A stretch of 64,000 bases of DNA from a virus. Positions within the stretch are counted from its first letter, which is position 1. Each line of letters opens with the position of its first letter. The stretch is taken from the UHGV virus genome UHGV-0086135; one strand, given 5' to 3'. Below the pieces are notes generated by a model. That model saw only the letters and a list, made by a program, of their open reading frames with translations, was not told where the DNA came from and searched no databases. The translations under genes were made by a program, and so were the position numbers. Positions 1 through 64,000 of this stretch are shown one piece after another.

Positions 1-488
1 GTCAACCGACCGATGAAGATAAAATTGAAATGATGAAGCAGATGATTCGTCGATTGACTGAAATCTGTAAGCATGAAGGAATTGCTATAGCTGATATGAA
101 AGTTGTAGCAGCTTTAGTTAAAAAGAATTTTCCTGATTTTCGTAAAACTATTGGTGAGCTCGATAGTTATTCATCTAAAGGTGTTTTGGATGCTGGTATT
201 TTATCACTGGTTACTAACGATCGTGGTGCTATTGATGATGTTCTTGAATCTCTCAAAAATAAAGATGTTAAACAGCTCAGAGCTTTAGCACCAAAATATG
301 CAGCTGATTATTCGTGGTTCGTAGGTAAACTTGCCGAAGAAATCTATACACGCGTAACTCCGCAAAGTATTATTCGTATGTATGAAATTGTTGGTGAAAA
401 TAACCAGTATCATGGAATTGCGGCTAATACTGAATTACATTTAGCATATCTTTTCATTCAATTAGCATGCGAAATGCAGTGGAAGTGA
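1..488 (+). CDS. 44: clamp-loader large subunit gp44, C-terminal part (5' end lies outside window)
   Basis: ORF open to window edge in frame with 30..488; followed directly by gp62, regA, gp43 as in T4. Confidence 0.7.
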
Positions 489-489
489 T

Positions 490-1053
490 ATGAGCTTATT
501 TGAAGATGATATTCAATTAAACGAGCATCAAGTTGCTTGGTATTCAAAAGATTGGACAGCTGTCCAATCTGCTGCTGATTCTTTTAAGGAAAAAGCTGAA
601 AATGAATTTTTTGAAATAATTGGAGCTATTAATAATAAAACTAAATGCTCTATTGCTCAAAAAGATTATTCAAAATACATGGTCGAGAATGCATTATCAC
701 AATTTCCTGAATGCATGCCAGCTGTATATGCGATGAATTTAATTGGATCAGGTTTAAGCGATGAAGCCCATTTTAATTATCTGATGGCTGCCGTTCCTCG
801 GGGTAAAAGATACGGTAAATGGGCAAAACTGGTCGAAGATTCTACCGAAGTATTGATTATTAAGTTACTTGCTAAGCGGTATCAAGTTAATACAAATGAT
901 GCAATTAACTATAAATCAATTCTTACTAAAAATGGAAAACTTCCTTTAGTATTAAAAGAACTAAAAGGTTTAGTCACGGATGATTTTTTGAAAGAAGTGA
1001 CTAAGAACGTAAAAGAACAGAAACAACTCAAAAAACTAGCATTGGAATGGTAA
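490..1053 (+). CDS. 62: clamp-loader small subunit gp62
   Basis: 187 aa, same length as T4 gp62; position between gene 44 and regA; ATG 2 nt after upstream stop. Confidence 0.8.
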
Positions 1054-1054
1054 A

Positions 1055-1423
1055 ATGATTGAAATTACTCTTAAAAAACCTGAAGATTTTCTGAAAGTAA
1101 AAGAAACCTTGACTCGTATGGGAATTGCTAATAATAAAGATAAAGTTCTGTATCAGTCCTGCCATATTCTTCAGAAAAAAGGACTATACTATATCGTTCA
1201 TTTTAAAGAAATGCTTCGTATGGATGGTCGCCAGGTTGAAATGACAGAAGAAGATGAAGTTCGCCGTGATTCGATTGCGTGGCTGTTAGAAGATTGGGGA
1301 CTGATTGAAATCGTTCCTGGTCAAAGAACTTTTATGAAAGATTTAACCAATAACTTCCGAGTTATTTCTTTTAAACAAAAACATGAATGGAAACTCGTTC
1401 CTAAATATACGATTGGTAATTAA
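1055..1423 (+). CDS. regA: translational repressor RegA
   Basis: 122 aa as T4 RegA; synteny 62-regA-43; followed by UUCG hairpin terminator. Confidence 0.85.
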   Translation: MIEITLKKPEDFLKVKETLTRMGIANNKDKVLYQSCHILQKKGLYYIVHFKEMLRMDGRQVEMTEEDEVRRDSIAWLLEDWGLIEIVPGQRTFMKDLTNNFRVISFKQKHEWKLVPKYTIGN

Positions 1424-1427
1424 GCAA

Positions 1428-1447
1428 GGGGCTTCGGCCCCTTATTT
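1428..1447 (+). terminator. intrinsic terminator after regA
   Basis: GGGGC-UUCG-GCCCC hairpin followed by UUAUUU. Confidence 0.6.
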
Positions 1448-1465
1448 GGAGTATAATATATCAAG

Positions 1466-1483
1466 AGCCTAATAACTCGGGCT
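1466..1483 (+). promoter_or_regulatory. gene 43 translational operator hairpin (5-bp stem, loop AAUAACUC)
   Basis: AGCCU-AAUAACUC-GGGCU directly 5' of the gene 43 SD; matches the gp43 autoregulatory hairpin known from T4. Confidence 0.7.
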
Positions 1484-1501
1484 ATAAACTAAGGAATATC
1501 T

Positions 1502-4198
1502 ATGAAAGAATTTTATATCTCTATCGAAACAGTCGGAAATAATATTGTTGAGCGTTATATTGATGAAAACGGAAAGGAACGTACCCGTGAAGTAGAATAT
1601 CTTCCGACTATGTTTAGGCATTGTAAGGAAGAGTCAAAATACAAAGACATTTATGGTAAAAATTGCGCTCCTCAAAAATTTCCATCAATGAAAGATGCGC
1701 GAGACTGGATGAAGCGAATGGAAGACATCGGTCTCGAAGCTCTCGGTATGAACGATTTTAAACTCGCTTATATCAGTGATACATATGGTTCAGAAATTGT
1801 TTATGACCGAAAATTTGTTCGTGTGGCTAACTGTGACATTGAGGTTACTGGCGATAAATTTCCTGACCCAATGAAAGCAGAATATGAAATTGATGCTATC
1901 ACTCATTATGATTCAATTGACGATCGTTTTTACGTCTTTGATTTATTGAATTCAATGTACGGTTCAGTATCAAAATGGGATGCAAAGCTAGCTGCTAAGC
2001 TTGACTGTGAAGGTGGTGATGAAGTTCCTCAAGAAATTCTTGACCGAGTAATTTATATGCCATTCGATAATGAGCGTGATATGCTCATGGAATATATTAA
2101 TCTCTGGGAACAGAAACGACCTGCTATTTTTACCGGTTGGAATATTGAGGGATTTGACGTTCCGTATATCATGAATCGCGTTAAAATGGTTCTCGGTGAA
2201 CGCAGTATGAAACGCTTCTCTCCAATCGGTCGAGTAAAATCTAAACTAATTCAAAATATGTACGGTAGCAAAGAAATTTATTCTATTGATGGCGTATCTA
2301 TTCTTGATTATTTAGATTTGTACAAGAAATTCGCATTTACTAATTTGCCATCATTCTCTTTGGAATCAGTTGCTCAACATGAAACCAAAAAAGGTAAATT
2401 GCCGTACGATGGTCCTATTAATAAACTTCGTGAGACTAATCATCAACGATACATTAGTTATAACATCATTGACGTAGAATCAGTTCAAGCAATTGATAAA
2501 ATTCGTGGGTTTATCGATCTAGTTTTAAGTATGTCTTATTACGCTAAAATGCCTTTTTCTGGTGTAATGAGCCCTATTAAAACTTGGGATGCTATTATTT
2601 TTAACTCACTGAAAGGTGAACATAAGGTTATTCCTCAACAAGGTTCGCACGTTAAACAAAGTTTTCCGGGTGCATTTGTATTTGAACCTAAACCAATTGC
2701 TCGTCGATATATTATGAGTTTTGACTTGACGTCTCTGTATCCGAGCATTATTCGTCAGGTTAACATTAGTCCTGAGACTATTCGTGGGCAGTTTAAAGTT
2801 CATCCAATTCATGAATATATTGCAGGAACAGCTCCTAAACCGAGTGATGAATATTCTTGTTCTCCGAATGGATGGATGTATGATAAGCACCAAGAAGGTA
2901 TCATTCCAAAGGAAATCGCTAAAGTATTTTTCCAGCGTAAAGATTGGAAAAAGAAAATGTTCGCTGAAGAAATGAATGCCGAAGCTATTAAAAAGATTAT
3001 TATGAAAGGTGCAGGGACTTGCTCAACTAAACCAGAAGTTGAACGATATGTTAAGTTTAGCGATGATTTCTTAAACGAATTATCGAATTACACCGAATCT
3101 GTTCTTAACAGTCTGATTGAAGAATGTGAAAAAGCTGCTACACTTGCTAACACAAATCAGCTGAACCGTAAAATTCTTATTAACAGTCTTTATGGTGCTC
3201 TTGGTAATATTCATTTCCGTTACTATGATTTGCGAAATGCTACTGCTATCACAATTTTCGGTCAAGTCGGTATTCAGTGGATTGCTCGCAAAATTAATGA
3301 ATATCTAAATAAAGTGTGTGGAACTAATGGTGAAGATTTCATCGCAGCAGGTGATACTGATTCGGTATATGTTTGTGTAGATAAAGTAATTGAAAAAGTA
3401 GGTCTTGACCGCTTTAAAGAACAAAATGATTTAGTTGAATTCATGAATCAGTTTGGTAAGAAAAAGATGGAACCTATGATTGATGTTGCATATCGTGAGT
3501 TATGTGATTATATGAATAACCGCGAGCATCTGATGCATATGGACCGTGAAGCTATTTCTTGCCCTCCGCTTGGTTCAAAGGGTGTTGGTGGATTTTGGAA
3601 AGCGAAAAAACGTTATGCTCTGAACGTTTATGATATGGAAGATAAGCGATTTGCTGAACCACATCTAAAAATCATGGGTATGGAAACTCAGCAGAGTTCA
3701 ACACCAAAAGCAGTACAAGAAGCTCTCGAAGAAAGTATTCGTCGTATTCTTCAGGAAGGCGAAGAGTCTGTCCAAGAATACTACAAGAACTTTGAGAAAG
3801 AATATCGTCAACTTGACTATAAAGTTATTGCTGAAGTAAAAACTGCGAACGATATAGCGAAATATGATGATAAAGGTTGGCCAGGATTTAAATGTCCGTT
3901 CCATATTCGTGGTGTGCTAACTTATCGTCGAGCTGTTAGCGGTTTAGGTGTAGCTCCAATTTTGGATGGAAATAAGGTAATGGTTCTTCCATTACGTGAA
4001 GGAAATCCATTTGGTGACAAGTGCATTGCTTGGCCATCAGGCACAGAACTTCCAAAAGAAATTCGTTCTGATGTACTGTCTTGGATTGACTACTCAACTT
4101 TGTTCCAAAAATCGTTTGTTAAACCGCTTGCGGGCATGTGTGAATCGGCGGGTATGGACTATGAAGAAAAAGCTTCGTTAGACTTCCTGTTTGGCTGA
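1502..4198 (+). CDS. 43: DNA polymerase gp43 (family B, with 3'-5' exonuclease)
   Basis: 898 aa as T4 gp43; exo motif CDIEVTG, polymerase motifs KILINSLYGALG and AGDTDSVY; preceded by the gp43 operator hairpin. Confidence 0.95.
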   Translation: MKEFYISIETVGNNIVERYIDENGKERTREVEYLPTMFRHCKEESKYKDIYGKNCAPQKFPSMKDARDWMKRMEDIGLEALGMNDFKLAYISDTYGSEIVYDRKFVRVANCDIEVTGDKFPDPMKAEYEIDAITHYDSIDDRFYVFDLLNSMYGSVSKWDAKLAAKLDCEGGDEVPQEILDRVIYMPFDNERDMLMEYINLWEQKRPAIFTGWNIEGFDVPYIMNRVKMVLGERSMKRFSPIGRVKSKLIQNMYGSKEIYSIDGVSILDYLDLYKKFAFTNLPSFSLESVAQHETKKGKLPYDGPINKLRETNHQRYISYNIIDVESVQAIDKIRGFIDLVLSMSYYAKMPFSGVMSPIKTWDAIIFNSLKGEHKVIPQQGSHVKQSFPGAFVFEPKPIARRYIMSFDLTSLYPSIIRQVNISPETIRGQFKVHPIHEYIAGTAPKPSDEYSCSPNGWMYDKHQEGIIPKEIAKVFFQRKDWKKKMFAEEMNAEAIKKIIMKGAGTCSTKPEVERYVKFSDDFLNELSNYTESVLNSLIEECEKAATLANTNQLNRKILINSLYGALGNIHFRYYDLRNATAITIFGQVGIQWIARKINEYLNKVCGTNGEDFIAAGDTDSVYVCVDKVIEKVGLDRFKEQNDLVEFMNQFGKKKMEPMIDVAYRELCDYMNNREHLMHMDREAISCPPLGSKGVGGFWKAKKRYALNVYDMEDKRFAEPHLKIMGMETQQSSTPKAVQEALEESIRRILQEGEESVQEYYKNFEKEYRQLDYKVIAEVKTANDIAKYDDKGWPGFKCPFHIRGVLTYRRAVSGLGVAPILDGNKVMVLPLREGNPFGDKCIAWPSGTELPKEIRSDVLSWIDYSTLFQKSFVKPLAGMCESAGMDYEEKASLDFLFG

Positions 4199-4211
4199 TA
4201 GAATAAATCTA

Positions 4212-4232
4212 GGGACCTCCGGGTCCCTTTTT
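4212..4232 (+). terminator. intrinsic terminator after gene 43
   Basis: GGGACC-UCCG-GGUCCC hairpin plus U5. Confidence 0.7.
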
Positions 4233-4317
4233 CATACAAGTAATATAAATTCTATACTTAAGAAAAATAGATGATTCTAGGTCCTGTAAATTCATTAAAA
4301 ATTTTTTCACAAAACTA

Positions 4318-4346
4318 TTTACATCCCTGTTCTTCCGTGGTACTAT
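4318..4346 (+). promoter_or_regulatory. early sigma-70 promoter in stem-loop/promoter cassette (copy A)
   Basis: -35 TTTACA, 17 nt, extended -10 TGGTACTAT; follows gene 43 terminator. Confidence 0.6.
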
Positions 4347-4380
4347 ACAACTATCAACTGATACGGATTTGGAGAATAAA

Positions 4381-4638
4381 ATGAAAATTGTTTATGGTTG
4401 TTTAGCAGCGTGTTTAGTTGCATTAGCAGTTGTTCTAGTTGCATTAGCAGCTGTTCCATTTATTGATATTGAAAATGACACTCAGAATGTGATTGAATCT
4501 AATACTGTTATTCACATGAATGGTAAAGTATCAACAAAAATTGATGATAATCTTCATATGAATACTAATGGAACGCTTGGTGTTCAATTAGGTAATACCT
4601 GTGTAAGCACTACTGGAGTAATTACTACTTGTATTTGA
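4381..4638 (+). CDS. small secreted or membrane protein (N-terminal hydrophobic signal-like segment)
   Basis: ATG at 4381 with GGAG 6 nt upstream in the conserved cassette leader; ORF-track start 4369 is a TTG inside that leader. Confidence 0.5.
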   Translation: MKIVYGCLAACLVALAVVLVALAAVPFIDIENDTQNVIESNTVIHMNGKVSTKIDDNLHMNTNGTLGVQLGNTCVSTTGVITTCI

Positions 4639-4648
4639 GGAAATTATT

Positions 4649-5029
4649 ATGAAAATTGCTATTTTGGTTATTGCATTAGGTCTTACTGGCTGTGTAGCTC
4701 AAGGACCAGTAGTAAATCAGTCTGATGCAGGAAAAATTGTAAATTGTTCAAGCAAATTTTATAATCCTAATGTTAAGTGTTATAAAGAAGCTCCAAAACA
4801 GACAGTAGAACAAATGCAGGCGAATTTTGACGAAGCTATTCGTCCAGATGAATCTGCTCAAGCATATCGTAATTCAGATGTAATTACACGCGAAGAAAAA
4901 ATTGAAAACTACTGTGCTGAACTTTGGGCTAATTGGGCTAATAATTACCAATGGCGTACCGGTAAAAATGCTCCGATGGAGTATGTAGTGAATTCTTATA
5001 ATTCATGTGTAAAAAATTTGACTAAGTGA
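4649..5029 (+). CDS. putative lipoprotein
   Basis: N-terminus MKIAILVIALGLTGC has a signal peptide plus lipobox-like LTGC; 126 aa. Confidence 0.55.
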   Translation: MKIAILVIALGLTGCVAQGPVVNQSDAGKIVNCSSKFYNPNVKCYKEAPKQTVEQMQANFDEAIRPDESAQAYRNSDVITREEKIENYCAELWANWANNYQWRTGKNAPMEYVVNSYNSCVKNLTK

Positions 5030-5036
5030 GGAAAAC

Positions 5037-5288
5037 ATGGAAACTTTAGTAGCAGGTTCAATTTTTATGGTTTTAGTTTCAGGCGTGTTGGCTATTATTA
5101 TATACATGCTTCCGTGGTTCATCGCCTTGATGCGTGGGTCAAAATCGACAGTAGGAATCTTTTTCACATCTTTACTGTTTAATTGGTCAATTATTGGTTG
5201 GTTTATTACATTTATTTGGTCAATTGCGGGTGAAACTAAAAAATCTGCACAGCAAAACCAAGTAATTATCATCAGAGAGAAGGAATGA
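5037..5288 (+). CDS. imm: superinfection immunity protein Imm
   Basis: 83 aa, two hydrophobic helices; position between gene 43 and gene 42 as in T4. Confidence 0.65.
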   Translation: METLVAGSIFMVLVSGVLAIIIYMLPWFIALMRGSKSTVGIFFTSLLFNWSIIGWFITFIWSIAGETKKSAQQNQVIIIREKE

Positions 5289-5434
5289 AAAGCAAAATTT
5301 TAGCAGTATTGCTTTTAATTTTGATGATTATAATAAGTATATACTATAGCGTAACGGTTCCTTGTATGATTCCGACACTTATTATAGGTTGGGGTTTATT
5401 ACTGTTACAAGTTAAATATGAATGCATCAATTGA
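5285..5434 (+). CDS. small hydrophobic membrane peptide (49 aa)
   Basis: ATG overlaps imm stop (ATGA); strongly hydrophobic; below ORF-track size cutoff. Confidence 0.4.
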   Translation: MKSKILAVLLLILMIIISIYYSVTVPCMIPTLIIGWGLLLLQVKYECIN

Positions 5435-5441
5435 GGTTTAA

Positions 5442-6182
5442 ATGATTAACGATTATATGACAGTTGAAGAAATCCGTCTTGATTTGGGGCTTGCATTAAA
5501 GGAAAAAGATTTCGTAGTTGATAAAACTGGTGTTAAAACTATTGAAATTATTGGTGCATCATTTGTAGCAGATGAACCGTTTATTTTTGGCGCTCTTAAT
5601 GATGAATACATTCAACGTGAACTTGAATGGTATAAATCTAAAAGTTTGTTTGTTAAAGATATTCCGGGTGAAACACCGAAGATTTGGCAGCAGGTAGCAT
5701 CTTCTAAAGGCGAAATTAACTCGAATTATGGTTGGGCCATCTGGTCAGAAGATAACTATGCCCAGTATGATATGTGTTTAGCTGAACTTGGTCAAAATCC
5801 TGATTCTCGACGTGGTATCATGATTTATACTCGTCCATCTATGCAGTTTGACTACAATAAAGATGGTATGTCAGATTTCATGTGTACGAATACCGTACAG
5901 TATCTGATTCGTGACAAGAAAGTCAATGCAGTTGTTAATATGAGAAGCAATGACTGCTGGGCAGGCTATCGTAATGATTATGCATGGCAAAAATACGTAC
6001 TAGATAAATTAGTATCTGATTTGAATGCAGGCGACCCATCGCGGCAATATAAAGCAGGTTCTATTATATGGAACGTTGGAAGTCTTCATGTGTACGAAAA
6101 TCAGTTTTATTTAGTTGACCATTGGTGGAACACTGGTGAAACTCATATTGCTAAAAAGGATTATACTGGAAAATGGAAGTAA
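5442..6182 (+). CDS. 42: dCMP hydroxymethylase gp42
   Basis: 246 aa as T4 gp42; thymidylate-synthase-like fold expected; synteny. Confidence 0.9.
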   Translation: MINDYMTVEEIRLDLGLALKEKDFVVDKTGVKTIEIIGASFVADEPFIFGALNDEYIQRELEWYKSKSLFVKDIPGETPKIWQQVASSKGEINSNYGWAIWSEDNYAQYDMCLAELGQNPDSRRGIMIYTRPSMQFDYNKDGMSDFMCTNTVQYLIRDKKVNAVVNMRSNDCWAGYRNDYAWQKYVLDKLVSDLNAGDPSRQYKAGSIIWNVGSLHVYENQFYLVDHWWNTGETHIAKKDYTGKWK

Positions 6183-6814
6183 ATGTGCCACATGTTTATA
6201 AGTATAAACATCCTAAAACTAAAAAGTGGTATATAGGAAGTCATGATGGTCACAACCCAAATTATGATGGTTCGGGTGTAGTTTGGCAACATGCTAAAAA
6301 GAAATATGGAATAAAATCCTTTAATAAAGAAATATTATATGAAGGACCAATGTTTAGACAGGTTGAAGAAATTATTTTAACTTGTTTAGATGCTGCTAAT
6401 TGTCCGGATTCATATAATTTAAAGAATGAAGCATGGGGAGGAAGTTTTCCAGGCAAATTAAATGGAATGTACGGTAAAAAACTATCTCCAGAAGAAAGAT
6501 ATAAGTGCGGAAATGCCTTTCGTGGAATCAAGCGTCCTGATCATTCTAAAAGAATGAAAGGCGAAGGTAATCCAATGTATGGTAAAAATGAGCAGGCATA
6601 TGGAATTATAAATCGAGCAAAGGAAAATTCTGGTAAAACTTATGAAGAAATTTTTGGCGCAGAAAAAGCTAAAATAATTAAAGAAACGATGTCTAAAAAT
6701 CGTAAAGGAAAACCTCATAATTTGATAGAAAAAATATGTCCGCATTGCGGACTAAAAGGACGTGGGCCAAATATGACAAGATACCATTTTGACAAATGTA
6801 AGGCACTTAAATGA
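6173..6814 (+). CDS. freestanding GIY-YIG homing endonuclease (Seg/I-TevI-like)
   Basis: N-terminal VYKYKHPKTKKWYIGS (GIY..YIG-like) then R/E/N catalytic residues, NUMOD-like GKKLSPEERYK and GKNEQAYG repeats, C-terminal Cys4 zinc finger CPHCG..HFDKC; overlaps gene 42 stop. Confidence 0.7.
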   Translation: MEVNVPHVYKYKHPKTKKWYIGSHDGHNPNYDGSGVVWQHAKKKYGIKSFNKEILYEGPMFRQVEEIILTCLDAANCPDSYNLKNEAWGGSFPGKLNGMYGKKLSPEERYKCGNAFRGIKRPDHSKRMKGEGNPMYGKNEQAYGIINRAKENSGKTYEEIFGAEKAKIIKETMSKNRKGKPHNLIEKICPHCGLKGRGPNMTRYHFDKCKALK

Positions 6815-7653
6815 TTCAATTCGTAATTCCAAGTTATCAGCGTGTCGGGGCAGTTTCTGCCCTTGATATGTTTCCGACTGATTATGAACCCCATATTGTA
6901 GTGCGTGAACATGAAGAAAAAGCTTATTATGATGCCTATGGGTCTAGAGCTAAAATTATAACTATTCCTGATGATGTAAACGGAATTGCCGGTACTCGTA
7001 AAGCAATTACTGATATGTATGCAGGTCAACGAATCTGGATGATTGACGACGATACTACTATTCGTATGAGTTCAATGCGAAAAAGAGATGACCGTCGTTG
7101 TGTAGATAAAGTCAATCAATTAACCCGTGAACAGTTCTATGAATTGATTCAATACGTTGAAGATGCCATGGATTGTGGGTATTATCATGGTCATGCTCGC
7201 CTACCAATTTTTAAAATTACTTCATCTTGGGGTAATTATCGTGAAAATTCATATGGATTCACGAATACATGGTATGACCTCGGAAAACTTACGACAGAAC
7301 AAATTGGGTATGGAAAAATTGATTTATGCGAAGATATGTATGCATTTCTCAATTTAATTAATCAAGGTTATCCGCATTTGGCCCTGTTCAAATATCTGGT
7401 TGTATCTGGAAAAGCACAAGCTCCTGGCGGATGTAGTTCAATTCGTAGTAATTCAAAACATAATAGAGCTCTTGAGCAAATCAACAGAGAGTTTCCAGAG
7501 CAAGCTCGTTGGAAAACATCGAATATCGAAAAGAGAAAATCGTTGGGTGAAGAAGACGAGCCATTAAAAGTTCTTCGCATGTGTGTTTCGCGCAAAGAAA
7601 AATCAGAAGCGTTTCATAAGTTTAATGCTATTCATCCAATAGCAGTTGATTAA
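6811..7653 (+). CDS. HMC-DNA glycosyltransferase, GT-A type with DxD motif (beta-alpha-gt-like rather than T4 beta-gt)
   Basis: 280 aa with IDDDTT motif; sits where T4 carries beta-gt; not the 351-aa GT-B beta-gt. Confidence 0.5.
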   Translation: MIQFVIPSYQRVGAVSALDMFPTDYEPHIVVREHEEKAYYDAYGSRAKIITIPDDVNGIAGTRKAITDMYAGQRIWMIDDDTTIRMSSMRKRDDRRCVDKVNQLTREQFYELIQYVEDAMDCGYYHGHARLPIFKITSSWGNYRENSYGFTNTWYDLGKLTTEQIGYGKIDLCEDMYAFLNLINQGYPHLALFKYLVVSGKAQAPGGCSSIRSNSKHNRALEQINREFPEQARWKTSNIEKRKSLGEEDEPLKVLRMCVSRKEKSEAFHKFNAIHPIAVD

Positions 7654-7677
7654 TGCCTAAATTTATTGTGTTATAAT
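7654..7677 (+). promoter_or_regulatory. putative MotA-dependent middle promoter for uvsX
   Basis: MotA-box-like TGCCTAA, 11 nt spacer, TATAAT. Confidence 0.4.
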
Positions 7678-7730
7678 TACTTTATCTTTAACCAGTGAGG
7701 AAAATATAATGATGCCTATGGAAAAAATGA

Positions 7731-8912
7731 ATGTCTATTGCAGATTTAAAATCCCGTTTGATTAAAGCTTCCACTTCTAAAATGACTGCTGAACTGACTA
7801 CATCTAAATTCTTTAATGAAAAGGATGTAATCCGTACAAAAATCCCAATGCTTAATATCGCTATTTCTGGTGCGATTGATGGTGGTATGCAGTCTGGTTT
7901 AACCATTTTTGCAGGTCCTTCTAAACACTTTAAATCAAATATGTCTTTGACTATGGTTGCGGCGTATTTGAACAAATATCCTGACGCGGTATGTCTGTTT
8001 TATGATAGCGAATTTGGTATTACTCCAGCTTATTTGCGATCCATGGGAGTTGACCCGGAACGAGTAATTCATACACCAATTCAGTCAGTTGAACAGCTGA
8101 AAATTGATATGGTGAATCAGCTTGAAGCTATTGAGCGTGGTGAAAAAGTTATTGTATTCATCGACTCAATCGGTAATATGGCTTCTAAGAAAGAAACGGA
8201 AGATGCCTTAAATGAAAAATCTGTGGCAGATATGACTCGTGCTAAATCACTGAAGTCATTATTCCGTATTGTTACTCCTTATTTTAGTATTAAAAACATT
8301 CCATGTGTTGCGGTTAACCATACAATTGAAACAATTGAAATGTTTAGTAAAACCGTGATGACAGGTGGTACAGGCGTAATGTATTCGGCTGATACTGTAT
8401 TCATTATCGGTAAGCGCCAGATTAAAGATGGTTCTGATCTTCAGGGGTATCAATTTGTTCTAAATGTAGAAAAATCTCGTACCGTTAAAGAAAAAAGTAA
8501 ATTCTTTATTGATGTTAAATTTGACGGTGGTATCGATCCTTATTCTGGATTGTTAGATATGGCTCTTGAATTAGGATTTGTGGTAAAACCTAAAAATGGC
8601 TGGTATGCTCGTGAATTTCTTGACGAAGAAACCGGCGAGATGATTCGCGAAGAAAAATCTTGGCGTGCAAAAGATACCAATTGCACTACATTCTGGGGTC
8701 CTTTATTTAAGCATCAACCATTCCGAGATGCTATTAAACGTGCTTATCAGTTAGGTGCTATTGATAGTAATGAAATTGTTGAAGCTGAAGTTGATGAATT
8801 GATTAACTCAAAGGTTGAAAAATTTAAATCTCCAGAAAGTAAAAGTAAATCAGCAGCTGATTTAGAAACTGACCTAGATCAGTTAAGTGATATGGAAGAA
8901 TTTAATGAATAA
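7731..8912 (+). CDS. uvsX: recombinase UvsX (RecA-like)
   Basis: 393 aa; Walker A GPSKHFKS; near-identity to recalled T4 UvsX. Confidence 0.95.
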   Translation: MSIADLKSRLIKASTSKMTAELTTSKFFNEKDVIRTKIPMLNIAISGAIDGGMQSGLTIFAGPSKHFKSNMSLTMVAAYLNKYPDAVCLFYDSEFGITPAYLRSMGVDPERVIHTPIQSVEQLKIDMVNQLEAIERGEKVIVFIDSIGNMASKKETEDALNEKSVADMTRAKSLKSLFRIVTPYFSIKNIPCVAVNHTIETIEMFSKTVMTGGTGVMYSADTVFIIGKRQIKDGSDLQGYQFVLNVEKSRTVKEKSKFFIDVKFDGGIDPYSGLLDMALELGFVVKPKNGWYAREFLDEETGEMIREEKSWRAKDTNCTTFWGPLFKHQPFRDAIKRAYQLGAIDSNEIVEAEVDELINSKVEKFKSPESKSKSAADLETDLDQLSDMEEFNE

Positions 8913-9249
8913 AGATGATTTAGATTTAGATCTAGAAATTATCGATGAATCCCCCTCTTCGGAGGGGGAAGAAGAAAGAAAAGAACGTCTTTTTAATGAA
9001 TCTCTTAAGATAATTAAATCTGCCATGGAAAATGTTATCCAGGAGATTGTCATTAAACTAGAAGACGGTTCTACACACATTGTGTATGTGACAAAATTAG
9101 ATTGGGTTGATGGAAAAGTCGTAATGGACTTTGCTGTTCTTGACCAAGAAAGAAAAGCTGAGTTAGCTCCTCATGTAGAAAAATGTATTACAATGCAACT
9201 ACAAGATGCATTTAATAAAAGGTCAAAGAAAAAATTTAAATTCTTTTAA
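8905..9249 (+). CDS. 40: gp40 head vertex assembly protein
   Basis: Position between uvsX and gene 41; ATG 8905 with GGAAG SD; ORF-track start 8887 is GTG, so the true start is uncertain. Confidence 0.55.
   Translation: MNKDDLDLDLEIIDESPSSEGEEERKERLFNESLKIIKSAMENVIQEIVIKLEDGSTHIVYVTKLDWVDGKVVMDFAVLDQERKAELAPHVEKCITMQLQDAFNKRSKKKFKFF
8951..8968 (+). other. GC-rich UUCG-tetraloop hairpin inside gene 40 coding sequence
   Basis: CCCCCUC-UUCG-GAGGGGG, 7-bp perfect stem, encoding SPSSEGE. Confidence 0.6.
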
Positions 9250-9258
9250 GGAGTAAGT

Positions 9259-10686
9259 GTGGTAGAAATTATTCTTTCTCATCTCATATTTGATCAAGCT
9301 TATTTTTCAAAAGTTTGGCCATATATGGATTCAGAATATTTTGAAAGTGGTCCAGCTAAAAATACATTCAAATTAATTAAATCTCATGTTAATGAATACC
9401 ATAGCGTTCCATCTATTAATGCGTTAAATGTTGCATTAGAAAATAGTTCATTTACTGAAACAGAATATTCTGGTGTAAAAACACTTATTTCGAAACTAGC
9501 CGATTCTCCAGAAGACCACAGCTGGTTAGTAAAAGAAACAGAAAAATATGTTCAGCAAAGGGCGATGTTTAATGCTACGTCTAAAATAATTGAAATTCAA
9601 ACTAATGCTGAGCTTCCTCCGGAAAAACGAAATAAGAAAATGCCAGATGTAGGTGCTATTCCTGACATCATGCGTCAAGCATTATCAATTTCATTTGATA
9701 GTTACGTTGGTCATGATTGGATGGATGACTACGAAGCACGTTGGCTATCTTATATGAATAAAGCTCGTAAGGTTCCATTTAAACTCAAAATTCTAAATAA
9801 AATTACTAAAGGCGGAGCTGAAACTGGAACACTGAACGTTTTAATGGCTGGTGTTAACGTTGGTAAGTCATTAGGATTGTGTTCATTGGCAGCAGATTAT
9901 TTGCAGCTCGGACATAATGTTCTTTACATTTCCATGGAAATGGCAGAAGAAGTCTGTGCTAAGCGTATTGATGCTAATATGCTTGATGTTTCTCTTGATG
10001 ACATTGATGATGGGCATATTTCTTACGCTGAGTATAAAGGAAAAATGGAAAAATGGCGTGAGAAATCTACTCTCGGTCGTTTAATCGTTAAACAGTATCC
10101 TACTGGTGGAGCAGACGCTAATACATTCAGGTCTCTCTTGAATGAATTGAAGCTCAAGAAGAATTTTGTTCCAACAATCATTATTGTTGACTATCTGGGT
10201 ATTTGTAAATCTTGCCGCATTAGAGTTTATTCAGAAAATAGTTACACAACTGTTAAAGCTATCGCAGAGGAATTGCGTGCTCTTGCTGTTGAAACTGAAA
10301 CTGTTCTTTGGACTGCAGCACAGGTTGGTAAACAAGCTTGGGATTCTTCTGATGTTAACATGAGCGATATCGCAGAATCTGCCGGTCTTCCAGCAACAGC
10401 CGATTTTATGCTTGCTGTCATTGAAACCGAGGAGTTAGCAGCTGCTGAACAACAACTTATTAAGCAAATCAAATCACGATACGGTGATAAGAATAAATGG
10501 AATAAGTTTTTGATGGGTGTTCAAAAAGGAAATCAGAAATGGGTAGAAATTGAACAAGATTCTACTCCAACTGAAGTGAACGAAGTAGCAGGTTCACAGC
10601 AGATTCAGGCTGAACAGAATCGCTATCAAAGAAACGAATCTGCTCGAGCCCAGTTAGATGCTTTGGCAAATGAATTAAAATTTTAG
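9259..10686 (+). CDS. 41: replicative DNA helicase gp41 (DnaB-like), GTG start
   Basis: 475 aa as T4 gp41; Walker A GVNVGKS; GTG start with AGGAG SD. Confidence 0.95.
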   Translation: MVEIILSHLIFDQAYFSKVWPYMDSEYFESGPAKNTFKLIKSHVNEYHSVPSINALNVALENSSFTETEYSGVKTLISKLADSPEDHSWLVKETEKYVQQRAMFNATSKIIEIQTNAELPPEKRNKKMPDVGAIPDIMRQALSISFDSYVGHDWMDDYEARWLSYMNKARKVPFKLKILNKITKGGAETGTLNVLMAGVNVGKSLGLCSLAADYLQLGHNVLYISMEMAEEVCAKRIDANMLDVSLDDIDDGHISYAEYKGKMEKWREKSTLGRLIVKQYPTGGADANTFRSLLNELKLKKNFVPTIIIVDYLGICKSCRIRVYSENSYTTVKAIAEELRALAVETETVLWTAAQVGKQAWDSSDVNMSDIAESAGLPATADFMLAVIETEELAAAEQQLIKQIKSRYGDKNKWNKFLMGVQKGNQKWVEIEQDSTPTEVNEVAGSQQIQAEQNRYQRNESARAQLDALANELKF

Positions 10687-10715
10687 TTTACAAGCTGACA
10701 AGACTATGGTATAGT
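10686..10715 (+). promoter_or_regulatory. early promoter
   Basis: -35 GTTTAC, 18 nt, TGGTATAGT. Confidence 0.6.
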
Positions 10716-10744
10716 AGTCTTGTTGGTTAAATGAGGAAATCTAA

Positions 10745-10939
10745 ATGGAAGAGTTTGCTAAAGTAGTTTTTATTGGTTGGTTTGAAAATGGTAGTATGTT
10801 TACCAAAGAAATCCGCATGGATATAACAGACAAAGAGCATATCATGTGGGCTACCATGCAGTTTGCTGAAATTAATAAAGCATTAGTTAAAGCATTTGTT
10901 AATGACGAGAAAGTTTTCGAAGCTGATTTCAGAGGATAA
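10745..10939 (+). CDS. dmd: small protein at the dmd (61.5) position, possible Dmd antitoxin
   Basis: 64 aa, first gene after 41 as T4 dmd (about 60 aa); own early promoter upstream; assignment by synteny and size only. Confidence 0.45.
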   Translation: MEEFAKVVFIGWFENGSMFTKEIRMDITDKEHIMWATMQFAEINKALVKAFVNDEKVFEADFRG

Positions 10940-10940
10940 T

Positions 10941-11198
10941 ATGCATATTGTTTTATTTAAACCTACTCCGTATAATGTCAGGAAAAATACTCAATTCAAA
11001 GCACTTATTGCAGATACGTGGGAATTGGTATTAGATATTCCAGCAGAAGAAAGTCCTCCATTTGGTCGAGTGGAATTTATTAAGTTTGCTGTGCGCCCTA
11101 CGAAGCGACAGATTCGTCAATGCAAAAGATACTTTCGTAAAATCGTCAAGTTAGAGAAACAGTTTGTAACATGTGATTATGCAGAAGTTTTAAAATAG
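10941..11198 (+). CDS. hypothetical protein (61.4 position)
   Basis: ATG 10941 with GAGGA SD; ORF-track start 10896 overlaps upstream gene. Confidence 0.5.
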   Translation: MHIVLFKPTPYNVRKNTQFKALIADTWELVLDIPAEESPPFGRVEFIKFAVRPTKRQIRQCKRYFRKIVKLEKQFVTCDYAEVLK

Positions 11199-11200
11199 CT

Positions 11201-11230
11201 GTTTACTTTTATTAGAAATTGAGATACTAT
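11201..11230 (+). promoter_or_regulatory. early promoter upstream of sp
   Basis: -35 GTTTAC, 18 nt, -10 TACTAT. Confidence 0.55.
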
Positions 11231-11258
11231 ATAAACATAAACTACTGAGGAGATTATC

Positions 11259-11552
11259 ATGAAAAAATTTATCTTTGCTACAATTTTTGCTTTATCTTCT
11301 TGTGCTGCTCAGCCTGCTATGGCGGGTTATGACAAAGATTTGTGTGAATGGTCTATGACTGCAGATCAGACTGAGGTTGAAACTCAAATTGAAGCAGATA
11401 TTATGAATATCGTTGAGCGTGATCGTCCTGAAATGAAAGCTGAAGTGCAAAAACAGCTTAAGTCTGGCGGTGTAATGCAGTATAATTATGTTCTGTATTG
11501 CGATAAAAACTTTAATAATAAAAATATCATCGCTGAAGTGGTAGGTGAGTAA
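11259..11552 (+). CDS. sp: spackle periplasmic protein Sp
   Basis: 97 aa as T4 Sp; cleavable signal peptide MKKFIFATIFALSSCAAQPAMA; synteny between 41 and 61. Confidence 0.7.
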   Translation: MKKFIFATIFALSSCAAQPAMAGYDKDLCEWSMTADQTEVETQIEADIMNIVERDRPEMKAEVQKQLKSGGVMQYNYVLYCDKNFNNKNIIAEVVGE

Positions 11553-11564
11553 TTAGAGGTTAGT

Positions 11565-11921
11565 ATGTATAGTTCTGAATTTTCATATTTAAAAATGGAA
11601 AAAATTTCATACGATTTTATAGATGAAAAGGTTTATTACAGTTTCCATGAACCACGTTTTAATAGTGAAGTTGGGTTTATTGTAGTAAAAGACAATTTCA
11701 TTTTAAAAATATATTCGGCATTAAAGGATTTTCACTACGAAAATATTAACCTAAAATTTGATAAAGAAAATGTTCGTAATTGCGCAGTAACAATTACAGG
11801 AAATAAAGGTACATGCGTTATGCTATCTGATGAAATTAATGATTTGTTAAATGATGTAGAAAAGGTTGCTATTCCATCTATTGATGACCAAATTTTTAAT
11901 GCTTTTATGAATAGAGGTTAA
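11565..11921 (+). CDS. hypothetical protein (118 aa)
   Basis: ORF with SD; no recognisable motif. Confidence 0.5.
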   Translation: MYSSEFSYLKMEKISYDFIDEKVYYSFHEPRFNSEVGFIVVKDNFILKIYSALKDFHYENINLKFDKENVRNCAVTITGNKGTCVMLSDEINDLLNDVEKVAIPSIDDQIFNAFMNRG

Positions 11922-11922
11922 T

Positions 11923-12087
11923 ATGAAAACATATAAAGAATTTATTAAAGAAGATATGGTAGCTGGAGACTCAGGCGGTAATCCTGAAAATATCTCCACT
12001 GGAACAACGTCAGGCGCTGTAGTAAATAAAGGTCCTGAACAGATTCCTAAAAAGAAAAAAGAGGAATCTAAAGAAAAAGAAGAGTAA
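11923..12087 (+). CDS. hypothetical small acidic/lysine-rich protein (54 aa)
   Basis: ATG 11923 overlaps upstream stop; ends 2 nt before primase start. Confidence 0.4.
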   Translation: MKTYKEFIKEDMVAGDSGGNPENISTGTTSGAVVNKGPEQIPKKKKEESKEKEE

Positions 12088-12089
12088 AA

Positions 12090-13118
12090 ATGTCATCAAT
12101 ACCTTGGATTGATAATGAGTTTGCATACCGCGCATTAGCTCATTTACCTAAATTCACACAAGTAAATAATAGTTCAACTTTTAAATTGCGGTTTAGATGC
12201 CCTGTTTGTGGAGATTCAAAAACCGACCAAAATAAAGCCCGTGGATGGTATTATGGTGATAATAATGAAGGAAATATTCATTGTTATAACTGCAACTATC
12301 ATGCACCAATCGGAATATATTTAAAGGAGTTTGAACCTGATTTATATCGTGAGTATATCTTTGAAATAAGAAAAGAAAAAGGTAAAAGTCGTCCAGTAGA
12401 AAAGCCTAAAGAACTTCCTAAACAACCTGAGAAGAAAATAATTAAATCTCTTCCGTCATGTATTAGATTAGATAAACTGGCGGAAGACCATCCAATTATA
12501 AAATATGTAAAAGCTCGTTGTATTCCAAAGGATAAATGGAAATATCTTTGGTTTACAACCGAATGGCCTAAATTAGTTAATAGCATAGCACCAGGAACAT
12601 ATAAAAAGGAAATACCTGAGCCTCGTCTTGTTATTCCAATTTATAATGCTAATGGAAAAGCTGAGTCTTTTCAAGGACGTGCATTAAAGAAAGATGCTCC
12701 TCAAAAATATATCACCATCAAAGCTTATCCTGAGGCAACAAAAATTTATGGAGTTGAACGAGTCAAAGATGGTGATGTATATGTTCTAGAAGGACCTATA
12801 GATTCACTTTTTATTGAAAATGGTATAGCTATTACGGGCGGTCAATTAGACCTAGAAATTGTTCCATTTAAAGATAGACGTGTGTGGGTTTTAGATAATG
12901 AACCTCGTCACCCTGACACTATTAAACGAATGACTAAATTAGTTGATGCAGGAGAAAGGGTTATGTTTTGGGATAAATCTCCCTGGAAATCAAAAGATGT
13001 TAATGATATGATTAGAAAGGAAGGTGCAACCCCTAAACAAATTATGGAATATATGAAAAATAATATTGCCCAAGGGTTGATGGCTAAAATGCGGCTATCT
13101 AAATACGCTAAGATTTAA
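12090..13118 (+). CDS. 61: DNA primase gp61
   Basis: 342 aa as T4 gp61; N-terminal zinc ribbon CPVCGDS...HCYNCNYH; toprim-like EGPIDSLF. Confidence 0.9.
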   Translation: MSSIPWIDNEFAYRALAHLPKFTQVNNSSTFKLRFRCPVCGDSKTDQNKARGWYYGDNNEGNIHCYNCNYHAPIGIYLKEFEPDLYREYIFEIRKEKGKSRPVEKPKELPKQPEKKIIKSLPSCIRLDKLAEDHPIIKYVKARCIPKDKWKYLWFTTEWPKLVNSIAPGTYKKEIPEPRLVIPIYNANGKAESFQGRALKKDAPQKYITIKAYPEATKIYGVERVKDGDVYVLEGPIDSLFIENGIAITGGQLDLEIVPFKDRRVWVLDNEPRHPDTIKRMTKLVDAGERVMFWDKSPWKSKDVNDMIRKEGATPKQIMEYMKNNIAQGLMAKMRLSKYAKI

Positions 13119-13315
13119 ATTAACCCAACTAAAGCAAATGCTAAATCTACGAATGTATCAAGAGTAATTACTGGAATATTAACACCATGAGCAATAGCAA
13201 TTGGTGATAAAACAAAATTCCAGAGTAAAATTCCTACCATAGCAGAAATAGTAAAAGCTATACGTTTTTTATTACCTTTTATGGCATTAACAAGTGCCAT
13301 TAATTTTTGTACCAT
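13115..13315 (-). CDS. small hydrophobic membrane protein (66 aa) on opposite strand
   Basis: Minus-strand ORF with AAGGAGG SD 5 nt upstream of ATG; two predicted TM helices; convergent with gene 61. Confidence 0.55.
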   Translation of the reverse strand: MVQKLMALVNAIKGNKKRIAFTISAMVGILLWNFVLSPIAIAHGVNIPVITLDTFVDLAFALVGLI

Positions 13316-13328
13316 ATATCCTCCTTAT

Positions 13329-13352
13329 TGCTTTATATATTTATTGTATAAT
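13329..13352 (+). promoter_or_regulatory. putative MotA-dependent middle promoter for gene 56
   Basis: Exact MotA box core TGCTTTA, 11 nt spacer, TATAAT. Confidence 0.55.
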
Positions 13353-13386
13353 TAATCTACTAACCCATGAATTGAAAGGAAAAATA

Positions 13387-13905
13387 ATGGCATACTTTAA
13401 TGAATGTTCACAACTGATTGAAGGCGCTGATAAAGCTCAAAATGAATACTGGGATATTCTCGGTGATGAAAAAGACCCTCTGCAAGTTATGCTTGATATG
13501 CAGAAATCTCTACAGGTTCGTTTAGCTAAAGATAAACCTGAATATAACCGTCATCCTGATGATTTGGCTACTGCGGGTGAAGTTGTTGATTGGCTGCGTA
13601 ATCAGAAAGATTATATTGATGATGAATTCCGCGAACTACTGACTTCTCTTGGTGGTATGAGCAATGGTGAAAAAGATGCATCTGCTGTATGGAAGCCTTG
13701 GAAAGCTCAACATGGTGAACGACGTGAAACTTTAATTACTGATTTGTCTCCACAAGACCAGTTGGAAATTAAATTCGAAATGATTGATATTCTTCATTTC
13801 GTTCTAAACATGTTCCAAGGTCTCGGTCTTACGGCTGAAGAAATCTTTAAACTTTATTATCTGAAAAATGCTGAAAACTTCGCTCGTCAAGACCGAGGTT
13901 ATTAA
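13387..13905 (+). CDS. 56: dCTPase/dCDPase gp56 (MazG-like)
   Basis: 172 aa from ATG 13387 (T4 gp56 about 171 aa); MotA-box promoter upstream; ORF-track N-terminal extension rejected. Confidence 0.8.
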   Translation: MAYFNECSQLIEGADKAQNEYWDILGDEKDPLQVMLDMQKSLQVRLAKDKPEYNRHPDDLATAGEVVDWLRNQKDYIDDEFRELLTSLGGMSNGEKDASAVWKPWKAQHGERRETLITDLSPQDQLEIKFEMIDILHFVLNMFQGLGLTAEEIFKLYYLKNAENFARQDRGY

Positions 13906-14114
13906 TGGCTCGTTTAAATAAACGTCAACTTAAGAAAGCCCACAAGAAACGTATTGACCAGCTATTTAAAAATTATGACAAGGAGCTCGTATGTGAGCTC
14001 TTATCTAATCAGCTTCGTGTGGTTGATTGGGTTGATTGGGTTGTAGAAGAAGGTCCTGATGAAATTTTTGTCAGTGAAGAAGCCTTAAAATTAATTATAG
14101 AGCATTCAAAATGA
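13905..14114 (+). CDS. hypothetical protein (69 aa)
   Basis: ATG overlaps gp56 stop; contains VDWVDWV repeat. Confidence 0.45.
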   Translation: MARLNKRQLKKAHKKRIDQLFKNYDKELVCELLSNQLRVVDWVDWVVEEGPDEIFVSEEALKLIIEHSK

Positions 14115-14284
14115 AAATATCCAAAGAAGAATTTATTAGACGACAAAAAGCTTTAATTAATTTACACGAGTGGTATGCTTATCAGCTTAAAGTAGATAGC
14201 TCTAATATAAATGCTGTAATGGCTTTATATAAACAAATTCAAGATGAACACGAATTCCTGGCACAAGTTTTCATTGAAGACTGA
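14111..14284 (+). CDS. hypothetical protein (57 aa)
   Basis: ATGA overlap with upstream ORF; below ORF-track cutoff. Confidence 0.35.
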   Translation: MKISKEEFIRRQKALINLHEWYAYQLKVDSSNINAVMALYKQIQDEHEFLAQVFIED

Positions 14285-14292
14285 TATAAATA
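14285..14292 (+). promoter_or_regulatory. late promoter (TATAAATA) for soc
   Basis: Exact TATAAATA about 30 nt upstream of soc ATG. Confidence 0.7.
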
Positions 14293-14323
14293 CACTTGTA
14301 ATTAAACAATAAAGGAGTTTATT

Positions 14324-14560
14324 ATGGGTGGTTTCGTTAACATCAAGACCTTTACTCATCCAGCGGGTGAAGGCAAAGAAGTTAAAGGTATGGAAGTTTC
14401 TGTTCCGTTTGAAATTTATTCTAACGAGCATCGTATCGCAGATTCTCATTATCAGATCTTTCCTTCTGAAGAGGCAGCATATTCTACCGTAGTTTCTAAT
14501 GCAGCTGATTGGAAAACTAAGAATGCTGCAATGTTTACGCCTACACAAATAGGTGGTTAA
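14324..14560 (+). CDS. soc: small outer capsid protein Soc
   Basis: 78 aa; VNIKTF...HYQIFPSEEAAYSTV matches recalled T4 Soc; TATAAATA late promoter upstream and terminator downstream. Confidence 0.85.
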   Translation: MGGFVNIKTFTHPAGEGKEVKGMEVSVPFEIYSNEHRIADSHYQIFPSEEAAYSTVVSNAADWKTKNAAMFTPTQIGG

Positions 14561-14567
14561 AATTCAA

Positions 14568-14591
14568 GGACTCCTTCGGGAGTCCTTTTTT
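14568..14591 (+). terminator. intrinsic terminator after soc
   Basis: GGACUCC-UUCG-GGAGUCC hairpin plus U6. Confidence 0.75.
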
Positions 14592-14657
14592 CATTTTACC
14601 GGTTTACTTTCCAAAATGAGTATGGTATAATAAAACTATCTTATAGAGGAGAGCACT

Positions 14658-14864
14658 ATGTTAAATCGTTGGATTAAACCAAATGAAGATTTAGATATTA
14701 TCATTTCACGGCATGTAATGAAGAAATATGAACTACAACCATGGTCTACAGAAGTTGTTGTGCATTCATTTATGATGTACGCAGATGGTTCTGTCGAATT
14801 TAATGCAGAGATTCGTTATGATTATGGCGAGAAGCAAGTTGAATTCAAAAGAGGCTTTTTGTAA
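14658..14864 (+). CDS. hypothetical protein (68 aa)
   Basis: ORF with GAGGAG SD. Confidence 0.45.
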   Translation: MLNRWIKPNEDLDIIISRHVMKKYELQPWSTEVVVHSFMMYADGSVEFNAEIRYDYGEKQVEFKRGFL

Positions 14865-15202
14865 TGTTTATCTTTAACTGGTTTAAAAATTTCTTTACGG
14901 ATTTTTTCTCTACAGCTCCTGGAGAAGGTGTAGTTCCTATTTCAAACGACTACCTCCCTTTAACTGTAGTTGAATATGTTTATATGGGAGATGGAACAGT
15001 AGAAGCGGTTACTATGACTTATGAAGAAGCCCAGGAATATTATAAAAATCCTTGGCGCTGGTCAACACCTACATCATCTAATGCGCAGAATACACAGTCT
15101 AGTTCTGATTCATATGACACTAATGTTCCTGTTCATGTATGGGCAGGCGATTCGTGTGGAAGTTCTTGTGATTCTAGTTGTTCATCTACATCTTGTGATT
15201 GA
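14864..15202 (+). CDS. hypothetical protein with Cys/Ser-rich C-terminal tail
   Basis: C-terminus [18 protein letters not shown]; start overlaps upstream stop. Confidence 0.45.
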
Positions 15203-15210
15203 GGAAAATT

Positions 15211-15696
15211 ATGGAAGCGATTTTGTTTGAAATGTATATTAGCAGTAATAGTTTGTCGTTTGCTAAAGACGTTCCAATTACCGTAGCAGTAATGATTGAT
15301 AAGGGTTATTGTGACCCAATGTATCTCGTAGAAAATTTCGTTTCAATGCCAGTTCCAGAAGATGCTGAAATAAAACTTAAAAAGATTGGTATTATTGAAA
15401 CTGTACCAAATATTCCGTTTAGAGCAATTGAAGCATTTACTAAATCAGAATACATTAATGTTAGCGCAGAACAATATAATGATAAACCTTTATCTTTTTA
15501 TTCGTATGATTCAGTATATAGTTGGAAAATAGATAAAGGAAATAAATTTATAATTGCGAGTGAAGATGCTTTATCATACTTCATTTATTATGTATGGAAT
15601 AATTTAAATCCAAAATTGCTAAAAATTCATGAATTTGACGATGCTCCTACTATTGTTTTAGGTAAAACAAGTGAAAGTTCTGAAGAAGATGCTTGA
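15211..15696 (+). CDS. hypothetical protein (161 aa)
   Basis: ATG 15211 with GAGGA SD; ORF-track start 15199 is TTG. Confidence 0.5.
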
Positions 15697-15874
15697 ATGG
15701 TTCAATAGACCAAACTCAATGTACATTGACGATGGTTGGGTTGAACAGGTAAATAAAGAAATGCAGAACGAATCAGAAGAATGGATGAAATCAATGATTA
15801 GTGCCGAGAAAGAAAAGAAATTAGAACGCTCAGCGCTTAAATTGATGAGAGATATCTATGGGGATAAATCATGA
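15689..15874 (+). CDS. hypothetical protein (61 aa)
   Basis: First ATG in frame; ORF-track start 15671 is GTG. Confidence 0.35.
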
Positions 15875-16035
15875 ACAGAGATATGACATTAGAAGAGGCT
15901 AAAGCTAAAGCAAATGAAGCAATGGATTTGCTTCTTAAAATTGGCAGTAAAATGATGGAAGAAAATGAGAAATATATCCAGGAAAACAAAATTCCTGACG
16001 GTCCATTAGTAGGCAAAAGGAAATCACATGATTGA
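15871..16035 (+). CDS. hypothetical small protein (54 aa)
   Basis: ATGA overlap with upstream ORF; below ORF-track cutoff. Confidence 0.35.
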
Positions 16036-16510
16036 AGTAGCAAAACATTATTCAATAGAATTTATGTCTAAAGAAGGTAAATCAGTAAATGCACTTGATA
16101 AAAAATGCTCATTAATTATTCCTTTAGCAGAAAATCCGGATCTTTTAATTAAAGATATAAAAGAAAGAAAATATCCAGAAAATGTTATTCTAATTATAAA
16201 GCATACTGAAGATATTTTACAGAATACTGATTCACCGTTTTCTTCTTCTGAAGCTTTAACTATTAAAGGCTATAAAAGAGCTCATGAATATGGTCTTTTT
16301 GCCCTGTTTGAAGACGATAAAGTTAAATTAGCACTTAATTTAGCAGGTCAACCTTCTAAAAGTAAAACATTCATTATTGAAGATATTAAAGATATAAATG
16401 CATTTGTTAAGATGGTCTGGGCTCATTTTGATGTTGGACTACGCTGGAGAATATCTGAAGAAGAAAGAAAGATTATTGAAGCTAATCGTTATTTTGGTTT
16501 TTATCGCTAG
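16028..16510 (+). CDS. hypothetical protein (160 aa)
   Basis: ORF in early-gene operon; no recognisable motif. Confidence 0.5.
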
Positions 16511-16518
16511 GAATTAAT

Positions 16519-16701
16519 ATGGATTTATTTGAGATGTTAGAAGATAATCATTCTACGAATATCCAGAATGATTCTAGTGATTATAAGAAAGAGTACCGTA
16601 TAGTATTACAGAATTATGGAATTGAAGCCCCAGATGCTCTTCTAGAAGAACTAGCTTCATACCATCTTGACCCTCCGCCCTGGGCTCCCTGGGCAAAATA
16701 A
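16519..16701 (+). CDS. hypothetical protein (60 aa)
   Basis: ORF with ATG; proline-rich C-terminus. Confidence 0.4.
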   Translation: MDLFEMLEDNHSTNIQNDSSDYKKEYRIVLQNYGIEAPDALLEELASYHLDPPPWAPWAK

Positions 16702-16712
16702 TTCAAAAAGTT

Positions 16713-16742
16713 GTTTACTTTCCTTCCTAACAATGATATGAT
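16713..16742 (+). promoter_or_regulatory. early promoter upstream of mod genes
   Basis: -35 GTTTAC, 18 nt, -10 TATGAT. Confidence 0.55.
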
Positions 16743-16768
16743 AGCTTCTGAAGTATATGGAGGCTATC

Positions 16769-17392
16769 ATGATTATTAATCTCGCAGATGTTGAACAGTT
16801 ATCTATAAAAGCTGAAAGTGTCGATTTTCAATATGATATGTATAAAAAGGTCTGTGAAAAATTTACTGACTTTGAACAGTCAGTTCTTTGGCAATGTATG
16901 GAAGCCAAAAAGAATGAAGCTCTTCATCGGCAGTTGAATAAAATCGTTAAAAAGCATTTAACTAAATCGCCTTATCAGCTATATCGTGGTATATCAAAAT
17001 CGACAAAAGAACTCATTAAAGATTTGCAAGTTGGAGAAGTGTTTTCAACGAACAGAGTAGATTCATTTACTACTAGTTTGCACACAGCATGTGGTTTTTC
17101 TTATGTTGAATATTCCACTGAAATAATATTTCGCTTAAAAACTGATAAAGCTTTTAATTATTCTGACCATATCAGTGATATTATACTTTCTTCTCCTAAT
17201 ACTGAATTTAAGTATACATATGAAGATACTGATGGATTAGATTCAGAACGTACTGATAACTTAATGATGATTGTGCGTGAACAAGAATGGATGATTCCAA
17301 TTGGAAAGTATAAAATAACTTCTATTTCAAAAGAAAAATTACACGATTCATTTGGAACATTTAAAGTGTATGATATTGAGGTAGTTGAATGA
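16769..17392 (+). CDS. modA: ADP-ribosyltransferase, ModA/ModB family (first of tandem pair)
   Basis: R-S-E signature (YRGISK, STS-like, EQEWMIP); ATG 16769 with GGAGG SD; symbol by synteny, and which paralog is modA versus modB is uncertain. Confidence 0.6.
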   Translation: MIINLADVEQLSIKAESVDFQYDMYKKVCEKFTDFEQSVLWQCMEAKKNEALHRQLNKIVKKHLTKSPYQLYRGISKSTKELIKDLQVGEVFSTNRVDSFTTSLHTACGFSYVEYSTEIIFRLKTDKAFNYSDHISDIILSSPNTEFKYTYEDTDGLDSERTDNLMMIVREQEWMIPIGKYKITSISKEKLHDSFGTFKVYDIEVVE

Positions 17393-17991
17393 AATATTCA
17401 GCAATGCAATTAAAAGATTTTAAAATCAAATCAATGGATGCATCTGTGCGTGCTTCTATTCGTGAAGAATTACTTTCTGAAGGATTTAATTTATCCGAAA
17501 TTGAACTTTTAATTCATTGTATTACTAATAAGCCAGACGATCATTCTTGGTTAAATGAAATAATCAAATCTCGTTTGGTTCCAAACGATAAACCTCTTTG
17601 GAGAGGTGTTCCAGTTGAGACTAAACAGGTGTTAAATCAAGGAATTGATATTATTACATTTGATAAAGTAGTATCAGCTTCATATGATAAAAATATAGCT
17701 CTACATTTTGCTTCTGGATTAGAATACAACACGCAAGTTATTTTTGAATTCAAAGCTCCTATGGTGTTTAATTTCCAGGAGTATGCTATAAAAGCTTTAC
17801 GTTGTAAAGAATATAGCCCGAGTTTTAAATTTCCGGATAGCCATCGTTATCGTAATATGGAATTAGTTTCAGATGAACAAGAAGTAATGATACCAGCTGG
17901 AAGTGTATTTAGAATTGCGGATAGATACGAGTATAAAAAGTATTCAACATACACTATCTATACTCTTGATTTTGAAGGATTTAATCTATAA
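17389..17991 (+). CDS. modB: ADP-ribosyltransferase, ModA/ModB family (second of tandem pair)
   Basis: Paralogue of upstream ORF (LWRGV, SASY, EQEVMIPAG); 200 aa; ATGA overlap. Confidence 0.6.
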   Translation: MKYSAMQLKDFKIKSMDASVRASIREELLSEGFNLSEIELLIHCITNKPDDHSWLNEIIKSRLVPNDKPLWRGVPVETKQVLNQGIDIITFDKVVSASYDKNIALHFASGLEYNTQVIFEFKAPMVFNFQEYAIKALRCKEYSPSFKFPDSHRYRNMELVSDEQEVMIPAGSVFRIADRYEYKKYSTYTIYTLDFEGFNL

Positions 17992-18047
17992 TGGAAGGAC
18001 TTAGATTCATTATACCATGAAAGTTTTAAAGCATTTTTCATAAAGTT

Positions 18048-18077
18048 GTTTACAAGCTGAAGTAAAAATGTTATAGT
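18048..18077 (+). promoter_or_regulatory. early promoter upstream of srd
   Basis: -35 GTTTACA, 18 nt, TGTTATAGT. Confidence 0.6.
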
Positions 18078-18107
18078 ATAAGTAGTTAACCCGTCCGTGA
18101 GAAAAAT

Positions 18108-18854
18108 ATGAAACTGTCTAAAAATCAAATTCGTAAAATTACACGTCGTCTAGAGCACACTCAGGCATCTGCTAAAAGACGTTCTAAAGATTTTAACTTA
18201 GACTTCAATTACATTAAGAACATTTTAGATCAGAAAGTTTGCGCTTACTCAGGAGAACCTTTTGATAATCGTATTGAAGGAGAGAAATTATCATTAGAAC
18301 GTTTTGATAATAACGTTGGATACATTAAAGGGAATGTTATTGCAGTAAAGAAAAAGTACAATACATTTCGTTCTGATTATACTTTAGAAGAGTTGATTGA
18401 AAAGCGTGATTTATTTGCTTTACGAATTGGTCGTTCATCTGCGAAAAAAGTTCATAAACTAAATTTAGATGAAAAGAAATGGGCTAAAATCAAAAAGACT
18501 TATAATCAAATTAAAGCTATACAGAAAAAACGTGAAAACCGAATTGAACACATTTCTCAGCTTTCTAAATCAAAACAAACCTCTGACATTAAGCTAACGA
18601 TTATAGCACTCAAAGCTCGTATTGATGGTTCTCGTATAGCAGAAGGCACTGAAGTTGTTAAATTGAACGTTCTTCTTAAAGGCTCTGATTGGAAAACTGT
18701 GAAAAAGTTGTCAGAAGCAGAAATGCAATATGATATGTGTGATAAAATTATTCAAGGTGTAGAGCGGTATCAAAACTTGTCTTTTATTGATAAACTTAAA
18801 CTGAAAAGAGGATACCCGCTAAATTGTTCAATTTTTAAACTTATCCGGGGATAA
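18108..18854 (+). CDS. srd: Srd-like protein (T4 srd position)
   Basis: 248 aa between mod genes and dda.1/dda as T4 srd; own early promoter; assignment by synteny. Confidence 0.5.
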   Translation: MKLSKNQIRKITRRLEHTQASAKRRSKDFNLDFNYIKNILDQKVCAYSGEPFDNRIEGEKLSLERFDNNVGYIKGNVIAVKKKYNTFRSDYTLEELIEKRDLFALRIGRSSAKKVHKLNLDEKKWAKIKKTYNQIKAIQKKRENRIEHISQLSKSKQTSDIKLTIIALKARIDGSRIAEGTEVVKLNVLLKGSDWKTVKKLSEAEMQYDMCDKIIQGVERYQNLSFIDKLKLKRGYPLNCSIFKLIRG

Positions 18855-18855
18855 T

Positions 18856-19167
18856 ATGTTTTATGTATATGCGATAGTTTATAGAGATAAAGATGGATTT
18901 GCAGTGCCTGTTCCGCTTGATGAACATCGTCCTGCTGTATTTTTTGAAAGGGAGATTGCTGATAAAGTATTTACCACTCTTAAAGAGCAGTATCGACTAG
19001 CTTTAGGTATGGGAATTCCGAGATTAGTTGAGACTCCACGCAAGTTTTGGTTTAATAAAATAGAAGTTAAACGCGTTAAGCCTGATGTAGACACACAAAG
19101 ATTATATCGGCGAATTTTAGATACTGGGCGTATTGTTAGTATACCAATTGCAGGGAATTTACGATGA
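18856..19167 (+). CDS. hypothetical protein (dda.1 position)
   Basis: 103 aa immediately upstream of dda with overlapping stop/start. Confidence 0.5.
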   Translation: MFYVYAIVYRDKDGFAVPVPLDEHRPAVFFEREIADKVFTTLKEQYRLALGMGIPRLVETPRKFWFNKIEVKRVKPDVDTQRLYRRILDTGRIVSIPIAGNLR

Positions 19168-20483
19168 CATTTGATGATTTGACTGAAGGTCAGAAAAATG
19201 CCTTTAACATCGTTATGAGGGCTATTAAAGAAAAGAAACATCATGTAACTATTAATGGACCTGCTGGTACTGGTAAGACTACTCTTACTAAGTTCATTAT
19301 TGAAGCCTTAATATCTACGGGCGAAACTGGCATTATTTTAGCAGCTCCTACTCACGCAGCTAAAAAGATTCTTTCAAAACTGTCAGGGAAAGAAGCGAGT
19401 ACTATTCACAGTATTCTTAAAATTAACCCGGTAACATACGAAGAAAACGTTCTTTTTGAACAAAAAGAAGTACCGGATTTGGCTAAATGCAGAGTATTAA
19501 TCTGCGATGAAGTATCAATGTATGATAGAAAGCTATTTAAAATTCTGCTTTCAACTATCCCGCCGTGGTGTACTATAATTGGAATAGGTGATAATAAGCA
19601 AATTAGACCCGTTGACCCAGGAGAAAACACTGCTTATATTAGTCCGTTCTTTACACATAAAGATTTTTATCAGTGTGAACTCACTGAAGTTAAACGCAGT
19701 AATGCTCCTATTATTGATGTAGCTACTGATGTTCGCAACGGTAAGTGGATTTATGATAAAGTTGTTGACGGGCATGGAGTACGTGGATTTACCGGTGATG
19801 CCGCTTTACGCGATTTTATGGTAAATTATTTTTCAATCGTAAAATCACTAGATGATTTGTTTGAAAATCGCGTCATGGCATTTACGAATAAATCTGTTGA
19901 TAAGTTAAATAACATTATTCGCAAAAAGATTTTTGAAACTGATAAAGATTTTATCGTCGGTGAAATTATTGTAATGCAGGAACCATTAATTAAAACATAT
20001 AAAATTGATGGAAAGCCTGTGTCAGAAATTATTTTTAATAACGGACAATTAGTTCGTATTATAGAAGCAGAGTATACATCAACATTTGTTAAAGCTCGTG
20101 GTGTTTCTGGAGAATATCTAATTCGTCATTGGGATTTAACAGTAGAAACTTACGGCGATGATGAATATTATCGTGAAAAGATTAAAATAATTTCATCTGA
20201 TGAAGAGCTGTATAAGTTTAACCTATTTTTAGGTAAAACGGCAGAAACGTATAAAAATTGGAATAAAGGTGGAAAAGCTCCGTGGAGTGATTTTTGGGAT
20301 GCTAAATCACAGTTTAGTAAAGTGAAAGCACTTCCTGCATCAACATTCCATAAAGCTCAGGGCATGTCTGTAGACCGTGCTTTCATTTATACGCCTTGTA
20401 TTCATTATGCAGACGCTGAACTAGCTCAGCAGCTTCTTTATGTTGGTGTTACTCGTGGTCGTTATGATGTGTTTTATGTGTGA
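19164..20483 (+). CDS. dda: DNA helicase Dda (SF1B)
   Basis: 439 aa as T4 Dda; Walker A GPAGTGKTT, Walker B ICDEVSM. Confidence 0.9.
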   Translation: MTFDDLTEGQKNAFNIVMRAIKEKKHHVTINGPAGTGKTTLTKFIIEALISTGETGIILAAPTHAAKKILSKLSGKEASTIHSILKINPVTYEENVLFEQKEVPDLAKCRVLICDEVSMYDRKLFKILLSTIPPWCTIIGIGDNKQIRPVDPGENTAYISPFFTHKDFYQCELTEVKRSNAPIIDVATDVRNGKWIYDKVVDGHGVRGFTGDAALRDFMVNYFSIVKSLDDLFENRVMAFTNKSVDKLNNIIRKKIFETDKDFIVGEIIVMQEPLIKTYKIDGKPVSEIIFNNGQLVRIIEAEYTSTFVKARGVSGEYLIRHWDLTVETYGDDEYYREKIKIISSDEELYKFNLFLGKTAETYKNWNKGGKAPWSDFWDAKSQFSKVKALPASTFHKAQGMSVDRAFIYTPCIHYADAELAQQLLYVGVTRGRYDVFYV

Positions 20484-20489
20484 GGATAT

Positions 20490-20750
20490 ATGATTAACAT
20501 CAATTCAAAATATTTAAATCGTCTAATAGATGGTATAAAGAAGCATACTGATAAGCAAGATAACCTCAGTGTTATGGTAACAGGAGCTGAGCTCCTTTAT
20601 AAACTTAATCTTATAAGTGATACTATACTAGCAATTAAACGAATTGAAAAACAATCATATCATAGTAATACAGACACGGTAATTACATTAGATGAAAGTG
20701 TCTGTAAATTACTAATTAAATTTGAGGAAGCTATTCGTGGAAATAACTAA
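20490..20750 (+). CDS. hypothetical protein (86 aa), first of three tandem small ORFs
   Basis: ATG with GAGGA SD. Confidence 0.45.
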   Translation: MININSKYLNRLIDGIKKHTDKQDNLSVMVTGAELLYKLNLISDTILAIKRIEKQSYHSNTDTVITLDESVCKLLIKFEEAIRGNN

Positions 20751-20982
20751 AGACCAGTTTTATCTGCTTCAAGATAAAGTGAGCGAAATTTATGAAATAG
20801 CTTATAGTAAAAATCGCAAAAACGTGAAAATTGAATCAGGCAAGTTAATGCTTCAATTGGAAGAAATTGAACGAGATTTGATTGCATTAGAATTCTTTTG
20901 CGGTGAAGTGAAAACTGTTACAATCAGTGATTATGTTTTAGGTGAAATTAGCCATCTTTATAAGGCGGTTATTAATGATTGA
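20737..20982 (+). CDS. hypothetical protein, paralogue 1
   Basis: Shares DQFYLL..LEEIERDL..ISDYVLGEI pattern with next ORF; start GTG 20737 (GAGGA SD) or TTG 20722. Confidence 0.4.
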   Translation: MEITKDQFYLLQDKVSEIYEIAYSKNRKNVKIESGKLMLQLEEIERDLIALEFFCGEVKTVTISDYVLGEISHLYKAVIND

Positions 20983-21217
20983 ATTAAGTTGGTACCAATT
21001 TAAATCTCTTATGGCAAACGTTAAAGCTGTCATTCAAGAAAATCCAGGACCTGATAATGTTACTATTCGTGAAAAAGCTTTAAAGATAGTATACAGTCTT
21101 GAAGAAATACAAAAAGATATTGAATCTATGGCAAAATTTATTGATGAGCCCATTAATAAAGTTTATATCCAAGATTATACTGTAGGTCAAATTCGCGATT
21201 TAGCGAGGAAAATTTAA
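20975..21217 (+). CDS. hypothetical protein, paralogue 2
   Basis: YQFKSL..LEEIQKDI..IQDYTVGQI pattern; ATG 20975 overlaps upstream stop. Confidence 0.4.
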   Translation: MIELSWYQFKSLMANVKAVIQENPGPDNVTIREKALKIVYSLEEIQKDIESMAKFIDEPINKVYIQDYTVGQIRDLARKI

Positions 21218-21900
21218 TGTTTGATTTTATTATAGATTTTGAAACAATGGGAAGCGGTGAAAAAGCAGCTGTTATTGACTTAGCTGTTATTGCCTTTGAC
21301 CCTAATCCAGAAGTAGTTGAAACATTTGATGAATTAGTTTCACGCGGCATTAAAATCAAGTTTGATTTAAAAAGCCAAAAAGGACATCGTCTTTTTACTA
21401 AAAGCACTATCGAATGGTGGAAAAATCAATCTCCTGAAGCTCGAAAAAATATTGCACCATCAGATGAAGATGTAAGCACTATCGACGGTATTGCAAAATT
21501 TAATGATTACATCAATGCACATAACATCGATCCTTGGAAATCTCAAGGCTGGTGCCGTGGAATGTCGTTTGATTTTCCTATTTTAGTTGATCTCATTCGT
21601 GATATTCAACGTCTTAACGGCGTTTCTGAGAATGAACTTGACACATTTAAGTTAGAACCTTGTAAATTCTGGAATCAGCGTGATATTCGTACCAGAATTG
21701 AAGCACTTCTGCTTGTTCGTGATATGACTACATGTCCTCTTCCAAAGGGAACTTTAGATGGATTCGTTGCACATGATTCTATTCATGACTGTGCGAAAGA
21801 CATCCTGATGATGAAGTATGCTTTGCGGTATGCTATGGGTCTTGAAGATGCTCCGTCAGAGGAAGAGTGCGATCCTCTGTCTCTTCCAACAAAACGATAA
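21217..21900 (+). CDS. dexA: exonuclease A DexA (DEDD 3'-5' exonuclease)
   Basis: 227 aa as T4 DexA; N-terminal FIIDFET DEDD motif. Confidence 0.85.
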   Translation: MFDFIIDFETMGSGEKAAVIDLAVIAFDPNPEVVETFDELVSRGIKIKFDLKSQKGHRLFTKSTIEWWKNQSPEARKNIAPSDEDVSTIDGIAKFNDYINAHNIDPWKSQGWCRGMSFDFPILVDLIRDIQRLNGVSENELDTFKLEPCKFWNQRDIRTRIEALLLVRDMTTCPLPKGTLDGFVAHDSIHDCAKDILMMKYALRYAMGLEDAPSEEECDPLSLPTKR

Positions 21901-21906
21901 AAAGTT

Positions 21907-21936
21907 GTTTACTTCCTCGGTTAGTTGTGGTATTAT
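21907..21936 (+). promoter_or_regulatory. early promoter
   Basis: -35 GTTTAC, 18 nt, TGGTATTAT. Confidence 0.6.
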
Positions 21937-21963
21937 AACACCATAGCTACTGAGGATAATAAA

Positions 21964-22476
21964 ATGAAAATTTATCGTGTTGAATCATCGTTTAGCGCAT
22001 TAAATGATGATAGTGGTATAGTGAAAATTAGGCAAGAGTTATGCGTTCAATCAACTCCTTATCGTGGATTTGATTCTATGAAAACTCGAACTTGGCTAAA
22101 ATTTTGCGGTATTAATTCATCGTCATTTCATCATCATAGCAATGATTATGAAAGCCATGAAAGTATTCCTATTCCACATGATGATAAGTTATTAGTTGAA
22201 AATGCTAATGATGCTATTAAAACTAAATGGAATAAAGATTATTCGCAATTTGAAAATTATATTCCATTGTGGCTTATTTCATTATATCATTTTGCTTTCG
22301 CTAGTGAATATGATATGATGAGATGGTTCACCCGAGAAGAGCGTGAAGACTTAAAAGATCGTGGAATGTACATTGCGATTTATGAAGTTCCTGAAGATGA
22401 AGTTATCATTGGCGGACACCAAGTAATGTTCCGTAAATCCCATGCTGAACTTGTAGATTTTATTGAAATGAGATAA
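21964..22476 (+). CDS. hypothetical protein (170 aa)
   Basis: ATG 21964 with GAGGA SD; ORF-track start lies inside the early promoter. Confidence 0.5.
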   Translation: MKIYRVESSFSALNDDSGIVKIRQELCVQSTPYRGFDSMKTRTWLKFCGINSSSFHHHSNDYESHESIPIPHDDKLLVENANDAIKTKWNKDYSQFENYIPLWLISLYHFAFASEYDMMRWFTREEREDLKDRGMYIAIYEVPEDEVIIGGHQVMFRKSHAELVDFIEMR

Positions 22477-22478
22477 TT

Positions 22479-23021
22479 ATGAAATTTAATTATAATCCTG
22501 AATACACACCGAATCCTGTAGATAAACCGTTTGATATGGATATAGCAAGCATGTACGGCACTCTTGTTAAACCATTAGAAATTAAGGAAACCTTTATGAC
22601 TGCTCGGACCATTGAAATTGACAAAATCTACAAACTGGTTGAAACTGAAATTAAAACTACTGAACTAGATTTGGGTTATAAAGCATTGACCAGTGTTTTT
22701 GGTGAAGGCGAGTTTGTGGTTAAAAGTTTTTCAAAAAGTAATTGGCATGATAAGAATAAAGCTTACGTGATTCGAGCACAACGCTTAGATAATGATGAAG
22801 TAATTAAAACTATAGTCTTTGAAGCAGAGATTATCCTCTTCAAAGAAGTTGATCCTACTGACCTTTTGACTCGTGCAGTAGCTATCAAGACTCCATTTAT
22901 TTCGGTCTGTGGTTGGGTAACAGACCAGTGGATTGAAGATGGTGTTGAACTCCTGAACGTTGTTCATGCAGGTGATTTTAGCGTAGTACCTCGTAGTGCA
23001 GTAGTAGCTATTTTGAATTAA
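22479..23021 (+). CDS. hypothetical protein with MotB-like C-terminal domain
   Basis: C-terminus VCGWVTDQWIEDGVELLNVV parallels MCAYITDQWVEDGVKLYNVV of the next ORF. Confidence 0.5.
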   Translation: MKFNYNPEYTPNPVDKPFDMDIASMYGTLVKPLEIKETFMTARTIEIDKIYKLVETEIKTTELDLGYKALTSVFGEGEFVVKSFSKSNWHDKNKAYVIRAQRLDNDEVIKTIVFEAEIILFKEVDPTDLLTRAVAIKTPFISVCGWVTDQWIEDGVELLNVVHAGDFSVVPRSAVVAILN

Positions 23022-23023
23022 TA

Positions 23024-23053
23024 GTTTACAAACTCTTGGGACCAGAGTATAAT
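23024..23053 (+). promoter_or_regulatory. early promoter upstream of motB
   Basis: -35 GTTTACA, 18 nt, TATAAT. Confidence 0.6.
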
Positions 23054-23097
23054 GGTCCTGTGGAGTATAAAATCTTTTTAACAAGTGAGAGATAACT

Positions 23098-23586
23098 ATG
23101 ATTATTAATATTGGTGAAATTGCTCGTGTATCTGATAAATCCCGTTCTAAAGCAGCAGGAAAATTGGTTGAAATTGTAAGCATTCAGCTTAAACACAGTG
23201 TTAAAGATGAAGATTCTGAAGTAAAAGTGCGTATCATTCCTAAAGATGGAAAGTCTAAACCCCAGTTTGGCTATGTTCGTGCGAAATTTCTTGAGTCTGC
23301 GTTTTTGAAAGCTGTTCCTGCTAAAGGAATTGAAACGATTGATACTTCGCATGTAGGCGTAGACTTTAAGTGGAAACTCGGTCAGGCTATTAAGTTCATT
23401 GCTCCCTGTGAATTTAAATTTATCAAAGATGATGGTGTGGCTGTTTATACTCGTGCTATGTGCGCATACATTACCGATCAGTGGGTAGAAGACGGTGTTA
23501 AGCTGTATAATGTGGTATTTTTAGGAACATACAAAGTCATTCCTGAAAGCTGGATTAAACATTACAGCAAAGCTCTCTATGCATAA
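23098..23586 (+). CDS. motB: MotB-like protein
   Basis: 162 aa; position after dexA as T4 motB; own early promoter; assignment by synteny and size. Confidence 0.5.
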   Translation: MIINIGEIARVSDKSRSKAAGKLVEIVSIQLKHSVKDEDSEVKVRIIPKDGKSKPQFGYVRAKFLESAFLKAVPAKGIETIDTSHVGVDFKWKLGQAIKFIAPCEFKFIKDDGVAVYTRAMCAYITDQWVEDGVKLYNVVFLGTYKVIPESWIKHYSKALYA

Positions 23587-23611
23587 AGTTTAAAATTTTT
23601 TCATAAAACTA

Positions 23612-23640
23612 TATACATCAGTAGTTGATTATGGTACTAT
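23612..23640 (+). promoter_or_regulatory. degenerate cassette promoter copy
   Basis: TATACA, 17 nt, TGGTACTAT; downstream leader resembles the 4.3 kb and 31.6 kb copies. Confidence 0.35.
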
Positions 23641-23758
23641 ATCAATATCAACTACTGATACAGAAAATAACTTGGAGAATAAAATGGAAAATTTGCCAAA
23701 GGTGCTGCCACTCTTCTGAAACGCATCGCTCCAATGTTCAATTAACGAGGAAATTGTA

Positions 23759-23974
23759 ATGAAACGTAAAATTGTTCAGAACTGCACTAATGACGAATTT
23801 GAAGATGTGTTATTCGATCCAGATTTGGTAGTAGTTCAAAAGGAACACACTGCTAAGTTTACTCACTTGACTTCGGTTTATGTGTATGAAAAGGTTGGGG
23901 ATAAACAACCAATTTACGGTGTATTTCGTGAAATCACTGAAGACGGTACAACTTACTGGAAGGAAATTTATTAA
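23759..23974 (+). CDS. hypothetical protein (cef position)
   Basis: 71 aa, position matches T4 cef; not verifiable from sequence. Confidence 0.4.
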
Positions 23975-24387
23975 TGGCTATTAAATTTGAAGTTAATAAA
24001 TGGTATCAATTTAAAAATAAACAAGCTCAAGAAAATTTTATTAAAGACCATACTGATAACGGAATCTATGCACGCCGTTTAGGTATGCATCCTTTTAAAA
24101 TTTTAGATGTGGATGCTCTTGGGCGTCCTATTAAAATTATGTCATTTGCTGGAAATTTGGTACTATCTTCTGGTAAAGATATTTTGGATGAAGATTTTAT
24201 TTGGCTTTCATCGAATGAAGCTGAATTCTTTAATGAAGTTGAAAATCCATACCAGGCAGCTGAAGAGCAGGAAGAATCTGCAACAATAACTGATCCATCT
24301 AAATTCCCGGTCATGAACGTTACTATTGAAAATAATGAACAGGCATGGTCTTTGTATCAGATGTTGAAAGCTCACTTTAAGGAATAA
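23974..24387 (+). CDS. hypothetical protein (goF position)
   Basis: 137 aa; synteny with T4 goF region only. Confidence 0.4.
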
Positions 24388-24389
24388 TT

Positions 24390-24566
24390 ATGCCGCTTTA
24401 TGATTATAAATGTCAATTCAAAGACTGTGCAAAAGAATACGAAAAAATCAAGAAAATTTCTGAAAGGGATACTGATGTATGTCCTGATTGTCATCGGATT
24501 GCTATTCGGTTAGTTTCCGCTCCTAAGCATGTGAATGGTGGTTTTTACGACTTACTTAAAGGGTAA
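24390..24566 (+). CDS. zinc-ribbon protein (FmdB-like CxxC...CxxC), 58 aa
   Basis: MPLYDYKCQFKDC...CPDCH pattern typical of FmdB-type zinc ribbons; not in ORF track (under 60 aa). Confidence 0.45.
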   Translation: MPLYDYKCQFKDCAKEYEKIKKISERDTDVCPDCHRIAIRLVSAPKHVNGGFYDLLKG

Positions 24567-24568
24567 TT

Positions 24569-24940
24569 ATGTTTAAAATTGGTAAGAAATATCGCATTCG
24601 CGAAGGTGAAGAAAAGAAATATCTATTTTCTGCTATTTATAGGAATGGTTCTATTAATGCCGTAATATCTACAAGCGAATTTATCGTTGAAGATATGAAA
24701 GGTAATAATGTTACAATGATTAGTACAGCATCTGGAAATGATGGAAAAATTCTTCACAGTTTTCAGAGTAATGTTCTAATATATGATGAAGAATTTGACC
24801 TATTCGAAGAAGTCCCCGAAGGTTTTGATTTTGAATGCACTATCACTATGAAATCTGGTGACCCTCTTTCATTTACAGTTAAAGATGAAAGAAGTCGCTT
24901 GAGAATTATTAGTCTCCTTCAAGCCATTAAATTTAAGTGA
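24569..24940 (+). CDS. hypothetical protein (123 aa)
   Basis: ORF directly upstream of lipoprotein and gene 39. Confidence 0.5.
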   Translation: MFKIGKKYRIREGEEKKYLFSAIYRNGSINAVISTSEFIVEDMKGNNVTMISTASGNDGKILHSFQSNVLIYDEEFDLFEEVPEGFDFECTITMKSGDPLSFTVKDERSRLRIISLLQAIKFK

Positions 24941-24945
24941 AAACT

Positions 24946-25206
24946 ATGAAATATATTAATCGTTCTATCGCAGCATTAGTATTAGCAGTGTCTTTAGCAG
25001 GATGTACTGATGCTGATAATGCAACCAAAGTTTTATCTTCAAGCGGTTTTACTAATATTGAAATCACTGGATACAACTGGTTCGGTTGCTCTGAAAATGA
25101 TTTCCAACATACTGGATTTCGTGCTATTGGACCTACTGGGCAGAAAGTAGAAGGAACTGTATGTTCTGGTCTATTCTTCAAGGATTCGACTATCCGTTTT
25201 AAATAA
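24946..25206 (+). CDS. putative lipoprotein (86 aa)
   Basis: Signal peptide plus lipobox LAGC; ATG 24946 (ORF-track start is GTG). Confidence 0.5.
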   Translation: MKYINRSIAALVLAVSLAGCTDADNATKVLSSSGFTNIEITGYNWFGCSENDFQHTGFRAIGPTGQKVEGTVCSGLFFKDSTIRFK

Positions 25207-25208
25207 AA

Positions 25209-25223
25209 GGCCTTCGGGCCTTT
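25209..25223 (+). terminator. hairpin terminator upstream of gene 39
   Basis: GGCC-UUCG-GGCC hairpin plus UUU. Confidence 0.45.
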
Positions 25224-25248
25224 AGCTTTATGATTACCGGAGTATAAT
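25224..25248 (+). promoter_or_regulatory. putative middle promoter for gene 39
   Basis: AGCTTTA (one mismatch to MotA box), 12 nt spacer, TATAAT. Confidence 0.4.
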
Positions 25249-25275
25249 ATTCCCGAAACCAAACGAGGATAAGTG

Positions 25276-27093
25276 ATGATTAAGAATGAAATTAAAATTC
25301 TGAGCGATATTGAACATATCAAAAAGCGTAGCGGCATGTACATTGGCTCTTCCGCTAATGAAATGCATGAGCGCTTTCTGTTTGGTAAATGGGAAAGTGT
25401 TCAGTATGTACCTGGTCTTGTTAAGCTTATTGATGAAATTATCGATAACTCGGTAGATGAAGGTATTCGTACTAAGTTTAAATTCGCGAATAAAATTAAT
25501 GTTACTATCAAAAACAATCAAGTAACAGTTGAAGATAACGGTCGTGGTATTCCACAAGCGATGGTTAAAACACCTACTGGTGAAGAAATTCCTGGTCCTG
25601 TTGCTGCCTGGACTATTCCAAAAGCAGGTGGTAACTTCGGTGATGATAAAGAACGCGTCACTGGCGGTATGAACGGTGTTGGTTCTAGTTTAACTAACAT
25701 TTTTTCTGTTATGTTTGTCGGTGAAACTGGCGACGGTCAAAATAATATTGTAGTTCGTTGTTCAAATGGCATGGAAAATAAATCATGGGAAGATATTCCC
25801 GGAAAATGGAAAGGAACTCGTGTTACTTTCATTCCTGATTTTATGTCATTTGAAACTAATGAGCTATCTCAAGTTTATCTTGACATTACACTGGATCGTC
25901 TCCAGACACTTGCAGTAGTTTATCCTGATATTCAATTTACCTTTAATGGTAAAAAGGTTCAGGGCAATTTTAAGAAATATGCACGCCAATATGATGAGCA
26001 TGCTATTGTTCAAGAACAAGAAAATTGTTCTATTGCGGTTGGTCGTTCACCGGATGGTTTTCGTCAATTAACATACGTCAATAACATTCATACTAAGAAT
26101 GGTGGCCATCATATTGACTGTGTTATGGATGATATTTGTGAAGACCTTATTCCACAAATCAAACGCAAGTTCAAAATTGATGTAACTAAAGCACGTGTTA
26201 AAGAATGTTTGACTATCGTCATGTTTGTTCGTGATATGAAAAACATGCGATTTGATTCTCAGACTAAAGAGCGTTTGACTTCTCCATTTGGTGAAATTCG
26301 TAGTCATATTCAGCTTGATGCTAAAAAGATTTCACGTGCTATTTTAAATAATGAAGCAATTTTAATGCCAATTATTGAAGCTGCTTTGGCTCGTAAATTG
26401 GCTGCAGAAAAGGCAGCAGAAACTAAAGCAGCTAAAAAGGCTTCTAAAGCTAAGGTTCATAAACATATTAAAGCGAATCTTTGTGGTAAAGATGCTGACA
26501 CTACTCTTTTCTTGACTGAGGGTGATTCGGCTATCGGATATCTTATTGATGTTCGTGATAAAGAACTTCATGGTGGTTATCCATTACGCGGTAAAGTTCT
26601 TAACAGCTGGGGTATGTCTTATGCTGATATGCTTAAAAACAAAGAACTGTTTGATATTTGCGCAATCACTGGATTAGTTCTTGGTGAAAAGGCTGAAAAC
26701 TTGAATTATCATAATATTGCAATTATGACCGATGCCGACCATGATGGTCTAGGAAGCATTTATCCTTCTCTGCTCGGATTTTTTAGTAATTGGCCAGAAC
26801 TGTTTGAACAAGGAAGAATTCGTTTTGTCAAAACTCCTGTAATCATCGCTCAGGTCGGTAAAAAACAAGAATGGTTTTATACAGTCGCTGAATATGAGAG
26901 TGCCAAAGATGCTCTACCTAAACATAGCATCCGTTATATTAAGGGACTTGGCTCTTTAGAAAAATCTGAATATCGTGAGATGATTCAAAACCCAGTATAT
27001 GATGTTGTTAAACTTCCTGAGAACTGGAAAGAGCTTTTTGAAATGCTCATGGGAGATAATGCTGACCTTCGTAAAGAATGGATGAGCCAGTAG
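25276..27093 (+). CDS. 39: DNA topoisomerase II large subunit gp39 (GyrB-like ATPase plus toprim), unsplit form
   Basis: 605 aa; GHKL N-terminus, toprim EGDSA, DxD IMTDADHDG; C-terminal part corresponds to T4 gp60 so no separate gene 60. Confidence 0.9.
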   Translation: MIKNEIKILSDIEHIKKRSGMYIGSSANEMHERFLFGKWESVQYVPGLVKLIDEIIDNSVDEGIRTKFKFANKINVTIKNNQVTVEDNGRGIPQAMVKTPTGEEIPGPVAAWTIPKAGGNFGDDKERVTGGMNGVGSSLTNIFSVMFVGETGDGQNNIVVRCSNGMENKSWEDIPGKWKGTRVTFIPDFMSFETNELSQVYLDITLDRLQTLAVVYPDIQFTFNGKKVQGNFKKYARQYDEHAIVQEQENCSIAVGRSPDGFRQLTYVNNIHTKNGGHHIDCVMDDICEDLIPQIKRKFKIDVTKARVKECLTIVMFVRDMKNMRFDSQTKERLTSPFGEIRSHIQLDAKKISRAILNNEAILMPIIEAALARKLAAEKAAETKAAKKASKAKVHKHIKANLCGKDADTTLFLTEGDSAIGYLIDVRDKELHGGYPLRGKVLNSWGMSYADMLKNKELFDICAITGLVLGEKAENLNYHNIAIMTDADHDGLGSIYPSLLGFFSNWPELFEQGRIRFVKTPVIIAQVGKKQEWFYTVAEYESAKDALPKHSIRYIKGLGSLEKSEYREMIQNPVYDVVKLPENWKELFEMLMGDNADLRKEWMSQ

Positions 27094-27122
27094 TTTACTT
27101 TACCACAAGGATGTGGTATAAT
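27094..27122 (+). promoter_or_regulatory. early promoter
   Basis: -35 GTTTAC, 17 nt, TGGTATAAT. Confidence 0.65.
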
Positions 27123-27147
27123 TAATTGGGCAAATGAGGATATTGAA

Positions 27148-27351
27148 ATGAAATCATATAAAGTAAATTTAGAACTTTTTGATAAAGCAGTTCATCGAGA
27201 ATATAGAATCATTCAACGCTTTTTCGATATGGGAGAAGCCGAAGAGTTTAAAAACCGCTTTAAGGATATTAGAGATAAAATTCAATCCGACACCGCAACT
27301 AAAGATGAACTACTAGAAGTTGCTGAAGTTATTAAACGCAATATGAATTAA
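27148..27351 (+). CDS. hypothetical protein (67 aa)
   Basis: ORF with GAGGA SD behind its own early promoter. Confidence 0.45.
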
Positions 27352-27361
27352 TGAGGAAATT

Positions 27362-29539
27362 ATGATTATCACCACTGAAAAAGAAACAATTCTTGGTAAT
27401 GGTTCTAAATCAAAAGCATTTAGCATCGCAGCAAATCCTAAAGTATTTAAAATTCTGTCATCTGATTTGTATACAAACAAGATTCGCGCAGTAGTCCGTG
27501 AATTGATTACCAACATGATTGACGCCCATGCTCTCAATGGAAATCATGAAAAATTTATCATTCAAGTTCCAGGACGATTAGATCCGCGATTTGTTTGCCG
27601 AGATTTTGGTCCGGGTATGAGCGATTTTGATATTCAAGGTGATGATAATTCTCCTGGGTTGTATAATTCATACTTTAGTTCATCTAAGGCTGAATCTAAC
27701 GATTTCATTGGTGGATTTGGTTTAGGTTCTAAATCTCCGTTTAGTTATACTGATACATTTAGTATTACTTCGTATCATAAAGGTGAAATTCGCGGTTATG
27801 TAGCTTACATGGATGGTGATGGTCCGCAAATTAAACCTACATTTGTAAAAGAAATGGGTCCAAATGATAAAACTGGTATTGAAATCGTAGTTCCAGTTGA
27901 AGAAAAAGACTTTAGAAACTTTGCTTATGAAGTTTCTTATATCATGCGACCATTCAAAGATTTAGCTATCATTAATGGTCTTGACCGCGAAATTGATTAT
28001 TTTCCGGATTTTGATGACTATTACGGCGTAAATCCAGAAAGATACTGGCCAGATCGTGGTGGATTGTATGCTATCTATGGTGGTATTGTTTATCCTATCG
28101 ATGGTGTTATTAGAGACCGTAACTGGTTAAGCATCCGCAATGAAGTGAATTACATTAAGTTTCCAATGGGTTCACTTGATATTGCTCCATCGCGTGAGGC
28201 TCTTTCACTGGATGATCGTACTCGTAAAAATATTATTGAGCGTGTTAAAGAGCTTAGTGAGAAGGCATTCAATGAAGATGTAAAACGATTTAAAGAATCT
28301 ACATCTCCTCGTCATACATACCGTGAATTGATGAAGATGGGATATTCTGCTCGAGATTATATGATTAGTAATTCAGTCAAATTTACGACTAAAAATCTTT
28401 CATATAAGAAGATGCAAAGCATGTTTGAACCTGACAGTAAGTTATGCAATGCAGGAGTTGTGTATGAAGTAAATCTTGACCCTCGACTGAAACGCATTAA
28501 GCAAAGTCATGAAACTTCAGCCGTTGCATCAAGTTATCGTCTATTTGGTATTAATACAACAAAAATTAATATTGTTATTGATAATATTAAAAATCGTGTT
28601 AATATTGTCCGTGGATTAGCGCATGCGTTAGATGATAGTGAATTTAATAACACCTTAAATATTCATCATAATGAGCGTCTTCTGTTTATTAATCCGGAAG
28701 TAGAATCGCAGATTGATTTACTCCCTGATATTATGGCAATGTTTGAAAGTGATGAAGTTAACATTCATTATTTGTCAGAAATTGAAGCTTTAGTTAAAAG
28801 TTATATTCCAAAGGCAGTAAAAAGTAAAGCTCCTCGTCCTAAAGCTGCTACTGCGTTTAAGTTTGAAATTAAAGACGGACGCTGGGAAAAAGAGGAACTG
28901 TTTACACTCACATCAGAAGCAGATGAAATTACTGGCTATGTAGCATATATGCATCGTTCTGATATTTTCTCTATGGATGGTACTACATCGCTTTGTCATC
29001 CATCTACGAGTATTTTGACTCGTATGGCTAATCTTATTGGCATTAATGAATTTTATGTTATTCGTCCGCTTTTGCAGAAAAAGGTAAAAGAACTTGGTCA
29101 GTGCCAATGTATTTTTGAAACTCTGCGTGATTTATATGTAGATGCTTTTGATGATGTAGATTATGATAAGTATGTAGGTTATTCAAGTTCAGCTAAACGA
29201 TATATTGATAAAATTATCAAGTATCCTGAGTTAGATTTTATGATGAAGTACTTCAGTGTAGATGAAGTTTCTGAAGAATATACACGACTCGCTAATATGG
29301 TTAGTTCATTACAGGGTGTATATTTCAACGGTGGAAAAGATACCATCGGTCATGACATCTGGACAGTAACTAATCTTTTTGATGTATTATCAAATAATGC
29401 TTCAAAAAACAGTGATAAAATGGTTGCTGAGTTTACCAAGAAATTCCGTATTGTTTCCGACTTCATCGGTTATCGCAACTCTTTAAGTGATGATGAAGTT
29501 TCCCAAATCGCTAAAACTATGAAGGCCCTTGCGGCCTAA
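27362..29539 (+). CDS. rIIA: rIIA protein
   Basis: 725 aa as T4 rIIA; N-terminal GHKL-like ATPase region; followed by rIIB. Confidence 0.9.
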
Positions 29540-29550
29540 TAAGGAAAATT

Positions 29551-30489
29551 ATGTACAATATTAAATGCCTGACCAAAAACGAACAAGCTGAAATTGTCAA
29601 ACTGTATTCAAGTGGTAATTACACCCAACAGGAATTGGCTGATTGGCAAGGTGTATCGGTTGACACAATCCGTCGTGTTTTGAAAAATGCTGAAGAAGCT
29701 GAACGCTCCAAAGTTACTATTAGCGGTGATATTACAGTTAAAGTTAATAGCGATGCAGTTATTGCTCCAGTTGCTAAATCTGACATTATTTGGAATGCAT
29801 CTAAAAAATTCATTTCAATTACTGTTGACGGTGTAACTTATAACGCAACTCCTAATACTCATTCAAACTTCCAGGAAATTCTTAATCTGCTTGTTACAGA
29901 TAAATTGGAAGAAGCGGCGCAAAAAATTAACGTTCGTCGCGCCGTTGAAAAATATATTTCCGGTGATGTTCGAATTGAAGGTGGAAGCTTGTTCTATCAA
30001 AATATTGAATTGCGATCTGGTTTAGTTGATCGTATTCTCGATTCGATGGAAAAAGGCGAAAACTTTGAATTTTATTTTCCGTTCTTGGAAAATCTGTTGG
30101 AAAACCCAAGCCAAAAAGCGGTATCTCGACTCTTTGATTTCTTGGTAGCAAACGATATTGAAATTACAGAAGATGGTTACTTCTATGCTTGGAAAGTAGT
30201 TCGCAGCAATTACTTTGACTGTCATTCAAATACTTTTGATAACAGTCCTGGTAAAGTAGTTAAAATGCCACGTACTCGTGTGAATGACGATGATACACAA
30301 ACTTGTTCTCGTGGTCTGCATGTGTGTTCTAAATCTTATATTCGTCACTTTGGCAGTTCAACCAGTCGAGTTGTAAAAGTTAAAGTACATCCTCGCGATG
30401 TAGTATCAATTCCGATTGATTACAATGATGCTAAAATGCGTACCTGCCAATACGAAGTAGTTGAAGACGTTACTGAACAATTTAAATAA
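29551..30489 (+). CDS. rIIB: rIIB protein
   Basis: 312 aa as T4 rIIB; classic AAGGAAAAUUAUG initiation region. Confidence 0.9.
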   Translation: MYNIKCLTKNEQAEIVKLYSSGNYTQQELADWQGVSVDTIRRVLKNAEEAERSKVTISGDITVKVNSDAVIAPVAKSDIIWNASKKFISITVDGVTYNATPNTHSNFQEILNLLVTDKLEEAAQKINVRRAVEKYISGDVRIEGGSLFYQNIELRSGLVDRILDSMEKGENFEFYFPFLENLLENPSQKAVSRLFDFLVANDIEITEDGYFYAWKVVRSNYFDCHSNTFDNSPGKVVKMPRTRVNDDDTQTCSRGLHVCSKSYIRHFGSSTSRVVKVKVHPRDVVSIPIDYNDAKMRTCQYEVVEDVTEQFK

Positions 30490-30506
30490 GGGCTTCGGCC
30501 CTTAAC
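30490..30506 (+). terminator. hairpin after rIIB
   Basis: GGGC-UUCG-GCCC; weak U tract. Confidence 0.45.
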
Positions 30507-30517
30507 TAAGGAAAATT

Positions 30518-30712
30518 ATGCTAGGTTATCAAGCACGAGTAAAAGAAGAATACGATCAATTAATGCTCAAAATTAATGCACTGAGCAAATTTTTAGAAAG
30601 CACAAAGTTTCTAACGATTAATGAAGTTGAGCAAGAATTACTGCTTTCACAATTCATCTCAATGAAATCTTACGCAGATTGTTTAGAAAAAAGAATTGCA
30701 CAATTCAAATAA
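30518..30712 (+). CDS. hypothetical protein (64 aa) bracketed by two GGGCUUCGGCCC hairpins
   Basis: ORF with AAGGAAAA SD. Confidence 0.4.
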   Translation: MLGYQARVKEEYDQLMLKINALSKFLESTKFLTINEVEQELLLSQFISMKSYADCLEKRIAQFK

Positions 30713-30717
30713 AATAA

Positions 30718-30739
30718 GGGGCTTCGGCCCTTTTGTTTT
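30718..30739 (+). terminator. intrinsic terminator
   Basis: GGGGC-UUCG-GCCC hairpin plus UUUUGUUUU. Confidence 0.6.
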
Positions 30740-30750
30740 AAGGAAAAATT

Positions 30751-31080
30751 ATGATTTATTGTATGAATATCGGTGATTCCGACATAAAAGAGATTAAACT
30801 GCACGGAAATCATCACGCTAATATTGTGTACTGCAATAAATTTGAGTTTGGTCACGAAAAACTTGGGTTTCTTTACTGCAATGATATTATAGTCATGGAT
30901 AAAAAGGAACTCGATGAACTTGACCGTGAGTCTTTAGATGAAAATGACCGAATTTATTACGGCACTCTTAAAGTATATAACGCTTATCTCAGCGGTAAAA
31001 AGGAAAGTCTAAATGCAGAAAACGAATCCGGGTTTACAGAGACTATTTCAGATTCCGACATTTACCCTATCGAACAGTGA
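30751..31080 (+). CDS. hypothetical protein (109 aa)
   Basis: ORF with AAGGAAAAA SD. Confidence 0.45.
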   Translation: MIYCMNIGDSDIKEIKLHGNHHANIVYCNKFEFGHEKLGFLYCNDIIVMDKKELDELDRESLDENDRIYYGTLKVYNAYLSGKKESLNAENESGFTETISDSDIYPIEQ

Positions 31081-31570
31081 CTTGACTAGTGAAATGAAGG
31101 TCAAAATTGCTGATACAGCAAGATACTCTTTAAAACAAAACCCGAACCAGGATAAAGCAGAAGTTATCGAAAGATGTCGTATCGCGGTGTACGCAGAGTT
31201 TTTTGTAGCAGATTGGCTAAGCGGGTATGTTAACAAAGGCCAAGAGGATGTTAATGACCCGTATACATACGCATGGGATGTATTGGCGCATCCAAGATAC
31301 TGCGGGCTTCGTGTAGAAGTTAAGACACATCAAACTGACTCGCGTTGGATTTCGGTAACAACAGGATGCAGCGGAGAGTATCCATACGGTTCTGGAATAA
31401 ATCTAGGGCCCATTCTGAATCATCAGGTCGCTGACTGTATAATTATATTCAACACTAAAGAAATTCATCCAGGTGTCATCCAGTACACTCCGAAGTTCAT
31501 CGGTGATAGAGAAGACCTTCGTAAGGTTGTAAGAAAAAGCAACTACAACGGATGGTATCTTTCCATTTAA
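31013..31570 (+). CDS. denB: possible endonuclease IV DenB
   Basis: 185 aa, same length as T4 DenB, located between rIIB and ndd; AAGGAAAG SD before ATG 31013; overlaps upstream ORF by 68 nt. Confidence 0.45.
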   Translation: MQKTNPGLQRLFQIPTFTLSNSDLTSEMKVKIADTARYSLKQNPNQDKAEVIERCRIAVYAEFFVADWLSGYVNKGQEDVNDPYTYAWDVLAHPRYCGLRVEVKTHQTDSRWISVTTGCSGEYPYGSGINLGPILNHQVADCIIIFNTKEIHPGVIQYTPKFIGDREDLRKVVRKSNYNGWYLSI

Positions 31571-31587
31571 AAATTTTCACAAAACGG

Positions 31588-31616
31588 TTTACATATCACA
31601 AGGACTGTGGTACTAT
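31588..31616 (+). promoter_or_regulatory. early promoter in cassette (copy B)
   Basis: -35 TTTACA, 17 nt, TGGTACTAT; leader identical to copy A over 43 nt. Confidence 0.65.
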
Positions 31617-31650
31617 ACAACTATCAACTGATACGGATTTGGAGAATAAA

Positions 31651-31857
31651 ATGTTTACTACGGCTGAATTAAAACGAGCAAAAGCTAAGAAAGGGCAAGG
31701 AAAATATAAAGCTGAATTAGTTAAAGAACTTCAGTTTGCTGAGGCTGAATTGAATTCGATGATTATTCAAAATGCTCCAGAAACTGAAATTGCTCTTAAA
31801 CGTATTGCGAATAAATGTCTTCGTGATACAATCGTCGATCTTTTAGCGGATTATTGA
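31651..31857 (+). CDS. hypothetical protein (68 aa)
   Basis: ATG 31651 preceded by the conserved cassette leader; ORF-track start 31552 lies upstream of the promoter. Confidence 0.5.
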   Translation: MFTTAELKRAKAKKGQGKYKAELVKELQFAEAELNSMIIQNAPETEIALKRIANKCLRDTIVDLLADY

Positions 31858-32126
31858 GTAAAATGAAATTTAAATTTTATTGCGCTAAACATAAAATAAC
31901 TGATGAGTTTGTGTCAGTTGAATATTCTAGCGATGATGAAGGCATGATTTATACTCGTTTGGGATTATCACACTGGGAGTCTGATACGCCTTATTTTTCA
32001 ACTCCCGAAGAAATTACACGCTTAGTTAATGGTCATATGAATGACCACTGGGATGTAATTCTTTCAGATAGTCTTAAAGCGGCTATTAATAGTAATGAAA
32101 TGAAAATCGCTGAGATTGAACTATGA
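31854..32126 (+). CDS. hypothetical protein (90 aa)
   Basis: ATGA overlap with upstream ORF. Confidence 0.45.
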   Translation: MSKMKFKFYCAKHKITDEFVSVEYSSDDEGMIYTRLGLSHWESDTPYFSTPEEITRLVNGHMNDHWDVILSDSLKAAINSNEMKIAEIEL

Positions 32127-32209
32127 GTTCATTATGGTGGTGTTTTGTTTGGTTAATTAGTATTCCATTGATTTGTTTAGTATTTACTTTTGTGATGAGG
32201 TTATTATGA
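32123..32209 (+). CDS. tiny hydrophobic peptide (28 aa)
   Basis: MSSLWWCFVWLISIPLICLVFTFVMRLL; ATGA overlap; speculative. Confidence 0.3.
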   Translation: MSSLWWCFVWLISIPLICLVFTFVMRLL

Positions 32210-32304
32210 AAATTTTGAATTCTGTGCTTATTGCTTGTGCGTGGTGGGTTGCGCAAGTTTCAGCGGTAGTAGTTGGTATTCACATTTATTACGAATATTT
32301 TTAA
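32206..32304 (+). CDS. tiny hydrophobic peptide (32 aa)
   Basis: MKILNSVLIACAWWVAQVSAVVVGIHIYYEYF; ATGA overlap; speculative. Confidence 0.3.
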   Translation: MKILNSVLIACAWWVAQVSAVVVGIHIYYEYF

Positions 32305-32312
32305 AAAAGTTG

Positions 32313-32342
32313 TTTACAAGACTGTTCCTCTGTGGTACTATA
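32313..32342 (+). promoter_or_regulatory. early promoter in cassette
   Basis: -35 GTTTACA, 18 nt, TGGTACTAT. Confidence 0.6.
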
Positions 32343-32369
32343 CAACTATCAACTACGGAGGAACAGAAA

Positions 32370-32483
32370 ATGAAAAAGATTGTTAAAGCTATATGGAATG
32401 TAGTTATAATACTAGTAGTTTTGAGTATATTCCCAATCGTTTTAATGATTGATGTATTAAACGCTTACTTTGGATTTATGTGA
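32370..32483 (+). CDS. tiny hydrophobic peptide (37 aa)
   Basis: ATG 32370 with GGAGGA SD behind early promoter; single TM helix. Confidence 0.4.
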   Translation: MKKIVKAIWNVVIILVVLSIFPIVLMIDVLNAYFGFM

Positions 32484-32490
32484 GGAAAAT

Positions 32491-32688
32491 ATGAAGCGTA
32501 AACGCAGTGCTTTTACATTTGTTGAATGGTTTTTCGATAATATTTTTCCGGCTTTATTCATTTTCATGCTGATTTTCGCCTTAGGTTCAGTTGTAGTTGG
32601 AATTTATTTGATGGCAGTTGTCGGAATGGATATTCACCAAAATGGCTTAAAATCTGTAGTTGAAACAATTTGGAATGGTGTAAAATGA
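32491..32688 (+). CDS. small membrane protein (65 aa)
   Basis: ATG 32491 with GAGGA SD; long hydrophobic stretch. Confidence 0.45.
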   Translation: MKRKRSAFTFVEWFFDNIFPALFIFMLIFALGSVVVGIYLMAVVGMDIHQNGLKSVVETIWNGVK

Positions 32689-32795
32689 TGAATTTGCTGA
32701 GCGGTTGGTTTTATATTCTCGTGTTTTACATTGGTGCAAATTTTCCGTATTGGATGGGATGGTCAACAACTGCATTCGGATTTTATACTCCTTGA
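32685..32795 (+). CDS. tiny hydrophobic peptide (36 aa)
   Basis: ATGATG start overlapping upstream stop; aromatic-rich TM. Confidence 0.3.
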   Translation: MMNLLSGWFYILVFYIGANFPYWMGWSTTAFGFYTP

Positions 32796-32803
32796 GGTGA
32801 ATT

Positions 32804-33019
32804 ATGAAAATTTTTAAAGATGTAAAAGTTGGTGAAATTTTTTGTTTAGATAATGGTGATCAGTTAATTCGTATTTCACCTCTTAAGAGCACTAGCGAGA
32901 AAATGACAGTTAACGCTACTTTAGAAAACAACAGTAATGAGCGTTTCTGCATTGAAAATGATACTGAAACTTATACCGTAGAAGAGTTCTGGGAATTGAG
33001 CGTCGACTGTGACGATTAA
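32804..33019 (+). CDS. hypothetical protein (71 aa)
   Basis: ORF with GAGG SD. Confidence 0.45.
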   Translation: MKIFKDVKVGEIFCLDNGDQLIRISPLKSTSEKMTVNATLENNSNERFCIENDTETYTVEEFWELSVDCDD

Positions 33020-33079
33020 TTTATTGGCCGTGTGTATTCATGCGGCCTTGGAGTAGAAAATAATTTAGAGGAAATTAAT

Positions 33080-33535
33080 ATGAAATACATGACTGTTACT
33101 GATCTGAATAATGCAGGCGCAACTGTTATTGGTACAATCAAGGGCGGTGAATGGGTTTTTGGAACTCCGCATAAAGACATTTTGTCTAAACCTGGATTTT
33201 ACTTTTTAGTGAGCAAATTTGGTGGTCCATTTGATAGTCCATGTGTATCTGCGCGATTTTATGTAGGTAATCAGCGTTCTAAGCAAGGGTTCAGTGCAGT
33301 TCTAAGTCATATTCGTCAACGTCGGTCTCAGCTTGCGCGTACTATTGCAAATAACAATGTTCCATACACAGTATTTTATTTGCCTGCTTCTAAGATGAAA
33401 CCTCTGACGACGGGATTTGGAAAAGGTCAGTTAGCTTTGGCGTTTACTCGTAATCATCATTCTGAGTATCAAACGCTTGAAGAAATGAACCGTATGTTGG
33501 CTGATAACTTTAAATTTGTTTTGCAGGCATATTAA
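33080..33535 (+). CDS. ndd: nucleoid disruption protein Ndd
   Basis: 151 aa from ATG 33080 (T4 Ndd 151 aa); [14 protein letters not shown]-terminus recalled from T4; GAGGA SD. Confidence 0.8.
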
Positions 33536-33615
33536 TGAGTAATTTCCATAACGAACATGTGATGCAGTTCTATCGTAACAATCTTAAAACCAAAGGCGTC
33601 TTCGGACGCCAGTGA
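33535..33615 (+). CDS. stp: Stp peptide (26 aa)
   Basis: [26 protein letters not shown] matches recalled T4 Stp; TAATG overlap with ndd stop. Confidence 0.8.
33595..33610 (+). other. UUCG-tetraloop hairpin embedded in the last codons of stp
   Basis: GGCGUC-UUCG-GACGCC, 3 nt before the stp stop and just 5' of the ac SD. Confidence 0.6.
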
Positions 33616-33622
33616 GGAAAAT

Positions 33623-33781
33623 ATGAATATTGCAAAATTATTAGGAGTTATTTCATTTATTTGTTGGATAGTAGCATGTGTTTTAACTATCTGTATCGAT
33701 GCTAGTAGTGTGTTTTCACAAGCTTTAGCCCAGGGTATGTGTGCATATTTAACATTTGTGTTGTTATCTACTAATGATTAA
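33623..33781 (+). CDS. ac: Ac (acridine sensitivity) membrane protein
   Basis: 52-aa hydrophobic protein directly after stp as in T4. Confidence 0.6.
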   Translation: MNIAKLLGVISFICWIVACVLTICIDASSVFSQALAQGMCAYLTFVLLSTND

Positions 33782-33914
33782 GAAAATCTTGGGCTATTCA
33801 TTAGCCCTTGCTACTTTATTGGTAGCACTATATTATGGAGTAATGTTCGGATTAATTCAAGTCGTGCTTTTCATTTCTGATGTTATTATGGCACTACATT
33901 CACTAGTATGGTAA
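33774..33914 (+). CDS. small hydrophobic membrane peptide (46 aa)
   Basis: Overlaps ac stop; two hydrophobic segments; ends 4 nt before gene 52. Confidence 0.35.
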   Translation: MIKKILGYSLALATLLVALYYGVMFGLIQVVLFISDVIMALHSLVW

Positions 33915-33918
33915 ATTT

Positions 33919-35247
33919 ATGCAACTGAATAATCGCGATTTAAAAAGTATCATTGATAATGAAGCATTGGCTTATGCTATGTACACGGTTGAAAATCGTG
34001 CTATCCCAAATATGATTGATGGATTTAAGCCAGTTCAACGATTTGTTATTGCTCGAGCTCTTGATTTGGCACGAGGAAATAAAGATAAGTTTCACAAACT
34101 CGCTTCTATTGCAGGTGGTGTAGCGGACCTTGGATATCATCATGGTGAAAACTCTGCACAAGACGCGGGCGCTTTGATGGCTAACACTTGGAATAATAAC
34201 TTTCCTTTGTTAGATGGTCAAGGAAACTTTGGTTCTCGTACCGTTCAAAAAGCAGCGGCAAGTCGTTATATTTTTGCTCGTGTAAGTAAAAATTTCTATA
34301 ACGTATATAAAGATACTGAATATGCTCCGGTACATCAAGATAAAGAACACATTCCGCCTGCTTTCTATTTGCCTATTATTCCTACTGTTCTTCTTAACGG
34401 TGTTTCCGGTATTGCAACTGGTTATGCAACTTACATTCTTCCTCATAGCGTTTCTTCTGTCAAGAAAGCTGTATTGCAAGCTCTTCAAGGAAAGAAAGTA
34501 ACTAAACCGAAGGTAGAATTCCCAGAATTTCGCGGTGAAGTCGTTGAAATTGACGGTCAATATGAAATTCGTGGAACGTACAAGTTTACTTCACGAACTC
34601 AAATGCATATCACTGAGATTCCGTATAAGTATGATCGTGAAACTTATGTGAGTAAAATCTTAGACCCGCTTGAAGATAAAGGCTTCATTACGTGGGATGA
34701 TGCTTGTGGTGAGCATGGTTTTGGCTTCAAAGTTAAATTCCGTAAAGAATATTCTTTGAGCGATAACGAAGAAGAACGCCATGCAAAAATTATGAAAGAC
34801 TTCGGGTTGATTGAGCGTCGTTCCCAGAATATTACTGTTATTAATGAGAAAGGAAAGCTACAAGTTTACGATAACGTAGTTGATTTAATCAAAGACTTCG
34901 TTGAAGTTCGTAAAACTTATGTCCAAAAACGAATTGATAACAAAATCAAAGAAACTGAATCGGCATTTCGTTTAGCCTTTGCCAAGGCACATTTCATTAA
35001 GAAAGTAATTTCAGGTGAAATTGTTGTACAAGGTAAAACTCGCAAAGAACTGACCGAAGAACTTTCTAAAATTGATATGTATTCTTCTTATGTTGATAAA
35101 CTAGTTGGAATGAATATTTTTCATATGACTTCCGACGAAGCAAAGAAACTTGCTGAAGAAGCTAAAGCTAAAAAAGAAGAAAACGAATATTGGAAAACTA
35201 CTGATGTAGTTACAGAATACACCAAAGATTTAGAGGAAATCAAATGA
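33919..35247 (+). CDS. 52: DNA topoisomerase II medium subunit gp52 (GyrA-like)
   Basis: 442 aa as T4 gp52; GyrA-like N-terminal region. Confidence 0.9.
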   Translation: MQLNNRDLKSIIDNEALAYAMYTVENRAIPNMIDGFKPVQRFVIARALDLARGNKDKFHKLASIAGGVADLGYHHGENSAQDAGALMANTWNNNFPLLDGQGNFGSRTVQKAAASRYIFARVSKNFYNVYKDTEYAPVHQDKEHIPPAFYLPIIPTVLLNGVSGIATGYATYILPHSVSSVKKAVLQALQGKKVTKPKVEFPEFRGEVVEIDGQYEIRGTYKFTSRTQMHITEIPYKYDRETYVSKILDPLEDKGFITWDDACGEHGFGFKVKFRKEYSLSDNEEERHAKIMKDFGLIERRSQNITVINEKGKLQVYDNVVDLIKDFVEVRKTYVQKRIDNKIKETESAFRLAFAKAHFIKKVISGEIVVQGKTRKELTEELSKIDMYSSYVDKLVGMNIFHMTSDEAKKLAEEAKAKKEENEYWKTTDVVTEYTKDLEEIK

Positions 35248-35393
35248 GTCCATTCATAGGTATTACAAGCGCTGCATTAGTATCTGGTGGCATTTTACTG
35301 GCGGGTTTAGGTGTTGTTCCTGCCGTAGCAGGAGGTCTTCTTGCGTTCGGAATTCAACGTGTTATCATGATAGTTATCACAGTCATGCAGTAA
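35244..35393 (+). CDS. small membrane peptide (49 aa)
   Basis: ATGA overlap with gene 52 stop; hydrophobic; followed by terminator hairpin. Confidence 0.4.
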   Translation: MSPFIGITSAALVSGGILLAGLGVVPAVAGGLLAFGIQRVIMIVITVMQ

Positions 35394-35398
35394 TTTTA

Positions 35399-35424
35399 GG
35401 GAGAGCCGAGGCTCTCCCTTTTTT
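35399..35424 (+). terminator. intrinsic terminator after gene 52 region
   Basis: GGGAGAGC-CGAG-GCUCUCCC hairpin plus U6. Confidence 0.75.
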
Positions 35425-35451
35425 ATTTCAAAAATTTTTTTCACAAAACGG

Positions 35452-35480
35452 TTTACAACCAAAGCATACTGTGGTACTAT
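35452..35480 (+). promoter_or_regulatory. early promoter in cassette (copy D)
   Basis: -35 TTTACA, 17 nt, TGGTACTAT; preceded by terminator hairpin. Confidence 0.65.
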
Positions 35481-35529
35481 ACAACTATCAAATAAATGAA
35501 CTGAAACAAACAACCCGGAGATACAAAAA

Positions 35530-35757
35530 ATGAAATTTAAAATCGAAAACGAAATCGTTAAAGCTAAAAATGCTCTGACTGCTAACAAACTGGTTGTAGA
35601 TGGTATTGAATATGATATCTGTGGAGTTCGTGAAGAAAAACCTGGTGTTCTGACTTTCTTCACAATGATTTTTAAATTTAAAGGTGACACAGAATTCAAA
35701 CAGTTTGATTTTGCCCATGAAGACGAAATCGAAGTTCGTAATCTGAACATTAAGTAA
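35530..35757 (+). CDS. hypothetical protein (75 aa)
   Basis: ORF behind cassette promoter, GGAG SD. Confidence 0.5.
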   Translation: MKFKIENEIVKAKNALTANKLVVDGIEYDICGVREEKPGVLTFFTMIFKFKGDTEFKQFDFAHEDEIEVRNLNIK

Positions 35758-35796
35758 GTACTTTATTAGAGCTCTTGAAAAAGAGTGCAAAAAAGT

Positions 35797-35825
35797 GTTT
35801 ACTTCTGCTTTAAACATGATACTAT
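35797..35825 (+). promoter_or_regulatory. early promoter upstream of motA (copy E)
   Basis: -35 GTTTAC, 17 nt, -10 TACTAT; leader shares CTATCAAATAAATGAACTGAAAC with copy D. Confidence 0.6.
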
Positions 35826-35862
35826 AGACCTATCAAATAAATGAACTGAAACGGAGATTAAA

Positions 35863-36498
35863 ATGTCTAAAGTAACTTACATCATCAAAGCTTCTAACGA
35901 TGTTCTGAATGAAAAAACTGCTGCGATTTTAATTACCATTGCTAAGAAAGATTTCATTACAGCTGCAGAAGTTCGTGAGGTGCATCCAGATTTAGGTAAC
36001 GCAGTAGTTAATAGTAATATTGGGGTATTGATTAAAAAAGGTCTGGTAGAGAAATCTGGTGATGGATTAATCATTACAGGAGAAGCTCAGGATATTATTT
36101 CAAATGCAGCAACTTTATATGCACAGGAAAATGCTCCTGAACTACTGAAAAAACGAGCAACTCGTAAAGCTCGTGAGATTACTTCCGATATGGAAGAAGA
36201 TAAAGACCTTATGCTAAAACTTTTAGATGAAAATGGATTTGTTCTTAAAAAGGTTGAAACTTACCGCAGTAACTATCTTGCTATTTTAGAAAAACGCACT
36301 CATGGAATTCGCAATTTTGAAATTAATAACAATGGAAATATGCGAATTTTTGGATACAAAATGATGGAACATCATATTCAGAAATTTACTGATATCGGAA
36401 TGTCATGTAAAATCGCTAAAAACGGTAATGTGTATCTTGACATTAAACGCTCGGCAGAAAACATTGAAGCGGTAATCACCGCAGCATCTGAACTGTGA
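35863..36498 (+). CDS. motA: middle-transcription activator MotA
   Basis: 211 aa as T4 MotA; position next to gene 52; own early promoter. Confidence 0.75.
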   Translation: MSKVTYIIKASNDVLNEKTAAILITIAKKDFITAAEVREVHPDLGNAVVNSNIGVLIKKGLVEKSGDGLIITGEAQDIISNAATLYAQENAPELLKKRATRKAREITSDMEEDKDLMLKLLDENGFVLKKVETYRSNYLAILEKRTHGIRNFEINNNGNMRIFGYKMMEHHIQKFTDIGMSCKIAKNGNVYLDIKRSAENIEAVITAASEL

Positions 36499-36508
36499 GG
36501 AATAAATA

Positions 36509-36838
36509 ATGAACAAGTTAGAAATTGTTAATGAACTTCGTCGTTGTGCAGAACCCACTCAAGAGGGGTGGGATATCTGGTATCATGGAGCTTATCTTGG
36601 AACTATCGTAAAGATTAAGACTGGTAAATACATGATTATTCGTGAAAGTAAAGATGCTCCAGTAGGTATTCGCAATAATTTTATGGCGGCGATAAGTTCA
36701 TTTACGGATGCAGCTTACGAAATTTACCTTGCCGATTATAAAGAATTCCAGGAATCTCAACCAGTTATTCGCTCAATTGGTGTTAACAAAGCTCAACAGA
36801 AAACTCTGTGGCAGCGTATTAAAGGATGGTTTAAATGA
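36509..36838 (+). CDS. hypothetical protein (109 aa)
   Basis: ORF with SD. Confidence 0.5.
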
Positions 36839-37296
36839 ACCCATTTATTAATCGTTTAAAAATGCTGAATGTTCCTTTATCTCGTGAAACTCCAGAAAGT
36901 CTTGTTGAAAAATTTAAAGCACATGGTTATAAATGCACAGAAGAAGATATTCTGAAAGAAGTTCCTGAAATCTGTTGGCAGACCGCATACTGGGATGAAA
37001 ACCAAAAGTATCAACGACGAATTGTTTGTGCCGCCAACCGTTTTAAATTAAAAGATGGACGAACTCTTGTTATTCCAGGTGCTCGTCATTATTCTAAAGA
37101 TATGGCAGAAGTTTTAGATGTAGTTAAACCCCAATTAGTTACTCAGCAAGTTTGTGATGATGACCAAGGGTTTATTGATCAGTATAGCAATTACTGGACA
37201 CGTGAAGAAGCAATGATTATTGCAACTTACGCCGGACAAGTACGTATTGAACGCGGTGGTAGTGAAAAAGAACTTTACTCTGAGGACCTTTACTAA
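36835..37296 (+). CDS. hypothetical protein (153 aa)
   Basis: ATGA overlap with upstream ORF. Confidence 0.5.
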
Positions 37297-37592
37297 TGAA
37301 TATTAAAAAGTTTCAAATTGATGGAATTAAGAATCAAATCCAGGCGTTGGAATATGCCAATAAAATGATGTCAACTAATTGGGGAATTTATGCCAATGAA
37401 CCGGCATTTCAGTTCTGTGATATGGAATTCACCAAAAAGCTCGTAGGAAAAGATTATGTATGTCCATTTAGTTCTCCAGTAAATGGAATGTTAAAACCTG
37501 CTTTACGCGATCTTTATATTGCGATGAACGAAGAAATGATAAAAGAACTAAAACGTCAACTAAAGGTTATTCAATTTGGCCAGGGAAATTAA
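37296..37592 (+). CDS. hypothetical protein (98 aa)
   Basis: TAATG overlap with upstream ORF. Confidence 0.5.
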   Translation: MNIKKFQIDGIKNQIQALEYANKMMSTNWGIYANEPAFQFCDMEFTKKLVGKDYVCPFSSPVNGMLKPALRDLYIAMNEEMIKELKRQLKVIQFGQGN

Positions 37593-37794
37593 TTCAAAAT
37601 CTGATTATTTTAATTCTCTTAATGATAAAGATAAAAATTTAATAAGACATTTTATCGTTGAGATGGGATATACTGACACACGTGATTTAAGAGAACATAT
37701 ATTTGAATGTGGTGTAGCTAAAAAGTTTTCATTCACATGCAATTGTTTAAGAGAGGTAATTCAGCACTATGAACAATTTAGTCGCAAAACATAA
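37576..37794 (+). CDS. hypothetical protein; start uncertain (TTG 37576 or ATG 37663)
   Basis: ORF-track start is TTG; first in-frame ATG gives only 43 aa. Confidence 0.3.
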   Translation: MAREINSKSDYFNSLNDKDKNLIRHFIVEMGYTDTRDLREHIFECGVAKKFSFTCNCLREVIQHYEQFSRKT

Positions 37795-37877
37795 TTTTAA
37801 TAAAGCTTCTGTCCATAAGGATAAGAAGAAAGCGTTTAAAGAATCTAATCGCAAACAGAAACATAAGGGGAAGGTCT

Positions 37878-38156
37878 ATGATTATTGATTCTCAGTCTGT
37901 GGTTCAATACACAATTAAAATTGATATTCTAGAAAAGCTATACAAGTTTCTACCAAATTTATACCACTCAATTGTTAATGAATTAGTTGAAGAACTACAT
38001 CTTGGGAATAATGATTTCTTGATTGGAACTTATAAAGATAACTCAAAAGCAGGATATTTTTACGTAATTCCAGCTCCAGGAAAAAGTATTGATGATGTAT
38101 TAAAAACTATAATGATTTATGTCCTTGATTATGAAATTGAAGATTATTTCGAATGA
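37878..38156 (+). CDS. arn: possible anti-restriction nuclease Arn
   Basis: 92 aa as T4 Arn, acidic; position between motA and asiA; GGGGAAGG SD. Confidence 0.5.
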   Translation: MIIDSQSVVQYTIKIDILEKLYKFLPNLYHSIVNELVEELHLGNNDFLIGTYKDNSKAGYFYVIPAPGKSIDDVLKTIMIYVLDYEIEDYFE

Positions 38157-38305
38157 GTCATAATCTTGAAAAAGTAATCGAGCATAATGTAGCTCAGGAA
38201 CGTAAGTCGTTCAAGGAATTCGTAGAAAAAATTTTTGAAGAAAATACCACAGACCAGTTTACAAATCAAACGTCTGATGATATTATAGCAAAGTCAACTA
38301 ATTGA
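38153..38305 (+). CDS. hypothetical small protein (50 aa)
   Basis: ATGA overlap with arn stop. Confidence 0.35.
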   Translation: MSHNLEKVIEHNVAQERKSFKEFVEKIFEENTTDQFTNQTSDDIIAKSTN

Positions 38306-38317
38306 GTGGTATAGTTA

Positions 38318-38590
38318 ATGAATAAAAATATTGATACAGTTCGTGAAATTATTACTGTTGCGTCTATTTTGATTAAATTTTCCAGAGAAGATATTGTTGA
38401 GAATCGTGCTAATTTTATTGCATTTCTGAATGAGATTGGAGTAACGCATGAAGGTAGAAAGTTAAATCAGAATTCATTCCGTAAAATTGTTTCTGAATTA
38501 ACTCAAGAAGATAAGAAAACCCTCATCGACGAATTCAACGAGGGTTTTGAGAGTGTATATCGATATCTAGAGATGTATACAAACAAATAA
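38318..38590 (+). CDS. asiA: anti-sigma-70 factor AsiA
   Basis: 90 aa; MNKNIDTVREIITVASILIKFSREDIVENRANFIAFLNEIG matches recalled T4 AsiA. Confidence 0.9.
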   Translation: MNKNIDTVREIITVASILIKFSREDIVENRANFIAFLNEIGVTHEGRKLNQNSFRKIVSELTQEDKKTLIDEFNEGFESVYRYLEMYTNK

Positions 38591-39247
38591 TTATTTAGCC
38601 CTTCCTAATATTCTGGCCGCCTGAGCACATATTGATTCAAGGCGGTCATTACTTATATGATCATTTCTATACCAGTACATGGTTATTGTTCCAGCATAGA
38701 TATTATCCAAATTAAAATATGGACAACTGTACATGTAATTTATTTCTGGAGTAGGCTTTTTAGTTGGTAAAAAAGCAAATTTTGAGTTTGAATAATAATG
38801 ACGTCCATTTAAATGAACTGCATATTCATCCATAGTTTTATCAACAGGATATCCTCCAAGTGATTTTTCACTTATTGTTGAAGGTAATTTTCCTTCATAT
38901 GCTATAATATCAACAAAATAGTTTAAGTTTTTAGGGCGGAAAGAATACACCGCACTAAAGTCTGCCTCAGATGATATATGAACTATCTGGAGTTGTTCCA
39001 GGGCGACAGATTCAAAGCGTGCATTTCTTTCCTTTTCAATAATTTCACTGTATGTTTCATACTTTGATTGCTTATAGTACTCAAAGAAACTATCTCCCCT
39101 ATACCAAACAATCGCCATTATAAACAAAAGAATTACGACAGCTACCCGGGAAGCAAGAACTTTCCCGGTAGCGTTATCTTTGAACAAGCGATCTAGAACA
39201 CCAAACAGAATACCAGAGGGCGAAAATGATATTCTAGGTGCTGTCAT
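38591..39247 (-). CDS. t: holin T
   Basis: 218 aa; near-identity to recalled T4 holin; AGGAGG SD; convergent with asiA. Confidence 0.9.
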   Translation of the reverse strand: MTAPRISFSPSGILFGVLDRLFKDNATGKVLASRVAVVILLFIMAIVWYRGDSFFEYYKQSKYETYSEIIEKERNARFESVALEQLQIVHISSEADFSAVYSFRPKNLNYFVDIIAYEGKLPSTISEKSLGGYPVDKTMDEYAVHLNGRHYYSNSKFAFLPTKKPTPEINYMYSCPYFNLDNIYAGTITMYWYRNDHISNDRLESICAQAARILGRAK

Positions 39248-39277
39248 AGACCCTCCTTTTAAGGGTATTTATTCAAA

Positions 39278-40060
39278 TTATACTCTTGGACCATATATTG
39301 CTCCAACGTTTTGCCATGTCGGTGTAGACCCTATGACGGCATAACCAGCAGCTCCGCCATCGTATTCATATCCTTGACCACGAATATTACATCTACCTCC
39401 TGCGGAGCCAACTTCACCACCAGACCCGCCGTTGTAGATACCGTTCACAGACCCTGCGCCTGGCGCAGAAATAGTACCAGCAGTTGCTCCTGATTGCATA
39501 TCAATAGATCCGCCCGGTGCGCCAAACGGACGACCGCCGCCACCGCCAAAGGTCAATCTCATTTGTGAAAAAGGAGAATAATACCCGCCGCCACCGCCGC
39601 CACCGCCGCCAGCAATAGCTCCGCCATTATTAATTCTTAGTCTCCCACCAATATCATTTTGAATACAATGACCCCCAGCTGAGCCAGGACTATTGCTACC
39701 GCCATTCCCGCCACGGCCATACATCGTTACACCATGTATGTTCAACTGAACATATTCATTCGGTGTATCTCCGTACATGAAGAATAAAGGAACATCTTTA
39801 GAATATGATACTAAATCTCCAGTGATATTAAACACTATAGGTGCACTACCTGCCTCAAAACATCTATCTCGGAACCATTGACCATTGAAGTTATGGTCTG
39901 CTCCAAGCGTGTGAATAATTTCTCTTGAGCGACCTGCAAATTGACTCATCCAGCAAGGAATACCCAATCTTAATTGACCAGCCGCTTGACTCATCCATCG
40001 TTGTCCTGTTTCATTTACGGATGAACTACCAATCCAACCAGGAACACCAACTACTGCCAT
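39278..40060 (-). CDS. 38: receptor-recognising adhesin gp38 (T2-type, glycine-rich motifs)
   Basis: Poly-Gly blocks [12 protein letters not shown] and [13 protein letters not shown] separating variable segments; ATG at 40060 with GGAG SD (ORF-track TTG start at 40072 rejected). Confidence 0.75.
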
Positions 40061-40092
40061 AATTTTCTCCAAAGGGGCAAAGCCCCTTGTTG

Positions 40093-43041
40093 TTAGAATT
40101 TAAAATAATTACTAATTTTGTGAGCAATTTTAGTGAAGAAGGGTGTTTTCAATTCTTTAATTTCTTCGCTCATTTCCTGAATGGCCTTAATTAAAAGAGC
40201 ATTCACAGCAGAGTTAGAAATTGTTAGAACATCAGATCCATCGACTTCAACTTTAGATACAGCTTCCGGTAATTCTTTTTCAAGATCCTGAGCAATAATA
40301 CCAACTTCATGTTTAATAACACTACGGTCTTTAATAGACTTAACTTTATCGTAAGTATAAACTTTCAGTCGGCAAACTTTTTCAACCGCTCCGTTTTCTA
40401 GCTCTTTTTTATTAATCTTAAGACGACCATCGGAACGAATATACACATCATTAAAACTTCCATTTCCTGGTGCATAAAAGAACCCATCATAGTGGAACTC
40501 GAATATCGCGTTAGGATGACCAGCATCAGGAGAAGCCTCCGCAGATCCAACACGAATAATTGCTTGTCCCCAATTATTAGGGATACGACGAATACCAAGA
40601 TCGACGGCAGTTACATACCCTTGATTGGTGACTACACTTCTTCCTTTAATAATTGGATAATAGCTATCTGATCCAACATAACCATGATCGACGAATATTG
40701 GCGCTTCTACTCGCCATTGGTTGCCCCAATCACCTGGTTGACTAGCGGTCCAACGTTCACCATGAACATATAATCGAACGTTATTAACATGAGCCATTTC
40801 GACGCCTTTTGGACTTAGCGTGATATCCCCTGCGTTTGTAATGTATACACCAGCATTAGTAGCATAACTATAGAACGCTAATCCATTATCATCACCACCC
40901 TTACCAATATACCAGTTACCAGTCCCGTCTACGTCACCACGAATATGCAAAGAATTACTAGCAGGTGCTGATAATACAATAGAATCACCTGGGCTTTGAA
41001 TTGTCAAGCGTCCGGTCATAATATCACCGCCTTTACCCACGCGAGTATTCAAAGCAGCGTCTAAATTGGTTGCATTATTATATTTCTTCCAGATAGAACC
41101 AGCAATATTACCATCGGTATTAAGGAATGCTGCTCCAGCATAAACTCGACTTTGTGACATGAATCGGCCCGACGGCAAGAAACGCCATGTAGCTAATTCA
41201 GTGGCTGTAGTTCCAGTAGCGGATAAATCACCCTGAGCAACGATACGATATTCTGAACTAGCAATATCCATGCCAGAAGCCATAGTAATATTTGTTACAG
41301 TGTTTTTCTGTTTAACAATTGGCGCAAACTGGTTTTTATTTGAATCGTCAATGGCCTGATATAATGGCGCAATGGTAGTATTCTGATTTGCGTAAGTATT
41401 AGAACCAGAACCGCTAGCAGGAGCTTGAATATATGCTCCTGGAGCAAGTGAAATTTTCTGATTAGCGCCAAGATTAACAGCAGCAGTGATATTCAGCAAT
41501 CCTCTAAAGTTTTGTTGAGCAGTCCAAGTATGTGATCCGTCTTCAAGAACAACACGACGAACTGTGCAAGTTCTATTTCCTGAATTACCGAATACACGAA
41601 CGACAAAATAACGGTAGTTTGTCTGGGATACAGTACCACGCCAAACCTGAACAGTACGGCCTGTGCTAGTATGTTCGCTAGGACCGACGGAAAACATAAC
41701 CAAGTTTCCATCAATCGTCCCCCAATTCATATTTGCTGGCATGTTCTTTATTTTGTTCAAAGGAACGCTAAACATACTACCAGGGACAAAATCAAAGGTT
41801 TGCCAATCTAACTCCGCTAATTGAGCTTTAATACCACCCATACCCAAAGTAATTGGCAGAGAATAAGATGTATATACTTCGTTCCATGTACCCCAAACAC
41901 CATTAGTGTATGCACGCTCAAAAATACGTCCGCGAGTAGTTGTACCTGTTCCGGCAGTAGTAAATTTTTGGAAAATAGCACCACCAGAAGCACGCTGTTT
42001 AACTTCTAGCAAACCAATAATAACGGCCGGTAAACCTTCACCTGTAGGGCAGTTAATAACGGCATCAGTGCCTAAAATATTATATAACCCAGGAGTTTTA
42101 AAATCATTCAGGTTTCCATCATAGAAAGTCGCTGGTGTGACATTACCGACTTGTTGCCACGGTCCCCATTTAGGAGCAGTAGCATCCCACGCGGCAGTAA
42201 GACAGCGAGTATAAACAACACCAAACATGGTTGTATATCTTTGCGTACGAGAATAGCTTCCCCCTTCATATACTTCCAAAAGACCTTTAGCTGACGACCC
42301 CTCTTCTGGGAAATTTCTGTCAAAGGTGGCAATGGAATTTGAACTATTCCTCCACAAGCCAAAGTGTTCAGCACCTCCTAGATCATTAAGATCAATTGTT
42401 GTTGACAGTGGACGAGTACCGGATTGAATATTTCGCCACACACTCCACGGACCATTTACTCCGTTCCATGTAGCAGTCAAGGAACGAATATAAACATTTC
42501 CGTATCTGGTTGTATATCTCTGAGTACCAGCAAATTGACCGGCCACAAATACTTCTAGCACACCTACAGCATTTTCTTCTGGAAATTTATTTGCTGGTTG
42601 AGCGTTGGTTGAAGTTGCTTTCGACCAAACTCCAAGATATTCTTCAACAGGCCCATACTCATCTAAATTAGCATCAACCGGTAATTCGCCGTTATTTTTT
42701 ATAAACGTTGTGCTATTGACATTTATGTCAGATGGAGTTAGCGTGATATCTTTTGACCCATCAAAGGATATACCATTAATTTTTCGTGCTGTTTTTAATT
42801 TCGTTGCAGTTGCAGCGTTACCTGTTAAATTTCCAATTATATTTCCATTAACAGTTAAAGAACCATCAATTGTTCCTCCATATTTTAAACCTAATTCTAT
42901 AACACTGCCTGAGTCATCTTTTGTGAAAATTGTTTTATCTTTTAAATTAATAGCCAATTCACCTTCGGCTAATACTGAAGCAGCAGGACGTTGACCTGCA
43001 GTTTTGCTTCTTTTAAATTGTATTTGTTTTAAAGTAGCCAT
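40093..43041 (-). CDS. 37: long tail fibre distal subunit gp37
   Basis: 982 aa between gp36 and gp38. Confidence 0.85.
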
Positions 43042-43049
43042 AAGTCCTC

Positions 43050-43700
43050 TTAATAATAGCCGAAATCTTGAACAGAATCCTTAATCACGATTTGGTCAAA
43101 TCGTGGAACATGCGAGGGTTGAGATGCAGGATTCTGCGAGAAAAAGTTTGGCGCTGTTAAATTACCTGTCATGGTGTCACCTTTACGCAAAACTCTAGAA
43201 TTCGCATTTGCCGTAACAGTATTTATTGCTCCATCAACATAATCTTTACGAGTAACATCAGATGCTGCGGAAGGAGTAGATGTAACAGTTACAGATGGAG
43301 CTGTTACAGCCCTAGTAAATGTTGTCAAACCTTCTGGCGTAATAGTAATTTGTCCAGTAGTGATTTCACTACCTGCAGGTCTAAAACTAATACCGCCAGA
43401 AGAGCCTCCAACTACAAGAGTATTGCCGGTACCGCCACCAGAACGAATTCGAATGGGGGTTTCATTATTACTTAATTGAAGATAACTATTTACCCCGTAA
43501 TTAATAGTAATTGGACCGGTGTAAGTGCCACCATTAGCTTTAGAAACGAAATCGTTATCAGCTGCCTGCGGTTTATTATATTCTGAATATATTTTAAATG
43601 ATTTGTAGAGTACATCGTCACCGGCTGAATTCAATGGAAAATTTCCTTGATGCCAAATGACAGATCCACCCACAGTTGAACCTACTTTTAAATCAGCCAT
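43050..43700 (-). CDS. 36: long tail fibre distal connector gp36
   Basis: 216 aa; synteny 34-35-36-37; late promoter upstream. Confidence 0.8.
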
Positions 43701-43723
43701 TATATGCCCCTTTATTTTAATAT

Positions 43724-43731
43724 TATTTATA
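43724..43731 (-). promoter_or_regulatory. late promoter (TATAAATA on minus strand) for gene 36
   Basis: Plus-strand TATTTATA 24 nt upstream of gene 36 start. Confidence 0.6.
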
Positions 43732-43739
43732 AAGAAAAA

Positions 43740-43757
43740 GGGAACCCGAAGGCTCCC
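43740..43757 (-). terminator. hairpin terminator after gene 35 (minus strand)
   Basis: Minus-strand GGGAGCC-UUCG-GGUUCCC followed by U-rich tract, immediately before the gene 36 late promoter. Confidence 0.5.
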
Positions 43758-43762
43758 TCAGT

Positions 43763-44878
43763 TTAAACTTCTCTAAATTCTTGCCCAAACACTTTGCCAG
43801 TTTTAGAAGAGGCTTGTGTAGGAAGTACCATTATATCTGGAGGTGAAGCCGATTCACAGACATAATTAACGCGAATACCGTTGACGCCAAATTCGGCAGG
43901 TTTTGAAATGCCGCCATTTCTTGATACTTCAGAAAAGCTTAAATTCCTCAGTCCGCCTTGACCAGCTTGAGCAGTTCTCTGCGCATATATAGTAAATCCG
44001 ACTGCATTTTCAGGAACAACTACATAATCTTCCTTTAATTCCCATGACCCAGCTTGCCCAGTAAACTCAGATTGGGTCGAGGAAATATATCCATTTGATT
44101 CATTATAAAAACGGATAGATATATTTGTAGTTCCAAGATCAAGTAAATCAGCATCAGCATATAACTGTGCTTTAAGATAAAGAACATCACCAGGAATTAA
44201 ATTATAATCAGATAGTTTACTTATAGCAGCTGAAGTTGGCAATCGCGCAATTTCGTTATTAGTTCCACCAACCGCTGACATAAATTGCTCGACACTTTCA
44301 TATGTTCTTTTAGGAAATCCCGTAGCTCCGACGTCTTCTAAACTATCAAATACAACATCTAAAATAGTTTGATAATCATCTGTGCTTTTTCTATTACTTA
44401 GTTTAACATGCTCTAATGCAATAGCTCTTTTAGAAGAAGTATAAAAAGCAGCATATGATACGTCAAATCTTGACAATACTGAATCTGATGGAAAAACTGA
44501 AGTTCCTGCTCCCCTTAACCAAGATACCACTTCAGGAGGAAAATTAACCTTTCCGCTAGTTAATATAGCAACAAGCCTATTGTTTGACAAAGAATTCATA
44601 AAACTGACAAAAGCGGCAGATGTTGTATTGTTTGAAGCAGAAAAAGCATATGACTTACTATCAACTAATGCTCCCGTAGAAGGGTCAAAAACTCTTAAAT
44701 GAAGACCTGCACTAAATGTTTGATTTCCAACGGGATTATCCTGAAATTTAACATATGGCCCTGCAGTAGAAAGCGGGCAAGAGCCCGCTATGCTTATTTT
44801 ATATCTTACTGAATTGCTTTCCGATAAAAATGGAGTTTGGACATATCCTTGTCCAAACTCTGCCATAAATTTTTCCAT
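43763..44878 (-). CDS. 35: long tail fibre hinge protein gp35
   Basis: 371 aa (T4 gp35 372 aa); synteny. Confidence 0.8.
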   Translation of the reverse strand: MEKFMAEFGQGYVQTPFLSESNSVRYKISIAGSCPLSTAGPYVKFQDNPVGNQTFSAGLHLRVFDPSTGALVDSKSYAFSASNNTTSAAFVSFMNSLSNNRLVAILTSGKVNFPPEVVSWLRGAGTSVFPSDSVLSRFDVSYAAFYTSSKRAIALEHVKLSNRKSTDDYQTILDVVFDSLEDVGATGFPKRTYESVEQFMSAVGGTNNEIARLPTSAAISKLSDYNLIPGDVLYLKAQLYADADLLDLGTTNISIRFYNESNGYISSTQSEFTGQAGSWELKEDYVVVPENAVGFTIYAQRTAQAGQGGLRNLSFSEVSRNGGISKPAEFGVNGIRVNYVCESASPPDIMVLPTQASSKTGKVFGQEFREV

Positions 44879-44886
44879 AATACCTC

Positions 44887-47800
44887 TTATTCAATCCACT
44901 CAAATTTAACAGTTTTATTCACTGGGTCAGGAATAATGCGAACATTACCAATTCGTAAGAAATCACGAATAGTAAGATTACCTATTATTCCATTATCAGA
45001 TGGAATTGCTCCTATATCCGAAGGTTGAGGAGGGTTACCTCCATCAAATACCTGAACAAAACTTGACCAAGAGTTTTTAGTTTTTTGCCATGTACGTGTC
45101 CAGCGAGTGGTACGTGCTTCTGGAGTCGTTGGATAAGTAATCCAATCTTGGTAAAGTGAATCAAGTGTGTTACCAAACTGAGTCAATGTACCAGGAGATT
45201 TAACTTCTTCGCCACGTTCTAAGTATGGAAGTCCAGTCACTTCATTAGTTTTTTCAACCATTTTAAAATAACCCGGGAACTGGTTATAAGTGGCTGAATC
45301 ATTAATATCGATTGACCAGAATCCTACAGTATCAGATGTTGGCGCACGGGTATATAAATCAGGTGTTTTAACACCTTGAGAACGAATTCTCGAGTTAACA
45401 GTTAAACCACCTGAATTTATAGTAGCACCTTTAGCAATGATCAAGCTTTCACCAATCGTTACTTGACCGGACTGATTATTAATTGATAATGGACGTAATG
45501 CATTAAATCCACCAGTTTGGTCACCGGCTGCAGTGAGCATAAAATAGGTGTCATTACCAGCGTTACGAATAAAGAATCCGTAATTTCCATTTATCGCTCT
45601 AAAAGCATTTGGCGATTTACCGATAAATTCACCATTGGCTGTAACTGAATTACCAAATGTTGCAACGCCATTCGCATTCAATGTTCCTGAAGCATTCACA
45701 TTTATCGGTGTTACTGTACCGTTGATATTAAATGTTATATTACCAGCTTTATTACGCTGAGAATAAAAATGACTAGACGTTTCATCACTAACTTCAAATA
45801 CGGTAGAACGTGTTGTATCTGATTCCCCACTAAATTGATTTCCCCACACTTTGACAGTCATCGTCTGCGCTGGGTTCGTTCCAGTTTGAGGTCCTTTCTC
45901 AAAAATCAATTGAGTTGCTGTTCCAGTATTAGAAATAGTTAGTGTACTATTTGCTGAAACTGATCCACCAAATGTAGCAGTACTAGATGATACAAGAGGG
46001 GCACTCAGGTTCGTTTGTTTGGTTAAGGTTAGTGAACCATTAACTGTCTGGGCAATATCCCTACGAATGAACTGAGATGAATCTAGACCATCTAATAAAT
46101 TTGCGTCAGCAGCTTTTGCTTTTAACGGCAAATAATTTGCTAATACACGGTTTAATTCATATGGTGATACTGCATAGCTATTTTTCTCGTATAATTCTAA
46201 TGACTGTGTTGAACCAACTGTATCATTACCAACGAATGTAATTGAACCAGATGAAGTTTTAACAAAACCTCTTACCAAAGTAGTTGCTGCCCAAGTAGGT
46301 TCACTCTGCACAATCCATTTTAAATTTTTTGGAGATACAGCAGTATTTGCTGACGTTCCAGTCACGGTTTCAGACTGAGTTGCAACTTTAATAACGCCTT
46401 CTTGTGCTTCAGTAGATTTAGTACCTAAAAGCTTTTTAGGAGTTATCAAAACGTTATCTAATTTTCCTGCAGCAGCTTCAACTTGTGTAGCTACACGAAG
46501 TGTACCACGTTGTGTCTCATTTGCTTCAAGAATATTAAGGGTATAATGGTCCCAGAGAGTTCCTGATTCAACTAATCCAGATAGAGCAACAACAGAAGTA
46601 CGATTAGTACTATCAAATCTAGTTTTAATTTTTAATGGTGTAGAGATACGAGTATCGTCGACGCCTGCGTCGAATTCAACTTGTGTAGCAATTTCAGCTA
46701 TACCACTTAAACTTTCAGTTGCTTTACGGTCATTTAAAGTTTTAGGAGTGACTGCACGAGTATAATCAGTTCCTGTATTAACTTCACTTTGCGTAGCAAT
46801 TTCAATTAAACCAATTCTTCCATCAGTTGATGTCTTTTTATGTAACGTTTCTGGTGTTACAACCGCATTTGCCCATCCTTCTTGGCTTTGTCCAGCAATT
46901 ACTTCACTTTCAACTGCTAAAATTACTGCACCTTGTTGCGTTGGAGTAGCTTTATACTGATCCAAAGCTTTAGGCGAAACAACTAAATTATTAGTATTTT
47001 TATTATAAACATTTGTACCATTTAATTCACGACTAGAGGCTGGAGTAGCTCCTGCGGTAGATACAAAAGTTACAATACCCGATAATGTTTCAGAACCTTG
47101 ACGAGCTTGAAGCTTTTTAGGAGTGATGATTGTAGTATCATCAGTACCTGTATTAGTTTCCTGCTGCGTAGCAATTTCAGCGACACCTCTACGAGTTTCT
47201 GTAGCAGTTCTTTCATTCAGCTTTTTAGGAGTGATGATAAGGTCATCAGCAAAAGAGAATGTAGTGTTCTGATTTACTTGAGCAGTAGTTGCTATTCTTG
47301 CGATACCTCTACGAGTTTCTGTAGCAGTACGGTTAGCTAATGTTTCTGGAGTAATTGCTAATTCTTTTTGTGGAGAATTTTCTAAATCGACGTTAGCTTG
47401 AGCTTGTGTAGCTAAAGCAATTACGCCTAATCTTGCTCTAGTAGAATTATTTAAAGAATCGACTCTTTCAACTGTTGGAACGTTTTGCTGTACAACCCAG
47501 TATTTTCCGTCAGAATCTTCTATATAAGCAAGTTGTAAAACTGGAACATAATTAGTTTCACCGTTAAAAACTAATTCTTGAACAGTCACCCATTCAGCTT
47601 CAGGTGGATATTCTGAGCGTTTTGGGAATTGCAGCAATTGAACTGAAGAAGCAATTTTATCTTCACCGGCAGCTTTGATTTTAACTGTTTGTCCTTTTCT
47701 CATGTAATTCATGGAAATTTTAACAGTATCACCAACAGAAATATTAGTTGGAAGCTGAAGCTCAATTGTTTGAGTTGTTCCGTTATTCGCACCAAATACC

Positions 47801-48756
47801 ATAACTTCTTCATTTGGACGAATGTTTGAATTAGTCGTTATGATACGTAAACGTGCTTTACTATCCCCGTCAAATAATCTCCATAATTTCTCATTATCAT
47901 CAAACATCAAGAAACCGTCAATCGATGTACGGCCTTCAATGGAATGAGTTCCAACTTCTTGTACTGAAGTTGTTTCATCATATGTCGTGACAATTGTATG
48001 ATAAAGTGGATTTAATTTATCTAAATCAACGAAATTAATAATATCGCCATGATTAGCAAATCTCGGAAGTTTAATATTAATCGGCGCTGCGGAAGTAAAT
48101 CTACGCACGATAAAATCATTAGATTGTGCTTGATATGCAGTCGATGGAGTAACAATTGCAGCTTCTCTGCTATAATCAGCAACATACATTTGCCACAAAC
48201 GATTATTAAAAATGAATATCATCTGTGACTTTGGATGAGTCATTAAAACTGAACGTACTTGTTCACCTCTAAAATTAACAATGCTCTGATTTGAAGAACT
48301 TATTTTAACCTGATTTATACCAGGTTTTCCACCGATATCTTGAATTATTACTGTTTCTCCATCGAGCGGAGAAGGTGGTAAAGTAAACTCAATGTCATTA
48401 CCAACTGACGTATCTACTGAAATTGCTTCTCCGGATTTTAATTGATACGGTCCAGATGATACGGTTGTATATACAGCATCAGTACGTAATGCTTTCCAAC
48501 GAATTCTATTAAAACTTCCAGCAGGTTTTGGAATATTATCCGTTGCTGCCCAAAAACGATTATTATAAATGATTACAAAATCTTTTAAATATCCACGAGT
48601 TGGATCATATTGTTGAACTGTGTTTTCTTGAATTAAGTAATCAACGTTAACACCGTCAGTTCCTACGGTACGATCAGCTAAAGCTACGTTGATTATTTTA
48701 TCGCCACCTGCGTCCAGACCATCTTCTGCTCTGAACTTTCTTTTAATCTCGGCCAT
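44887..48756 (-). CDS. 34: long tail fibre proximal subunit gp34
   Basis: 1289 aa as T4 gp34; repeated TATETRRG-IAxIAT motifs; TATAAATA late promoter upstream. Confidence 0.9.
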   Translation of the reverse strand: MAEIKRKFRAEDGLDAGGDKIINVALADRTVGTDGVNVDYLIQENTVQQYDPTRGYLKDFVIIYNNRFWAATDNIPKPAGSFNRIRWKALRTDAVYTTVSSGPYQLKSGEAISVDTSVGNDIEFTLPPSPLDGETVIIQDIGGKPGINQVKISSSNQSIVNFRGEQVRSVLMTHPKSQMIFIFNNRLWQMYVADYSREAAIVTPSTAYQAQSNDFIVRRFTSAAPINIKLPRFANHGDIINFVDLDKLNPLYHTIVTTYDETTSVQEVGTHSIEGRTSIDGFLMFDDNEKLWRLFDGDSKARLRIITTNSNIRPNEEVMVFGANNGTTQTIELQLPTNISVGDTVKISMNYMRKGQTVKIKAAGEDKIASSVQLLQFPKRSEYPPEAEWVTVQELVFNGETNYVPVLQLAYIEDSDGKYWVVQQNVPTVERVDSLNNSTRARLGVIALATQAQANVDLENSPQKELAITPETLANRTATETRRGIARIATTAQVNQNTTFSFADDLIITPKKLNERTATETRRGVAEIATQQETNTGTDDTTIITPKKLQARQGSETLSGIVTFVSTAGATPASSRELNGTNVYNKNTNNLVVSPKALDQYKATPTQQGAVILAVESEVIAGQSQEGWANAVVTPETLHKKTSTDGRIGLIEIATQSEVNTGTDYTRAVTPKTLNDRKATESLSGIAEIATQVEFDAGVDDTRISTPLKIKTRFDSTNRTSVVALSGLVESGTLWDHYTLNILEANETQRGTLRVATQVEAAAGKLDNVLITPKKLLGTKSTEAQEGVIKVATQSETVTGTSANTAVSPKNLKWIVQSEPTWAATTLVRGFVKTSSGSITFVGNDTVGSTQSLELYEKNSYAVSPYELNRVLANYLPLKAKAADANLLDGLDSSQFIRRDIAQTVNGSLTLTKQTNLSAPLVSSSTATFGGSVSANSTLTISNTGTATQLIFEKGPQTGTNPAQTMTVKVWGNQFSGESDTTRSTVFEVSDETSSHFYSQRNKAGNITFNINGTVTPINVNASGTLNANGVATFGNSVTANGEFIGKSPNAFRAINGNYGFFIRNAGNDTYFMLTAAGDQTGGFNALRPLSINNQSGQVTIGESLIIAKGATINSGGLTVNSRIRSQGVKTPDLYTRAPTSDTVGFWSIDINDSATYNQFPGYFKMVEKTNEVTGLPYLERGEEVKSPGTLTQFGNTLDSLYQDWITYPTTPEARTTRWTRTWQKTKNSWSSFVQVFDGGNPPQPSDIGAIPSDNGIIGNLTIRDFLRIGNVRIIPDPVNKTVKFEWIE
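47182..47328 (-). repeat. direct repeats inside gene 34 encoding the TATETRRG-IAxIAT motif
   Basis: CGA(C/T)ACCTCTACGAGTTTCTGTAGCAGT occurs twice about 119 bp apart on the plus strand, 27 of 28 identical. Confidence 0.7.
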
Positions 48757-48790
48757 TCTCCCGGGCTCCTATTGTGTTTTCAATAATAAG

Positions 48791-48798
48791 TATTTATA
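48791..48798 (-). promoter_or_regulatory. late promoter (TATAAATA on minus strand) for gene 34
   Basis: Plus-strand TATTTATA 35 nt upstream of gene 34 start codon. Confidence 0.65.
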
Positions 48799-48802
48799 CT
48801 TG

Positions 48803-48829
48803 TTTACTTTAAGATTTGGAGTATATAAT
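48803..48829 (+). promoter_or_regulatory. possible early promoter for rnh (short spacer)
   Basis: -35 GTTTAC then TATATAAT after about 15 nt; divergent from the gene 34 late promoter. Confidence 0.35.
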
Positions 48830-48858
48830 AGAAATCTCACTAATTGAACGAGGTTCAT

Positions 48859-49776
48859 ATGGATTTAGAAATGATGCTGGATGAAGATTACAAAGAAGGA
48901 ATTTGCTTAATTGACTTTAGTCAAATTGCGCTTTCAACTGCTCTGGTAAACTTCCCAGATAAAGAAAAAATTAATTTATCAATGGTTCGTCATTTGATAT
49001 TGAATTCAATTAAGTTTAATGTCAAAAAAGCAAAAACTCTTGGATACACTAAAATTGTATTGTGTATTGATAACGCGAAATCTGGATACTGGCGTCGTGA
49101 TTTCGCTTATTATTATAAGAAAAACCGCGGAAAAGCACGAGAAGAATCTACTTGGGACTGGGAAGGTTATTTTGAATCCAGTCATAAAGTTATAGATGAA
49201 TTGAAAGCTTATATGCCATACATCGTTATGGATATTGATAAGTATGAAGCAGATGACCATATTGCTGTTCTTGTTAAAAAGTTCTCTTTAGAAGGACATA
49301 AGATTTTAATCATTTCGTCGGATGGTGACTTTACTCAACTTCACAAATACCCAAATGTTAAGCAATGGTCACCGATGCACAAGAAATGGGTTAAAATTAA
49401 AAATGGTTCTGCTGAAATTGACTGCATGACTAAAATCCTTAAAGGTGACAAAAAGGATAACGTTGCTTCAGTTAAAGTACGATCTGACTTTTGGTTTACC
49501 AGAGTTGAAGGTGAACGAACTCCTTCAATGAAAACCTCTATTGTTGAAGCTATTGCTAATGACCGCGAGCAAGCTAAGGTGCTTCTCACAGAATCTGAAT
49601 ATAATCGTTATAAAGAAAATTTAGTTCTAATTGATTTTGATTATATTCCTGATAATATTGCTTCAAACATTGTGAATTACTATAATTCATATAAATTACC
49701 ACCGCGTGGCAAAATTTATTCATATTTTGTAAAAGCGGGTCTTTCTAAATTAACTAATAGCATTAATGAATTTTGA
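48859..49776 (+). CDS. rnh: RNase H (5'-3' exonuclease, FEN-1 family)
   Basis: 305 aa from ATG 48859 as T4 RNase H; ORF-track TTG start rejected. Confidence 0.85.
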   Translation: MDLEMMLDEDYKEGICLIDFSQIALSTALVNFPDKEKINLSMVRHLILNSIKFNVKKAKTLGYTKIVLCIDNAKSGYWRRDFAYYYKKNRGKAREESTWDWEGYFESSHKVIDELKAYMPYIVMDIDKYEADDHIAVLVKKFSLEGHKILIISSDGDFTQLHKYPNVKQWSPMHKKWVKIKNGSAEIDCMTKILKGDKKDNVASVKVRSDFWFTRVEGERTPSMKTSIVEAIANDREQAKVLLTESEYNRYKENLVLIDFDYIPDNIASNIVNYYNSYKLPPRGKIYSYFVKAGLSKLTNSINEF

Positions 49777-49784
49777 GGTGAATA

Positions 49785-50054
49785 ATGGCTAAAAAAGAAA
49801 TGGTTGAATTTGATGAAGCTATCCATGGCGAAGACTTGGCTAAATTTATTAAAGAAGCATCTGATCATAAACTGAAAATTTCTGGTTATAATGAATTGAT
49901 TAAAGATATTCGAATTCGTGCCAAAGATGAACTTGGCGTTGATGGTAAGATGTTTAATCGTCTGTTAGCTTTGTATCATAAAGATAACCGTGATGTGTTT
50001 GAAGCTGAAACTGAAGAGGTAGTTGAACTTTATGACACAGTTTTCTCTAAATGA
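49785..50054 (+). CDS. dsbA: dsDNA-binding protein DsbA
   Basis: 89 aa as T4 DsbA; synteny rnh-dsbA-33-59-32. Confidence 0.75.
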   Translation: MAKKEMVEFDEAIHGEDLAKFIKEASDHKLKISGYNELIKDIRIRAKDELGVDGKMFNRLLALYHKDNRDVFEAETEEVVELYDTVFSK

Positions 50055-50370
50055 TATTCGTCCGGTCGATGAGACCGGTCTTTCAGAAAAAGAACTTTCA
50101 ATTAAGAAAGAAAAGGATGAAATTGCAAAGCTTCTTGACCGTCAAGAAAATGGATTTATTATTGAAAAAATGGTAGAAGAGTTTGGAATGAGTTATCTTG
50201 AAGCTACAACAGCATTCTTAGAAGAAAATTCTATTCCTGAAACTCAATTTGCTAAATTTATTCCTTCGGGTATAATTGAAAAAATTCAGTCAGAAGCTAT
50301 CGACGAAAATCTTTTACGTCCTTCTGTTGTTCGTTGCGAAAAAACTAATACATTAGATTTTCTACTATGA
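50032..50370 (+). CDS. 33: late transcription co-activator gp33
   Basis: 112 aa from ATG 50032 as T4 gp33; overlaps dsbA 3' end. Confidence 0.75.
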   Translation: MTQFSLNDIRPVDETGLSEKELSIKKEKDEIAKLLDRQENGFIIEKMVEEFGMSYLEATTAFLEENSIPETQFAKFIPSGIIEKIQSEAIDENLLRPSVVRCEKTNTLDFLL

Positions 50371-51020
50371 TTAAACTCCGCATGCCTGCTGGTGGTGAAA
50401 GATATATTGATGGTAAATCAGTTTATAAATTATACTTAATGATAAAACAACATATGAATGGAAAGTATGATGTAATTAAGTATAATTGGTGCATGCGGGT
50501 GTCTGATGCCGCTTATCAAAAGCGAAGGGATAAGTATTTTTTTCAGAAGTTATCAGAAAAATATAAATTAAAGGAACTTGCTTTAATCTTTATAAGCAAT
50601 CTGGTTGCTAACCAAGATGCTTGGATTGGTGACATCTCTGACGCTGATGCGCTTGTGTTTTATCGTGAATATATCGGACGCTTAAAGCAAATTAAATTTA
50701 AGTTTGAAGAAGATATTCGCAACATTTATTATTTTAGTAAAAAAGTTGAAGTTTCTGCTTTTAAAGAAATTTTTGAATATAATCCAAAAGTTCAATCAAG
50801 TTATATTTTTAAACTACTTCAATCGAATATAATTTCGTTTGAGACGTTTATCTTGCTTGATTCGTTTTTAAATATAATCGATAAACATGATGAACAGACT
50901 GATAATTTAGTCTGGAATAATTATTCTATAAAGTTAAAGGCTTATAGAAAAATTTTAAATATTGATTCACAGAAAGCTAAAAGTGTTTTTATTGAAACTG
51001 TGAAATCTTGCAAGTATTAA
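50367..51020 (+). CDS. 59: helicase loader gp59
   Basis: 217 aa as T4 gp59. Confidence 0.85.
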   Translation: MIKLRMPAGGERYIDGKSVYKLYLMIKQHMNGKYDVIKYNWCMRVSDAAYQKRRDKYFFQKLSEKYKLKELALIFISNLVANQDAWIGDISDADALVFYREYIGRLKQIKFKFEEDIRNIYYFSKKVEVSAFKEIFEYNPKVQSSYIFKLLQSNIISFETFILLDSFLNIIDKHDEQTDNLVWNNYSIKLKAYRKILNIDSQKAKSVFIETVKSCKY

Positions 51021-51022
51021 TT

Positions 51023-51045
51023 GCTTATTATAAATAGATTATAAT
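51023..51045 (+). promoter_or_regulatory. putative middle promoter for gene 32
   Basis: TGCTTAT box then TATAAT 10 nt downstream. Confidence 0.4.
51029..51036 (+). promoter_or_regulatory. late promoter (TATAAATA) upstream of gene 32
   Basis: Exact TATAAATA in the gene 32 leader. Confidence 0.55.
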
Positions 51046-51053
51046 TATCTCAC

Positions 51054-51119
51054 TGACCAGCTATGAGGTCATACATCGTCATAGCACCAACTGTTAATTA
51101 AATTAAAAAGGAAATAAAA
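51054..51119 (+). promoter_or_regulatory. gene 32 translational operator: pseudoknot plus A/U-rich unstructured region
   Basis: UGACCAGCUAUGAGGUCAUACAUCGUCAUAGC then UUAAUUAAAUUAAAAAGGAAAUAAAAAUG, as the T4 gene 32 autoregulatory leader. Confidence 0.7.
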
Positions 51120-52028
51120 ATGTTTAAACGTAAATCTACTGCTGAACTCGCTGCACAAATGGCTAAACTGGCTGGAAATAAAGGTGGTTTTTCTTCTGAA
51201 GATAAAGGCGAGTGGAAACTGAAACTCGACAATGCGGGTAACGGTCAAGCAGTAATTCGTTTTCTTCCGTCTAAAAATGATGAACAAGCACCATTCGCAA
51301 TTCTTGTAAATCACGGTTTCAAGAAAAATGGTAAATGGTATATTGAAAACTGTTCATCTACCCACGGTGATTACGATTCCTGTCCAGTATGTCAGTACAT
51401 CAGTAAAAATGATTTGTACAACACTGACAATAAAGAGTACGGTCTTGTTAAACGTAAAACTTCTTACTGGGCTAACATTCTTGTAGTAAAAGACCCAGCT
51501 GCTCCAGAAAATGAAGGTAAAGTATTTAAATACCGTTTCGGTAAGAAAATCTGGGATAAAATCAATGCAATGATTGCAGTTGATGTTGAAATGGGTGAAA
51601 CTCCGGTTGATGTAACTTGTCCGTGGGAAGGTGCTAACTTTGTACTGAAAGTTAAACAAGTTTCTGGTTTTAGTAACTACGACGAATCTAAATTCCTGAA
51701 TCAATCTGCGATTCCAAACATCGATGATGAATCTTTCCAGAAAGAACTGTTCGAACAAATGGTTGATCTTTCTGAAATGACTTCTAAAGATAAATTCAAA
51801 TCGTTTGAAGAACTGAGCACTAAGTTCAGTCAAGTTATGGGAACTGCTGCTATGGGTGGTGCCGCAGCGACTGCCGCTAAGAAAGCTGATAAAGTTGCTG
51901 ATGATTTGGATGCATTCAATGTTGATGACTTCAAAACAAAAACTGAAGATGATTTTATGAGCTCAAGCTCTGGCAGTTCATCTAGTGCTGATGACACGGA
52001 CTTGGATGACCTTTTGAATGACCTTTAA
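51120..52028 (+). CDS. 32: ssDNA-binding protein gp32
   Basis: [25 protein letters not shown]-terminus, zinc site [10 protein letters not shown], acidic Ser/Asp C-terminus; pseudoknot operator upstream. Confidence 0.95.
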
Positions 52029-52050
52029 TAGATTATATTACTAATTAATT

Positions 52051-52075
52051 GGGGACCCTAGAGGTCCCCTTTTTT
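52051..52075 (+). terminator. intrinsic terminator after gene 32
   Basis: GGGGACC-CUAGA-GGUCCCC hairpin plus U6. Confidence 0.75.
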
Positions 52076-52101
52076 ATTTCAAAAATTTTTTCACAAAACG
52101 G

Positions 52102-52130
52102 TTTACATACCACAAGGACTGTGGTACTAT
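52102..52130 (+). promoter_or_regulatory. early promoter in cassette (copy C)
   Basis: -35 TTTACA, 17 nt, TGGTACTAT; upstream half near-identical to copy B. Confidence 0.65.
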
Positions 52131-52173
52131 ACAACTATCAGCAATACTGCTGATGATTAAAGAGGAAAATAAT

Positions 52174-52401
52174 ATGGCTAAAGTTGATATTGACATCGTT
52201 GATTTTGAATATATTGAAGAAATTATTCGTAATCGTTATCCTGAACTTAGTATCACAAGCGTGCAAGATTCTAAGTTTTGGAGTATTCAAATCGTTATTG
52301 AAGGTCCTCTTGAAGACCTCACCCGCTTTATGGCTAATGAATATTGTGATGGCATGGATTCTGAAGACGCAGAATTTTACATGGGACTGATTGAACAATA
52401 A
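52174..52401 (+). CDS. hypothetical acidic protein (75 aa)
   Basis: ATG 52174 with AGAGGA SD behind cassette promoter. Confidence 0.5.
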
Positions 52402-52445
52402 TTATCAAGGGGCTATCAAGCCCCTATTAAAATGAGGAAAATGCA

Positions 52446-52826
52446 ATGTATACTGGTAGAAAATATGAACTTGTTCCAAGACTTATTGATACATTTATTA
52501 ATTATAGCCCACGTTCCAATTCATCAATAGTTAAAGCTATTCGAGATAATGGCGGATGGTTTGAAGTTAAAGAAGTTTCCGTCGCCAATGGATACAAAGC
52601 AGTAAAACACATTGAATGCGCAAATGGAAAGCATTTTTATCTCAAAGATAGACTTTTAGAAATTTGCGAAGACGAATTTCATTGTTTCCGCGAGTATAAA
52701 GAACCAACTTCTGAAGAAGATGAAGTCAAAGACAAGGTTTCTGGCGTAACAAAAATTCACTGCATTGTTGACAAAAACAATGCAGATGAAATCATTGAAC
52801 TTTTGCGAAAAACTTTCAAAAAGTAG
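52446..52826 (+). CDS. hypothetical protein (126 aa)
   Basis: ORF with GAGGA SD. Confidence 0.5.
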   Translation: MYTGRKYELVPRLIDTFINYSPRSNSSIVKAIRDNGGWFEVKEVSVANGYKAVKHIECANGKHFYLKDRLLEICEDEFHCFREYKEPTSEEDEVKDKVSGVTKIHCIVDKNNADEIIELLRKTFKK

Positions 52827-52855
52827 TTTACAGTAGGGTAGTAGTGTGATACTAT
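52826..52855 (+). promoter_or_regulatory. early promoter
   Basis: -35 GTTTAC, 18 nt, -10 TACTAT. Confidence 0.55.
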
Positions 52856-52880
52856 TACCCTATCAACTAAGGAGAATAAA

Positions 52881-53123
52881 ATGAGATTACAACGTCAGAG
52901 TATTAAAGATTCAGAAGTTAGAGGTAAATGGTATTTTAATATCATCGGTAAAGATTCTGAACCTGTTGAAAAAGCTGAACATCTTTTACGCGGCATGGGA
53001 TGGGAAGATGAATGTGATGGATGCCCTCTTTATGAGGATGGAGAAAGCGCAGGATTCTGGATTTACCATTCTGATGTTGAACAGTTTAAAGCTGATTGGA
53101 AAATTGTGAAAAAGTCTGTTTGA
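52881..53123 (+). CDS. hypothetical protein (80 aa)
   Basis: Behind early promoter, GGAG SD. Confidence 0.5.
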   Translation: MRLQRQSIKDSEVRGKWYFNIIGKDSEPVEKAEHLLRGMGWEDECDGCPLYEDGESAGFWIYHSDVEQFKADWKIVKKSV

Positions 53124-53133
53124 GGAAAATATT

Positions 53134-53469
53134 ATGTCTGACATTCATGTAACTGGAATTTCCCAAGTAAACATTCGCTGCCAATTTAAAACTGTACCTG
53201 GGGTGACTCATATTACTTTATCACACGACCCATATTCTCGTGGAACACAGTTAACTGGCGTAATTAAGTTTTTCGGTGGAATTGGCGGAAACGAATTTAC
53301 TATAGGCGATGACGAAATTATTGGTTGTAAATTAAAAGTTCAGAAGGGAGTGTTAGAACTTTTTAGTGATGAAGTTTTTAATGAAATCTCACAAGCAGTT
53401 AATAAAGGACTGCTAACGTTAATCAAAATGATTAAAGCCAGTGGATATGTTCCCGATCCTTTATATTAG
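53134..53469 (+). CDS. hypothetical protein (111 aa)
   Basis: ORF with GAGGA SD. Confidence 0.5.
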   Translation: MSDIHVTGISQVNIRCQFKTVPGVTHITLSHDPYSRGTQLTGVIKFFGGIGGNEFTIGDDEIIGCKLKVQKGVLELFSDEVFNEISQAVNKGLLTLIKMIKASGYVPDPLY

Positions 53470-53477
53470 GAGATAAT

Positions 53478-54509
<1,032 letters not shown>

Positions 54510-54510
<1 letters not shown>

Positions 54511-55370
54511 TGAAACAATACCAATTTTTAATTAAAGATATCCTGGAAAATGGCTATGAAACCGATGACCGAACAGGCACAGGAACAATTGCTTTGTTCG
54601 GTACTAAATTACGCTGGGATTTAACTAAAGGTTTTCCTGCGGTAACAACTAAGAAGCTCGCCTGGAAAGCTTGCATTGCTGAGCTACTTTGGTTTTTATC
54701 AGGAAGCACAAATGTCAATGATTTACGATTAATTCAGCACGATTCATTAATTCAAGGCAAAACAGTCTGGGATGAAAATTACGAAAATCAAGCAAAAGAT
54801 TTAGGATACCATAGTGGTGAACTTGGTCCAATTTATGGAAAACAGTGGCGTGATTTTGGTGGTGTAGACCAAATTATAGAAGTTGTTGATCGTATTAAAA
54901 AACTGCCAAATGATAGACGTCAAATTGTTTCAGCATGGAATCCAGCTGAACTCAAGCAAATGGCATTACCACCTTGTCATATGTTCTATCAATTTAATGT
55001 GCGTAATGGCTATTTGGATTTGCAGTGGTATCAACGTTCGGTAGATGTTTTCCTCGGTCTTCCATTTAATATTGCATCATATGCTACGTTAGTTCATATT
55101 GTAGCTAAGATGTGTAATCTTATTCCAGGAGATTTGATATTTTCTGGTGGTAATACTCATATCTATATGAATCACGTAGAACAATGTAAAGAAATTTTGC
55201 GTCGTGAACCTATGGATTTATGCGAATTACAATTAAAATTTCCAGATGAATTTGATGAATGGAACACAGAATCACAGGTATTTTGGTTGAGTCAATTCGC
55301 AAAGCCGCATGATTTTGTTCTTAACAACTATGTATCTCACCCGCCAATTAAAGGAAAGATGGCGGTATAA
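54510..55370 (+). CDS. td: thymidylate synthase Td, uninterrupted (no group I intron)
   Basis: 286 aa from ATG 54510; conserved TS motifs including PPCH active-site Cys and DRRQIVSAWNP in one continuous frame. Confidence 0.9.
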
Positions 55371-55393
55371 TTTTAATTTAATTGCGAGGATAT

Positions 55394-55657
55394 ATGATTT
55401 TACGATTTAAAGATACTTCTGGTGTCGTTCTTTTTACACTTCCTAATCCAAGCGAGTTAGAAGTTCCAGGACCAAATCAGCCTATTATCATTTATGGCAA
55501 AAAATATTATACTCATAAAATGACTCGTGAGTATTTTGATAATAAAATTTCCACAGTTAAAACTTCTTCTGACTGTTATTATGATATTACTGTTTTAACG
55601 GAAAAACAATATGACGAATTATCACCGCGCGGGCCGTCTATGCCAGGTAGTGAATAA
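55394..55657 (+). CDS. hypothetical protein (87 aa)
   Basis: ATG 55394 with GAGGA SD. Confidence 0.45.
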
Positions 55658-55937
55658 ATATAAATCTGACTTTGATGTTAATATTCACCGTGGTACATTT
55701 TGGGGAAATTACGTCGGTAAAGATGCTGGCAGCCGGGAGGCTGCCATTGAATTATTCAAAAAATATTTTATACGTCGAATTAAATCCGGAGAAATAACTA
55801 AAGCACATTTAGAGCCTTTACGTGGAATGAGGCTAGGATGCACATGTAAACCAAAGCCGTGTCATGGTGATATAATAGCTCATATAGTTAACCGATTGTT
55901 TAAAGACGATTTTCAAGTTGAGGACTTATGCAATTAA
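55611..55937 (+). CDS. hypothetical protein with CxC...CH cysteine motif (108 aa)
   Basis: [12 protein letters not shown] motif; overlaps both neighbouring genes. Confidence 0.4.
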
Positions 55938-58192
55938 TTAATGTTATCAAAAGTAGTGGTGTTTCTCAGAGCTTTGACCCGCAAAAAATTATTAAAGTTT
56001 TATCTTGGGCAGCTGAAGGAACATCTGTAGATCCTTATGAATTATATGAAAATATTAAATCATATCTCCGTGATGGAATGACCACTGATGATATTCAAAC
56101 CATTGTAATTAAGGCTGCTGCGAATTCTATTTCGGTTGAAGAGCCTGATTATCAATACGTGGCTGCACGGTGTTTAATGTTTGCTCTTCGTAAGCATGTT
56201 TATGGGCAGTATGAACCACGTTCATTTATTGACCATATTTCTTACTGTGTAAATGAAGGTAAATACGACCCTGAATTGTTGTCAAAATATTCAGCAGAAG
56301 AAATTACATTTTTAGAATCAAAAATTAAGCACGAACGGGATATGGAATTTACTTATTCCGGGGCGATGCAATTAAAAGAAAAATATCTAGTTAAAGATAA
56401 AACCACTGGTCAAATTTATGAAACTCCACAGTTTGCATTTATGACTATTGGAATGGCATTGCATCAAGATGAACCTGTTGATAGATTAAAACATGTTATT
56501 CGTTTTTATGAAGCAGTATCTACTCGACAGATTTCACTGCCAACTCCTATTATGGCTGGTTGCCGTACTCCGACTCGACAGTTTAGTTCATGCGTTGTTA
56601 TTGAGGCAGGTGATTCGCTGAAGTCTATCAATAAGGCTTCCGCTTCAATTGTTGAATATATCTCCAAACGCGCTGGAATTGGTATTAACGTTGGTATGAT
56701 TCGTGCCGAAGGTTCTAAGATTGGCACAGGTGAAGTACGTCATACTGGTGTTATTCCTTTTTGGAAACATTTTCAGACTGCTGTTAAATCATGCTCACAG
56801 GGTGGAATTCGTGGCGGCGCTGCTACTGCTTATTATCCTATTTGGCATTTGGAAGTTGAAAATCTTCTCGTTTTGAAAAACAACAAAGGTGTAGAAGAAA
56901 ACCGTATCCGTCATATGGATTATGGCGTTCAACTGAATGACCTAATGATGGAACGATTCGGAAAGAACGATTACATTACTTTGTTTAGTCCGCATGAAAT
57001 GGGTGGCGAACTTTATTATTCTTATTTTAAAGACCAAGACCGTTTCCGTGAATTATACGAAGCCGCAGAAAAAGACCCTAATATTCGTAAAAAGCGTATT
57101 AAAGCACGTGAACTGTTTGAATTGCTCATGACTGAACGCTCAGGAACAGCAAGGATTTATGTGCAGTTCATTGATAATACGAATAACTATACGCCATTTA
57201 TTCGTGAAAAGGCACCTATTCGTCAGAGTAACTTGTGCTGTGAAATTGCTATTCCAACAAATGATGTGAATAGTCCTGATGCTGAAATTGGATTGTGCAC
57301 GTTATCTGCATTTGTGTTAGATAACTTCGATTGGCAAGACCAAGATAAAATTAATGAATTGGCAGAAGTCCAAGTTCGTGCTCTTGATAATCTTTTGGAT
57401 TACCAAGGATATCCAGTTCCTGAAGCAGAAAAAGCTAAAAAGCGTCGAAACCTTGGCGTAGGTGTTACTAACTATGCAGCTTGGCTGGCAAGTAATTTTG
57501 CTTCTTATGAAGATGCTAACGATTTAACACATGAACTATTTGAGAGATTGCAGTATGGACTCATTAAAGCATCCATTAAACTCGCCAAAGAAAAAGGACC
57601 TTGCGAATATTATTCAGACACTCGTTGGTCTCGAGGCGAATTACCTATCGACTGGTACAATAAAAAGATTGACCAAATCGCAGCTCCAAAATACGTTTGT
57701 GACTGGTCGTCGCTGCGGGAAGACCTTAAGCTCTTTGGCATCCGTAATAGCACATTATCAGCACTTATGCCATGTGAGTCATCTTCCCAAGTTTCTAACA
57801 GTACAAACGGTATCGAGCCTCCACGTGGACCAGTCTCTGTTAAAGAATCAAAAGAGGGTTCCTTTAATCAAGTCGTGCCCAATATTGAGCATAACATAGA
57901 CCTATATGATTATACGTGGAAATTAGCTAAGAAAGGTAATAAACCTTATCTTACGCAGGTAGCTATTATGCTTAAATGGGTGTGTCAATCAGCTTCAGCG
58001 AATACATATTATGACCCGCAGATTTTTCCAAAAGGAAAGGTTCCAATGTCAATAATGATTGATGACCTTTTATATTTTTGGTATTTTGGCGGAAAAAATT
58101 TCTATTATCATAATACACGTGACGGTTCTGGTACTGATGATTATGAAATAGAAACTCCAAAAGCTGAAGATTGTTCATCCTGTAAATTATGA
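55928..58192 (+). CDS. nrdA: ribonucleotide reductase large subunit NrdA
   Basis: 754 aa as T4 NrdA; ATP-cone N-terminus, catalytic Cys/Asn/Glu (NLCCEIA). Confidence 0.95.
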   Translation: MQLINVIKSSGVSQSFDPQKIIKVLSWAAEGTSVDPYELYENIKSYLRDGMTTDDIQTIVIKAAANSISVEEPDYQYVAARCLMFALRKHVYGQYEPRSFIDHISYCVNEGKYDPELLSKYSAEEITFLESKIKHERDMEFTYSGAMQLKEKYLVKDKTTGQIYETPQFAFMTIGMALHQDEPVDRLKHVIRFYEAVSTRQISLPTPIMAGCRTPTRQFSSCVVIEAGDSLKSINKASASIVEYISKRAGIGINVGMIRAEGSKIGTGEVRHTGVIPFWKHFQTAVKSCSQGGIRGGAATAYYPIWHLEVENLLVLKNNKGVEENRIRHMDYGVQLNDLMMERFGKNDYITLFSPHEMGGELYYSYFKDQDRFRELYEAAEKDPNIRKKRIKARELFELLMTERSGTARIYVQFIDNTNNYTPFIREKAPIRQSNLCCEIAIPTNDVNSPDAEIGLCTLSAFVLDNFDWQDQDKINELAEVQVRALDNLLDYQGYPVPEAEKAKKRRNLGVGVTNYAAWLASNFASYEDANDLTHELFERLQYGLIKASIKLAKEKGPCEYYSDTRWSRGELPIDWYNKKIDQIAAPKYVCDWSSLREDLKLFGIRNSTLSALMPCESSSQVSNSTNGIEPPRGPVSVKESKEGSFNQVVPNIEHNIDLYDYTWKLAKKGNKPYLTQVAIMLKWVCQSASANTYYDPQIFPKGKVPMSIMIDDLLYFWYFGGKNFYYHNTRDGSGTDDYEIETPKAEDCSSCKL

Positions 58193-58243
58193 TATAATTT
58201 GACTCACGGACGAGTCACTATCTATTAACTAAGCGGAAAATTT

Positions 58244-59413
58244 ATGAGCACAGTTTTTAATACAAATCCAGTTGATGTTTTAAAAGAACCTATGTTCTTC
58301 GGTTCAGGTCTTGGTATTGCGCGTTATGATATTCAACGCCATAAAGTTTTTGAAGATTTAACCGAAAAGCAATTATCATTTTTCTGGCGTCCTGAAGAAG
58401 TAAACTTGATGATGGATGCTGCACAATTTAACAAGCTTCCTCAATATCAGCAAGATATTTTTACTAATAATCTGAAGTATCAATCACTTCTAGATAGCAT
58501 TCAGGGTCGTGCACCGTCTGCTGTACTTATGTCGTTAATTTCAGACCCAAGTCTTGATACATGGGTTGCTACATGGACTTTTAGTGAAACTATTCACAGC
58601 CGTTCATACACTCATATTATGCGAAATCTTTATACTGATCCGTCAAAAGTGTTTGATGAGATTGTATTAGATAAAGCTATTATGAAACGTGCTGAATCTA
58701 TTGGTCGCTATTACGATGATGTTCTAGTTAAGACTCGTGAATATCAGAATGCGGTTGAAGATTATGAAGGAATTTTATCAGAAGGATTTCGCAAAGAAGA
58801 GTTAGGCAAAGTTGTTGAATGTACTAAACAAGCACTAATGAAATCTCTTTATCTTTGCCTTCATGTAATCAATGCACTGGAAGCTATTCGTTTTTACGTA
58901 TCTTTCGCGTGTACATTTAACTTCCATAAGAACATGGAAATCATGGAAGGTAATGCCAAGATTATGAAGTTCATTGCTCGTGATGAGCAACTTCATCTTA
59001 AAGGAACCCAATATATTATTCGTCAACTTCAACTTGGTACTGATGGTGATGAATGGGTTAAAATCGCCCAAGAGTGTGAACAAGAAGCAGTTGATATTTT
59101 CATGGAAGTTAACCGTCAAGAAAAAGACTGGGCAGTTCATTTATTTAAAGATGGCGATGTTCCTGGATTAAATACAAATAGCATGTGGAGCTTTATTGAT
59201 TACTTAACTGTATCTCGTATGAAACAGTGTGGTCTTCCATGCCCAATTACCGATGCTCCGGTTAAACATCCGTATCCTTGGATTCGTGAATACCTTAATT
59301 CTGATAATGTTCAATCCGCGCCACAGGAAGTAGAACTGTCATCTTACCTTGTAGCACAGATTGATAATGATGTTGATGATAAAGTTATGATGAGTTTTAA
59401 AAAATATTTTTAA
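58244..59413 (+). CDS. nrdB: ribonucleotide reductase small subunit NrdB, uninterrupted (no intron)
   Basis: 389 aa continuous ORF with ferritin-like iron ligands; followed by terminator. Confidence 0.9.
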   Translation: MSTVFNTNPVDVLKEPMFFGSGLGIARYDIQRHKVFEDLTEKQLSFFWRPEEVNLMMDAAQFNKLPQYQQDIFTNNLKYQSLLDSIQGRAPSAVLMSLISDPSLDTWVATWTFSETIHSRSYTHIMRNLYTDPSKVFDEIVLDKAIMKRAESIGRYYDDVLVKTREYQNAVEDYEGILSEGFRKEELGKVVECTKQALMKSLYLCLHVINALEAIRFYVSFACTFNFHKNMEIMEGNAKIMKFIARDEQLHLKGTQYIIRQLQLGTDGDEWVKIAQECEQEAVDIFMEVNRQEKDWAVHLFKDGDVPGLNTNSMWSFIDYLTVSRMKQCGLPCPITDAPVKHPYPWIREYLNSDNVQSAPQEVELSSYLVAQIDNDVDDKVMMSFKKYF

Positions 59414-59417
59414 GGAG

Positions 59418-59437
59418 TGGGCCGCAAGGCCCATTTT
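59418..59437 (+). terminator. intrinsic terminator after nrdB
   Basis: UGGGCC-GCAA-GGCCCA hairpin plus UUUU. Confidence 0.65.
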
Positions 59438-59440
59438 ATT

Positions 59441-61028
<1,588 letters not shown>

Positions 61029-61031
61029 GCT

Positions 61032-61061
61032 GTTTACAAGTCCCTTGTGTTGTGTTATAGT
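61032..61061 (+). promoter_or_regulatory. early promoter upstream of alc
   Basis: -35 GTTTACA, 18 nt, TGTTATAGT. Confidence 0.6.
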
Positions 61062-61092
61062 AGTCTTACTGACATAACATGAGGACTTTATG

Positions 61093-61596
61093 ATGGATTT
61101 GCAGCTTATTACTACTGAGATGGTCGTTGAAGCATACGGTGATACTACAGATGGGATTTCTGTATTTAAAGGAAATCGTCGAGTTGGATATATCACCGAT
61201 CTTAAGAAAGATTTAGCTAAGCAAGTCAAGCGGAAAACGACCATTAAAGAATATCGAAATCGTCGTCTTGAGCAAGCCCGTGATATGCTTCCTGATGCGG
61301 TTGAGGAGATGAAAGTCTTTTTAGAAAATCAGCTTGCGAAATATGATTGTGATGTGTTCATTAATCAGACTCAACCTAATGTTCATATTAACAACTGTAA
61401 ATGCTATATCATCGTTAATCCTTTAACGGGAAAACATCGTCTTGGAATTAGTAATCCAAATCGTAGCGCATCGGATATGGCAGAAGATGTTGAGGCATGC
61501 TTTAAAATTTCTAAATCTCCGGCTGAACATCATATTTTAATTAACGGTCTTTCTCAAGACGATATTATAGAGGTTATTAAAACTTTATGCAATTAA
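61093..61596 (+). CDS. alc: Alc (inhibitor of host transcription on cytosine DNA)
   Basis: 167 aa from second ATG as T4 Alc; position after gene 63; own early promoter. Confidence 0.65.
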   Translation: MDLQLITTEMVVEAYGDTTDGISVFKGNRRVGYITDLKKDLAKQVKRKTTIKEYRNRRLEQARDMLPDAVEEMKVFLENQLAKYDCDVFINQTQPNVHINNCKCYIIVNPLTGKHRLGISNPNRSASDMAEDVEACFKISKSPAEHHILINGLSQDDIIEVIKTLCN

Positions 61597-61940
61597 GTAA
61601 TACGACAACAGGCTTGCTATTAATTGTAATTGCATTGGGCGGAACTTCTTTAATTTTAAAAAATAAAATTGAAAGATTAGAAACGTCTGTTGTAGAAATT
61701 ACAAAAACGGCCAATGAAAACGCTTTAGCATTAAATAATTTGCGAATTCAGTATAATTATATTGATGCGATGAATAATAAAAATCGTGAGGCAATTGCTG
61801 CTATTGAGCGTGAAAATGAAAAACTGCGCAAAGACGCAAAGAAGGCGGATGTGGTGGCTCATAAGCCAGGATTGGTTGAAAAACAAATCAACAACTCCTT
61901 CAACAAGTTCGCAGAAGACATCCAGGACCTTTCTAAATGA
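61587..61940 (+). CDS. membrane-anchored coiled-coil protein (117 aa)
   Basis: N-terminal TM helix LLLIVIALGGTSLIL then coiled-coil-like region. Confidence 0.5.
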   Translation: MQLSNTTTGLLLIVIALGGTSLILKNKIERLETSVVEITKTANENALALNNLRIQYNYIDAMNNKNREAIAAIERENEKLRKDAKKADVVAHKPGLVEKQINNSFNKFAEDIQDLSK

Positions 61941-62236
61941 TTAAACTATCAGCAGTAATATTATCTATTGGTCTTCTAGTTGGTTGTTCGACAAAGCCTC
62001 TAGAAGTAAAGAAAGAAACAGTTCATCCTAATTGGCCTGTGCAGATAAAGTCATACGATGAAGCTAAACTATCCTGGCAAGTTAAAGTTATTGATGGTAA
62101 AGCTTGGGTCGGTATGCCATTTGAAGATTCCCAGGAATTTCGTATTTGGCTTAATGATGTAAAACGATATGTGCATGACCAGAAAACTATGATATGTTAT
62201 TATCGTCAAGAGCTAAAAGAGGATAAATGTAAATGA
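61937..62236 (+). CDS. putative lipoprotein (99 aa)
   Basis: Signal peptide with lipobox LVGC. Confidence 0.5.
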   Translation: MIKLSAVILSIGLLVGCSTKPLEVKKETVHPNWPVQIKSYDEAKLSWQVKVIDGKAWVGMPFEDSQEFRIWLNDVKRYVHDQKTMICYYRQELKEDKCK

Positions 62237-62459
62237 TTTCATGGCATCAATTTGAACATCTCAAAGGATTGATTTATGAATCCGAGATGGCTGCAATGAT
62301 TTATGGACGCCAGATTCAACGATTAGAATCTTTACCTCCAACTAATGATGTTTTATTAGCTCAATCTCGTGCTAATCTTAAAAATGAATACCAAAATAAG
62401 TGGGGTAAAGCATCTAAAGACCTACATGATTATATTCAATCATTGGTTGAGAAAAATAG

Positions 62460-62463
<4 letters not shown>
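62233..62463 (+). CDS. hypothetical protein (76 aa)
   Basis: ATGA overlap. Confidence 0.45.
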
Positions 62464-63684
<1,221 letters not shown>

Positions 63685-63685
<1 letters not shown>

Positions 63686-63882
63686 TGGCTTGGCATCATG
63701 AAACTTGGGCTATTATTATTGTAAATAGCGGTTTAGTTGGTACTAGTAATGGGCAATTTTGTGTATTCACTAGTGAAATCAGAGCTTGGGAGGAATGCCT
63801 TAAATTAAGAGAAAAGAATCCTGATGTTGAACTAACAGTAAAGAAAACTAAACTGCCTTTACCATGGAAAACTTATGAATAA
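63685..63882 (+). CDS. hypothetical protein (65 aa)
   Basis: TAATG overlap with pseT. Confidence 0.45.
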
Positions 63883-64000
63883 CATAGAAAAGATTTATCG
63901 GCTTTGTGATAAAATTGAAAAAGAAAAGAAATATCTATTTTGTTTATGGCCTATTGTTGATGGAAGAGTAGGCTTAGATGTTCTTGATTATGAAACAGAA
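63875..64000 (+). CDS. hypothetical protein, 5' part (3' end outside window)
   Basis: ATG 63875 overlapping upstream stop; open to window end. Confidence 0.35.
   Translation, partial: MNNIEKIYRLCDKIEKEKKYLFCLWPIVDGRVGLDVLDYETE

Follow-up and report, generated by a model that had tools for sequence, protein, structure and literature searches.

A Seg-type GIY-YIG homing endonuclease gene inserted after gene 42 of a T4-like phage, with the 3' part of gene 42 as its probable target

The window, by which we mean the whole stretch of 64,000 nucleotides of viral DNA that was analysed (UHGV-0086135), very probably carries a Seg-type homing endonuclease gene that is mobile now, or was so recently, and that is targeted at the neighbouring gene 42. 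The phage itself has the class A allele of the 3' end of gene 42, the probable target gene, and this allele is the one found in all carriers of the endonuclease gene. From comparisons of related sequences we infer the nuclease activity, the position of the cut, the resistance of the class A allele and the mobility by homing. The genes concerned are the following:

6173-6814, + strand: homing endonuclease ORF of the Seg-type, freestanding GIY-YIG kind, ATG start, TGA stop, 213 aa
5442-6182, + strand: gene 42, dCMP hydroxymethylase, 246 aa (Pfam Thymidylat_synt at 7e-15; annotated as gene 42 in matching phage records)
6811-7653, + strand: beta-glucosyl-HMC-alpha-glucosyltransferase gene, 280 aa (PHROG 842 at 6e-89, Pfam TAGT)

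The overlaps with both neighbours, with gene 42 at its stop and with the glucosyltransferase gene at its start, had been noticed in the original prediction and were confirmed by the ORF coordinates. The ATG of the endonuclease gene sits 10 nt within gene 42, and its TGA shares the 4 nt ATGA with the start of the glucosyltransferase gene. Relative to empty junctions the inserted DNA amounts to 632 bp. Unlike intron-encoded endonucleases, the ORF forms a freestanding cistron that overlaps a protein gene at each end; at the empty site these two genes overlap each other by 4 nt and intron sequence is absent. The G+C content is 33% in the insert and 36-37% in its neighbours, a comparison of base composition that gave no signal. 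In T4 the order is gene 42, 23 nt, b-gt, segA and uvsX; T4 thus has no gene at this junction, in agreement with the original prediction, as only these 23 nt separate gene 42 from b-gt.

The predicted GIY-YIG-like N-terminus was supported by modelling, by a fold search and by profile comparison.

6191-6442, + strand: GIY-YIG nuclease domain, residues ~7-90 (model, fold search, profile alignment to I-TevI, family conservation)

The AlphaFold2 model, with a mean pLDDT of 89, has the order strand-strand-helix-strand-helix (residues 7-72 are E-E-H-E-H at pLDDT 92-98), so that structure prediction, which could have spoken against the assignment, gave the GIY-YIG fold. The top three Foldseek matches in the PDB were the catalytic domain of I-TevI (1mk0, 1ln0) with a probability of 1.00, a TM score of 0.63-0.67 and an rmsd of 2.8-3.0 Å. 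A profile of 34 family members matched the same I-TevI chains by sequence with an E-value of 6e-4, and a match to PHROG 314, 'homing endonuclease', was obtained at 1.8e-31. Comparison with the Seg enzymes by BLASTP, which had been suggested beforehand, found T4 SegC (36% identity over 117 aa, E-value 2e-13) and T4 SegA (32% over 167 aa, E-value 5e-9), with a Y-x-GSG...KKYG motif common to both matches. The single protein did not reach GIY-YIG in Pfam or PDB sequence searches, and the domain was detected by the family profile and the structure model only; when the 34 family members were searched against Pfam, SegE_GIY-YIG was matched by 11 and GIY-YIG by seven. On the strength of the model and the profile, the ORF is predicted to encode a GIY-YIG nuclease fold of the Seg-type family, and nuclease activity would be expected of it.

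Residues Y9, Y20/G22, Y31-x-G33-S34-G35, E64/E65 and N82 of the nuclease domain are conserved in the family alignment. The GIY/YIG motif is present as VYKY-x9-YIGS (VY9K-x9-Y20IG22), with Y20 and G22 invariant and Y9 at least 90% conserved among the 34 homologues, and in the profile alignment its tyrosine motifs fall on the GIY and YVG of I-TevI. The invariant N82 aligns with the YN of I-TevI (catalytic Asn N90), and E64/E65 (consensus FRxxEE) align with the ERE(N) stretch that contains the catalytic E75. In GIY-YIG nucleases a conserved Arg, R27 in I-TevI, stabilises the transition state. The R27 segment of I-TevI falls in a gap of ~9 residues in the family profile, where an invariant Y31-x-GSG is found. 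The same Arg-less arrangement is present in T4 SegA and SegC, both listed as active and SegA as a site-specific endonuclease (PMC2988022).

Two further regions follow the nuclease domain:

6452-6703, + strand: linker and DNA-binding region, residues ~94-177 (two NUMOD3-like repeats, then predicted helices)
6728-6811, + strand: C-terminal CCHC zinc finger, residues 186-213 (two strands and a helix predicted)

The NUMOD-type repeats proposed earlier are visible as two G-x-N-[GP]-M-Y-G-K repeats at residues 96-103 and 132-139, and NUMOD3 (PF07460) was matched significantly by 23 of the 34 homologues (E-value at most 0.01, best 4.5e-10), but in this protein the match remained below the threshold (18.1 bits vs a cut-off of 20.4). 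The finger had been taken for a Cys4 finger like that of I-TevI and is actually of the CCHC type, located at the extreme C-terminus. Its ligands C189, C192, H205 and C209 (CxxC-x12-H-x3-C) are nearly invariant in the family and form, at residues 189-209, the sole metal-ligand cluster in the protein. This finger is outside all Pfam models, and in the fold search C2H2 and UBZ fingers matched it weakly; in other phage contigs such a module is joined to HNH nucleases. Pfam gave no helix-turn-helix match in this protein.

SegC and SegA resemble the present protein in their homologous N-terminal domain with its YIG-x(n)-Y-x-GSG...KKYG...F..EIL pattern, in the NUMOD3-type repeats after the nuclease domain, and in lying freestanding between conserved genes in the orientation of their neighbours. 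They differ in the modest identity of 32-36%, mostly confined to the nuclease domain, in location and presumed target (gene 42 here), and in that their alignments hold no counterpart to the C-terminal CCHC finger. In T4 SegA is encoded one gene away (b-gt / segA / uvsX) and cuts uvsX (PMC2988022). With I-TevI the protein has in common the catalytic fold and the modular arrangement of nuclease, linker and DNA-binding parts; on the other hand, the two sequences are about 20% identical, the R27 region is lacking, and the Cys4 linker finger, minor-groove helix and helix-turn-helix of I-TevI were not detected here. I-TevI and I-BmoI are moreover intron-encoded, whereas this endonuclease is freestanding.

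In the phage database the gene is present in 78 Tequatrovirus records at no less than 95% nucleotide identity, while about 400 Tequatrovirus records have the precise empty junction ...GGTGAGTGGAAATGATTCAA. The gene is therefore optional at the junction of gene 42 and the glucosyltransferase gene, being missing from T4 as well as from these records, as expected of a selfish insert between conserved genes and not of a universal gene of T4-like phages. Of the 78 records, about three show a frameshift, and nearly all have an intact ORF. The endonuclease copies are 98.4-99.3% identical to each other, their flanks only 94-97%, and the carriers sit on many different glucosyltransferase and upstream haplotypes; the greater likeness of the copies than of the flanks may be read as a sign of recent spread. 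Between the window copy and the copy of Klebsiella phage Mexia dN/dS is 0.16 (0.19 for gene 42), which indicates purifying selection on the endonuclease gene. Degenerate copies also exist: the loci L107-L109 keep the zinc-finger tail only, and GF has a 636-bp deletion.

The presence of the gene is closely linked to the sequence of gene 42, of which two allele classes, A and B, were distinguished. The relevant stretches are:

5933-6137, + strand: endonuclease-linked haplotype block in the 3' part of gene 42 (linkage in the alignment)
5943-5969, + strand: patch 1, gp42 codons R168 to F176 (class B VVFGF, CWAGY here)
6095-6104, + strand: patch 2, gp42 residues 219-221 (class B VY-SRH-F, VY-ENQ-F here)
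6152-6175, + strand: recoded last codons of gene 42, carrier-specific (fixed carrier/non-carrier sites)

In a 10-kb alignment (±5 kb), the fixed differences between class A and class B number 30, and every one falls at 5933-6137. The class A block was found in 88 records of the phage database, 78 of them carriers and 10 non-carriers, and class B in 404 records, every one a non-carrier. The linked block extends over the final ~240 bp of gene 42 and does not enter the glucosyltransferase gene, where endonuclease-linked polymorphism was not found even 17-35 nt from the insert; polymorphisms at this distance are freely common to carriers and non-carriers. A simple double-strand-break repair model predicts at least a short downstream tract, and downstream co-conversion was not seen in these carrier/non-carrier polymorphisms. 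Patch 1 includes the cofactor-site residue Phe174, and patch 2, which co-varies with it, adjoins the cofactor-site residues Tyr218 and Arg220; by the published roles of the gp42 residues, both patches line this site (PMC6400193). Patch 1 is a candidate cleavage or recognition site and patch 2 a second candidate target.

Seven sites are fixed between carriers and non-carriers (6131, 6152, 6158, 6166, 6170, 6171 and 6173), and the C-terminus of gp42 reads ...DYTGKWK in carriers vs ...DY[NK]GEWK in non-carriers. Two of the ten class A genomes without the endonuclease gene, CE1 and PD112, were inspected, and in both the sequence becomes that of the empty site from the same point onwards (~6137-6165). 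The endonuclease-free class A genomes are a better fit to an older class A allele or a single loss than to repeated partial conversions. The codon family of Ser169 (AGY vs TCN) was considered as a marker of two ancient gene 42 lineages and rejected, because both allele classes use both families.

Some Klebsiella phages of the genus Jiaodavirus, a minority, have a copy with 70% identity at this junction, and the pattern of presence and precise absence recurs in that genus. Mexia and Mineola are 98-100% identical up to nt ~480 of gene 42, only 65-80% from patch 1 to the endonuclease gene, and again 93-100% directly after it. Jiaodavirus provides an independent replicate of the one-sided linkage, and the class A forms of patches 1 and 2 are common to Tequatrovirus and Jiaodavirus carriers. 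Among IMG/VR homologues, all 18 loci with at least 47% identity were placed directly after a gp42 homologue with the downstream gene varying; homologues with at most 36% lie elsewhere, except one (L041, 36%) that also follows a gp42 homologue. In 80 diverse gp42 loci, full or remnant copies accompanied 10 of the 34 class A alleles and none of the 46 class B alleles, and class A alleles without the endonuclease gene were common in metagenomes (23/34). The Klebsiella phages KpnM6E1, Merci and phiA85 have an HNH nuclease at the very same 42/glucosyltransferase junction, likewise overlapping both neighbours and containing a NUMOD3-like stretch, but with an unrelated catalytic domain (Pfam HNH) and a class B gene 42 as neighbour, as seen in KpnM6E1. 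Since the HNH insert lies beside class B, the class A block is specific to the endonuclease described here and does not accompany inserts at this site in general. Taken together, these distributions suggest a lineage of endonucleases that has specialised in the 3' end of gene 42.

For the Seg enzymes of T4 it is established that the cut can lie away from the insertion and that the DNA in between is co-converted. SegF (gene 56) and SegG (gene 32), which are also encoded by freestanding genes beside a conserved gene, make a distant cut inside that neighbour, the interval is obligatorily co-converted and carriers have a diverged allele of the neighbour. For SegF and SegG cut sites and over-transmission have been measured, whereas here they are deduced from population patterns. 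The Seg enzyme class is covered by a review that cites the SegF and SegG papers (PMC2988022). In the mechanism that we propose, the endonuclease would, in a mixed infection, cut the gene 42 allele of the phage without the gene, which would be the common class B allele, at a point within its final ~240 bp. The phage recombination machinery would then repair the break with the carrier genome as template, copying the 632-bp endonuclease gene and the intervening 3' part of gene 42, and the class A block would resist further cleavage. Carriers would always be class A because the 3' end of gene 42 is copied together with the endonuclease gene.

The original prediction had instead named the intact junction of phages lacking the insert as the target, in which case insertion would destroy the site, as happens in intron homing, and the class A block would be carried along with it. 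High conservation within and between genera is indeed seen at the empty junction and over the first ~25 nt of the glucosyltransferase gene (ATGATTCA[AG]TT[CT]GTAATTCCAAGTTAT), and the seven carrier-fixed sites, which hold against all non-carriers, CE1 included, lie at 6131-6173 beside the insertion. I-TevI, too, cuts only 23-25 bp from its insertion site (PMC5009752; td sequence of the window). Most of the fixed sites closest to the junction are, however, explained by the creation of the endonuclease ATG and an AAGGA, and a junction target leaves unexplained a perfect linkage reaching 240 bp upstream with zero linkage 17 nt downstream. Furthermore, the metagenomic orthologues with 47-65% identity have gene 42 upstream and other genes in place of the glucosyltransferase downstream, and therefore only the gene 42 side can be the common target. 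We consider a junction target unlikely; since gene 42 always precedes the homologues with at least 47% identity and the linked differences are found only there, a target within the 3' part of gene 42 is the more likely one.

For the position of the cut within or near gene 42, patch 1 can be put forward tentatively, while patch 2, and likewise the last codons or the junction, are each rather doubtful. The linkage block could also persist by co-adaptation of patches 1 and 2 at the cofactor site together with tight linkage to the insert, so the cut position need not be the cause of the block. Similarly, the left boundary common to the two genera could mark a similarity limit for recombination at the MRSND codons.

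Patch 1 invites a comparison with I-TevI, as its host gene td belongs to the same enzyme superfamily as gene 42, gp42 being a thymidylate synthase homologue. Patch 1 (MRSND-VVFGF) is homologous to td QRSVDVFLG|LPFN, the stretch of the I-TevI cut (CAACG) and of the intron insertion (positions 55030-55070 of the window; CAACG motif from PMC5009752), but lies ~210-240 bp from the insertion here, compared with 23-25 bp for I-TevI. It is possible, if speculative, that the endonuclease lineage recognises patch 1, the codons of the active-site strand R168-F176, as the homologue of the td/thyA site of I-TevI and I-BmoI. If so, freestanding and intron-borne GIY-YIG endonucleases would have come to use the same conserved active-site codons of the thymidylate synthase superfamily, and each homing event would swap V173/F174/H221 for W173/A174/Q221, a co-adapted cofactor-site set of an essential enzyme, even between phage genera.

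The linkage could alternatively be due to ancestry and epistasis within gp42, the endonuclease gene being a resident relic, immobile or nuclease-dead, that is passed on by vertical descent along with a minor allele of gene 42. The canonical Arg (R27) is not alignable, patches 1 and 2 touch the cofactor site, so that recombinants between them may be unfit, and both class A alleles without the gene and degenerate copies occur. We regard a relic as quite improbable: the ORF is intact in nearly all carriers, dN/dS across genera is low, the Arg-less Y-x-GSG is also that of SegA, which is listed as active, and the same element with the same allele patches is found in two genera. Nor do copies that are more alike than their flanks, on many haplotypes, resemble a clonal vertical lineage.

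Homing as proposed above could also be a by-product if the main role of the endonuclease were competition between co-infecting phages through the essential gene 42 of the rival, which we judge very improbable. Synthesis of hmC DNA requires the target gene, of which carriers have a distinct allele, and marker exclusion by Seg enzymes has been described in the T4 literature. Mechanistically this would be the same event as ordinary homing, viewed from the other side, and the present patterns do not separate the two.

In the literature that was searched, neither an endonuclease gene at the gene 42 junction nor this protein was described. It is an uncharacterised addition to the known Seg-type endonucleases and an ordinary kind of element. 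It offers a clean natural example, as the same element and the same gene 42 passenger block are found in two genera and in diverged metagenomic phages, and hundreds of empty-site genomes are available for comparison, for example carriers such as this phage or SHFML-11 against T6, RB14 or CE1. Existing phages would thus permit direct tests of where a freestanding enzyme of this kind makes its cut, over what length co-conversion takes place, and whether functional variants of the active site of an essential enzyme can pass from one lineage to another by homing.

Both the ATG at 6173 (GTG in non-carriers) and a Shine-Dalgarno-like AAGGA at 6156-6160 arise from the recoding at the end of gene 42, so that 6152-6175 would serve as the translation initiation region of the endonuclease gene. 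The identical GCTAAAAAGGATTAT is present in Klebsiella phage Mexia, where AGGA is annotated as a ribosome-binding site. A scan for sigma-70 promoters and terminators showed no excess of sites, and neither the T4 late promoter TATAAATA nor MotA boxes were found around the endonuclease gene; no dedicated promoter is therefore proposed, and the gene is probably read from gene 42 transcripts. Some T4 endonuclease genes have a start site hidden by an RNA hairpin; this is not supported here, as folding of 6125-6215 gave z = 0.02 against shuffles.

In GenBank the gene goes under 'hypothetical protein', 'homing endonuclease' or, wrongly, 'SegD'. The last label (record LR746311) is unsupported, because the sole T4 match in tblastn at an E-value of at most 1e-5 is segC. 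The annotation of about 90 database records is corrected by the present analysis.

The window derives from a Tequatrovirus (T4-like) phage, in which the local gene order is 43 (DNA polymerase), small membrane ORFs and imm, 42, the query ORF, beta-glucosyl-HMC-alpha-glucosyltransferase, uvsX, 40, and 41. Gene 42 encodes dCMP hydroxymethylase (gp42).

6173-6814, plus strand: query ORF, 213 aa

The ORF starts, with ATG, 10 nt inside the 3' end of gene 42 (stop codon 6180-6182), and its TGA shares an ATGA with the glucosyltransferase start (6811); the place and layout, including both overlaps, are as originally predicted. In genomes with an empty junction (RB14, T6, slur07, CE1, and others), gene 42 ends with ...GGTGAGTGGAAATGA and the ATGA is common to the glucosyltransferase start, so that the inserted DNA amounts to 632 bp. 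T4 indeed has no such gene at this junction: a different transferase gene, b-gt, lies there 23 nt past gene 42, followed by segA and uvsX.

The 642-bp ORF was found at an identity of at least 95% in 78 phage records (at least 99% in 72 of them), and at approximately 74% nucleotide identity in ten Klebsiella phages. A synthetic empty-junction query, composed of 300 bp of gene 42 and 300 bp of the glucosyltransferase gene, aligned to 475 records with at least 80% coverage. Carriers of the ORF aligned to it as two pieces spanning 1242 bp, and about 400 records as one piece of 606-610 bp. The comparison of the junction among relatives thus revealed both carriers and precise empty sites, in line with the proposed selfish insertion between conserved genes.

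The single query protein gave only a sub-threshold Pfam match, to NUMOD3, and a plain sequence search of the PDB with it gave none; PHROG 314 'homing endonuclease' matched with an E-value of 1.8e-31. From a large protein database 69 homologues were collected, about 58 of them full-length or nearly so, with 42-71% identity. In their alignment Y20, G22, and N82 are invariant, Y9, Y31-x-G33-S34-G35, and G46 are near-invariant, and two G-x-N-[GP]-M-x-G-K repeats and a C-terminal C189-P-x-C192 ... G-P-N-M-T-R-Y-H205-F-D-K-C209 are conserved. Among 34 aligned family members Pfam detected NUMOD3 in 23, SegE_GIY-YIG in 11, and GIY-YIG in seven; the NUMOD-type repeats of the original prediction are supported in most of the family and sub-threshold in the query itself. 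The AlphaFold2 model, built with the homologue alignment (mean pLDDT 89), has an N-terminal strand-strand-helix-strand-helix domain and a terminal strand-strand-helix unit. The I-TevI catalytic domain ranked first in the Foldseek search of the PDB (1mk0, 1ln0; probability 1.00, TM 0.63-0.67), and the family profile recovered the same chains by sequence (E 6e-4) with the GIY, YIG, Glu, and Asn positions lined up, bearing out the suspected GIY-YIG N-terminus. The R27 stretch of I-TevI falls in a profile gap, where the family has Y-x-GSG. The closest named relatives, T4 SegC (BLASTP 2e-13) and SegA (5e-9), have the same Y-x-GSG, and both are listed as active (Edgell, Gibb and Belfort review, PMC2988022); the missing R27 counterpart was therefore not taken as evidence of inactivity. 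The comparison with the Seg and I-Tev families thus came out as anticipated, and sequence and model place the protein in the GIY-YIG superfamily and the Seg group by every feature compared except the Arg position.

The anticipated I-TevI-like Cys4 finger was not borne out: the ligands are CCHC and lie at the very end of the protein, in a predicted fold similar to that of classical C2H2-type fingers. No Pfam model matched this module in the query protein. Its pattern, CPxC-x(5)-G-[PG]-NM-x-RYHF-x(2)-C, occurs on HNH domains in some phage proteins and on GIY-YIG domains in others (IMG/VR loci L037, L060, L070, L074, L077, and L083 versus L054, L064, L073, and L086), and it behaves as a putative shuffled DNA-binding module. 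Through the CPxC...C motif, 353 IMG/VR stretches encoding a relative of the query were found.

Gene 42 has two 3' alleles, class A, the haplotype of the carriers, and class B, the common one. When ±5 kb was aligned for five carriers and eight non-carriers, the insert was 98.4-99.3% identical among carriers, versus 94-97% in either flank. Identity between carriers and non-carriers equalled that within groups except in the 3'-terminal ~330 bp of gene 42 (0.83-0.86), and all 30 sites of the 10-kb alignment fixed between the classes lie within 5933-6137. Polymorphisms merely 17-35 nt past the insert are freely common to carriers and non-carriers. The non-carrier CE1 has most of the upstream haplotype of the carriers (class A). 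Seven more sites at 6131-6173 set the carriers apart from all non-carriers, CE1 included; among the changes are GTG to ATG at 6173, AAAGA to AAGGA at 6156-6160, and a gp42 end of DYTGKWK in place of DY[NK]GEWK. The 226-bp block was bimodal in the phage database, with 87 records at 95% or above, one at 90-95%, and 404 at 80-90%, in which patch 1 (the R168-F176 codons of gp42, 5943..5969) could not be aligned. When the initial 158 nt of the insert were appended to the block, 78 records matched this query over its full length.

Gene 42 class and presence of the endonuclease gene in phage records
Class A: 78 carriers, 10 non-carriers
Class B: 0 carriers, 404 non-carriers

As an independent replicate in Jiaodavirus, the same arrangement recurs in Klebsiella phages. 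In Klebsiella phage Mexia a 70%-identical protein is encoded where gene 42 meets a homologous transferase gene, and about 10-14 of 142 Jiaodavirus-type records with the junction carry the gene while about 128 are empty. Mexia and the empty Mineola share 98-100% identity up to nt ~480 of gene 42; between that point and the insert the identity is 65-80%, and right behind the insert it is again 93-100%. The left edge of the foreign tract lies at gene 42 nt ~490-500 in both genera, and three patches within the tract are common to carriers only, across both genera:

Patch 1: NDCWAGYRND in carriers versus NDVVFG[FY]RND
Patch 2 (gp42 residues 219-221, 6095..6104): VY[EQ]NQFY in carriers versus VY[SE]RHFY
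Patch 3: DNA string GCTAAAAAGGATTAT in carriers

Comparison of the window copy of the endonuclease gene with that of Mexia gave a dN of 0.24 and a dS of 1.52; the ratio of 0.16 resembles those of gene 42 (0.19) and the transferase gene (0.18), indicating that the protein is kept by selection. In a few Jiaodavirus-type records, among them KpnM6E1 (1804-2328), Merci, and phiA85, the identical site is occupied by an HNH nuclease gene unrelated to the query; its KpnM6E1 product has a Pfam HNH match of 8e-6 and a NUMOD3-like stretch. The junction is a hot spot for two nuclease families. In KpnM6E1 the HNH gene overlaps both neighbours and the adjoining gene 42 is of class B, so the class A block is tied to the query endonuclease and not to any insert. 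The partial genome of Klebsiella phage vB_KpnM_GF shows a 636-bp deletion relative to Mexia (at ~2990-3095), by which a class A gene 42 has lost its final ~112 nt and the endonuclease gene its initial ~525 nt; what is left is a truncated gp42 of 214 aa and the zinc-finger tail alone. The deletion may reflect either genuine decay or faulty assembly. It would be unexpected for a viable phage to have a gp42 without the active-site residues at its C-terminus.

Scanning IMG/VR with the endonuclease family alignment yielded 80 loci. In all 18 with a product at least 47% identical to the query, the gene immediately preceding encodes a gp42 homologue, which is 49-98% identical to the window gp42 in 16 and 27% identical in two. 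The endonuclease genes overlap gene 42 or start 11-48 nt past its stop (~230 nt at the two 27% loci), and most of the 18 loci have no glucosyltransferase gene downstream. Members of at most 36% identity adjoin other genes, the sole exception being L041 (36%), also after a gp42 homologue. Scanning again, now with a gp42 alignment, produced 80 diverse gp42 loci, of which 46 belong to class B (V[VI]FG[YF] or closely similar) and 34 to class A (xWAG[YF]). The endonuclease gene was present beside ten of them, as seven full-length and three remnant copies, in every case next to a class A allele; the loci are not phylogenetically independent. Class A without the endonuclease was common (23 of the 34), and class A is therefore a normal, functional form of the enzyme. 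At L107, L108, and L109 (~2190-2380), only the last ~55-69 endonuclease codons survive (...KLSDIHLGKKK...CPYCAKIGRRPNMTRYHFNKCKK) directly after a class A gp42, the nuclease domain being gone and the zinc-finger tail kept, as in vB_KpnM_GF.

In the intronless homing of T4 SegF and SegG, a freestanding nuclease cuts a conserved neighbour gene in genomes without it, and repair from the carrier copies the nuclease gene and the interval to the cut, so that carriers hold a diverged allele of the neighbour. The query element matches this pattern, with gene 42 as the neighbour. The endonuclease would cut gene 42 of genomes lacking the insert, and repair from a carrier would copy the gene together with the last ~240 bp of gene 42. 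As the cut site, patch 1 is a tentative candidate; patch 2 and the terminal codons or junction are doubtful ones, each to the same degree. Patch 1 is attractive because it forms the left tract edge in both genera, because it contains the active-site positions Asp171 and Phe174, and because it is homologous to the I-TevI region of td. In the intronless td of the window, TAT CAA CGT TCG GTA GAT GTT TTC CTC GGT CTT CCA (YQRSVDVFLGLP), CAACG is intact with GGT/CTT, the position of the td intron in T4, 23 nt downstream, and the gene 42 codons M-R-S-N-D-V-V-F-G-F are homologous to this stretch. CAACG is the cleavage motif of I-TevI (PMC5009752). The structure of T4 dCMP hydroxymethylase equates Asp171 with Asp169 of E. 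coli thymidylate synthase and places Phe174 in the wall of the cofactor pocket (PMC6400193).

On the other hand, selection on the enzyme alone could hold patches 1 and 2 together, since patch 1 and patch 2 (beside Tyr218 and Arg220) face the same pocket and co-vary in 80/80 metagenomic gp42 loci. The left edge also coincides with the most conserved gene 42 codons, where diverged copies can recombine. Furthermore, CE1 and PD112, the two of the ten class A non-carriers examined, both change over to the empty-site sequence at a common point next to the insert, which counts against the cut-site reading, and no downstream conversion tract was seen in the alignment past the insert. We therefore limit the claim to the last ~240 bp, and commit to a predicted cut within this interval in class B genomes.

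The carrier-specific changes at 6131-6173 probably represent a translation start region for the endonuclease, embedded in the last codons of gene 42; the equivalent AGGA is annotated as a ribosome-binding site in the Mexia record. The promoter scan gave no excess of sigma-70-like sites, no TATAAATA late promoter or MotA box was found around the gene, and no significant RNA hairpin was found at the endonuclease start. As the simplest reading, we infer that the gene is expressed on gene 42 transcripts by read-through and translated either from the start region within gene 42 or by coupling to termination of gene 42.

Taken together, the interpretation as a freestanding GIY-YIG homing endonuclease insert was essentially right with respect to fold, Seg homology, and junction polymorphism. 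In contrast to an I-TevI-type intron endonuclease, the gene lies in no intron, the protein lacks a Cys4 linker finger, and an HTH was not detected. GenBank labels range from hypothetical protein, 'putative endonuclease', and 'homing endonuclease' to 'site-specific intron-like DNA endonuclease', 'similar to segC', and 'SegD', and our literature searches found no paper naming or testing the enzyme. The element is ordinary in kind; its modest added interest lies in the putative co-conversion footprint seen in two genera, the strict association with a single one of the two active-site allele classes of gene 42, and the parallel between patch 1 and the td/I-TevI site.

Other features of the region were also recorded. 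The td gene of the window (54498-55370) is uninterrupted at 55030-55070 (...YQRSVDVFLGLPFNIAS continuous), so the phage lacks the td group I intron and I-TevI. CE1 has a SegA-like GIY-YIG gene (2654-3319) between the glucosyltransferase gene and uvsX, as in T4, where the window has merely a 77-nt spacer (7654-7730); the two neighbouring endonuclease genes are carried independently. In the carrier phage RPN226 (6859-9231) uvsX, intact in the window, is split in two: the N-terminal part ends Hint/intein-like, an intein-splicing match opens the C-terminal part, ahead of the UvsX C-terminal domain, and a NUMOD3-containing ORF lies between the two parts, an arrangement resembling a 'fractured gene' that comprises split intein halves plus a freestanding endonuclease. 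At ~4355-4640 (gene 43 to imm.1; ORF 4369-4638) within-group identity is 0.74-0.93 versus ~0.96 around it, and the ORF content varies from phage to phage. Finally, a G+C-rich hairpin (GGGCAG-loop-CTGCCC, 6847-6863) followed by a T-rich stretch lies within the first 50 nt of the glucosyltransferase coding region and was flagged by the terminator scan. It occupies the same place in Mexia and in empty-site phages, and its stem is kept between Tequatrovirus and Jiaodavirus while the loop differs (TTT versus TAA).

What the first reader, a model, noticed from the sequence alone, without database searches (positions are those of the whole stretch)
10745..12087. Gene 41-61 interval is a likely anti-defence hotspot with non-T4 content
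In T4 this interval carries sp, dmd (antitoxin against RnlA/LsoA) and other small genes. Here it has five ORFs (64, 85, 97, 118, 54 aa). The 97-aa signal-peptide protein fits Sp and the 64-aa ORF is a Dmd candidate by position and size. The 118-aa and 54-aa ORFs have no motif I can recognise and may be lineage-specific inhibitors.
Basis: partly seen in the sequence, partly recalled or inferred. Interest (0 to 1): 0.5.

Follow-up and report, generated by a model that had tools for sequence, protein, structure and literature searches.

The report
T4 anti-toxin island with swapped cassettes
The five small genes between the helicase and primase genes are phage T4's already published "anti-toxin island" (dmd, tifA, spackle, the adfA slot, 61.1), ordinary in kind, but here two of the five have been replaced by other versions, one of them copied precisely from a phage of another genus.

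Summary
The five ORFs exist exactly as described (64, 85, 97, 118, 54 aa, + strand, between gene 41 and gene 61). The content is T4's, gene for gene, not "non-T4". The genes are dmd, tifA (61.4), sp, the 61.2/adfA slot and 61.1. TifA, Sp and gp61.1 are 96-99% identical to T4. The interval is already published as an "anti-TA island" (PMC9391042).

Two cassettes differ from T4:
- The dmd ORF is only 63% identical to T4 Dmd but 99% identical in DNA to a Mosigvirus-type allele. The breakpoints are sharp and lie in the two ribosome-binding sites, so this is a precise one-gene swap between genera.
- The adfA slot holds a 118-aa protein, the one in T2 and RB32 and about 300 phage records. Its Pfam AdfA match depends on a 14-residue C-terminal tail (SIDDQIFNAFMNRG) that three different protein bodies share. 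Its body resembles the C-terminal half of AdfA only weakly.

The 54-aa gp61.1 occurs in about 1400 T4-like phage records. It resembles the protease-cleavage junction of the major capsid protein.

The Dmd and Sp calls are right. "Non-T4" and "lineage-specific" are wrong. Interest is modest.

The parts
9259..10686 (+). Gene 41 replicative helicase (left flank)
   Evidence: 475 aa, 99.6% identical to T4 gp41.
10687..10715 (+). Early-type promoter of the dmd-tifA operon (TTTACA-17-TATAGT, TG before the -10). A 10-bp stem-loop at 10697-10724 is embedded in it, like a PeSL motif.
   Evidence: Promoter scan 10/12. Stem-loop z = -2.4. This stretch matches T4 at all but one base, and in T4 an early promoter drives dmd-tifA (PMC9391042). 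PeSL motifs are described in PMC2839356.
10738..10931 (+). Minimal swapped segment carrying a Mosigvirus-type dmd allele. The crossovers fall within 10732-10737 (TGAGGA) and 10932-10943 (GAGGATAATATG).
   Evidence: Three-way alignment. The window matches T4 closely outside this segment and matches ECO26.1 3-1 and moskry inside it. The dmd CDS is 99.0% and 97.4% identical in DNA to those two phages, while their flanks are only about 76% identical to the window.
10745..10939 (+). dmd (gene 61.5), 64-aa antitoxin against the RnlA/LsoA HEPN RNase toxins
   Evidence: PF17587 88.1 bits (cut-off 27), phrog_2102 1.3e-31. PDB 5I8J (RB69 Dmd) 1.7e-23 and 5HY3_B (T4 Dmd) 2.2e-20. 62.9% identical to T4 Dmd and 96.9% to moskry Dmd.
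10941..11198 (+). tifA (gene 61.4), 85-aa inhibitor of the ToxN toxin
   Evidence: 98.8% identical to T4 gp61.4. PF23945 72.7 bits. Function shown for T4 TifA in PMC9391042 and PMC10853763.
11202..11230 (+). Probable second early promoter upstream of sp (TTTACT-17-TACTAT) (inferred)
   Evidence: Read from the sequence. It scores 8/12, below the scan threshold. The region is near-identical to T4, and PMC9391042 mentions a promoter downstream of tifA.
11259..11552 (+). sp (spackle), 97-aa periplasmic protein with a signal peptide
   Evidence: PF25676 152 bits. 97.9% identical to T4 Sp. PDB 6X6O 2.2e-61. The crystallised mature form 7CN6 starts at residue 23.
11565..11921 (+). S-type occupant of the 61.2/adfA slot, 118 aa (RB32ORF033c, the T2 '61.2'): a single beta5-alpha domain followed by the conserved tail
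   Evidence: phrog_4122 9.3e-73. 100% identical to pSs-1 gp48 and present in 333 phage records. The same ORF is in T2. AF2 pLDDT 83. Weak similarity of the body to T4 AdfA residues 109-172.
11877..11921 (+). Shared C-terminal tail SIDDQIFNAFMNRG. It is also the right-hand junction at which the window rejoins T4 sequence.
   Evidence: T4 alignment resumes at 11877. The tail is invariant in alignments A1 and A2. It is shared by the L, M and S bodies, with synonymous variation in the DNA.
11923..12087 (+). Gene 61.1, 54 aa, function unknown. Residues 4-39 resemble the major capsid protein gp23 across its maturation cleavage site.
   Evidence: 96.3% identical to T4 gp61.1. phrog_1823 7e-34. 1397 phage records. 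Matches gp23 residues 59-94 with 16/36 identical, E 0.0085.
12090..13118 (+). Gene 61 primase (right flank)
   Evidence: 342 aa, 98.2% identical to T4 gp61.

Best explanation
The interval is the T4 'anti-TA island': dmd, tifA, sp, the adfA slot and 61.1. It is transcribed early, in the same direction as genes 41 and 61, from a promoter ahead of dmd and probably a second one ahead of sp.

Functions taken from work on the T4 proteins:
- Dmd binds the RnlA/LsoA HEPN ribonuclease toxins and blocks them.
- TifA binds ToxN together with RNA and traps it.
- Spackle is exported to the periplasm and blocks the tail lysozyme of superinfecting phage.

The backbone is 96-100% T4 in protein, but two cassettes have been exchanged.

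(1) The dmd ORF alone was replaced by a Mosigvirus-type allele. Recombination took place in the 6-nt and 12-nt stretches, around the ribosome-binding sites of dmd and tifA, that both genera share. I infer that this gives the phage a Dmd tuned to a different set of RnlA/LsoA-like toxins.

(2) The slot that holds the two-domain AdfA (208 aa) in T4 holds only the single-domain 118-aa 'S' protein here. S is not an allele of AdfA. It is a paralogue that sits in tandem after AdfA in other T4-like phages. The S-only layout most likely arose by deletion of the AdfA gene.

S, AdfA ('L') and a third 145-aa body ('M') all end in the same invariant tail, S[IV]DDQIFNAFM[NK]R[GD]. I infer that S is a small toxin-binding inhibitor of the AdfA kind, in which the variable body picks the target and the tail is a common functional handle. 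Its target is not known.

Shown here: gene identities, the breakpoints, the tail sharing and the tandem arrangements. Inferred: the target specificity of this Dmd allele, and any function of S and gp61.1.
For: - Gene identities and synteny with T4.
- Published island and functions: PMC9391042, PMC10853763, PMC8266594, PMC11825919.
- dmd swap, identities: the dmd CDS is 99.0% identical in DNA to ECO26.1 3-1 and 97.4% to Mosigvirus moskry. The flanks of those phages are about 76% identical to the window.
- dmd swap, breakpoints: the last Mosigvirus mismatch on the left is at 10731 and the first T4 mismatch at 10738. The last T4 mismatch on the right is at 10931 and the first Mosigvirus mismatch at 10944.
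- dmd swap, rarity: only 4 of 743 Dmd-bearing records are at least 90% identical in protein. No record matches promoter plus dmd (10680-10945) end to end above 82%.
- S protein, extent of the replacement: the T4 alignment is lost over 11554-11876 and resumes at 11877.
- S protein, distribution: the same ORF is in T2. It is in 333 records, against 487 for AdfA and 743 for Dmd, so at least about 77 records have both, if all carry Dmd.
- S protein, tandem arrangements: L then S in L024 and NBEco003. M then S in a Gaprivervirus and in Yersinia phage P8.
- Structure: the S model is confident (pLDDT 83), five strands and a helix, then a strand, a helix and the tail helix. The AdfA model (pLDDT 68) shows two such strand-helix units plus a tail helix.
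- Fold search: Foldseek against viral models recovers only L, S and M, in both directions.
- Body similarity without the tail: blastp E 0.002-0.012 and hhalign P 4.7e-4 for S 21-79 against T4 AdfA 109-172.
- Tail: invariant in homologues found by whole-protein similarity, while 6 of its 9 core codons vary synonymously.
Against: - No experiment bears on this Dmd allele.
- For S, the one indirect experiment is negative. T2 carries S and was described as lacking adfA. It becomes about 10,000-fold sensitive to DarTG1 once adfN is deleted, so S does not neutralise that DarT1 in its natural context. The same is true of full-length T4 AdfA.
- The Pfam AdfA match of S disappears when the 14-residue tail is removed. 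In more distant S proteins the match covers only the tail. Homology of the bodies therefore rests on weak scores (hhalign probability 32%) and on predicted folds.
- The residue aligned with the DarT1-binding determinant (RB69 R164 / T4 H165) is Asn in S.
- The tail overlaps the ribosome-binding site of the next gene, so part of its conservation could be at the RNA level.
- The deletion-scar argument rests on 12 of 13 bases that include a GAGG motif.
Confidence: 0.85

Rival explanations
1. One reading: the interval carries non-T4, lineage-specific inhibitor genes, namely the 118-aa and 54-aa ORFs.
For: The 118-aa ORF has no full-length counterpart in T4 itself. It has no informative match in NCBIfam, PADLOC or the PDB.
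Against: The 54-aa ORF is 96.3% identical to T4 gp61.1 and is found in 1397 records across many host genera. The 118-aa ORF is in 333 records, including T2, RB32, RB27 and RB51. Three of the five proteins are 96-99% identical to T4.
Confidence: 0.05
2. The 118-aa ORF is a decaying remnant of AdfA, a truncated pseudogene kept only because its 3' end carries the translation start signals of 61.1. On this view it has no function of its own.
For: It is about half the length of AdfA, and its Pfam match depends on the tail. T2 with S but without adfN is DarTG1-sensitive. The literature treats T2 as lacking adfA.
Against: The ORF is intact and 94-100% conserved in about 295 records. Relatives at 41-50% identity keep a similar length (119-125 aa) and 34 invariant positions. 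The predicted fold is compact and confident (pLDDT 83, all five models 81-83). It has its own GAGG ribosome-binding site. It also occurs next to an intact AdfA or M gene in tandem, which a truncation remnant would not.
Confidence: 0.08
3. The shared tail is conserved for nucleic-acid reasons: translational coupling or the ribosome-binding site of the next gene, or as a homology patch for recombination. On this view it is not a functional peptide.
For: The stop codon of every tail lies 1-2 nt before the next ATG, and the last codons, AGA/CGA GGT TAA, contain the GAGG-like site. The tail is exactly where the window rejoins T4 sequence. It is 90% identical in DNA between genera whose flanks are 66-70% identical.
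Against: Among 17 distinct DNA versions, 6 of the 9 core codons vary synonymously while the amino acids do not change. That set was collected by a pattern that fixes those amino acids. However, the same invariance appears in homologues collected by whole-protein similarity. A ribosome-binding site needs only the last 10 nt or so, not 42 nt. Both models predict the tail as a helix.
Confidence: 0.3
4. The divergent Dmd arose by fast diversifying selection in place, not by transfer from another genus.
For: Dmd is an arms-race protein. Most of the 743 Dmd-bearing records are only 60-80% identical to this allele in protein.
Against: The CDS is 99.0% identical in DNA to a phage whose neighbouring genes are about 76% identical to the window. 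The breakpoints are abrupt. There are 37 base mismatches to T4 plus 12 nt of length difference inside 10738-10931, against one mismatch in the 45 nt before and none in the 54 nt after.
Confidence: 0.03

Closest known systems
T4 'anti-TA island' (genes 61.5-61.1: dmd, tifA, sp, adfA, 61.1), Srikant et al. 2022 (PMC9391042)
   Same: Same position between genes 41 and 61, same order, strand and promoter. TifA, Sp and gp61.1 are 96-99% identical.
   Different: The dmd allele is the Mosigvirus type (63% identical to T4 Dmd). The adfA slot holds only the 118-aa S protein instead of the 208-aa AdfA.
Dmd of RB69 and Mosigvirus phages (PDB 5I8J) and T4 Dmd in complex with LsoA (PDB 5HY3)
   Same: Full-length match at the same length, 64 aa. 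The conserved core is GWF..MFTKE...W.T.Q.AE.N.ALVKAF..D.KV.E.D.RG.
   Different: 64% identical to RB69 Dmd and 63% to T4 Dmd. The loop at residues 24-33 (RMDITDKEHI) is 4 residues longer than in T4. Its toxin specificity has not been tested.
AdfA (T4 gp61.2; RB69 AdfA R164H), a DarT1-binding counter-defence protein (LeRoux et al. 2022, as cited in PMC11825919)
   Same: Same slot between sp and 61.1, and an identical C-terminal tail. There is weak similarity to AdfA residues 109-172, including a VG.I.VKDN.I motif. The predicted beta5-alpha unit is similar.
   Different: It is half the size, with one domain instead of two. There is no Pfam match without the tail. Asn stands at the position aligned with the H/R164 determinant. 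It co-occurs with AdfA in tandem, so it is a paralogue and not an allele. T2, which carries it, is not protected from DarTG1 once adfN is deleted.
Modular gene shuffling in T4-type phages at PeSL promoter/stem-loop motifs (Arbiol et al. 2010, PMC2839356; Comeau et al. 2014, PMC4122927)
   Same: A single small early gene is exchanged as a cassette between related phages. A promoter with an embedded stem-loop sits just upstream.
   Different: The crossovers map downstream of the stem-loop. They lie in the ribosome-binding-site microhomologies at the two ends of the ORF, not in the PeSL-like motif.

Membership tests
Dmd (Pfam PF17587) | Full-length profile match above the curated cut-off | tested here: met
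   88.1 bits against a cut-off of 27, residues 3-64 on profile 2-60/60. phrog_2102 1.3e-31.
Dmd (Pfam PF17587) | Sequence relative of structurally solved Dmd proteins | tested here: met
   5I8J_A 1.7e-23 and 5HY3_B 2.2e-20, both over the full length.
Dmd (Pfam PF17587) | First gene of the early dmd-tifA operon just downstream of gene 41 | tested here: met
   Gene order and promoter. The operon is described in PMC9391042.
Dmd (Pfam PF17587) | Binds and inhibits RnlA and/or LsoA | not testable with these tools
   Needs co-expression or binding assays. Shown only for T4 Dmd (PMC8266594).
TifA (gp61.4; Pfam DUF7279 PF23945) | Profile match above the cut-off and near-identity to the characterised T4 protein | tested here: met
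   72.7 bits against a cut-off of 24.5. 84/85 residues identical to T4 gp61.4. The central basic cluster RPTKRQIRQCKRYFRK is present.
Spackle (Pfam PF25676) | Full-length profile match, N-terminal signal peptide, match to solved Spackle structures | tested here: met
   152 bits against a cut-off of 27. 6X6O 2.2e-61. The mature crystallised form starts at residue 23. 95/97 residues identical to T4.
AdfA (Pfam PF23813) | Profile match above the curated cut-off | tested here: met
   33.3 bits against a cut-off of 27, residues 22-118 on profile 113-211/211.
AdfA (Pfam PF23813) | Homology of the protein body, independent of the shared 14-residue tail | tested here: inconclusive
   No Pfam match at E<=1 once the tail is removed. 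In P0006 and P0007 the match covers only the last 17-19 residues. Tail-less blastp gives E 0.002-0.012, and hhalign gives P 4.7e-4 with probability 32%. Foldseek links S, L and M at E 1e-4 to 8e-4 with TM about 0.5, but the tail was included.
AdfA (Pfam PF23813) | Two-domain architecture of about 208-216 aa | tested here: not met
   118 aa with one beta5-alpha unit, against two units in the AdfA model. The exhaustive search finds only relatives of 118-125 aa.
AdfA (Pfam PF23813) | His at the position equivalent to RB69 residue 164, the determinant of DarT1 binding (PMC11825919) | tested here: not met
   RB69 R164 and T4 H165 align with Asn72 of the 118-aa protein. The alignment in this region has low confidence.
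AdfA (Pfam PF23813) | Located between sp and 61.1 | tested here: met
AdfA (Pfam PF23813) | Binds DarT1 and restores plating on DarTG1 hosts | not testable with these tools
   Indirect evidence only. T2, which has the same ORF, loses about 4 logs on DarTG1 when adfN is deleted.
gp61.1 (phrog_1823) | Full-length profile match and position immediately upstream of gene 61 | tested here: met
   7e-34 on profile 1-54/54. 52/54 residues identical to T4 gp61.1.

The most novel reading that the evidence does not exclude
The proteins in the adfA slot form one modular family. Three different bodies are involved: L (AdfA), M (about 145 aa) and S (the 118-aa protein here, also in T2 and RB32). Each would recognise a different host toxin, DarT variants or others. 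The invariant C-terminal helix S[IV]DDQIFNAFM[NK]RG would be a common functional handle, for example docking to one shared host or phage partner. On this reading, phages described as 'lacking adfA' in fact carry an unrecognised counter-defence paralogue. A second, weaker reading is that gp61.1 is an early-made decoy that mimics the cleavage junction and N-arm of the major capsid protein.
Probability: 0.25. Interest if true: 0.6.

Novelty: new member of a known kind. Interest (0 to 1): 0.3.

Why it matters
The locus is a published anti-toxin island, so finding it here adds nothing new in kind. Three details may help people who work on phage counter-defence.

- The dmd swap is a clean natural example of a single antitoxin ORF moving between phage genera, with the crossovers inside ribosome-binding sites. 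It shows at what scale counter-defence genes are exchanged.
- The 118-aa protein is in T2 and about 300 sequenced phages. It shares an invariant tail with AdfA and often sits next to it. Yet experimental work has scored T2 as lacking adfA, so it is an obvious untested candidate inhibitor.
- gp61.1, the most widely conserved gene of the island, resembles the major capsid protein at its maturation site. That suggests concrete experiments for a gene with no known role.

Tried and rejected
- PADLOC and NCBIfam scans of all five proteins gave nothing useful.
- PDB sequence searches of the 118-aa and 85-aa proteins gave no meaningful match.
- The word-indexed protein search found only 5 close clusters for the 118-aa protein.
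- The exhaustive HMMER search over 1.84 billion representatives found only 3 (118, 119 and 125 aa). AdfA itself did not reach significance at that database size.
- The idea that AdfA is a simple fusion of an M-type and an S-type gene was not supported. Tail-less M against AdfA gives only E 0.06-0.5.
- The idea that the dmd swap was mediated by the promoter stem-loop (PeSL) was rejected, because the left crossover lies downstream of it.
- No terminator-like site was found in the interval.
- A literature search for gp61.1 found no functional study.
- One literature query was wasted on Duchenne 'DMD' papers.
- I did not check whether PQ561406 (Ec2-ASingh), one of the four close dmd carriers, has a Tequatrovirus backbone.
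Full report
**What is there**

The window is a T4-like (Tequatrovirus) phage genome. Its best matches over the first 25 kb are 95-96.5% identical, so the exact phage is not in the collection.

- 10745-10939, 64 aa
- 10941-11198, 85 aa
- 11259-11552, 97 aa
- 11565-11921, 118 aa
- 11923-12087, 54 aa

Each ORF has a GAGG-type ribosome-binding site. A strong sigma-70-like promoter, TTTACA-17-TATAGT, lies at 10687-10715.

**Identity of the genes**

T4 has the same five slots in the same order: dmd (60 aa), 61.4 (85), sp (97), 61.2 (208) and 61.1 (54). Pairwise comparison with T4 gives:

| Protein | Identity to T4 |
|---|---|
| gp41 | 99.6% |
| gp61 | 98.2% |
| 85-aa ORF vs gp61.4 | 98.8% |
| 97-aa ORF vs Sp | 97.9% |
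| 54-aa ORF vs gp61.1 | 96.3% |
| 64-aa ORF vs Dmd | 62.9% |
| 118-aa ORF vs gp61.2 | 35%, over the C-terminal half only |

Family scans agree:
- Dmd: PF17587, 4.8e-25
- gp61.4: DUF7279, 2.3e-20
- Spackle: PF25676, 6.8e-45
- AdfA: PF23813, 4.1e-8, for residues 22-118 of the 118-aa ORF
- 54-aa ORF: phrog_1823, 7e-34

Solved structures exist for Dmd (5I8J, 5HY3) and for Spackle (6X6O, 7CN6).

**What is already known about the locus**

- Srikant et al. 2022 showed that 61.4 encodes TifA, an inhibitor of the ToxN toxin. They showed that dmd and tifA form an early operon.
- They proposed that this region is an 'anti-TA island', because it also holds dmd (anti-RnlA/LsoA) and 61.2, which is adfA (anti-DarT). 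They wrote that other genes in the region 'are attractive anti-toxin candidates' (PMC9391042).
- TifA traps ToxN on RNA (PMC10853763).
- Dmd sits in the groove between the TBP2 and HEPN domains of LsoA (PMC8266594).

'Non-T4 content' is wrong for three of the five genes.

**The dmd cassette**

This Dmd allele is rare.
- Of 743 phage records with a Dmd, only 4 are at least 90% identical to it in protein. The best is moskry at 96.9%.
- In DNA the CDS is 99.0% identical to ECO26.1 3-1 and 97.4% to moskry.
- Moskry is a Mosigvirus, the RB69 group. ECO26.1 3-1 is only about 76% identical to the window across uvsX-41.

A three-way alignment fixes the breakpoints.
- On the left, the last mismatch to the Mosigvirus sequences is at 10731 and the first mismatch to T4 is at 10738.
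- On the right, the last T4 mismatch is at 10931 and the first Mosigvirus mismatch is at 10944.
- The crossovers therefore lie in the shared TGAGGA (10732-10737) and GAGGATAATATG (10932-10943). These are the ribosome-binding sites and starts of dmd and tifA.
- Exactly one ORF has been exchanged between genera.

No record matches promoter plus dmd (10680-10945) end to end above 82%. This chimera is therefore not in the collection.

The promoter carries a 10-bp stem-loop (10697-10724, z -2.4) of the PeSL kind described for cassette shuffling in T4-type phages (PMC2839356). The left crossover lies downstream of it. That the new allele changes toxin specificity is an inference.

**The 118-aa protein**

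The T4 alignment is lost between 11554 and 11876. It resumes at 11877, inside the last 14 codons of the ORF.

The protein is common.
- It is in 333 phage records, about 295 of them at 90% identity or more, including RB32, RB27 and RB51. It is 100% identical to pSs-1 gp48.
- T2 has it too. T2's annotated 108-aa '61.2' is the same ORF started at an internal Met, and the 118-codon frame with its GAGG site is intact in T2.
- The DarTG literature nevertheless describes T2 as naturally lacking an adfA homologue (PMC11825919).

Is it an AdfA?
- The Pfam hit passes the cut-off. It vanishes when the last 14 residues are removed.
- In more distant relatives (P0006, P0007) the hit covers only the last 17-19 residues.
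- Without the tail, blastp gives E 0.002-0.012. Profile comparison gives P 4.7e-4 (probability 32%) for residues 21-79 against T4 AdfA 109-172, including a VG.I.VKDN.I motif.
- An exhaustive HMMER search of 1.84 billion representatives finds only three clusters, of 118, 119 and 125 aa.
- The AlphaFold model is confident (pLDDT 83). It has five strands, a helix, a short strand, a helix and then the tail helix.
- The AdfA model (pLDDT 68) has two five-strand-plus-helix units and the tail helix.
- Foldseek against viral models links the 118-aa, 145-aa and 208-216-aa proteins to each other and to nothing else, in both directions. The tail contributes to those scores.
- The residue aligned with the DarT1-binding determinant (RB69 R164 / T4 H165) is Asn.

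I therefore do not file it as an AdfA. It is a single-domain paralogue in the same slot.

**The shared tail and the slot as a small gene family**

Scanning loci for the tail shows three kinds of body ending in S[IV]DDQIFNAFM[NK]R[GD]:
- L: AdfA, 208-216 aa
- S: 116-119 aa
- M: about 145 aa, in a Gaprivervirus, in Yersinia phage P8 and in several IMG/VR viral contigs of about 170 kb

They occur singly or in tandem:
- M then S in vB_EcoM_RZ and Yersinia phage P8.
- L then S in the T4-like contig L024, whose order is dmd, tifA, sp, L, S, 61.1, 61.
- L then S in NBEco003, with L at 148104-148733 and S at 148738-149091.

The counts are 487 records with L, 333 with S and 743 with Dmd. If all of these carry Dmd, at least about 77 carry both L and S. 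S is therefore not an allele of AdfA. T4 is L-only, while this window and T2 are S-only.

The bases upstream of S in the window (AGAGGTTAGTATG) match the end of a tail plus the start of the next gene (AGAGGTTAATATG) at 12 of 13 positions. This fits an origin of the S-only layout by deletion of L, but it is weak evidence.

The tail is invariant in homologues gathered by whole-protein similarity, even where the bodies fall to 41% identity. Its DNA varies synonymously at 6 of 9 core codons. The set was selected by a pattern that fixes those amino acids, so the codon counts alone would be biased. I read the tail as a functional peptide. The rival is that it is kept for the downstream ribosome-binding site or as a recombination patch, and I give that 0.3.

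**Function of S**

There is no direct evidence. My best guess, at probability about 0.25-0.3, is a toxin-binding inhibitor of the AdfA type with a different target.

Against a role versus E. coli DarTG1: T2 lacking adfN drops about 4 logs on DarTG1 although it carries S. T4 lacking adfN does the same although it carries a full AdfA, so this test does not discriminate (PMC11257639).

**gp61.1**

This is the most widely conserved gene of the interval, with 1397 records including Klebsiella, Acinetobacter and Aeromonas phages. No functional literature was found.

- Residues 4-39 align with T4 major capsid protein gp23 residues 59-94, with 16/36 identical and E 0.0085 against the PDB.
- Searches with gp61.1 also hit gene 23 itself in distant phages.
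- Mature gp23* chains (456 aa, against 521 for the precursor) align with an offset that places the maturation cut between E10 and D11 of gp61.1.
- The preceding I-K-E fits the (L/I)-x-E rule of the T4 prohead protease (established knowledge). This motif is kept in the RB69, moskry and vB_EcoM_RZ homologues as LFE and INE.

Whether this is a substrate mimic, a decoy or a relic of partial gene duplication is open.

**Verdict**

This is a real and correctly delimited locus, but it is the known T4 anti-TA island rather than novel content. The instance-specific features are a precise intergeneric swap of the dmd ORF and an S-only adfA slot. The tail-sharing L/M/S family and the capsid-like segment of gp61.1 are small leads that I did not find in the papers read here.

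Noticed in passing
window 11923-12087 (residues 4-39 of the 54-aa protein): gp61.1 resembles the major capsid protein gp23 at residues 59-94, with 16/36 identical. The match spans the prohead-protease maturation site, and an (L/I)-x-E motif is kept in homologues from other genera. Some genome records annotate this small gene as 'major capsid domain-containing protein'. No functional study was found.
   Followed up: partly
window 10697-10724, inside the promoter 10687-10715: A perfect 10-bp stem-loop is embedded in the early promoter upstream of dmd (z -2.4). It resembles the PeSL promoter/stem-loop motifs implicated in cassette shuffling in T4-type phages. The dmd crossover lies just downstream of it, not within it.
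   Followed up: partly
L024 4211-5204 (reverse-complement coordinates); L008 2059-2851; L007 3872-4712: In other T4-like phages the slot after sp holds two tail-bearing genes in tandem (L then S, or M then S). Each ends in DDQIFNAFM and each stops 1-2 nt before the next ATG. The L copy in L024 has Asn, not His or Arg, at the position equivalent to residue 164.
   Followed up: partly
window 13115-13315 (- strand) and 13119-13390: Directly after gene 61 there is no dam methylase gene, which is what T4 has there. Instead a 66-aa hydrophobic ORF lies on the opposite strand (the RB32ORF030w type), followed by the dCTPase gene (56), soc.2 and soc, as in Shigella phage vB_SsoM_113.
   Followed up: no
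window 7731-8912: UvsX is only 90.3% identical to T4 UvsX, while the adjacent gp40 and gp41 are 100% and 99.6% identical. This suggests another mosaic boundary near the uvsX/40 junction.
   Followed up: no
L003 2012-2690 and L005 3470-4148: In RB69 and moskry (Mosigvirus) the superinfection-immunity genes imm and imm.1 lie inside this interval, between 61.4 and sp. Two extra ORFs precede dmd. The island is therefore larger and differently composed in that genus.
   Followed up: no

Follow-up and report, generated by a model that had tools for sequence, protein, structure and literature searches.

A small opposite-strand gene between genes 61 and 56 of a T-even-type phage is the catalogued but uncharacterised dam.1, predicted to encode a late membrane protein

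The locus between genes 61 and 56

In this study, we analysed a 66-aa ORF on the minus strand of a 64,000-nucleotide stretch of the virus genome UHGV-0086135 (hereafter the window). The ORF lies between the genes for DNA primase and dCTPase/dUTPase, and the features of the locus are as follows.

12090..13118, plus strand: gene 61, DNA primase (phrog_47, E 1.9e-106), convergent with the ORF
13115..13315, minus strand: small membrane-protein CDS (predicted), 66 aa; ortholog of T4T dam.1 / RB32ORF030w; PHROG 2024
13281..13310, plus strand (that of gene 61): terminator-like hairpin ATGGCATTAACAAGTGCCAT followed by TAATTTTTGT, inside ORF codons 6-12
13320..13326, minus strand: Shine-Dalgarno site AAGGAGG, read from the sequence, 4 nt 5' of the ATG (13315->13313)
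13326..13352, plus strand: MotA-type middle promoter of gene 56 (MotA box TAT-TGCTTTA at 13326-13335, 11-nt spacer, -10 TATAAT at 13347-13352)
13338..13345, minus strand: putative T4 late-promoter box AATAAATA, A(-13) variant, spanning -13 to -6, 22 nt before the ATG
13387..13905, plus strand: gene 56, dCTPase/dUTPase (phrog_173, E 1.1e-46), divergent from the ORF

The protein sequence of the ORF is MVQKLMALVNAIKGNKKRIAFTISAMVGILLWNFVLSPIAIAHGVNIPVITLDTFVDLAFALVGLI. A preliminary description of this DNA had reported a hydrophobic 66-aa minus-strand ORF with an AAGGAGG Shine-Dalgarno site, convergent with gene 61 and with overlapping stops, and our analysis bears this out: the Shine-Dalgarno site reads from 13326 to 13320, the TAA of gene 61 occupies 13116-13118, and 13115-13117, read as the reverse complement, gives the ORF stop. 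The two stop codons therefore share the palindromic TTAA (13115-13118) and overlap by 2 nt. The further statement that this is the only minus-strand gene in 38 kb holds among minus-strand ORFs of at least 100 aa, because none of the six scanned over 1-38.5 kb has a credible PHROG match. The run of real minus-strand genes opens at 38591: holin t comes first, and gp38 and the large ORFs upstream of it come next. No second copy of the ORF was found within the 64-kb window.

The opposite-strand ORF is a genuine gene that has already been catalogued, as dam.1 in T4T, although it is uncharacterised. Residues 2-66 match profile positions 1-65 (of 65) of phrog_2024, annotated as function unknown, at E 5.4e-31, and each of the 27 sampled relatives also matches this profile. 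The T4T dam.1 protein (ADJ39749.1) is 95.5% identical to the window protein, and the exact 66-aa sequence also occurs in phages ime09 and SHFML-26. A tblastn search with the protein gave 693 phage records, 687 of them near full length and intact, and about 503 records at the Tequatrovirus level with at least 80% identity. The T4 copy is named 'Uncharacterized protein dam.1' in UniRef; dam.1 is annotated in T4T (HM137666) and omitted both from the T4 RefSeq record (NC_000866) and from the 1984 annotation. A literature search for dam.1, RB32ORF030w and T4 ribosome profiling turned up nothing, and a T4 multi-omics paper does not mention the dam.1 locus. For T4, a dRNA-seq study gives 150 phage start sites, of which 22 are antisense (bioRxiv 10.1101/2024.04.04.588121).

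Two promoters in one upstream region

Late transcription in T4 is coupled to replication and depends on gp55, gp33 and gp45, and late transcripts have their 5' end about 6 nt downstream of the box. Read in this way, the box upstream of the ORF would place a late start site near 13332 and give a 17-nt leader. Only six NATAAATA sites occur on the minus strand of the 64-kb window, including that of the ORF, and three of the other five lie directly upstream of ORFs, namely holin t, a 216-aa ORF and a 1289-aa ORF. Holin t carries the same AATAAATA variant in the window. The -13 base of the ORF box is A in the window, G in T4 (GATAAATA at NC_000866 17709-17716) and C in Gaprivervirus, the G and C variants being rarer than A. 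Position -13 of T4 late promoters is poorly conserved (PMC1524935), and A(-13) is their most frequent natural variant, with 9 of 50 promoters (PMC2988020).

The ATAAATA core is invariant, 16-22 nt 5' of the ATG, at 13 loci from three genera with three unrelated upstream contexts, and both the sequence between the box and the Shine-Dalgarno site and that upstream of the box are otherwise unrelated among these loci. A perfect TATAAATA precedes the homologue in Marfa, EK29, Q7622 and CIP9, and the core is also present in the other subfamilies except in SEA1 (TATTAAATA). This retention of ATAAATA in almost every lineage predicts gp55-dependent late transcription of the ORF. The 22 related loci examined all have a GGAG-type Shine-Dalgarno site in this position, except for the internal second copy of VR25 (GGTGG). 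The spacing of 4 nt between this site and the ATG in the window is short, which counts against the reading proposed here.

The late box of the ORF lies, on the other strand, inside the 11-nt spacer of the gene 56 middle promoter. The T4 counterpart of this promoter, P(M)16.53, is annotated in X01416 as ATTGCTTA, 12 nt and TATAAT, and also as the source of the oriA primer transcript. The earlier view of the region as a compact divergent control region, with the MotA-box promoter of gene 56 upstream of the ORF, is thus supported by the promoter at 13326-13352 (plus strand). Since the two elements are back to back, one within the spacer of the other, one stretch of 30 bp would drive transcription rightward during the middle period and leftward at late times.

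Conservation, coding evidence and relation to dam

An IMG/VR scan yielded only 7 loci, and the diversity of the family was therefore drawn from GenBank phage records instead. A profile search of 1.84 billion representatives likewise gave 7 matches, one of them spurious (a 1255-aa PQQ-repeat protein matching 'LLWNF'). Nine sampled T4-like genera carry the ORF, which with few exceptions lies on the opposite strand and converges with primase. A synteny comparison had been suggested, and it shows the ORF recurring across genera between gene 56 (or an insert) and primase: the layout in which it is flanked by gene 56 (or dam, or a MazG-like ORF) and primase, in the orientation opposite to both, is present in Tequatrovirus, Mosigvirus, Gaprivervirus, Dhakavirus, Marfavirus, Kanagawavirus, Gelderlandvirus and Jiaodavirus. 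The layout of the window is repeated in T4T, SHFML-26, ST0, VR25, Marfa, JS98, Q7622, SEA1, CIP9, PEi26, EK29 and JD18. In the metagenomic member P0087, the convergent partner is not primase but a different gene of 65 aa. Karamvirus CC31 has no copy in the 22 kb searched, and the ORF is therefore not a core gene.

The dN/dS values of the ORF are 0.07-0.29 (up to about 0.3) within Tequatrovirus and 0.11-0.13 within Mosigvirus, and its variable columns are distributed 45/21/55 over the three codon positions, the second position varying least. The constraint appears relaxed in Gaprivervirus, because the copy-1 pair of VR25 and TH40 has a dN/dS of 0.68 and the second copy of TH40 is broken. W32, N33 and P38 are invariant, and G44 and P48 show no change in a set of 16 sequences and almost none in 27. 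The W-N...P pattern also persists in two further subfamilies with 20-30% identity, which hhalign links to the family (97.7% probability, E 2.5e-12).

These data bear on the possibility that there is no gene here, only a chance frame or the shadow of a plus-strand element such as a gene 61 terminator. A terminator-like hairpin does overlap codons 6-12 on the plus strand, and T4 RefSeq lacks the ORF. However, the hairpin is weak, with a folding energy of -8.9 kcal/mol and a z score of only -1.46, and it is seen in Tequatrovirus, including T4, and missing from Mosigvirus and Gaprivervirus, in which the protein is nevertheless conserved; it is a weakly supported candidate for a terminator of gene 61 transcripts. 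The low dN/dS, the codon-position pattern of substitutions, the conservation of the start codon, Shine-Dalgarno site and late-promoter core, and the intact frame in 687 of 693 records make the absence of a gene extremely improbable. An antisense shadow of the gene 61 terminator is ruled out, as the protein is conserved more widely than the hairpin, and the preliminary reading of a real opposite-strand gene, under purifying selection in its own frame, stands. The suggestion that the ORF replaces dam fares differently. It was based on the absence of a dam equivalent from the window, which we confirmed (tblastn with T4 Dam, best E 2.6), and on the position of the ORF, which is where T4 has dam relative to gene 56. 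T4 has both genes side by side, with dam at 16846-17625 and the ORF from about 17738, within the 310-bp gap between dam and 61. T4 carries a dam cassette of roughly 900 bp, absent from the window, between the points matching window positions 13326 and 13347, so that the indel lies wholly upstream of the Shine-Dalgarno site of the ORF. T4-type dam is present in 184 phage records, and dam and the ORF occur together in T4 and about 180 other phages; the ORF is found in dam-less and dam-carrying genomes alike and also in eight other genera. Judged from these sequence comparisons, dam is a variable insert, whereas the small ORF is near-universal in Tequatrovirus, and we give virtually no credence to a lineage-specific replacement of dam in this phage.

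Predicted product, possible roles and comparison with known systems

The proposed check of membrane topology supports a small membrane protein, both by composition and by the AlphaFold model. The model (pLDDT 78) contains helices at residues 2-12, 16-42 and 52-63. Across the family, the N-terminus has a net charge of +2 to +6, the transmembrane helix a mean Kyte-Doolittle value of 1.7-2.4, and the tail a charge of 0 to -3. The C-terminus of the window protein, ...DLAFALVGLI, has a mean Kyte-Doolittle value of 2.07 and a net charge of -2, and the charged region is N-terminal. The basic N-terminus leads into the single hydrophobic helix, whose outer end bears the motif W-N-x4-P. The predicted topology is a basic N-terminus in the cytoplasm, a single transmembrane helix and a short tail that is periplasmic or interfacial. 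No Pfam match was obtained for the window protein at E<=0.1, and 27 members at E<=1 gave nine chance-level matches, none to a holin family; NCBIfam gave no match at E<=1, a PDB fold search gave no match, and a BFVD fold search returned family members only. In-silico trypsin digestion yields only one tractable peptide, the 9-mer LMALVNAIK.

We propose that the ORF is an accessory protein-coding gene of T-even-type phages, set between the early/middle genes 61 and 56 and carried on the other strand. After DNA replication starts, gp55-RNA polymerase would initiate at AATAAATA (13345->13338), with a strong Shine-Dalgarno site on the short leader of the late transcript. The 66-aa product is expected in the inner membrane, with a basic amphipathic cytoplasmic N-terminus, as composition and the AlphaFold model suggest; its transmembrane helix (approximately residues 16-42) would carry W32-N33...P38 at the periplasmic end, and the short acidic and hydrophobic C-terminal helix may lie at the periplasmic face or re-insert into the membrane. 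Taken jointly, the dam.1/PHROG 2024 identity, the coding status, the predicted late expression and the predicted membrane location are probably correct. The predicted late timing and membrane location, the dispensability in some lineages and the restriction to phages of Enterobacterales lead us to suggest, tentatively, that the product may be a late accessory factor acting on the envelope, in lysis timing, lysis inhibition or membrane protection. More speculatively still, Dam.1/PHROG 2024 could be an overlooked late-phase membrane effector that modulates holin T or lysis inhibition, blocks superinfection or lysis from without, or inhibits membrane-acting abortive-infection effectors. Such a role would have escaped T4 genetics and omics because NC_000866 lacks the gene. 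We do not think that the product is a structural or replication protein.

Other readings of the gene were weighed against an accessory late membrane protein. A holin, pinholin or antiholin-like lysis protein, whose oligomers permeabilise the inner membrane or tune the T holin, would suit a small, membrane-embedded protein with the conserved polar residues N33, H43, D53 and D57 and with the late-promoter variant of holin t in the window. Some database records label homologues 'Holin', 'putative holin' or 'holin family protein', and the divergent member P0087 matches phrog_11161 'holin' at E 7.9e-4; however, the labels are unreferenced automatic names, and Pfam, NCBIfam and PHROGs give no holin-family match for the window protein or for 26 of 27 family members. 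The family profile matches the holin T of the window with a probability of 0.3%, the C-terminus is hydrophobic (…ALVGLI) instead of the charged tail typical of holins, the neighbours are primase and dCTPase with no adjacent endolysin or spanin gene, and these phages already have T. A holin-like function is thus unlikely. It is also quite unlikely that residues 1-42 form a long cleavable Sec signal peptide, releasing a secreted or membrane-associated active peptide of about 24 aa (HGVNIPVITLDTFVDLAFALVGLI). The basic n-region and hydrophobic core would fit, as would the family-wide P-x-[A/L]-x-[A/S/T] directly before a conserved [H/N/Q/K]-G, a pattern reminiscent of a signal peptidase I site (small residues at -3/-1, helix-breaking Pro at -5). 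However, cleaved signals have an h-region of about 10-15 residues, and a hydrophobic core of 18-19 residues after an 18-residue N-terminal extension is rather long for one and fits a typical signal anchor, and the strongest conservation (W32, N33 and P38) would fall within the supposed signal peptide, which is unusual.

A function mainly at the RNA level, in which a late antisense transcript into gene 61 silences or processes primase and early messages and the peptide is secondary, is very unlikely. No minus-strand terminator is predicted for about 4 kb downstream of the ORF, and a late transcript would thus run antisense to gene 61; no other non-coding element is as rigidly conserved as the promoter core, and the convergence with overlapping stops is kept across genera. 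However, the purifying selection on amino acids and the residues that stay invariant at 20-30% identity indicate that the peptide itself is under selection, and in P0087 the 65-aa gene takes the place of primase as the convergent partner.

The earlier observation thus comes down to a gene that is already annotated, though uncharacterised, and that does not stand in for dam. The T4 reference record omits a gene that purifying selection maintains across about a thousand sequenced T-even-type phages and that has a conserved putative late promoter. Analyses that depend on NC_000866 (RNA-seq counting, proteomics databases and CRISPRi libraries among them) would miss dam.1. The locus also offers a compact case of two promoters of different timing on opposite strands within one 30 bp, a MotA/AsiA-sigma70 middle promoter and a predicted gp55 late promoter. 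The finding is ordinary in itself, and dam.1 is modestly interesting as an overlooked T4 gene.

Dam.1 of T4T is the same gene: it lies at the same place and on the same strand, and its stop likewise overlaps that of gene 61. The upstream neighbour of the ORF is dam in T4 and gene 56 in the window, and otherwise nothing material differs beyond the -13 base (G versus A). Holin T, encoded at 38591-39247, 25 kb from the ORF, is, as predicted for the ORF product, a late-expressed inner-membrane protein with a AATAAATA promoter in the window, and the predicted cytoplasmic N-terminus and single transmembrane helix of the ORF product recall the N-terminal part of T. However, the two share no sequence relationship (hhalign, the 0.3% probability given above), so homology to holin T was dropped, and the ORF product lacks the large periplasmic domain of T. 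It also differs from class I/II holins in having neither a charged C-terminal tail nor a lysis cassette nearby.

A local likeness to the N-terminal signal-anchor-release (SAR) domain of the T4 antiholin RI was also considered (AMVGILLWNFVLSPIAIA versus AMLGLSFVLSPSIEA; BLASTP, 8/20 identities, E 0.009 for a single comparison). It was dropped as a coincidental similarity of transmembrane segments, the family profile giving a probability of 0.3%. The FVLSP segment is confined to Tequatrovirus, with P38 as its sole invariant residue, and the ORF product lacks a periplasmic domain. The Gly/Ala/Ser/Thr content of its helix is 33% in the window and 17-42% in the family, which is not clearly SAR-like by what we presume to be the expectation for such domains, a weakly hydrophobic helix rich in these four residues. 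A parallel in arrangement is soc, which also has a gp55-type late promoter within the early/middle block, TATAAATA at 14285-14292 (plus strand) preceding it 1 kb away. While soc lies on the early-gene strand, the ORF lies on the opposite strand, and its putative promoter overlaps a middle promoter.

The opposite-strand gene between genes 61 and 56

The window is a segment of a Tequatrovirus genome. Its positions 12000-14200 share 98% identity with Shigella phage SHFML-26 and are matched by 726 phage records. The interval around the small ORF contains the following features.

12090..13118, plus strand: gene 61 primase (phrog_47)
13115..13315, minus strand: the ORF, 66 aa
4 nt 5' of the ORF's ATG, minus strand: Shine-Dalgarno AAGGAGG, read from the sequence
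13281-13310, plus strand: terminator-like hairpin and T-tract (hairpin 13281-13300, then TAATTTTTGT), a possible end point of gene 61 transcripts, ~165 nt beyond the stop of gene 61
13326-13335 and 13347-13352, plus strand: MotA-type middle promoter of gene 56 (TAT-TGCTTTA, 11 nt, TATAAT)
13345->13338, minus strand: T4 late-promoter box AATAAATA, A for T at -13
13387, plus strand: start of gene 56

The stops of the ORF and gene 61 both use the palindrome TTAA at 13115-13118, and the gene 56 promoter corresponds to P(M)16.53 as annotated in T4. Six minus-strand ORFs of at least 100 aa were scanned from 1 to 38.5 kb, none with a credible family match; real minus-strand genes reappear only from 38591, with holin t, gp38, and large minus-strand ORFs upstream of both. 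The preliminary description of a 66-aa ORF with an AAGGAGG site, convergent with gene 61, adjoining a MotA-type promoter and standing as the sole minus-strand gene in 38 kb is therefore confirmed, the last point as regards ORFs of at least 100 aa. The 264-aa ORF adjoining holin t (39278-40072, minus strand) matches PHROG families labeled "tail fiber protein; host specificity" (phrog_2056) and "tail fiber adhesin"; we take it to be a T2/T6-type gp38 adhesin rather than the T4-type gp38 assembly chaperone.

The surroundings of the primase gene are a mosaic of small accessory-gene swaps. A 118-aa ORF occupies 11565-11921 (plus strand), where T4 and SHFML-26 have the 208-aa 61.2. Relative to T4, the window is without dam and segF, and 13905-14320 (plus strand) is also listed as a swap region.

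Family distribution and coding status

PHROG 2024 (function unknown) is matched over the full length of the ORF (E 5.4e-31) and by 27 of 27 sampled members; Pfam and NCBIfam searches with the window protein gave no match. In tblastn, the window protein is 90-100% identical to Tequatrovirus homologs and ~50% identical to those of Mosigvirus and Gaprivervirus, which together form subfamily 1. The diverged subfamily 2 is defined by the second copy of Gaprivervirus VR25, is joined to subfamily 1 by hhalign (97.7% probability, E 2.5e-12), and is found in Dhakavirus (JS98), Marfavirus (Marfa, EK29), Kanagawavirus (Q7622, CIP9, PEi26), and Gelderlandvirus (SEA1). A third subfamily is found in Jiaodavirus (JD18), Salmonella phages AKM_NP4 and UTK0003, and Citrobacter phage CF1. 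Three residues (W32, N33, and P38) are invariant and two more (G44 and P48) nearly so. Profile searches covering 5.8 billion proteins and 1.84 billion representatives returned matches of 33-74 aa only, with long contigs of 160-175 kb; the sole exception in size was a spurious repeat protein. The family is confined to T-even-type phages of Enterobacterales, and no family gene was found in Karamvirus CC31.

The layout noted in the window recurs across genera: the gene is opposite to the early genes in every annotated locus and nearly always convergent with primase, whether the upstream neighbor is gene 56, dam, or a MazG-like ORF. The most divergent member, P0087 (metagenome contig L025, 395-604), is divergent from a gene 56 homolog (MAHFNECSQL...) and converges on a 65-aa gene, not on primase. 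Gaprivervirus VR25 has two diverged tandem copies (locus L004, 1995-2401), one of subfamily 1 and the other, which has no promoter box of its own, of subfamily 2. In TH40 (locus L005, 1995-2400), the second copy is broken (ATG TGA).

The ORF is protein-coding. dN/dS (Nei-Gojobori) is 0.07-0.29 in Tequatrovirus pairs and 0.11-0.13 in Mosigvirus pairs, and the variable alignment columns per codon position number 45/21/55. Constraint is relaxed in Gaprivervirus, as indicated by a copy-1 dN/dS of 0.68 for the VR25/TH40 pair and by the interrupted second copy of TH40. The rival reading, raised in the preliminary description, was an antisense shadow of a conserved plus-strand element. The terminator-like hairpin, which overlaps codons 6-12 in the 5' coding part, is the candidate for such an element. 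It is weak (-8.9 kcal/mol, z = -1.46) and is kept in Tequatrovirus only. Mosigvirus and Gaprivervirus, by contrast, conserve the peptide motif AIKGNKK that the ORF encodes at this position. The shadow explanation is therefore rejected.

Predicted late expression and membrane topology

On the ORF strand, the upstream sequence reads ...ACAATAAATATATAAAGCAATAAGGAGGATAT-ATG. The T4 late box spans -13 to -6, with -13 poorly conserved among T4-like phages (Nolan et al., PMC1524935), and the A(-13) variant occurs in 9 of 50 T4 late promoters (Geiduschek and Kassavetis, PMC2988020). The ATAAATA core shows no variation across 13 loci in three genera and lies 16-22 nt 5' of the ATG; A, G, or C occupies -13, and the flanks of the box differ wholly among dam-carrying, dam-less, and other contexts. 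The box is a perfect TATAAATA in Marfa, EK29, Q7622, and CIP9, AATAAATA in JS98, CATAAATA in PEi26 and JD18, GATAAATA in a metagenomic member, and TATTAAATA in SEA1. Only six NATAAATA sites occur on the minus strand of the 64-kb window, and three of the other five lie just 5' of ORFs (a 1289-aa ORF, a 216-aa ORF, and holin t). Upstream of holin t (38591-39247, minus strand, 218 aa, phrog_860), the box at 39273->39266 is of the variant seen at the ORF, AATAAATA.

This box would direct gp55-dependent late transcription with a start near 13332. The gene 56 middle promoter, on the opposite strand, has the box within its spacer, so that the two promoters physically overlap. No minus-strand terminator is predicted over ~4 kb past the ORF, and the predicted late transcripts would thus run antisense to gene 61. 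Elsewhere on the minus strand, a perfect TATAAATA at 24634-24641 lies inside the plus-strand ORF 24569..24940; no credible minus-strand ORF was found after it, and it may be an orphan late promoter with an antisense transcript. Another AATAAATA, at 43220-43227 within the 216-aa minus-strand ORF 43050..43700, may reflect chance or an internal site of late-promoter type.

Family-wide, the N-terminal 14-18 residues carry a net charge of +2 to +6, residues 19-42 are strongly hydrophobic (mean Kyte-Doolittle score 1.7-2.4), and the C-terminal tail has a charge of 0 to -3, being hydrophobic in subfamily 1 and much less so in subfamily 2. An AlphaFold model built with 27 sequences has helices at 2-12, 16-42, and 52-63 and a mean pLDDT of 78. 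The positive-inside rule predicts a cytoplasmic N-terminus, which would place the W-N...P...G...P segment at the periplasmic end of the helix. The last helix may be re-inserted into the membrane, lie at the interface, or be freed through signal peptidase cleavage at the conserved motif P-x-A-x-A / H-G.

Possible roles and comparison with T4

No specific function was assigned by family, profile, or fold searches; the BFVD search returned family members only, and the PDB gave no match. Occasional "holin" names on homologs are unreferenced. The one match in favor of a holin-like protein is that of P0087 to phrog_11161 "holin" (E 7.9e-4), which is marginal, whereas the window protein and 26 of 27 relatives match no holin family. 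Moreover, the family profile is unrelated to holin T, the C-terminus is uncharged, and the gene lies outside any lysis cassette. A relation to the RI antiholin was rejected by a negative family-profile comparison, although a pairwise alignment shows local similarity to the SAR domain of RI. Our tentative suggestion is that the protein is a dispensable accessory factor with a late role at the envelope, a guess drawn from the predicted late timing, the predicted inner-membrane location, the restriction to Enterobacterales T-even phages, the loss in CC31, and the duplication and subsequent decay in Gaprivervirus. Lysis timing, lysis inhibition, membrane protection, and counter-defence are speculative candidate roles.

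The suggestion that the ORF may replace dam fails on comparison with T4, which has both side by side. The T4 RefSeq record places dam at 16846-17625 and gene 61 at 17935-18963, with an unannotated 310-bp gap between them. This gap (NC_000866 17626-17934; 3127-3435 of T4 locus L002), which has no CDS in RefSeq, holds the same ORF, the same ribosome-binding site, and a GATAAATA box, all intact. The window and T4 share 97% identity over gene 61 and the ORF up to 13326. Beyond this point, a dam cassette of ~900 bp in T4 stands against 20 bp in the window, and homology is back from 13347. No dam was found in the 64-kb window. T4-type dam occurs in 184 phage records and the ORF in 693, of which ~503 encode a protein at least 80% identical; it is dam that varies, and the small ORF stays constant. 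The gene is already catalogued as PHROG 2024 and as dam.1, the name given to the gap ORF in the T4T record and, as "Uncharacterized protein dam.1", in UniRef. As a scan result it is ordinary, and its interest is modest: a conserved, predicted-late membrane-protein gene was overlooked in a model phage, and the T4 RefSeq annotation does not include it.

Follow-up and report, generated by a model that had tools for sequence, protein, structure and literature searches.

The interval described here, positions 30490-33079 (2.6 kb) of the 64,000-nucleotide stretch of the viral genome UHGV-0086135 that was analysed as the window, corresponds exactly to the gap from the rIIB stop (30489) to the ndd ATG (33080). 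It is filled by eleven ORFs of 28-185 aa, all of them on the + strand, with a coding share of about 89% on that single strand; the first-pass annotation had counted at least eleven in about 2.6 kb, and the number is exactly that. Beyond ndd, the order continues on the same strand with stp, ac, 52.1 and gene 52, and the block sits beside the known host-takeover genes denB, ndd, stp and ac. The features of the interval are the following:

30487..30504, + strand, C(UUCG)G tetraloop hairpin 1, immediately following the rIIB stop, with the denB.1 SD and ATG next
30518..30712, + strand, denB.1, 64 aa, Pfam crAss001_48-related (PF21825, 69.7 bits, cut-off 24.8), phrog_774 at 5.6e-23
30716..30741, + strand, C(UUCG)G hairpin 2 with a TTTTGTTTT tract, intrinsic-terminator-like, with the 109-aa ORF's SD and ATG next
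30751..31080, + strand, 109-aa acidic ORF, RB32ORF268c, DUF7418 (PF24193, 126.1 bits against 27), phrog_2237 at 2.2e-44
31013..31570, + strand, denB, endonuclease IV, 185 aa, phrog_1360 at 1.8e-97, 98% identical to T4 DenB
31588..31616, + strand, T4-type early promoter 1 (TTTACA-N17-TGgTACTAT), upstream of the 68-aa ORF
31651..31857, + strand, 68-aa basic ORF, RB32ORF266c or PST ORF269, phrog_4535, absent from T4
31863..32126, + strand, 87-aa acidic ORF, RB14ncORF269c or PST ORF268, RB69ORF270c-like, phrog_2390, absent from T4
32123..32209, + strand, ndd.6, hydrophobic mini-protein, 28 aa, phrog_8851 at 4.8e-16, 92% identical to T4, GRAVY 1.94
32206..32304, + strand, ndd.5, hydrophobic mini-protein, 32 aa, phrog_5011 at 3.6e-26, 100% identical to T4, GRAVY 1.25
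32313..32341, + strand, T4-type early promoter 2 (TTTACA-N17-TGgTACTAT), upstream of ndd.4
32322..32366, + strand, 15-bp hairpin in which the ndd.4 SD (GGAGGA) is paired with the spacer and -10 region of promoter 2
32370..32483, + strand, ndd.4, hydrophobic mini-protein, 37 aa, phrog_3098 at 3.1e-21, 91% identical to T4, GRAVY 1.80
32491..32688, + strand, ndd.2a, DUF7248 membrane protein, 65 aa, PF23906 (71.8 bits against 27), phrog_2401
32688..32795, + strand, ndd.2, hydrophobic mini-protein, 35 aa, 94% identical to T4, annotated in RB14
32804..33019, + strand, ndd.1, acidic soluble protein, 71 aa, phrog_2183 at 9.7e-38, 95% identical to T4
33026..33047, + strand, 9-bp G+C hairpin between ndd.1 and ndd, an annotated terminator in OL960580

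The family scan covered ten ORFs, all ten of which had PHROG matches; ndd.2 was assigned through its orthologues in T4 and RB14. Pfam families were found for denB.1, the 109-aa ORF and ndd.2a, each match spanning the full domain and scoring higher than the curated gathering threshold (PF21825, PF24193, PF23906). As we read it, the island would supply one known enzyme, five small soluble proteins (denB.1, the 109-, 68- and 87-aa ORFs, and ndd.1), and five tightly packed hydrophobic mini-proteins (ndd.6, ndd.5, ndd.4, ndd.2a, and ndd.2). The enzyme, DenB, is a dC-specific ssDNA endonuclease that cuts cytosine-containing single-stranded host DNA. Its annotated start is overlapped by the last 68 nt of the 109-aa ORF, and five of the seven variable sites in this overlap fall at denB codon position 3. 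The 109-aa DUF7418 protein, in which certain His, Asp, and Arg residues are invariant, occurs only in T4-like phages and was found full-length in 353 phage records, each time just upstream of denB. The 68-aa ORF, for which the mechanical reading frame is 101 aa long and begins at 31552, is full-length in 129 phage records, T2, RB3, RB14, RB32, and PST among them, and the 87-aa ORF in 641. No GIY-YIG, HNH, or LAGLIDADG ORF and no target-site insertion features of a homing endonuclease or mobile element were found in the island.

In T4 (NC_000866 / AF158101), nine ORFs are annotated between rIIB and ndd, namely denB.1, denB, ndd.6, ndd.5, ndd.4, ndd.3, ndd.2a, ndd.2, and ndd.1, so that the premise of the first-pass annotation, which gave T4 only denB and one or two small ORFs here, was wrong. 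Eight of the eleven island ORFs have T4 orthologues by tblastn, at 90-100% aa identity (90% for DenB.1), the annotations of RB14 and T4 map one-to-one onto the island ORFs, and the 109-, 68-, and 87-aa ORFs are annotated in RB14, RB32, and PST. T4 lacks no more of the island sequence than some 195 bp and some 440 bp, retains nothing but an in-frame remnant of the 109-aa ORF, and has suffered a 1-nt deletion after codon 2 of the gene whose intact form is our ndd.2a, which in T4 is annotated as the ndd.3 and ndd.2a pair. When 30400-33150 was used as the nucleotide query, at least 80% of it was covered in 413 of the 526 matching phage records and 100% in 28; the exact architecture is repeated in 28 records, and the best match is 97.8% identical. 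Profile search and tblastn also recovered the contents of the T4 D region, that is, the DenB endonuclease IV together with the denB.1 and ndd.1-ndd.6 orthologues. Judged from its sequence, the island is very probably the ordinary rIIB-ndd segment, or dispensable “D region”, of a Tequatrovirus, an RB14 / RB32 / ime09-like T-even phage. The block is dispensable in T4, as known from the saDelta9 deletion (PMC6071114), and phage ESH35 carries a natural deletion from ndd.2a through stp, consistent with this dispensability. Each of the eleven genes had been catalogued before, in T4 itself or in phages closely related to it, and the block is a rediscovery of what has been on the T4 map since the 1990s, with the variable members catalogued in RB14, RB32, and PST by 2009-2014.

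The smallest members deserve a separate word, given that the 28-37-aa ORFs could be taken largely for chance frames in AT-rich intergenic DNA: they are tiny, the RB14 annotation does not include ndd.6, no ndd.2-ndd.6 protein products were detected in T4 proteomics (PMC9697503 supplement), and ndd.6 and ndd.4 vary too little among the 13 Tequatrovirus loci for a codon-position judgement. We consider this very unlikely, because the small ORFs are intact at 91-100% aa identity in all 13 loci, ndd.6, ndd.5, ndd.4, and ndd.2a each have a dedicated PHROG family, and Dhakavirus and Mosigvirus retain ndd.4- and ndd.6-like ORFs at 44-58% identity. The GRAVY of the mini-ORFs is also uniformly high, as in single-pass membrane peptides, and each is preceded by an SD or by ATGA/ATGATG coupling. 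An SD-like sequence stands before most of the island ORFs, and in ndd.6 and ndd.2, where it is weak or missing, the start overlaps the upstream stop, that of the 87-aa ORF (ATGA) and of ndd.2a, respectively; the ndd.5 start likewise overlaps the ndd.6 stop. In the same 13 loci, an excess of variable sites at codon position 3 (counts for positions 1/2/3) was found in denB.1 (7/3/17), the 109-aa ORF (9/2/29), denB (7/6/47), ndd.5 (1/1/8), ndd.2a (3/3/21), ndd.2 (4/3/12), and ndd.1 (2/3/20), and because of it, these seven are really coding. Since the ndd.2-ndd.6 products went undetected in T4, their translation rests on conservation and on the SD and coupling signals.

Regarding the signals between the genes, the 64-aa denB.1 ORF is indeed bracketed by hairpins, as had been noted beforehand: the GGGCTTCGGCCC 12-mers at 30490-30501 and 30719-30730 are identical, and they belong to two stable folds (hairpin 1, -10.9 kcal/mol, z -2.1; hairpin 2, -12.8 kcal/mol, z -2.78) forming a 25-nt direct repeat at 80% identity. 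The GGGCTTCGGCCC motif occurs three times in the 64-kb window (the third copy at 1429) against 0.02 expected. Both hairpins have a C-G-closed UUCG loop on a G+C stem that is stabler than shuffled sequence. Hairpin 2, which is conserved in relatives, has the form of an intrinsic (rho-independent) terminator, a G+C hairpin followed by a U-run; hairpin 1 has no U-run on the + strand, the next letters being TTAACTAAGG, and does not qualify as such a terminator, and it is kept in 13 of 13 Tequatrovirus loci, T4 included, the loop varying to CTTTGG or CTCCGG. There is an excess of terminator-like hairpins (11 observed against 2.4 +/- 1.8), and the one at 33026-33047, which belongs to a fold of -24.5 kcal/mol (z -2.9), is conserved with compensatory-looking changes in L006 and RB51.

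The first-pass annotation had also given several of the ORFs their own early promoter or flanking UUCG hairpins; there are two promoters and two such hairpins, which is hardly several as far as promoters are concerned. Both promoters are annotated as T4 early promoters in OL960580, they share an exact 25-nt repeat (31605-31629 / 32330-32354), and about 100 bp around promoter 1 match the annotated early promoter of T4 motA at 82% identity. The -10/leader motif of promoter 1 occurs five times in the window against zero expected; generic sigma-70-like matches are not enriched (20 found against 16.6 +/- 4.8). The ndd.4 promoter leader is converted to the motA / 68-aa-ORF type, unlike the version of RB14/RB32/ime09/vB_SsoM_113. 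At promoter 2, the 15-bp hairpin over the ndd.4 SD reaches -23.4 kcal/mol (z -4.05) and is kept in T4, RB14, and T6 with wobble-compatible changes, while an RNA beginning at 32348, a start site estimated at a few nt past the -10 box, folds at 0 kcal/mol.

From the sequence and the T4 omics classes, we infer an expression scheme comprising starts, termination, and occlusion of the ndd.4 SD. The denB.1, 109-aa, and denB genes, having no promoter of their own, would be reached by upstream read-through across both C(UUCG)G hairpins, which hairpin 2, with its U-tract, should attenuate. Such a read-through supply would fit the timing in T4, where denB.1 and denB are “middle”, denB.1 for both RNA and protein (PMC9697503 supplement). 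The two strong T4-type early promoters would drive the 68-aa ORF through ndd.1, in keeping with the “early” class of the ndd.1-ndd.6 RNA and also of the Ndd.1 protein in T4 (same supplement). Finally, the 15-bp hairpin would hide the ndd.4 ribosome-binding site on read-through RNA and could not form on RNA from the adjacent promoter.

The first-pass annotation called the island hyperplastic. Whole-ORF indels do distinguish relatives at the rIIB-ndd locus, which is a published hyperplastic/PeSL variable site (Fig 6A, PST vs T4; Comeau, Arbiol and Krisch 2014, PMC4122927); this plasticity, though real, is of modest extent. Most likely, the same dozen gene families are shuffled by short-homology recombination, the differences from T4 being ORF-precise deletions at 5-7-nt microhomologies in start codons and SD regions, and gene conversion between the repeated promoter cassettes would add to it. 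The microhomology is TAAAAG at the junction that left the 109-aa ORF as a remnant, AAATG where the 68- and 87-aa ORFs are deleted together, and GAG(A)ATAAAATG / GAGTAAAATG at the indel of the 68-aa ORF.

A different origin, in which the variable ORFs are mobile PeSL cassettes moving as excised mini-circles (the Arbiol/Comeau model) instead of being simply lost at microhomologies, would draw on PeSL-mediated exchange having been proposed for this very locus (PMC4122927), on promoter leaders that are chimeric among relatives, and on the two early-promoter cassettes, which share 25 identical nt at a distance of 725 bp and enclose the 68-aa, 87-aa, ndd.6, and ndd.5 ORFs. The island does resemble the PeSL (Arbiol 2010; PMC4122927) in having a repeated TTTACW-N17-TAYWAT promoter, followed by an SD and ATG (31588-31653 and 32313-32372), beside ORF indels. 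It differs in that folding against shuffles revealed no stem-loop immediately upstream of promoter 1 (z -0.34, no better than shuffles) or promoter 2, whose stem-loop straddles the -10 box and SD and does not lie upstream of the -35. The observed junctions, moreover, do not appear to run from promoter to promoter, and they lie at start-codon or SD microhomologies. As to whether end-points coincide with the cassettes, the picture is mixed: on the left, the 68-aa indel and the 68- plus 87-aa deletion of T4 both end at the SD/ATG of cassette 1, and on the right both end at unrelated microhomologies. The published exchange of ndd.4/.5 for ORF268/269 itself dissolves because PST still has ndd.6, ndd.5, and ndd.4. 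We therefore regard mobile cassettes as unlikely, and microhomology loss within a shared gene set as the preferred explanation.

The first-pass annotation further held that most of the block is accessory cargo, in the kind of early island where host-takeover and anti-defence genes usually reside. Put as a rival explanation, the island would be mostly lineage-specific cargo gained over a minimal T4 layout and rich in new genes of these kinds. The region is indeed dispensable, early or middle in expression, and variable in content, it lies among the host-interaction genes stp, ndd, denB, and ac, and ten of its products are uncharacterised. Nevertheless, eight of the eleven ORFs are T4 genes, and the other three are not private to this phage, being annotated in RB14, RB32, and PST and found in 129-641 deposited genomes of several genera, so “mostly accessory cargo” relative to T4 is unsupported. 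The differences, in addition, are deletions in T4, where remnants are retained, and not insertions in UHGV-0086135. Profile and fold searches assigned PHROG and Pfam families and gave no functional lead; the island proteins had no matches in PADLOC, NCBIfam, or PDB sequences or in structure libraries, which for anti-defence or defence similarity is no evidence either way. This cargo view is, in our opinion, doubtful, and the ordinary D region is preferred. Nor are the ORFs the characterised T4 core proteins that the first-pass annotation had set against its own view: all are conserved and catalogued, but DenB is the sole characterised one, and the core genes include none of them.

“Ordinary” refers here to catalogue status, because a function has been demonstrated for just one of the eleven products. 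We suggest keeping in mind that, even in the best-studied of phages, ten conserved early genes still lack an assigned function, some of them present in hundreds of genomes, and that the saDelta9 phenotype, the loss of phospholipid-synthesis stimulation, maps to the rIIB-ndd interval without gene assignment. That at least one uncharacterised product is a genuinely new host-interaction factor is possible, if still the less probable outcome. One candidate may be the 87-aa protein, whose predicted model is confident (pLDDT 85) and found no fold match among solved structures or structure libraries. Another may be the acidic DUF7418 109-aa protein, encoded directly upstream of, and here overlapping, the toxic nuclease gene denB; its AF2 model was unusable (pLDDT 41), and a PDB sequence search found no match for it or for ndd.1. 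As for the five coupled membrane mini-proteins, the saDelta9-dependent stimulation of phosphatidylglycerol synthesis may be due to them, or they may act by blocking an abortive-infection system associated with the membrane.

C(UUCG)G tetraloop hairpins reportedly occur in T4 intercistronic regions (Tuerk et al. 1988 PNAS), and the two described here are like those of T4 in their G+C stem, their C-UUCG-G closure, and their position between early-mRNA cistrons, with T4 having both at the same places. In T4, ribosome-binding-site-sequestering hairpins of gene e, soc, and I-TevI restrict translation to promoter-proximal transcripts, and the predicted ndd.4 hairpin is built like them, with its 5' arm upstream of the proximal transcription start and its 3' arm over the SD; we found no description of it in the literature. 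Experiments on denB of T4 have demonstrated UvsX-dependent minihomology deletions at 3-8-nt repeats (Wu et al. 2021, PMC8262927), and the island deletions resemble them in spanning tens to hundreds of bp and being bounded by short repeats, here of 5-7 nt. In contrast to those laboratory deletions, selected by Cas9 cleavage, ours are natural polymorphisms in which reading frame and translational coupling are preserved; this trimming of T-even genomes at start-codon and SD microhomologies is useful for engineering minimal T4 genomes. Compared with the T4 D region (NC_000866 165.6-168.0 kb), the flanks, order, strand, hairpins, and two early promoters are shared, whereas the 109-, 68-, and 87-aa ORFs that T4 lost or truncated are kept, and ndd.2a is unbroken, unlike the frameshifted ndd.3/ndd.2a of T4. 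With RB14 / RB32 / ime09 / vB_SsoM_113, the island is collinear over 100% of its length at 96-98% nt identity and with eleven ORFs, differing from them by point differences and the ndd.4 promoter leader conversion only.

The window segment is a T4-like (Tequatrovirus) genome with its early genes on the + strand, and the island coincides exactly with the interval between rIIB and ndd (30490-33079), with a coding share of about 89%. The dense packing of ORFs proposed for this interval by the first-pass annotation was confirmed, with eleven ORFs, all on the + strand, and that observation is correct. A Shine-Dalgarno (SD)-like sequence is found at most of them, being weak or absent at ndd.6 and ndd.2, whose starts overlap the upstream stop codons (ATGA, ATGATG). 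The flanking genes are as follows:

27362-29539, + strand: rIIA, 5' neighbour of the island
29551-30489, + strand: rIIB, adjoining the 5' end of the island
33080-33535, + strand: ndd, adjoining the 3' end of the island and followed by stp, ac, 52.1, and gene 52

The first-pass annotation credited T4 with no more than denB plus a small ORF or two here, which is wrong, given that T4 annotates nine (denB.1, denB, ndd.6, ndd.5, ndd.4, ndd.3, ndd.2a, ndd.2, and ndd.1), and RB14 names denB.1, RB32ORF268c, denB, RB32ORF266c, RB14ncORF269c, ndd.5, ndd.4, ndd.2a, ndd.2, and ndd.1. All island ORFs correspond to T-even genes already catalogued, and their arrangement is likewise known, being present in dozens of deposited genomes: RB14, ime09, vB_SsoM_113, and about 25 other records are fully collinear with the region and 96-98% identical, and at least 80% of the region is covered in 413 of the 526 matching phage records. 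By blastn, only two segments are absent from T4, one (about 30804-30998) inside the 109-aa ORF (RB32ORF268c) and the other (about 31654-32093) holding the 68- and 87-aa ORFs, which are PST ORF269 and ORF268, respectively. By tblastn against the phage collection, the 109-aa ORF is full-length in 353 records, with the T4-type C-terminal remnant alone in about 250 more, the 87-aa ORF occurs in 641 records across Tequatro-, Mosig-, and Dhakavirus, and the 68-aa ORF in 129, including T2, RB3, RB14, RB32, PST, and S16-like Salmonella phages. Because the rIIB query found no more than 8 loci in IMG/VR, BLAST counts from the phage collection served for the population survey.

The island shows seven presence/absence patterns of its ORFs among 13 Tequatrovirus loci, and the list of its spread falls into coverage classes of 100, 92, 85, 82, 75, 59, and 47%; the variation is therefore real, but confined throughout to the same families. 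In T4 and about 250 other records, the 109-aa ORF, which belongs to DUF7418, has suffered an in-frame 210-bp deletion with TAAAAG microhomology, leaving in T4 a remnant of about 38 codons overlapping the start of denB; a remnant of this kind is even called as a 37-aa protein in one source (P0040). T4 has lost the 68- and 87-aa ORFs by a deletion that fuses the ATG of the former to the M80 codon of the latter at AAATG microhomology and leaves, behind the early promoter, an unannotated 8-codon ORF, MKIAEIEL*, whose stop overlaps the ndd.6 start (ATGA), so that translational coupling to ndd.6 is predicted to be preserved. In T6, RB51, and others, the 68-aa ORF alone is lost, at the junction GAGAATAAAATG + GAGTAAAATG. 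At least two divergent alleles of the 87-aa ORF occupy the same position in Tequatrovirus, being about 95-99% vs. about 50-55% identical in aa sequence to the copy in the window (as seen at the phage SholemSchwarzbard locus and by tblastn), which indicates allele replacement beyond mere presence or absence. Another natural deletion was seen in Shigella phage ESH35 (ON528745), where ndd.2a, ndd.2, ndd.1, ndd, and stp are missing and ndd.4 is joined to ac; thus, even ndd and stp are dispensable in nature.

Two published or annotated features of this locus are read differently here. The "exchange" of T4 ndd.4/.5 for PST ORF268/269 (PMC4122927 Fig 6A) was rejected in favor of an ordinary indel combined with a gap in the annotation: PST still has ndd.6, ndd.5, and ndd.4, the first two lying intact, at 92% and 100% aa identity, in a 243-bp stretch of Yersinia phage PST (NC_027404 165170-165411) that carries no annotation. 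Likewise, a single 65-aa DUF7248 ORF (32491-32688 in the window; T4 counterpart NC_000866 166432-166628) is split in T4 into ndd.3 (26 aa) and ndd.2a (40 aa) through the loss of one base after codon 2 (ATGAA-CGT vs. ATGAAGCGT). Because this ORF is intact in the window and in 11 of the 13 Tequatrovirus loci, with T4 frameshifted and ESH35 lacking the gene, the ndd.3 of T4 probably reflects a strain mutation or a frameshift artefact.

The start of DenB was also considered. In Mosigvirus and Dhakavirus, DenB has 158 aa and starts 13-16 nt past the stop of the DUF7418 gene, and M28 (31094) of the 185-aa Tequatrovirus protein is the counterpart of that start, the 27-aa N-terminal extension (31013-31093) overlapping the DUF7418 gene. 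A start at M28 was nevertheless dropped and the 185-aa start kept, since the third codon position of denB accounts for five of the seven variable sites in the overlap (a small sample) and 31013 is preceded by a good SD.

Full-length PHROG matches were obtained for all 10 ORFs scanned (ndd.2 was outside the scan), DenB matching phrog_1360 at 1.8e-97, and Pfam gave crAss001_48 for denB.1, DUF7418 for the 109-aa ORF, and DUF7248 for ndd.2a. Variable sites among the 13 Tequatrovirus loci are in excess at codon position 3 in denB.1, the 109-aa ORF, denB, ndd.5, ndd.2a, ndd.2, and ndd.1, with too little variation to judge in ndd.6 and ndd.4. Five products are strongly hydrophobic (ndd.6, ndd.5, ndd.4, ndd.2a, and ndd.2; GRAVY 0.65-1.94), and those of the 109-aa ORF, the 87-aa ORF, and ndd.1 are acidic (pI 4.2-4.8). 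The DUF7418 family is narrow: among 1.84 billion proteins it has only 15 representative clusters, with invariant residues L17, G19, H21, A23, Y27, G39, D45, L62, R67, and G71, and no informative domain fusion in that exhaustive representative search, whose long multi-stretch matches look like low complexity. PDB sequence searches with five ORFs and a DUF7418 profile built from 10 sequences produced no match below E = 0.2, nothing meaningful came from PADLOC or NCBIfam, word-indexed searches with three ORFs returned only near-identical phage proteins, and AlphaFold2 on a shallow 6-sequence alignment of the 109-aa ORF gave no usable model (pLDDT 41). No functional study was found in the literature for denB.1, ndd.1-ndd.6, or the 109-, 68-, and 87-aa ORFs; these ten uncharacterised products are a long-standing T4-wide gap, not a discovery of this window.

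The regulatory elements of the island are the following:

30490-30501 and 30719-30730, + strand: two GGGCTTCGGCCC hairpins bracketing the 64-aa ORF (denB.1)
31588-31616 and 32313-32341, + strand: two T4-type early promoters from the promoter search (promoters 1 and 2)
31605-31629 and 32330-32354, + strand: copies of the -10/leader motif TGTGGTACTATACAACTATCAAC from the motif count in the window, with others at 4336, 35470, and 52120
32322-32366, + strand: 15-bp hairpin (-23.4 kcal/mol, z -4.05) in which the SD of ndd.4 pairs with the -10 region and spacer of promoter 2

The bracketing of denB.1 noticed at first reading is thus borne out; both hairpins are stable folds, and the 12-mer has 3 copies in the window vs. 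0.02 expected. The third exact hairpin (1429-1440) lies just 5' of an 898-aa ORF (1502-4198) whose length and position suggest gene 43 DNA polymerase. Own early promoters had been ascribed to several ORFs; such promoters are present, but there are two. OL960580 annotates both sites as T4 early promoters, and the annotated T4 motA early promoter is about 82% identical to them over about 100 bp. The window has 5 copies of the motif TGTGGTACTATACAACTATCAAC, always on the + strand, vs. 0 expected; the ndd.4 promoter carries it in the window phage and in one relative (L007), with TACTATTACCCTATCAAC in its place in T4, RB14, T6, and others, which suggests gene conversion between promoter cassettes.

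In T4, denB.1 and denB are classed as "middle" for both RNA and protein, ndd.1-ndd.6 RNA and the Ndd.1 protein as "early", and no peptides of the mini-proteins were detected (PMC9697503 supplementary table). Lacking a promoter of their own, denB.1, the 109-aa ORF, and denB would be expressed by read-through across both UUCG hairpins, the second of which has a TTTTGTTTT tract, is called as an intrinsic terminator, and may delay expression of the genes beyond. From the 68-aa ORF through ndd, transcription would be driven by the two early promoters. The 32322-32366 hairpin, annotated merely as a terminator in one record, is conserved among relatives with wobble-compatible changes; because RNA begun a few nt 3' of the promoter-2 -10 box lacks its 5' arm and is unstructured in the computed fold, ndd.4 would be translated mainly from promoter-proximal transcripts.

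In summary, the reading of this block as accessory cargo is only partly supported: its content is plastic, its loss is tolerated, and its transcription is early or middle, but compared with T4 it does not amount to extra cargo. The T4 52.1-denB interval is wholly dispensable, and its deletion abolishes the stimulation of phospholipid synthesis by T4 (PMC6071114). The natural junctions of the island match what has been demonstrated in T4 denB, namely UvsX-dependent deletions at 3-8-nt minihomologies (PMC8262927). The locus was already published as a variable site associated with promoter-early stem-loops (PMC4122927 Fig 6A), although the strict anatomy, with the stem-loop 5' of the promoter, is not found at this island. 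Finally, we found no earlier description of this putative SD-hairpin control of ndd.4 in the literature, and its hairpin looks like the transcript-specific translational control of genes e and soc.
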